Both the position numbers and the translations under genes were made by a program. A DNA stretch of 13,536 nucleotides, taken from positions 1 through 13,536 of the forward strand of contig JAUSKK010000032.1 in the NCBI GenBank assembly GCA_030649345.1, written 5' to 3'. Positions 1 to 13,536 of the stretch are shown piece by piece. Below the pieces are notes generated by a model. It saw only the letters and a list, made by a program, of their open reading frames with translations, was not told the origin of the DNA and did no database searches. The first letter of the stretch is position 1; every line of letters starts with the position of its first letter. The DNA is from Candidatus Iainarchaeum sp. (GTDB lineage Archaea > Iainarchaeota > Iainarchaeia > Iainarchaeales > 0-14-0-20-34-12).

Positions 1-64
1 ATGATTGGAGGCCAGGGTGAAAAGTAAGCCTTTTTTATTATCTTCCATCTATGTATATGATTAT

Positions 65-139
65 AGCGGGGTGGGGCAGCCTGGAGTGCCCGTCGGGCTC
101 ATAACCCGAAGGTCAAAGGTTCAAATCCTTTCCCCGCTA
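65..139 (+). tRNA. tRNA-Met (anticodon CAT), initiator-type
   Basis: Hand-folded cloverleaf. Acceptor 65-71 AGCGGGG pairs with 132-138 CCCCGCT. D stem 74-77/88-91. Anticodon stem 93-97/105-109 with loop CTCATAA (CAT at 100-102). 5-nt variable loop. T stem 115-119/127-131 with loop TTCAAAT. Discriminator A139, no encoded CCA. The A1:U72 pair plus three consecutive G:C pairs closing the anticodon stem are the archaeal/eukaryal initiator signature. Elongator Met or a modified-CAT Ile2 tRNA cannot be strictly excluded from sequence alone. Confidence 0.9.
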
Positions 140-177
140 TAATAAACTAATTCTAAGAAAAATTGTACTAATTGAAA

Positions 178-488
178 CACTCACTAAGCATAGTTTACAT
201 CTTTTTTAATAAAAATCAACACACACCAGCTAATTTTTCGAAAAAATGCTTAAAAAGCAAAAATATAACAACTATCACCGGTTCAACAAATTAAAAGGTT
301 AAACTAATTCAGCCACTCACCAATAAAAAATAGGTTAAAAAAATAAAAATTGGTTAAATAGGGTAAACTCACCAGCAAAAAAGACATAAAAAAGAACAAC
401 TAAGCAAAACTTAGTAAGCTCACTAGAAAAAAATAGGTTAAAAAATCAAAAAGTTGTTAAAAAAAGAACTAAAAATTACACTCACCAG
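178..488. repeat. Iteron-rich A-skewed spacer: CTCAC(C/T)A and GGTTAAA short repeats plus a ~44-bp imperfect direct repeat
   Basis: CTCAC(C/T)A occurs at 180-186, 316-322, 368-374, 419-425 and 481-487 (last four spaced 52, 51, 62 bp), with degenerate TATCACC at 273-279. GGTTAAA occurs at 297-303, 333-339, 352-358 and 436-442, with variants at 361-367 and 454-460. Segment 315-358 aligns with 418-461 at about 36 of 44 positions. The plus strand is strongly A-rich throughout. Confidence 0.7.
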
Positions 489-506
489 TGTTTTTAAGTA
501 AATAAT

Positions 507-576
507 GGTAATTACCAGTAATTATTGTAATTAAATGTAATTACAGTAATTATTTAAAGTAATTACGACATAATTA
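507..576. repeat. Phased array of six exact GTAATTA(C) units plus one degenerate unit
   Basis: Exact GTAATTA at 508-514, 518-524, 527-533, 537-543, 546-552 and 559-565. Degenerate ATAATTA at 570-576. Start-to-start spacing is 10, 9, 10, 9, 13, 11 bp. Units 1, 4 and 6 extend to the 8-bp palindrome GTAATTAC, and 507-516 is the 10-bp palindrome GGTAATTACC. Confidence 0.85.
551..558 (+). promoter_or_regulatory. Candidate archaeal TATA box (TATTTAAA) for a leaderless transcript of ORF 581-1093
   Basis: The A/T octamer is centred about 26-27 nt upstream of the ATG at 581. No Shine-Dalgarno-like sequence lies between them. This matches the usual archaeal TATA-to-start-site distance if the mRNA is leaderless. 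It is flanked on both sides by GTAATTA units. Confidence 0.35.
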
Positions 577-580
577 ATAC

Positions 581-1093
581 ATGATATTCAAAACAATTGT
601 TAGAAAGTGTTTAAATGCATTAGATAGACTAAAAGAGTGGAGTAATGAAACAAAATACAAAGAGCCTAGAAAAAAGGTTGAAAATTCAGAAAACAAGCAA
701 GAACGGAGAATATTCTCCTTATGGGACTTTGTAGACTTCCAAAATGACACCCAAGCAGACCATTTAGTTAAAGTTGTTGGATTTGAAGAATTTGTAGATA
801 TGGATGAAATTCGAAGAAGAATAAGGGAAGTCTTGCAAATCGAATACAAGAATGAACGAAGCTTATACCCATACATCAAGACACTTGCAGACACAGGATT
901 CCTAGAAACCAGCAATGTAGGCGGAAGACGAAAATGGCGAAAACGAGAATTAATGTTTGAAATAGTAACTAAAAAAGAAGCAACACAAACTAAAGAAACT
1001 CAGATAGAAAAAACAATGGAGGAACCACACAAAATGTTGGAATTACGATGGTTAGAACAAAGACAAAATAAAACCAAAAAAATAGAAATATAG
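581..1093 (+). CDS. Hypothetical protein with PadR-like winged-helix DNA-binding region
   Basis: 170-aa ORF. The segment FVDMDEIRRRIREVLQIEYKNERSLYPYIKTLADTGFLETSNVGGRRKWRKRE resembles the PadR/MarR-type recognition helix plus wing (the xLYPxLkxLexxGfle ... RRK pattern). The competing antisense ORF 574-915 is Ser/Leu-rich and shadow-like. Confidence 0.6.
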   Translation: MIFKTIVRKCLNALDRLKEWSNETKYKEPRKKVENSENKQERRIFSLWDFVDFQNDTQADHLVKVVGFEEFVDMDEIRRRIREVLQIEYKNERSLYPYIKTLADTGFLETSNVGGRRKWRKRELMFEIVTKKEATQTKETQIEKTMEEPHKMLELRWLEQRQNKTKKIEI

Positions 1094-1111
1094 CAAAAAA
1101 ACTGAGAACAA

Positions 1112-1699
1112 CTAGTTTACTAAAACCAATTTTTGAAGACGATCATGCAATTCTTTAAATTTTTTAACTTTTTCAGAAGTTTGAAGTGCTGTCTTAAACC
1201 AGTCATCTGCAACAATCTTTTCAGAAGTAATTAGAATTTTTTTAATGTAATTTTTATCAGGATTTTCTAATGAAGTCAAATACGTTAAATCATCAAAAAT
1301 GCTTTTTTTAGAGCTTAATTTAGTACGTTCAATTAAGTGAAGAACAGACTCAACCACTAAATTTGAATTAACGTCTTTTTCATCCATATAATAGACAGCT
1401 TTCCAATTTCCTTTAACTTTCCAATTATGAGTAGGATTAATGCCTGTTTTAAAAAAAGAAGTTAATTTTTGAAACGCTGACTGAGGAATAATAACACAAT
1501 TTTTGCCTGTTCGAACATACGGAAAATTGGACAAAATTCCATCCCGAAAGTATTTGTATTGTTTGCCTGTGCCTTTGTTTACATTTTGAGTATACCCATA
1601 AATAGCTCTAAATAATTTTTGATATTCATAAGACGAGTGTTTTGTATTTTCAGGTAAAATGAATTTATATTGAATAAAATAACCACGCACCACCCCCAA
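1112..1699 (-). CDS. Hypothetical protein (no family recognised)
   Basis: 195-aa ORF. The listed start at 1699 is TTG, and in-frame GTG codons follow at 1693 and 1690. A GGGGTG Shine-Dalgarno-like block sits 7 nt upstream of the first GTG, so the true start is probably 1693. The next Met is residue 105. The N-terminal half shows an alternating strand/helix pattern and the C-terminal half looks helical. Confidence 0.55.
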   Translation of the reverse strand: MGVVRGYFIQYKFILPENTKHSSYEYQKLFRAIYGYTQNVNKGTGKQYKYFRDGILSNFPYVRTGKNCVIIPQSAFQKLTSFFKTGINPTHNWKVKGNWKAVYYMDEKDVNSNLVVESVLHLIERTKLSSKKSIFDDLTYLTSLENPDKNYIKKILITSEKIVADDWFKTALQTSEKVKKFKELHDRLQKLVLVN

Positions 1700-1805
1700 A
1701 CACCCCGCACTTCCACTAATAATAAATAACTAATAAATAAACTTTTTATGTATAAGTATAGTGTATAACTTTACAAATGATTTAAAAAGATAATTCTATT
1801 TTTCT

Positions 1806-1831
1806 AAAAAATAATAAAAAAAGAAAAAGAA
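1806..1831 (-). terminator. Oligo-T tract downstream of the PRC-barrel gene
   Basis: Read on the minus strand, the stop at 1839-1841 is followed by CTTTTTCTTTTTTTATTATTTTTT. Runs of T are the known archaeal intrinsic termination signal. Confidence 0.4.
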
Positions 1832-1838
1832 GAAGGTT

Positions 1839-2174
1839 TTACCTTCTTACACTGCTTTTAGGTCTGTAAAATCTTTGTCTAGCCGCAACTGTTGGTTCAA
1901 CGTCATCGGAAGGCATTTCATCATCATAAACTCTACTCATTTCCATATCTACAACCACAATATCTTTTGCGGACTTAACTTTTCGGTACGGAACACTTTT
2001 GTCGTTAATGATTTTTCTAGCCTCTTGCTTGGATTTGACCTTTAAAGGCTCCATAGTAATGGTTTCAATTCTACCTTTTTCTAAGTTTATAATTAAATCA
2101 TAAACTTTTCCTTTTCTTTCTCCTGTTGTTGTAAAAATATCCAAACCAAAAAGTTCGGAAAGTTTCATAGTCAT
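1839..2174 (-). CDS. PRC-barrel domain protein
   Basis: 111 aa. The N-terminus MKLSELFGLDIFTTTGERKGKVYDLIINLEKGRIETITMEP fits the archaeal PRC-barrel pattern (L-x-G-x-V-x3-G-x2-G-x-V-x-D ... G-x-I). The SD-like GGGGTGG lies 4 nt upstream of the ATG. Confidence 0.65.
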   Translation of the reverse strand: MTMKLSELFGLDIFTTTGERKGKVYDLIINLEKGRIETITMEPLKVKSKQEARKIINDKSVPYRKVKSAKDIVVVDMEMSRVYDDEMPSDDVEPTVAARQRFYRPKSSVRR

Positions 2175-2317
2175 TATTCCACCCCTATAACATAACTAAC
2201 TCTATGAAAAGCATGCTTCTGATTAAACCTGCTTTACTGTATTTAGAAGAACTTTTAACTATTTAAACATTTTGTTTTTATGTCGAAGATACTTTCAGAA
2301 TACTGGAAGTATGGGGG

Positions 2318-3151
2318 TTAGATTGAATCCAAAGGACTTTTCACTCGTTTTAATTCTTCAATGGAAACCTTAGTGTAAATTTGAGTTGTAGACAAATCAG
2401 CATGACCTAATAATTCCTGGATTTTTCGGATATTTTCTCCAGACTCCAATAAATGAGTTGCAAAAGCATGGCGTAAACTATGGGGTGTAATAAGCTTGGT
2501 TATTTTAGCACTAAAACAAGCTTTTTTGACAATTCGCTCAACTGTATCTGTAGATAACGGAGAACCATTCTTTTTAGTGAAAACATACTCTGATTTGGTC
2601 TTTTTGCCATTTAAATGATTTTTAATCTCTTTAATCCATTTTTCGGACAAAACAATCATTCGGTCTTTATTTCCTTTTCCACCCCTGACCATTCCAGTAT
2701 GATCTCCAAAAGACAAATCATTAATTTTCAAATTAACACATTCACTAACCCTAGCCCCAGTAGAGTACATAAACTCCAACATTAACCGATTTCGAGTATT
2801 GGATACAACACTAAACAAACGAGTTAATTCCTCTCTAGACAACACAATAGGCAGTTTTTTGGACTTTTTAGGACGCTTAATTTCCTCTAAACATTTGTTG
2901 TTTAAAACAGTCTTAAAGAAGAATTTAAGGGAAGAATACACTAAGGCTAAAGTAGAGCTATTTACTCCTGAATTGCGTTTTTTGGCCAAAAACCCAATTA
3001 CAATATCATGGTCAATTTGGGAAGAAGGGACGTTTAAGGTATCCAAAAACTCTCGAACATAGCCAGTGTACATGCTTAAAGTGCGTGCAGAATAGCCTGT
3101 AACGATTAATTCGTTTTTGAACTTAGCTAACAAAGCATCTTTTTCATCCAT
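2318..3151 (-). CDS. xerA: Tyrosine recombinase, XerA/XerC/XerD family
   Basis: 277 aa with an N-terminal SAM-like core-binding domain (TLSMYTGYVREFL). Catalytic motifs are present: ARVSE (box I Arg), GKGNKDR, HSLRHAFATHLL (H-x-x-R) and LLGHADLSTTQIYTKV (His/Tyr nucleophile). Size and architecture match the archaeal chromosome-dimer resolvase XerA. A mobile-element integrase of the same family cannot be excluded. Confidence 0.8.
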   Translation of the reverse strand: MDEKDALLAKFKNELIVTGYSARTLSMYTGYVREFLDTLNVPSSQIDHDIVIGFLAKKRNSGVNSSTLALVYSSLKFFFKTVLNNKCLEEIKRPKKSKKLPIVLSREELTRLFSVVSNTRNRLMLEFMYSTGARVSECVNLKINDLSFGDHTGMVRGGKGNKDRMIVLSEKWIKEIKNHLNGKKTKSEYVFTKKNGSPLSTDTVERIVKKACFSAKITKLITPHSLRHAFATHLLESGENIRKIQELLGHADLSTTQIYTKVSIEELKRVKSPLDSI

Positions 3152-3291
3152 ACTATTACAAAAGGGTTTTCCAGCAAATAAAGCTAACGGAAACCAACTA
3201 ACTAAAGCACGTTAAAACAGGAATTCAGATCTGTTTAAATAATGTTTTTGATAAGTATATGATATCTAATTTTCTTAATCTGTGTGTGGTG

Positions 3292-3435
3292 ATGTATATA
3301 GAGGCAACTGAAACAATGCGACTAAAGTTATTAAAAGAAGAACAAAAAATGAGATCTAAGCAACCTAAGCCTTGGACTGAAATAAAATATCGACGATATG
3401 CGAACTTTGGTAAAGCAAAGAAAACAGTTCTTTAA
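3292..3435 (+). CDS. Possible small basic protein (47 aa), unsupported by homology
   Basis: ATG at 3292, TAA at 3433-3435, translation MYIEATETMRLKLLKEEQKMRSKQPKPWTEIKYRRYANFGKAKKTVL. A TATA-like AAGTATATGA at 3254-3263 lies about 30 nt upstream. A long T-rich tract follows at 3503-3541. The ORF is below the length cutoff of the supplied ORF track. Confidence 0.25.
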   Translation: MYIEATETMRLKLLKEEQKMRSKQPKPWTEIKYRRYANFGKAKKTVL

Positions 3436-3502
3436 ACTAGTTTTAAGAAAAAAGCCCTTATACATAACGTTTTAGGAATAATAATCTTTCCAAAAGAAAC
3501 AA

Positions 3503-3541
3503 TTTTTTTCTTTTTCTATTTTCGTTTCTTGCCTTGTTTTT
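3503..3541 (+). terminator. Extended oligo-T tract (candidate archaeal terminator)
   Basis: The sequence TTTTTTTCTTTTTCTATTTTCGTTTCTTGCCTTGTTTTT on the plus strand lies about 70 nt after the micro-ORF stop. Confidence 0.3.
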
Positions 3542-3927
3542 CAAGAAACTACTCTATAGGTCATACTCCAATAACCCTAAAAACCCTAAAATGGTTCGAT
3601 AAGTAAACTTTTCCTGACTTATTTGGTTTGCTTTTGGTTCATTATTTGGCATAATTATTTGTTTTCCGAATGGTTTGTTTTAGGTGTCTGATTTGTTGGA
3701 AAAGTGATGAAATTTATTCCGTTGACTTAATTTTTCAGTTGACTTTTTGAAAAAGCCTGGTGTTAGGTAATTTTCTCAGAACCTAAAAATTAACCTAACT
3801 TATTCACTCAATAAAGTTCCTTTGTTTTTTCTTTGAATTTGTATGCAAAAGAGCTAATTACTCAAAATATTGGACAATGCTTGTTTTGAGCCAAACTGAA
3901 TTTAACGTATTTTTACCTTAGTTTGGA

Positions 3928-4767
3928 TTAGATCCGTGTTATTTTAGGTTTAGGGTTAGGCAGTTGGTCTAGTAAGTCTAAAACTTTAGGTTTTTCAGTT
4001 CCTAAACTTTTAGAATCTATGAGAATTTCAGTTACTGGCTCTTGGGTATTAACAATCATTTGACTTAGAAGGTCTTTTGTTAAGTAGGTTAAGCCATGTT
4101 TTGGGCAAACAAAGGCAATAGCGTAGTTTTTCTCTAAAACTAACTTATTGAATGAACTGCAATAATGGTTGCCTCCTAAAGCTATGGCAACCAACTTGTT
4201 TTGTTTTGAGGAATAATCCGTTTCCAGGATTGTTTGAGCAATAATTTGTCCTCCTAATGGATCTTGCCAAGCTGTTTCATTGGACCCAAGTTCTATGAAG
4301 ACTGAAGGCTTGGTTAGAAATGGACCGTGATGGGTGGCTTCCATAGTGATCTCGTAAGCCAAATTTTGACCATTTTTGGCTTTTTGAAGGGCTTTTAGAT
4401 AACTTGCTTGAATAATGGCTGAGGTTGGGCAGATTGTGTTTTCTTTTCCACCTAGTTGAGCTAGGCCGAAGTTTCCAATGGAATGAACTGTTAAGCTCGG
4501 AATTCCTTTAGCGCTGGCGTGTTTGGACGCAAAAACAAACAAATCAGCAGAAATTTTATTCACATAATCTGCAATTACTTGGAATTCATTAATCGTATAC
4601 AATTTAAAGTTTTGGAATTCAAGGCCAAATTTTTGGCTGTGAAATTCAAATACTGAATTCCCATCAAATTCTTCTTTAGTTTCCTTAAATTCAACTAATT
4701 CCAGTAAAGCTTGTTTAATGGTTAAACCAGCTAAATCTTGTTTGGATACAATAATTGCAATATGCAT
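3928..4767 (-). CDS. dtdA: D-aminoacyl-tRNA deacylase, archaeal type (DtdA)
   Basis: 279 aa. Family-typical blocks: MHIAIIVSKQDLAG at the N-terminus, FASKHASAKGIPSLTVHSIGNFG, MEATHHGP, VFIELGSNETAW and AIALGGNHY. Length and block order match archaeal DtdA. Confidence 0.8.
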   Translation of the reverse strand: MHIAIIVSKQDLAGLTIKQALLELVEFKETKEEFDGNSVFEFHSQKFGLEFQNFKLYTINEFQVIADYVNKISADLFVFASKHASAKGIPSLTVHSIGNFGLAQLGGKENTICPTSAIIQASYLKALQKAKNGQNLAYEITMEATHHGPFLTKPSVFIELGSNETAWQDPLGGQIIAQTILETDYSSKQNKLVAIALGGNHYCSSFNKLVLEKNYAIAFVCPKHGLTYLTKDLLSQMIVNTQEPVTEILIDSKSLGTEKPKVLDLLDQLPNPKPKITRI

Positions 4768-4781
4768 AGTATAGAAAACTA

Positions 4782-6080
4782 ATGCAAAACAAATTAAATG
4801 CAGGAATGCCTATAGTCTATATGCGATCGATGCGTAGAACTGTTGGTAGAGTTTCTTTTGGACAAGCAGCTAGAGAAATTCAACAACCAACTGGAAGACA
4901 TAAACGTTTGCCTTTTCAAACAACTCAAATGAAAGTTCCTGTTCAATTAATCAAAAAATTAGATCGAAAGCTTAGAACACGGTATAAGCCTCCTAGAAAA
5001 GGAAAGCCGGCTGAAACCAAGCTCCGAAATGCTGTTATATTCCAAAGAGAAGTTTTAGAACGCTTAAAAGGAGTTGGAAGAAAATTAAATGCTATTGAAT
5101 TGGTTGCGTCTTTAATTAGAGAACATGGTTTTGAAAAAGAAAATTTAATGCCTTTTTTAAATGCTGCATTGGCTTTAGAACGAGCAGTTCCAAGAAATGC
5201 ATTATTTGTTGGAACTATTGGGAATATGCTAAAATCCGTGAACAATGGATCTTTGCAAAAAATAGATTCCTTATTGCAACGAACACAACAACAATTGCAC
5301 ACTACTTCCAATATTGCTAGTGTAGTTATTCCAGGATTTTCCTCCATGATTGGAGTTGAACGAAAACAAGCACTAATTCAAGTGGCTGCAGCTTTAGGTG
5401 TATTGGAAGCCATGAAGCAAGTATCTCGAGAACCTTTACATCAAAACAAACAATTTACTTGGGTTAATTTTGATCACAGAACACAAGCACCCAAACCAAC
5501 ACATAATATTGGATATCGTGTTTTTACGAAACTAAAAGAAACTGGCCCAATTCACCAAACTGAGTTGGTTGCTCGATTAAATCTTCCATCTTCTCATGTA
5601 GTTAGTCAATTGGGCCACTTGGAAAAAGCAGGAGTGGTTCAAACTAAGTATGTTTCTGGTGTGAAAGGCAAAACAGGAGCTGTAAAAGAAACTAGACTAA
5701 CTCGGTTTGGTCAACAGTTGGCTACAGCTCAAGAAAAGGCTAGAACAATTTTGCCGGAAGTTAGAGAAATTTTAGTTGGAGAAAGAACAGGGAAACCCAG
5801 CAAAGCAGAAGAACGCACACGAGATCGAATTGCACGTTGGTTAACTATAGTGAATTTACGTCAAAAAACTGGTTGGGGTGAACGAAGAATTGCCCGAGAA
5901 CTTAAAATCCCTGTAAAATATGTGGTTGGAATTATACGCGAAGGAACCAAACCATACTCAGTAAGATCTGGCCCAGAATATTTTTTGACCCAAATTGAAT
6001 TACTGAAACGAAAAGACTTAACTCTCGGAAGGCAATTTGAAAAATACTGCAAAGAACAAGGCTTAATTCCAAAGAAATAA
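4782..6080 (+). CDS. Orphan multi-HTH DNA-binding protein (MarR/ArsR-like winged helix plus C-terminal HTH)
   Basis: 432-aa ORF. Residues ~243-310 (YRVFTKLKETGPIHQTELVARLNLPSSHVVSQLGHLEKAGVVQTKY...TRLTRFG) form a classic wHTH. Residues ~352-386 (RWLTIVNLRQKTGWGERRIARELKIPVKYVVGIIREG) look like a second HTH. The protein is rich in Arg/Gln, unlike its Lys/Asn/Ile-rich neighbours. The start is uncertain: ATGs at 4782, 4806, 4821, 4830 and 4929. The dtdA divergent promoter must overlap the first codons, and a TATA-like AGTATAGAAAA at 4768-4778 would favour 4806. Confidence 0.65.
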   Translation: MQNKLNAGMPIVYMRSMRRTVGRVSFGQAAREIQQPTGRHKRLPFQTTQMKVPVQLIKKLDRKLRTRYKPPRKGKPAETKLRNAVIFQREVLERLKGVGRKLNAIELVASLIREHGFEKENLMPFLNAALALERAVPRNALFVGTIGNMLKSVNNGSLQKIDSLLQRTQQQLHTTSNIASVVIPGFSSMIGVERKQALIQVAAALGVLEAMKQVSREPLHQNKQFTWVNFDHRTQAPKPTHNIGYRVFTKLKETGPIHQTELVARLNLPSSHVVSQLGHLEKAGVVQTKYVSGVKGKTGAVKETRLTRFGQQLATAQEKARTILPEVREILVGERTGKPSKAEERTRDRIARWLTIVNLRQKTGWGERRIARELKIPVKYVVGIIREGTKPYSVRSGPEYFLTQIELLKRKDLTLGRQFEKYCKEQGLIPKK

Positions 6081-6260
6081 CTACTTAAAATCGAATTTAG
6101 CTTGAAACAGAGTTTAAACGCATTATTTTGCCTGTTTTGATTTAATGCCTGAATGGGTTATCCCTAGCAGACTAAATAAATTCAAAGAAAGTGGTTTCAA
6201 AAACATTTTCCTAACTTTTTTCAATATTCACAAATTTTTTTAAAAAAATTTTTAAAAATA

Positions 6261-6289
6261 AAATTCCATCCAACACTATTTCTTGGACA
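6261..6289. repeat. Left arm of inverted repeat (AAATTCCATCCAACACTATTTCTTGGACA)
   Basis: The reverse complement of 6962-6986 is AAATTCCAGCACGATTTCTTGGACA. It aligns to 6261-6289 with 23 of 25 aligned positions identical plus one 4-nt indel. Confidence 0.8.
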
Positions 6290-6594
6290 AAGCGTTCGAA
6301 TTTTAAAAAAGAAAAATTAATTAACTTACAAAATAATATTTTTAGATTGAATATGCCTGAACCAAAAAAACGCGGAGAAATTGCAGAACAAACTACTGTA
6401 AGAATTCCATTTGAGCACTTAAGTGAAGCAGCAAAGCAATTAATTGGTGAAACATTGGATCTGGAATTCCAAATTTAGGTTATCGAATTAAATTTCCTTA
6501 AGAAATTCAGAAAGTACACGAATGATTAAAAGAAACGGTTAACAAACACGGAATTTTAAACACCAAATTTGAAGGGTATTATCCATTCAATTGG

Positions 6595-6936
6595 ATGAGT
6601 GCAGGTGTTGTAGCCAAAACTCACCCAATCTTTTACGTTACTGGAAGAGGCGATATGGTTTTCAAAAAACCAACTAGATTAGAATACATGCGTTATTTAG
6701 ATCAAACTCGCTGGTATGGAAAACTAGGATTAACTCCTTGGAGATGGCGAGCTTACCTTGAGCCACCTCAAGTTCCAGCAAAGGTTAAAGATTGGGCTTT
6801 AGGTAAAATGCAGGCAATCCGGGCCAATCGACCAAAATTAATGCCGCAACCAGTGCGCGTGCCAATTCCTATAAGGGGCAGAAGAAAGCTAAAACAAGCC
6901 AGAATTAGGCCCAATCGCAGGCGTTTAAAACCTTAA
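6595..6936 (+). CDS. Hypothetical highly basic Arg/Pro-rich protein
   Basis: 113-aa ORF with no family recognised. The C-terminal third is RVPIPIRGRRKLKQARIRPNRRRLKP. By eye it is visibly more G+C-rich than the surrounding DNA. T-runs directly follow its stop. The frame is open back to 6526, but ATG 6595 is the first start codon. Confidence 0.4.
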   Translation: MSAGVVAKTHPIFYVTGRGDMVFKKPTRLEYMRYLDQTRWYGKLGLTPWRWRAYLEPPQVPAKVKDWALGKMQAIRANRPKLMPQPVRVPIPIRGRRKLKQARIRPNRRRLKP

Positions 6937-6953
6937 TTTTTTCAGTATTTTTT
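6937..6953 (+). terminator. Oligo-T tracts immediately after ORF 6595-6936
   Basis: TTTTTTCAGTATTTTTT starts at the first base after the TAA stop (6934-6936). Confidence 0.4.
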
Positions 6954-6961
6954 AGAAGGAC

Positions 6962-6986
6962 TGTCCAAGAAATCGTGCTGGAATTT
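6962..6986. repeat. Right arm of inverted repeat (TGTCCAAGAAATCGTGCTGGAATTT)
   Basis: Partner of 6261-6289. Its first 18 nt also recur in direct orientation at 10771-10788 with 17 of 18 identical. Confidence 0.8.
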
Positions 6987-7497
6987 AGATAGTTCTAATT
7001 CCTTAATATCAAGCATACTTCACTACTGTCATTCAAAAAATTTTTATGAAAAGAATTCAAAGCGTCTTAAGGATTCCTATTGAGCGCAGATAGCTCTAAA
7101 GCATATTCAAAATTTCTAAAAAGAAAAAATTAAGGGAAAATTGAGCCATTTCCATAAAGCTCAGCAAATAGGCCTGAAAGTGCCTTAAAACGCTCCTTTT
7201 AGCTGTTTAGAACCAGTATATAGTATGCGGGATAATCATTGTTATACCGAATTACATATAGGCCTTTCAGAAACAGTTTAAACTGCTTTAATGTAGTCTA
7301 AACTGGTTAATAAACGTAATTGAGATGACTGAATGAATTGGTGAAGATGGCCGGAAAAGAATTTGAGCTGGTTGAATTGAAGATGGCTTGGTTAAACCTG
7401 TAAAAATCAAGAGTTTTGTCCAAAAAATTGCGTTCAATACTACTCAAAATCTTGGACAGTACTTAGAAAACTAAAAAATTAATTAAATTAAGTTGTT

Positions 7498-8223
7498 TTA
7501 GGGCGCTTGGTTGCTTTTGTATTTGCCAATCAGTTCTGTTTCTTGGATAATATGCCCTTGCATAGCAGAAACCAATTCTTCTTTAAGAGCGCCTTCGGAT
7601 AAGGTTAATTCTATATCCAATGCGTATAAACTGAAAATATAGTGGTGTTCAAATGGTTCTAAATCAGATGGCGGGCAGGGACTGGAATATTCTTTAGTAA
7701 ATCCTGTTCCAGGCAAACCAGGCGGTTGCTGTCCTTCTAAGATTTCAGTTGTACTTGAAGGTAGGTTGAATACAATCCAGTGAACAAATTCACCTTCTGG
7801 CACTTCATTTACAAAAGCATACGGAACATCTGGATCAGTCATAATTAATGCAAAACTTTGAGTATTTTCAGGAATATTGGAAATGGTTAATGGCGGAATT
7901 AATTCTTGTCCTTCGCAAGTGTATTTTGCAGGAATACTGCCATTATGGGTAAACACTGAACTGGTTAAAGTAAAAGGAATTGTGGGTTCTTCTGTATTTG
8001 GAATTTCAGGTTGTTCAACATTTTGTGGAGTATTGTTTTCTTCTGTTTCAGGCAAAATTTGTTCTGTTTCTATGATTGGTGGTGTTTGTGGTTGTTCTTG
8101 TCTTTCTTCTGTGATTGTGGTACTAGAAGCTGTTGCAGGATTTTCTTGAACTGGTTGTGGTTGCGTACAGCCTGCTGTAAGCACAATCAGTAAAAGGATT
8201 GCAATGATTGCGTTTGTTTTCAT
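7498..8223 (-). CDS. Secreted PEBP-family (YbhB/YbcL-like) protein with lipobox-like signal peptide
   Basis: 241 aa. The N-terminus MKTNAIIAILLLIVLTAGC is a signal peptide ending in a lipobox-like Cys. A ~70-aa Pro/Glu/Thr/Gln-rich linker follows. The C-terminal domain carries PEBP hallmarks: NGSIPAKYTCEGQELIPPL, ALIMTDPDVP, FVHWIVFNLP, SPCPP and HHYIFSLYALD. Confidence 0.85.
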   Translation of the reverse strand: MKTNAIIAILLLIVLTAGCTQPQPVQENPATASSTTITEERQEQPQTPPIIETEQILPETEENNTPQNVEQPEIPNTEEPTIPFTLTSSVFTHNGSIPAKYTCEGQELIPPLTISNIPENTQSFALIMTDPDVPYAFVNEVPEGEFVHWIVFNLPSSTTEILEGQQPPGLPGTGFTKEYSSPCPPSDLEPFEHHYIFSLYALDIELTLSEGALKEELVSAMQGHIIQETELIGKYKSNQAP

Positions 8224-8234
8224 ATTTAATCTAT

Positions 8235-8600
8235 TTATAGTTTTCCGTTTTTTGCAAATTGATTAATTTGCATAGCCAATACTGCTAATCTTGCTTTAGG
8301 TATTCTTTGGATTTTGGTTTCAAAATATTCTCTTCTTCCGCTCAGCATTTTTTGGCTAGGAATCCATGAGTTTCCTTTCTCATCTGTATAGCTAAACATT
8401 TGGTCCAAGATTTCGTTTTGTTGTCTATGATTTAATTCTTCGAATGCCATAATTGCTTGTCGCATTTCTTTGTTTTGATAAACTGGCACTGAATCTTTCC
8501 AATGTTTTTCAATTAAGCTTTGTTGGGTTGTTTTAAGTTCCCATTTTCGTACTGGTTCTGGTGTTTCTTCTTCTTTGGTTCTCAGCTTAAACGGATTCAT
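8235..8600 (-). CDS. Hypothetical protein (121 aa, predicted helical)
   Basis: The ORF has a good SD (TAAGGAGAA) 6 nt upstream of the ATG. It lies 12 nt downstream of the preceding ORF and 11 nt upstream of the PEBP gene, so it appears co-transcribed. No family recognised. Confidence 0.6.
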   Translation of the reverse strand: MNPFKLRTKEEETPEPVRKWELKTTQQSLIEKHWKDSVPVYQNKEMRQAIMAFEELNHRQQNEILDQMFSYTDEKGNSWIPSQKMLSGRREYFETKIQRIPKARLAVLAMQINQFAKNGKL

Positions 8601-8612
8601 ACAATATTCTCC

Positions 8613-8972
8613 TTATTCTTCTACTGTGATTTCCAATGTTTGATTATTTTCTTTATTAATGTCTGCAAATGTATTTCCATGTTCCAATACTTGAACTTTA
8701 ATAAGTTTTCTTCCTGGGCTTGTATTAATTTTTGGAAAAATATGATAGTAAATTGTTTTTTCTGCATGAGGTTGAACTGCTTCCAATCGTTCTACTGCAG
8801 ATCCTTTCAATCCACTTTTATCAAAAGATAATTCATTGTTCAATAATGTTTTGACTGTCATATGTCTTGCGCGTTCATCTAAATTGGCAATTATGACTTT
8901 AAGCTCTAAAGGCTCTCTTCTTTTTAGAACCATTCTTAATGGAGCAAATCTTGTTGTAATTCGGACACTCAT
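8613..8972 (-). CDS. Hypothetical protein (119 aa, beta-rich)
   Basis: First gene of the 3-gene minus-strand cluster. SD-like GGGGTGG lies 4 nt upstream of the ATG. Alternating hydrophobic pattern (LELKVIIANL, MTVKTLL, KLIKVQVL, TLEITV) suggests a beta-sandwich. No family recognised. Confidence 0.6.
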   Translation of the reverse strand: MSVRITTRFAPLRMVLKRREPLELKVIIANLDERARHMTVKTLLNNELSFDKSGLKGSAVERLEAVQPHAEKTIYYHIFPKINTSPGRKLIKVQVLEHGNTFADINKENNQTLEITVEE

Positions 8973-9115
8973 TATTCCACCCCTAATTTCCCCTATAACT
9001 GTGATCTGTTTGTATGATTGATGGTTATTCTAAGTTTAATACTTTGCTATTCCAATATTTTGTGTAATTATTGATTTTTGGCCGAAAACCTTAAAAATAA
9101 GTTAAGAATATAGTA

Positions 9116-9144
9116 TTTCCTAAGGAAACAATTTATTTCCTTAG
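9116..9144. promoter_or_regulatory. Operator-like element: palindrome TTTCCTAAGGAAA plus downstream TTTCCTTAG half-site
   Basis: Inverted repeat TTTCCT / AGGAAA with a 1-nt spacer at 9116-9128 and a half-site at 9136-9144, ending 10 nt before the ATG at 9154. The stretch 9116-9143 matches 10802-10829 at 26 of 28 positions. Confidence 0.6.
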
Positions 9145-9153
9145 AGATTTCTT

Positions 9154-9750
9154 ATGGAAGTTCCTGAAAGTAGTTTGATTCGTAAAACTTTGGTTTTACG
9201 GGAAATGGATTTGCCTCCACAAATTCAATTAACCAAGCGTTCGATGCTGCGCTGGTTTGCTTTATCGTTTGGCTTACTAAATGAACAAGAATCTCGCGTA
9301 ACTGTTCTGCACATTTTAGATTCTTTGTTTTATTTTTTATTCACAGAGAAAAAGAATCCTTCTACTTTAGAATTGCAAGCTTTTATGAAAAATCAATTCA
9401 GTATTACTGTGTCCGAGAAATTGATCCGGTACCATTTAAATAAATTGATTGATTTGCATTTATTGCATCGCAAACAAAACAAATATCATATCAATAATCA
9501 TCCGTATGCTGACCGAGATGATTTTGTGGCTTGTTTTGACTATTGGATTAAACAATCTACAGAACGAAGCTTGGCCAATATTCAAACAGTGGTTGCCCGT
9601 ATTGTAGATAACTATAAATCTCAAAAACCTATTGTTGTTGAACCTATTAAACTAACTCCAATTGAAACTAAACCTTTACCTAAAGAAGAACCTTATGTAA
9701 GTGAAACTGAACGCAAACAAATTGATGAAATGTTAGACTCTTCGGATTAA
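9154..9750 (+). CDS. Winged-helix transcriptional regulator (putative)
   Basis: 198 aa. The segment STLELQAFMKNQFSITVSEKLIRYHLNKLIDLHLLHRKQNKYHIN reads as helix-turn-helix plus wing. The gene is divergent from the 8972 operon and directly preceded by a palindromic operator-like site. The acidic C-terminal tail looks disordered. Confidence 0.6.
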   Translation: MEVPESSLIRKTLVLREMDLPPQIQLTKRSMLRWFALSFGLLNEQESRVTVLHILDSLFYFLFTEKKNPSTLELQAFMKNQFSITVSEKLIRYHLNKLIDLHLLHRKQNKYHINNHPYADRDDFVACFDYWIKQSTERSLANIQTVVARIVDNYKSQKPIVVEPIKLTPIETKPLPKEEPYVSETERKQIDEMLDSSD

Positions 9751-10721
9751 TTCAACACACATTCATTATTCGTTTTTTCCACAATTTCAAATGCATTTTC
9801 TTTGTCAATTTCAGTTACTATTTTTCCTTGCTCAGCCCATACTTGCTGGCATTGGAATCCAAACGAACAATCTATGCAGGCATAATTAATTTTACATTTC
9901 CCAGTTCCTGTATCTTCTTGAATTGTTTTCATTCCTGTTTGGCAAGCTGTTTGTACTGTTTGTCCTTGTCCGGTGAATTTTAAACTTTCTTCCGAGTAAT
10001 TGGTTTCATCCGTGGTTTCTTGTACTTTGACTTTTAACTGATAAACTCCATTTTCTTTGACTGAAATACTGGCTGAAAATATTTGTTCTTCATTGGCAAA
10101 TAAATCAAATTCTTCCAATTCTTTTGTTTCCATAAATTCTGTTTGAATTTGCCGATTGATGGTAAATTCTTTGAATAATTCCAAGTTCACTTTTCCTCTG
10201 GAAGGACTTTTTCCAGTATTTTTGACTGTAAAATTAACTACAAAAGTTTCGCTTTGACTTAAGTTAATCTCAGGTAAATTTTCTTTGAGTTCGATTTTAA
10301 ACTGTCCCGGAATGACTCCAACATAAGTTTTGCAAATAATTAATTCTTGTTCTCTGCACCTAACTCCTATTTGGATCGGGCTTCCTTTTTTGAGTTTAAG
10401 TAATCGTTCATCCCATTCAATATTTTTCGAACAGACTTCCCCTTTCAAACAACACAATTTGGAATCATTGCAGGCAAATACTATGCTTCGATTTCCAGTA
10501 TCTAAAAGGGTTGCAGTTAATGTTGTGGGTGCTACTTGCCGAAAGGATTCCCCTAAATAAGTTCCTAGCTTTATTTCAGCTCCTTGTAATTGTTCTTGAA
10601 TTTTTTCACTAACTTGGGTTTCTCCTAAAAAATAAGGCAAAATATACTGAAAGAACAAGAACAACAAAGCAATGGTTACAATTGCCGAAATTAATAATTT
10701 GAAAACAGATGATTCAACCAT
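9747..10721 (-). CDS. Membrane-anchored Cys-rich extracellular protein
   Basis: 324 aa. N-terminal hydrophobic helix FKLLISAIVTIALLFLFFQYILPYFL. Cys clusters occur at both ends of the ectodomain (FACNDSKLCCLKGEVCSKN, VRCREQELIICK, TACQTG, GKCKINYACIDCSFGFQCQQ, NNECVLN). A central beta-sandwich-like stretch reads FVVNFTVKNTGKSPSRGKVNLELF. The stop codon overlaps the stop of ORF 9154-9750 within TTAA at 9747-9750. Confidence 0.7.
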   Translation of the reverse strand: MVESSVFKLLISAIVTIALLFLFFQYILPYFLGETQVSEKIQEQLQGAEIKLGTYLGESFRQVAPTTLTATLLDTGNRSIVFACNDSKLCCLKGEVCSKNIEWDERLLKLKKGSPIQIGVRCREQELIICKTYVGVIPGQFKIELKENLPEINLSQSETFVVNFTVKNTGKSPSRGKVNLELFKEFTINRQIQTEFMETKELEEFDLFANEEQIFSASISVKENGVYQLKVKVQETTDETNYSEESLKFTGQGQTVQTACQTGMKTIQEDTGTGKCKINYACIDCSFGFQCQQVWAEQGKIVTEIDKENAFEIVEKTNNECVLN

Positions 10722-10801
10722 TATAGTCTTACGATTTTATCCTTAATTAAGATTTCCTGAAAAACAAGTTTGTCCAATAAATCGTGCTTAGAAATACTCT
10801 G

Positions 10802-10830
10802 TTTCCTAAGGAAACAAATTATTTCCTTTA
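10802..10830. promoter_or_regulatory. Second copy of the TTTCCTAAGGAAA operator-like element with half-site
   Basis: Palindrome at 10802-10814 and half-site TTTCCTTTA at 10822-10830. A further TTTCCT half-site at 10753-10758 sits next to the TATA-like TTAATTAA (10745-10752) of the minus-strand gene starting at 10721. Confidence 0.6.
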
Positions 10831-10846
10831 TTCTTACAATACTTTC

Positions 10847-10859
10847 TTTCCTTAGGAAA
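10847..10859. promoter_or_regulatory. Third palindrome TTTCCTTAGGAAA
   Basis: Same 6-bp arms with a 1-nt spacer (T instead of A). It lies 17 nt beyond the stop of ORF 10876-11250. Confidence 0.5.
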
Positions 10860-10875
10860 TAATCTTTTTCTTTTA

Positions 10876-11250
10876 TTATTTTGTTATGGCTATTTCAACA
10901 AAGCTTTTGGTGATTCCTTTGTTTAAACTTACTTTTTGTACTTGTATTTTTTCTTTTAGTTCTATGAATTCTAAATAGTCTCCGTCTTTTACTGTTTGCA
11001 GGTCTGTTAAAGTGCCATTGATTCTAATTCCTATTTGTGCTGTGGTTTCTCCATTTTCTTGACTTACATTATGTACTGCCAGCTCAGTGTTTTCGTTAAT
11101 TCCAAGTACTTGCAATTTTTCTCCTACTGGGATAATGTGCAATTCAAGCAAATTGGGTGAACTTGTCGGACTCGGAGTTAATGTAAAAAAAATTACTCCA
11201 ACTAAAATCAGAAATCCAACTATTAAAAGTGCTTGTTTTGCTTTAGTCAC
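10876..11250 (-). CDS. Small membrane-anchored hypothetical protein
   Basis: 124 aa. GTG start overlaps the IDI2 stop by 8 nt (GTGACTAA). The N-terminal TM helix ALLIVGFLILVGVIFFTL is followed by a Pro/Ser linker and a beta-rich domain. No family recognised. Confidence 0.55.
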   Translation of the reverse strand: MTKAKQALLIVGFLILVGVIFFTLTPSPTSSPNLLELHIIPVGEKLQVLGINENTELAVHNVSQENGETTAQIGIRINGTLTDLQTVKDGDYLEFIELKEKIQVQKVSLNKGITKSFVEIAITK

Positions 11251-12298
11251 TTTGATCGATCCAATTCAAAGTTTTGCCTAAAAGATAGTATTTTTTTCGA
11301 TGGAGTTCTTGTATATTTTTAGCTCCAACCAATAGCATTCCAATGCGTATTTCTTCTATGAATTGTTCCAGTACTTGTTTGACTGTATTTACATTTCCTT
11401 CATAGGCTGCTTTGAATACTGGATAGGCTGTACTGCATAAGTCTGCTCCTAAGATTATTCCTTTGACTGCATCCAATCCATTACGGATTCCGCCGCTGGC
11501 AATTATTTTTTTGTTAAAATTTTTTCTGCATTGAATAATGCTGACTGCTGTAGGCATTCCGAAATCCCAATACGTTATTCCAGCTGTGGCTTGTTTTCGA
11601 AAGCTTTCAATTCCTGTCCAGCTGGTACCTCCAGCTCCTTGCACATCAATTGCTTCAATTTTGGTTTTGTTTAATCTTGCGGCTACACTTCCAGAGATTC
11701 CGTGGCCTACGCCTTTCACATACACTGGTTTTCCTAGATTTTGTGCAATGTCTTTTATTTTTTCATAACATCCAATAAAATCTACATCTCCTTCAGGTTG
11801 TACTGCTTCTTGTTCTACATTTAAGTGAATGGCCAATGCATCGGCTTGTACATCTTCAATCATTTTTTGCAATTGTTGTAAACTATATTTGTTTAATTGA
11901 GCCACTCCAATATTTCCAGCTAAGAAAATATCGGGCGCTATTTTTCGTACATCATAGGTTGCTTTCAATTCTGGCTGTTCAATCATAGCTCTTTGGCTTC
12001 CCAATCCCATTCCAATTCCTAATTCTTGGCAGGCTTCAGCTATAATTAAATTTATTTTTTTGGCTTCTTCTGCTCCACCAGTCATTCCAGATACCATAAT
12101 GGGTGCTTTGAATTTTTTTCCCAAGAATTCTGTGCTTAAATCTATTTGGCGTTTGTTTAATTCTGGCAAGCAATTGTAGTCTAATTCTACGTCATCGAAT
12201 CCTGTGCTTTTGGTTTTGTGTTGTACTTCTTTTTTGGCTACAATTTCTAAGTGTTGTTTTTTTCGCATTTCTGTTCCCATTTCTTCGTTTCCATTCAT
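11243..12298 (-). CDS. fni: Isopentenyl-diphosphate delta-isomerase, type 2 (FMN-dependent, IDI-2)
   Basis: Family blocks: APIMVSGMTGG, GIGMGLGSQR, LAIHLNVEQEAVQPEGD, VYVKGVGHGIS, AIDVQGAGGTSW and ASGGIRNGLD. The ORF track starts it at 12316. I prefer ATG 12298, which forms an ATGA overlap with the IPK stop (12295-12297) and has AGGTGA 4 nt upstream. Confidence 0.9.
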   Translation of the reverse strand: MNGNEEMGTEMRKKQHLEIVAKKEVQHKTKSTGFDDVELDYNCLPELNKRQIDLSTEFLGKKFKAPIMVSGMTGGAEEAKKINLIIAEACQELGIGMGLGSQRAMIEQPELKATYDVRKIAPDIFLAGNIGVAQLNKYSLQQLQKMIEDVQADALAIHLNVEQEAVQPEGDVDFIGCYEKIKDIAQNLGKPVYVKGVGHGISGSVAARLNKTKIEAIDVQGAGGTSWTGIESFRKQATAGITYWDFGMPTAVSIIQCRKNFNKKIIASGGIRNGLDAVKGIILGADLCSTAYPVFKAAYEGNVNTVKQVLEQFIEEIRIGMLLVGAKNIQELHRKKYYLLGKTLNWIDQSD

Positions 12299-13092
12299 AA
12301 CTTCACCTGTGTGCATTCTGTTAATTTCCCCATAAGTGCTTGGTATGTATTTTGTTTTGGATTCATGTTAAATATAGTGGTTGGAATTCCCTTTAAGTCT
12401 TTGTGCATTTTTTCCACTTTTCCTTTCATTCCACCTGTGACATCTGTGCTTAAACTTCCAGTTAGTTTTCTTAATGCTTGGCTGTAATTATGCTTGTTAA
12501 TAACTTTTAATAATTCTGCTTTTGGATTTTGTTTAGGATCCTGTGCATAAATTCCATCTACATCGGTTCCATAAAATACTTTTTTGGCTTTCAATTTTTT
12601 AGCCAGCCAGGGTACAATTGCATCTCCGCTGACTACACTAGCGCCCAATTTAGTATCTACAACCATGTCTCCGTACAAACAAGGAACTTGGTTTTGTTTC
12701 AGTAACTCTTTTACAGGTTGTAATTCAAATTGTTTGATTTTTTTATTTGATTGAATAACCAGTGCATGGGTTGGCAATCCAGTTATTTTCATTCCTTGTT
12801 TTTTGAATAGTTTTACTATTGTTTGATTGAGTGTTTGCGTGCTTTCTTGTACTTTAAGTACTCCTTGAATTTGTTGTTTTGTTTTAATTTTTCTGGTTAA
12901 CTTGTATTGTTTTACCAATGTGTGCCCGAAAGGACCTGCTCCGTGTACTATAATTAATTTGAATTTTTTTTGTTTTTGAGCTTGTTTAATTTCTTGTGCA
13001 ATTCGCTGAACAATTTCTTTTCTAACTATAAATTTATTTCCGGCTTTGTCGGTACAGACACTTCCACCGATTTTGATAATGTATAAATTCAT
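12295..13092 (-). CDS. ipk: Isopentenyl phosphate kinase (amino-acid kinase superfamily)
   Basis: 265 aa. Family blocks: IIKIGGSV, IIVHGAGPFGH, VPCLYGDMVVD, VVSGDAIVPWLA, YGTDVDGIY and DVTGGMKGK. These match archaeal IPK, and the adjacency to IDI-2 supports the call. Confidence 0.85.
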   Translation of the reverse strand: MNLYIIKIGGSVCTDKAGNKFIVRKEIVQRIAQEIKQAQKQKKFKLIIVHGAGPFGHTLVKQYKLTRKIKTKQQIQGVLKVQESTQTLNQTIVKLFKKQGMKITGLPTHALVIQSNKKIKQFELQPVKELLKQNQVPCLYGDMVVDTKLGASVVSGDAIVPWLAKKLKAKKVFYGTDVDGIYAQDPKQNPKAELLKVINKHNYSQALRKLTGSLSTDVTGGMKGKVEKMHKDLKGIPTTIFNMNPKQNTYQALMGKLTECTQVKL

Positions 13093-13094
13093 GG

Positions 13095-13536
13095 TTAATC
13101 CAACAATAGTTTTTCCAATTCTTCTAAATCTTTAACTATATAATCTGCTCCTGCTTGTTTTAATTCTTTCTCAGAATTGTCTCCAGTGAGTATTCCAATA
13201 CAATATTTTAATCCTGCATTTTTTCCTGCTTGAATGTCTTTAATACTGTCTCCAATAATTGCGCTTTCATTTGCTTTAAATCCTGTTTCCTTTAACGCAA
13301 TTTCTATGCATTCTGGGTTTGGTTTGGGTTTGTTAATTAATTCATAACTGACAATGGTTTTGAATTTTTGTTTAAGTGATTTTTGAAGTACAGCCATTAA
13401 TTGTTTTTTGGATGTATTGGTTACAATTCCTAAAGTATACTGTTTAGCTAGCTTTTCAATCACTTGTTTGGCTTTAGGAAATAATAGTTTTTCACTGGCT
13501 TTTTGACTGTATAAAGGTTCTTTTTCTTTGAGCAAT
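13095..13536 (-). CDS. HAD-superfamily hydrolase (subfamily IA, phosphatase-like), 5' end outside window
   Basis: The C-terminal part carries HAD motifs: LGIVTNTS (motif II region), KPKPNPE (motif III Lys) and IGDSIKDIQAGKNAG (motif IV). The N-terminal DxD motif is absent, so the gene continues past position 13536. The listed Met at 13535 is not the real start. Confidence 0.8.
   Translation of the reverse strand, partial: LLKEKEPLYSQKASEKLLFPKAKQVIEKLAKQYTLGIVTNTSKKQLMAVLQKSLKQKFKTIVSYELINKPKPNPECIEIALKETGFKANESAIIGDSIKDIQAGKNAGLKYCIGILTGDNSEKELKQAGADYIVKDLEELEKLLLD

Follow-up and report, generated by a model that had tools for sequence, protein, structure and literature searches.

Replication termini in Escherichia coli and Bacillus subtilis carry asymmetric sites of about 16-23 bp (Tus-Ter and RTP-Ter), few per genome and forming two sets of opposed orientation about the terminus and dif; the gene of the small winged-helix terminator protein adjoins the Ter sites in Bacillus. 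Polar, sequence-specific roadblocks or insulators that act between a gene end and the next promoter without a U-tract are represented by Reb1, by TTF-I at its "Sal box" and by mTERF. We know of no protein-roadblock terminator described in archaea. The DPANN archaea are uncultured, and their cis-regulatory and chromosome-organising signals are almost undescribed. In the Thermococcales, dif is flanked by inverted repeats (Cortez et al. 2010, PMC2958812), and a boundary sequence surrounds dif in T. kodakarensis (Yamaura et al. 2025, PMC11840125). Termination as known in archaea depends on a U-tract (PMC8716108, PMC7515710).

We analysed a 13,536-nucleotide contig (the window) from a Diapherotrites/Iainarchaeia (DPANN) archaeon, which carries several copies of a motif with the core TGTCCAA. 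Asymmetry, similar size and low copy number liken the motif to Tus-Ter and RTP-Ter sites, as may an opposed orientation about dif, but there is no sequence similarity to these, and the inner pair of copies in the window is polarised the wrong way round for a fork trap. No Tus or RTP homologs were recognised, and the conserved neighbouring proteins match no known fold or function. The likeness to Reb1, TTF-I and mTERF sites is functional only, and a homologous factor was not identified.

Compared by layout and not by repeat sequence, the locus resembles the flanks of archaeal dif, having a 28-bp dif-like site, an unusually long convergent intergenic region, a XerA gene and repeated elements of opposed orientation on either side. 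The Thermococcus boundary, however, depends on filament-forming TrmBL2 and on DNA shape and has no defined 16-bp motif (PMC11840125), and the universal copy of the Iainarchaeial motif lies far from any detectable dif-like site. Archaeal intrinsic and aCPSF1-assisted terminators are found directly downstream of stop codons, as is the motif, but they are U-tracts after most genes, (PMC8716108, PMC7515710), whereas the motif has an A-rich sense strand with G/C anchors and follows few genes. ORB and mini-ORB elements are also asymmetric protein-binding repeats which cluster in long non-coding regions and are often inverted, but the motif consensus TTGTCCAAGATTTTGTGTT lacks the ORB core TTCC...GAA (PMC1904270), and the archaeal origin ORB and ucm motifs were rejected as identities since their sequences differ from the motif. 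Inspection of genes in the window and in the related loci L002, L004, L005, L025 and L054 revealed no orc1/cdc6 gene, and no Cdc6/AAA+ domain was found by Pfam in the window proteins scanned or in the precomputed gene families of L002-L004. The region 6180-6270 is very A/T-rich and has a motif copy on one flank only.

The motif and its copies in the window

The TGTCCAA motif is a real asymmetric DNA signal of 16-20 bases. A preliminary description listed eight exact TGTCCAA/TTGGACA cores, all with correct coordinates and strands, against a rough expectation of one or two; dinucleotide-preserving shuffles of the window put the expectation at 2.24 +/- 1.65, and at least eight copies were reached in one of 200 shuffles. 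Another 7-mer, TATTGGA, is enriched more strongly (16 copies vs 2.6 expected), and once multiple testing is allowed for, the count of the 7-mer does not stand out by itself. It is the extended form and not the bare 7-mer count which makes the family real. The pattern TGTCCAANAWWTNGNG (TGTCCAA-N-A-W-W-T-N-G-N-G) has six exact matches in the window and 15 matches with up to two mismatches (1.97 expected; none of 200 shuffles reached 15), although nine additional matches against about two expected is the fairer figure, since the pattern was derived from the same copies.

All six exact extended copies lie in the non-coding 20% of the window (P = 6.7e-5). The core at 4858-4864, counted as a copy in the preliminary description, is coding, does not fit the extension and drops out of the family; together with 1527-1533, also in coding sequence and unmatched in its extension, it looks like a chance occurrence. 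Reading of the sequence confirmed the subfamily identities of 17/18 and 16/17, the degenerate copy at 9049-9064, the distances of 51, 25 and 39 nt between copy and stop codon, and those of 64 and 49 nt between copy and start. The preliminary description was right in seeing a genuine motif family, chiefly intergenic, whose members keep a set relation to the ends of genes.

Table 1. Motif copies and associated features of the window (PWM, position-weight matrix)
Feature	Sequence	Position	Strand	Basis	Surroundings
tRNA-Met(CAT)		64..140	+	initiator type by sequence reading	
Degenerate copy	ATTCCAACATTTTGTG	1028..1043	-	pattern scan and PWM	inside 3' end of 170-aa gene
XerA tyrosine recombinase gene		2318..3151	-	NCBIfam NF040815 recomb_XerA_Arch, 260.5 bits (cut-off 220); Pfam Phage_integrase	
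Motif copy	TGTCCAATATTTTGAG	3861..3876	-	exact extended pattern; PWM score 20.4 bits	between convergent 58-aa (+) and DTD2 (-) genes; DTD2 stop codon 51 nt away
Motif copy	TGTCCAAGAAATAGTG	6274..6289	-	exact extended pattern; PWM; class tandem_sense	193 nt past stop codon of 432-aa gene (sense reading CACTATTTCTTGGACA); ATG at 6354 begins 64 nt downstream
Motif copy	TGTCCAAGAAATCGTG	6962..6977	+	exact extended pattern; PWM	25 nt past stop codon of 113-aa gene; dif-like site 248 nt to right
Dif-like site	ATGCGGGATAA-TCATTG-TTATACCGAAT	7225..7252		11-6-11 layout; arms 9/11 palindromic, inner ATAA/TTAT	
Motif copy	TGTCCAAAAAATTGCG	7417..7432	+	exact extended pattern; PWM	65 nt past PEBP stop codon (sense reading); dif-like site 165 nt to left
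Motif copy	TGTCCAAGATTTTGAG	7443..7458	-	exact extended pattern; PWM	PEBP stop codon 39 nt away
Degenerate copy	ATTCCAATATTTTGTG	9049..9064	+	2 mismatches; PWM score 14.4 bits	upstream of 119-aa gene
Motif copy	TGTCCAATAAATCGTG	10771..10786	+	exact extended pattern; PWM	89 nt past stop of 124-aa gene (sense reading); 324-aa gene start 49 nt downstream

The copies at 7417 and 7443 form an inverted pair with 16-bp arms and a 10-bp spacer, the only dyad among the copies. A palindromic TATA-like TTAATTAA can be read between the copy at 10771 and the start of the 324-aa gene. The degenerate copy at 1028 lies at +656 relative to the anchor gene, and intergenic copies of L013, L016 and L022 lie at +653 to +659 in the same orientation. 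Compared with L002, the copies at 3861 and 10771 looked like inversion or shufflon breakpoints; ortholog mapping showed the 324/198/119-aa block to be collinear, and this idea was dropped.

Conservation and placement in related genomes

The motif was followed through 62 related loci (about 0.95 Mb, G+C 26-52%), in which a position-weight matrix gave 120 matches of at least 14 bits vs 8 in reversed-sequence controls, and 56 of 63 strict copies were intergenic. In at least 54 genomes the stop codon of TFE is followed within 0-30 nt (mostly 0-5) by a copy, with the tRNA-Met gene 92-235 nt downstream. Most genomes have this single copy, and the overall density is one to three copies per 20 kb. In the source genome the expected position of the universal copy, upstream of tRNA-Met, falls beyond the left contig end. 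Copies cluster in a conserved XerA-PRC-195aa-wH-tRNA neighbourhood and are almost absent elsewhere in the loci. Thirteen genomes carry a copy embedded in coding sequence, 158 nt ahead of the stop codon of the containing gene, where third-codon positions vary at 0/5 sites vs 41/41 in the flanks (P = 7e-7). The motif is thus under purifying selection at the nucleotide level, and its position is conserved. The closest relatives were a 1.6-kb contig and pieces of the same contig; a scan of genome contigs with DTD2, aimed at the rest of the source genome, gave nothing.

These data bear on the suggestion that a decayed MITE or IS family left the copies as its termini, or that a 7-mer happened to cluster by chance. 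In favour of it, short inverted copies lie scattered and delimit stretches of non-coding DNA (6962...7458 is one), and the 7-mer count is, as said, unremarkable. Positional conservation in more than 50 genomes of very different G+C, together with the frozen wobble positions of the embedded copy, nevertheless speaks for selection and against a MITE. Similarity between copies also ends within about 20-35 nt, and the bounded segments have no internal similarity to each other. A metagenome scan with a window-specific 18-mer gave 72 single matches on contigs unrelated to the source genome, and a viral scan gave 65 single matches; in both scans there was one match per contig, and the contigs had no homologs of the locus genes. 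We consider this origin, MITE, IS or chance, extremely improbable and take the conservation data to refute it.

On the sense strand after transcription units the copies read CNCAAWWTNTTGGACA, or in general form (W-T-W-A)-CNCAAWWTN-TTGGACA. The orientation stressed in the preliminary description is the opposite of the conserved one, which has CNC...TTGGACA on the sense strand after the stop codon. The gene on the tail side lies on the opposite strand in 51/56 intergenic copies, i.e. the motif follows the gene in sense reading, an orientation rule that rests on only about seven independent placements since most conserved sites are orthologous. Non-orthologous copies were tandem-sense (n = 10), tandem-antisense (n = 2) or in convergent regions (n = 11), and no copy was found between divergent genes. 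A T5+ tract occurs within 60 nt of 12% of genes with a motif behind them vs 42% of other genes, and a reading of the motif as a U-tract terminator was rejected on this count. The sequence behind motif-linked genes is A-rich (47% A).

RNAalifold predicted no pairs for 53 orthologous copies, and Rfam found only tRNA in the window, so that a structured RNA element was rejected; an RNA hairpin or long-range pairing fared no better, there being no consensus structure and, in most genomes with their single copy, no pairing partner. A coding reading of TGT CCA NNN NNN TGY as Cys-Pro-x-x-Cys is at odds with copies that stand after stops or antisense to genes, some with TGA. A tRNA fragment or att site was also discarded, as the motif is only faintly similar to the tRNA T-arm and is oriented the wrong way.

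The dif-like site and the XerA neighbourhood

The 561-bp gap which holds three motif copies also contains a dif-like site, about 4 kb from the XerA gene; that this gap, the largest of the window, has such a site near a XerA gene had been missed in the preliminary description. The window has no second dif-like site, the expectation from shuffling being 0.023 per window, and orthologous sites were found in L005, L006, L008, L019 and L049. A weak nhmmer match to a conserved non-coding block of these relatives (window 7141-7253, E = 0.0016) encloses the site. Judged by sequence, 7225..7252 is a probable XerA recombination or chromosome-dimer resolution (dif) site. The motif itself was rejected as a Xer dif site of 28 bp with two 11-bp arms and a 6-bp spacer, being asymmetric and present in six copies within 7 kb instead of one per chromosome.

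One clade of relatives shares the layout of dif-like site and motif copies. Copies to the left of the site are on the (-) strand and those to the right on the (+) strand in 14/15 cases in the relatives with a local dif-like site and 4/6 in the window, an arrangement confounded with gene direction; the copy at 6962 is one of the two innermost copies which break this rule. Relaxed searches within +/-10 kb of the universal TFE copy gave no convincing dif-like site in other genomes. Extra motif copies occur elsewhere in the XerA neighbourhood in other lineages.

Candidate functions of the motif

Across the sampled Iainarchaeia/Diapherotrites genomes, the motif is a sharply defined polar element of 16-20 bp, fixed after TFE and upstream of tRNA-Met, and some genomes have it on both sides of the XerA dif-like site. 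It is a lineage-wide, orientation-specific recognition element, most likely of double-stranded DNA bound by a sequence-specific protein. As to what such a protein would do, we tentatively favour the reading that it forms a polar roadblock or an insulator where transcripts end, and we infer both that protein binds at the motif and that transcription stops there. The motif would mark the downstream border of transcription units, where the bound protein, acting in a polar manner, would halt RNA polymerase reading out of the upstream gene. The region behind would be shielded. In all Iainarchaeia this would be the tRNA-Met promoter region, to which the source genome and one clade of relatives would add the XerA dif-like site as well as convergent gene 3' ends. 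Each copy in the window, the inner pair included, can be read as a transcript stop before a convergent gene or the dif-like site. The scarcity of T-tract terminators behind motif-linked genes counts for a roadblock, and the lack of conserved RNA structure fits a linear recognition site. The motif is too rare to be a general terminator, and the position of the embedded copy well ahead of a stop codon is awkward for any terminator. Also counted against a roadblock are the copies at 3861, 6962 and 7443, whose nearest stop codon is in the opposite orientation, and the confounding of orientation relative to transcription with that relative to the dif-like site. If the motif does serve as a roadblock terminator or insulator, archaea would have a way of ending transcription that is so far undescribed in them. 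The earlier proposals of a regulator binding site and of a terminator-associated element are both still live readings.

The same placements could belong to a chromosome-level polar site of the Xer/dif neighbourhood with copies oriented towards dif, be it an accessory site for XerA at dif, an SMC boundary or roadblock, or a Ter-like replication-fork barrier, a possibility we hold to be somewhat doubtful. The near-confinement of copies to the XerA neighbourhood and their left-right arrangement would fit such a site, and the six genomes with a local dif-like site have extra copies bracketing it, 165-570 nt away on the nearer side(s). In T. kodakarensis, it is the surroundings of dif, and not dif or XerA, which form an SMC boundary (PMC11840125). 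Most genomes, however, have only the TFE copy and no dif-like site within +/-10 kb, and a site of this kind would not be expected to hug the TFE stop codon. The two innermost copies of the window face away from dif, which would be lethal in a strict fork trap, and copies in L022, L031, L038 and the L059 clade point the wrong way unless dif lies elsewhere in those genomes. The stronger proposal, that a polar DNA-binding protein organises the Iainarchaeia terminus through copies pointing towards the XerA dif as Ter-like barriers or CTCF-like SMC boundaries, appears distinctly unlikely; if true, archaea would thereby have their first polar terminus system defined by sequence. Any part in the dif or terminus machinery would bear on how XerA recombination is directed or SMC positioned without FtsK.

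An operator, upstream activating site or promoter-proximal element, through which a transcription factor would control the promoter downstream in the TTGGACA direction (that of the tRNA-Met, PRC, 324-aa and 41/113-aa genes), is in our view unlikely. Gene starts do follow at 9-100 nt in tandem contexts, among them the 324-aa gene and the ATG at 6354 in the window, and several window copies, like those of the L059 clade, have a TATA-like WTTAWAAGG 8-20 nt beyond TTGGACA. In the matrix the motif also looks like a pair of direct half-sites (TTGTCC and, 12 bp away, TTGTGT), which would suit tandem winged-helix binding. An activating role sits badly with the absence of copies from divergent promoter regions and with the 11 copies in convergent regions, which offer no target for activation. 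The spacing to the tRNA gene varies whereas that to the upstream stop codon is fixed, no TATA box stands at a constant distance over all sites, and A/T-rich boxes are common in the source DNA anyway. Very unlikely, finally, is an RNA signal CNCAAWWUNUUGGACA for 3'-UTR function or processing, read by an RNA-binding protein or nuclease, which might for example separate TFE mRNA from a co-transcribed tRNA-Met precursor. The sense orientation at gene 3' ends, embedded coding copy included, would agree with this, and since no T-tract lies between TFE and the tRNA gene, co-transcription is plausible. Against it stand the missing structure and pairing partner, and several window copies which are antisense to the gene next to them or have no stop codon within hundreds of nucleotides.

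Whether the roadblock reading or a chromosome-level role is correct, the motif can serve as a defined DNA bait in pull-down, DAP-seq and EMSA work and as a marker for finding xerA/dif modules in these genomes. The local HTH proteins, proposed earlier as binders, are weakened as candidates, as the 170-aa and 198-aa winged-helix genes have their own candidate operators. The PadR-like neighbour had no informative PDB match, and the conserved 195-aa neighbour, with a confident AlphaFold model (pLDDT 93), matched nothing in the PDB by sequence or fold. The candidate operators are conserved palindromes directly upstream, GTAATTAC repeats and TTCC-N3-GGAA, one for each of the two winged-helix genes. 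TTCC-N3-GGAA, a repeat different from the motif, resembles the ORB core.

Conservation of the motif across Iainarchaeia

The core TGTCCAA occurs eight times in the window against 2.24 expected, a count reached in one of 200 shuffles. The preliminary description had guessed one to two copies by chance; the excess stands, but the 7-mer count by itself is unremarkable after multiple testing, and TATTGGA is more enriched in the window. TCCAATA/TATTGGA (16 vs. 2.6 expected) and ATTCCAA (17 vs. 4.9) lie mostly in coding sequence, where codon or dipeptide bias is a possible source of their enrichment. The extended form TGTCCAANAWWTNGNG is matched by all six intergenic copies and by neither of the two in coding sequence; with at most two mismatches it has 15 matches against 1.97 expected, which no shuffle attained. 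The intergenic bias claimed earlier was borne out, as all six exact copies lie in non-coding DNA, which makes up 20% of the window (P = 6.7e-5), and the coordinates, subfamily identities, and stop- and start-codon distances described previously were all correct on checking.

Conservation was assessed in 62 Iainarchaeia loci collected by anchoring on the conserved 195-aa gene. These contain 63 strict copies, 56 of them intergenic, and a position-weight matrix gave 120 matches of at least 14 bits compared to 8 in reversed-sequence controls. The consensus is TTGTCCAA[G/C]A[A/T]TTTGTGTT; the related locus L002 (47% G+C) has two intergenic copies, TGTCCAAGATT[A/G]TGTG. In 54 genomes, an orthologous copy (TFE copy) follows a gene of 177-185 aa, which PF02002 identifies as TFE, at 0-30 nt (mostly 0-5) past its stop codon; tRNA-Met, encoded on the same strand, follows 92-235 nt downstream of the copy. 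Where the exact core is missing, this position is occupied by variants, among them CCTGGACA and TAGGACA, and in many genomes with complete +/-10-kb coverage the TFE copy is the only one. As the contig starts at the tRNA, the window's own TFE copy would fall past its left end.

A clade of 13 genomes has an additional copy embedded in the 195-aa gene, in which all five third-codon positions are invariant, whereas all 41 in the flanks vary (P = 7e-7); over all positions, 1 of 16 is variable vs. 99 of 122. These frozen wobble positions, together with the orthologous conservation, show that purifying selection acts on the nucleotides of the motif themselves. The motif family is real and of more interest than a dispersed repeat. 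It is a cis-element that the sampled Iainarchaeia/Diapherotrites genomes have conserved, and its type has no catalogued example in archaea.

A dif-like site between motif copies

The long copy-flanked gap of locus L005 is 79% identical to its counterpart in L049, and a core of ~220-280 nt is kept also in L006, L019, and L008, with a weak match in the window. The core contains an 11-6-11 inverted repeat with inner ATAA/TTAT (ATGCAGCATAA-TCTGTA-TTATGCTGCAC in L019), the architecture of Xer dif sites, and orthologous sites were found in all five of these loci. The expectation is 0.023 per shuffled window. Strict criteria recovered five sites in the loci compared to 0-1 in shuffles, four at the syntenic place (L006, L008, L019, and the window) and a fifth, A/T-rich, inside a coding sequence of L025; those of L005 and L049, syntenic and less palindromic, were recovered by consensus-based or relaxed criteria. 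By hand count, 14 of the 28 positions in the window site agree with the bacterial dif consensus.

The gene for XerA lies 2.5-4 kb from the dif-like sites; its product in the window matches NF040815 with 260 bits (cut-off 220). Modules of xerA and dif have been reported in some archaea, and the T. kodakarensis dif is located in a 1.9-kb convergent intergenic region (PMC11840125), similar to the 561-bp convergent gap occupied by the window site. Judged from sequence, this site and XerA probably represent a xerA/dif module of the lineage. The six genomes with the syntenic site are those with extra motif copies on one or both sides of it. Of these copies, 14 of 15 in relatives and four of six in the window turn the TTGGACA end towards the site, the exceptions in the window being the innermost copies 6962(+) and 7443(-). 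In this genome, the motif is amplified around the probable module.

Also present in the surrounding block are a canonical TATA-like GTTTTATACATAA and a YTGCAC...GTGCAR hairpin that shows a few compensatory changes; the block may represent a small RNA gene or an XerA accessory region. An Rfam scan of the window found nothing besides the tRNA.

Features of the window and related loci (positions refer to the window unless a locus is named)
Feature	Position	Strand	Remark
tRNA-Met	64-140		
Periodic repeats	290-470		(A)nTAGGTTAAA / GTTGTTAAA
GTAATTA(C) repeat array	505-570; L002 20410-20470		upstream of 170-aa gene
195-aa protein gene	1112-1699	-	
XerA gene	2318-3151		
Inverted motif copies	6274-6289; 6962-6977	-; +	18/20 nt complementary
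41-aa ORF	6354-6479		
113-aa ORF	6595-6936		
dif-like site	7225-7252		ATGCGGGATAA-TCATTG-TTATACCGAAT
Conserved non-coding block around dif-like site (~280 nt)	L005 5640-5920; L049 4672-4952; L006 6396-6676; L019 5336-5616; L008 6195-6360; window 7141-7253 (weak)		
TTCC-N3-GGAA palindromes	9118-9131; 10806-10818; 10850-10862		TTTCCTAAGGAAAC

Placement at gene ends and possible functions

In 51 of 56 intergenic copies, the gene past the GNG tail (in motif orientation) is on the opposite strand, so that on the sense strand the stop codon is followed by CNCAAWWTNTTGGACA. Apart from the TFE and embedded copies, 10 are tandem-sense, 2 tandem-antisense, 11 in convergent regions, and none in divergent regions; owing to orthology among sites, only about seven tandem placements are independent, all sense. 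A short W-T-W-A precedes most non-TFE copies outside the window. T5+ tracts are rarer after motif-followed genes (12% vs. 42%), and the downstream sequence is A-rich. Known archaeal termination depends on U-tracts and aCPSF1 (PMC8716108, PMC7515710).

The motif is established as a conserved, polar, linear recognition element, and its mechanism we infer. Ranked first, tentatively, is a protein bound at the motif that would act as a polar roadblock or insulator where transcription units end. Such a role would explain why the spacing from the TFE stop codon is fixed, why copies follow genes in sense reading, why divergent regions have none and why T-tracts are few, and it would account for every window copy; it is harder to reconcile with the embedded copy and with how rare the motif is. 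The next possibility is a chromosome-level function linked to Xer/dif (accessory site, SMC boundary, or Ter-like barrier), as the copies cluster and bracket dif, although most genomes carry the TFE copy alone and the window's inner pair has the wrong polarity.

TATA-like boxes 8-20 nt past TTGGACA and gene starts 49-100 nt downstream would fit a transcription-factor or promoter element, which is ranked third and appears unlikely because copies also lie between convergent genes and the spacing varies. No consensus RNA structure was found among 53 orthologous copies; a signal at the RNA level is improbable. The proposal that the copies are MITE ends did not survive the comparison with relatives, since purifying selection on the nucleotides excludes a young MITE and chance, and either origin is hardly credible.

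As for a protein that binds the motif, the local winged-helix proteins suggested earlier are weakened as candidates, since they already have palindromic candidate operators of their own: GTAATTAC repeats ahead of the 170-aa gene and TTCC-N3-GGAA ahead of the 198/164-aa gene. The GTAATTA(C) array, kept in the distant L002, is probably the operator of the 170-aa PadR-like protein itself. TTCCAC[C/T]GGAA is found at the 164-aa gene start in L005, L006, and L049. The TTCC-N3-GGAA core is common to archaeal mini-ORBs, which makes an origin element the alternative, but its position directly upstream of the winged-helix gene suggests that it is probably the operator of that gene.

Gene neighbourhood

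The window, which is a complete 13,536-bp contig, has 33% G+C, and the MAG is annotated as Candidatus Diapherotrites archaeon. From left to right, the genes are tRNA-Met, 170-aa PadR-like, conserved 195-aa, PRC-barrel, XerA, 58-aa ORF, DTD2, orphan 432-aa HTH, 41-aa and 113-aa ORFs, PEBP, 121-aa, 119-aa, 198-aa, 324-aa, 124-aa, IDI2, IPK, and HAD hydrolase. The tRNA-Met, which TFE and the motif always precede in relatives, reads as an initiator by its A1:U72 pair and GGG/CCC anticodon stem.

The ~420 database homologs of the 195-aa protein are from Diapherotrites, Iainarchaeum, or unclassified archaeon entries, and its gene adjoins XerA, a PRC-barrel protein, and tRNA-Met in loci with inspected neighbours. 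AlphaFold models it with confidence (pLDDT 93), giving an alpha/beta N-terminal part, which we read as ferredoxin-like, and a helical tail; no PDB match was found by sequence or fold.

The source organism is phylogenetically isolated, as the 432-aa protein is an orphan in the homolog search and, beyond an 88% identical IDI2 on a 1.6-kb contig, the next IDI2 relatives share only ~60% identity. The neighbourhood is common to the window, L002, and L004, with the PEBP, 121-, 113-, and 432-aa genes gained in the window. DTD2 adjoins IDI2 in L002 and L004 and in the window (region 3928-6080) lies 6.5 kb away in opposite orientation, with the orphan 432-aa gene, which indicates rearrangement. The 41-aa and 113-aa ORFs share a strand, are separated by 115 nt, and are bounded by the inverted motif copies; together they may represent a single gene that was split or has decayed. 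The periodic repeats in the gap from the tRNA to the 170-aa gene belong to direct-repeat families D2 and D6.
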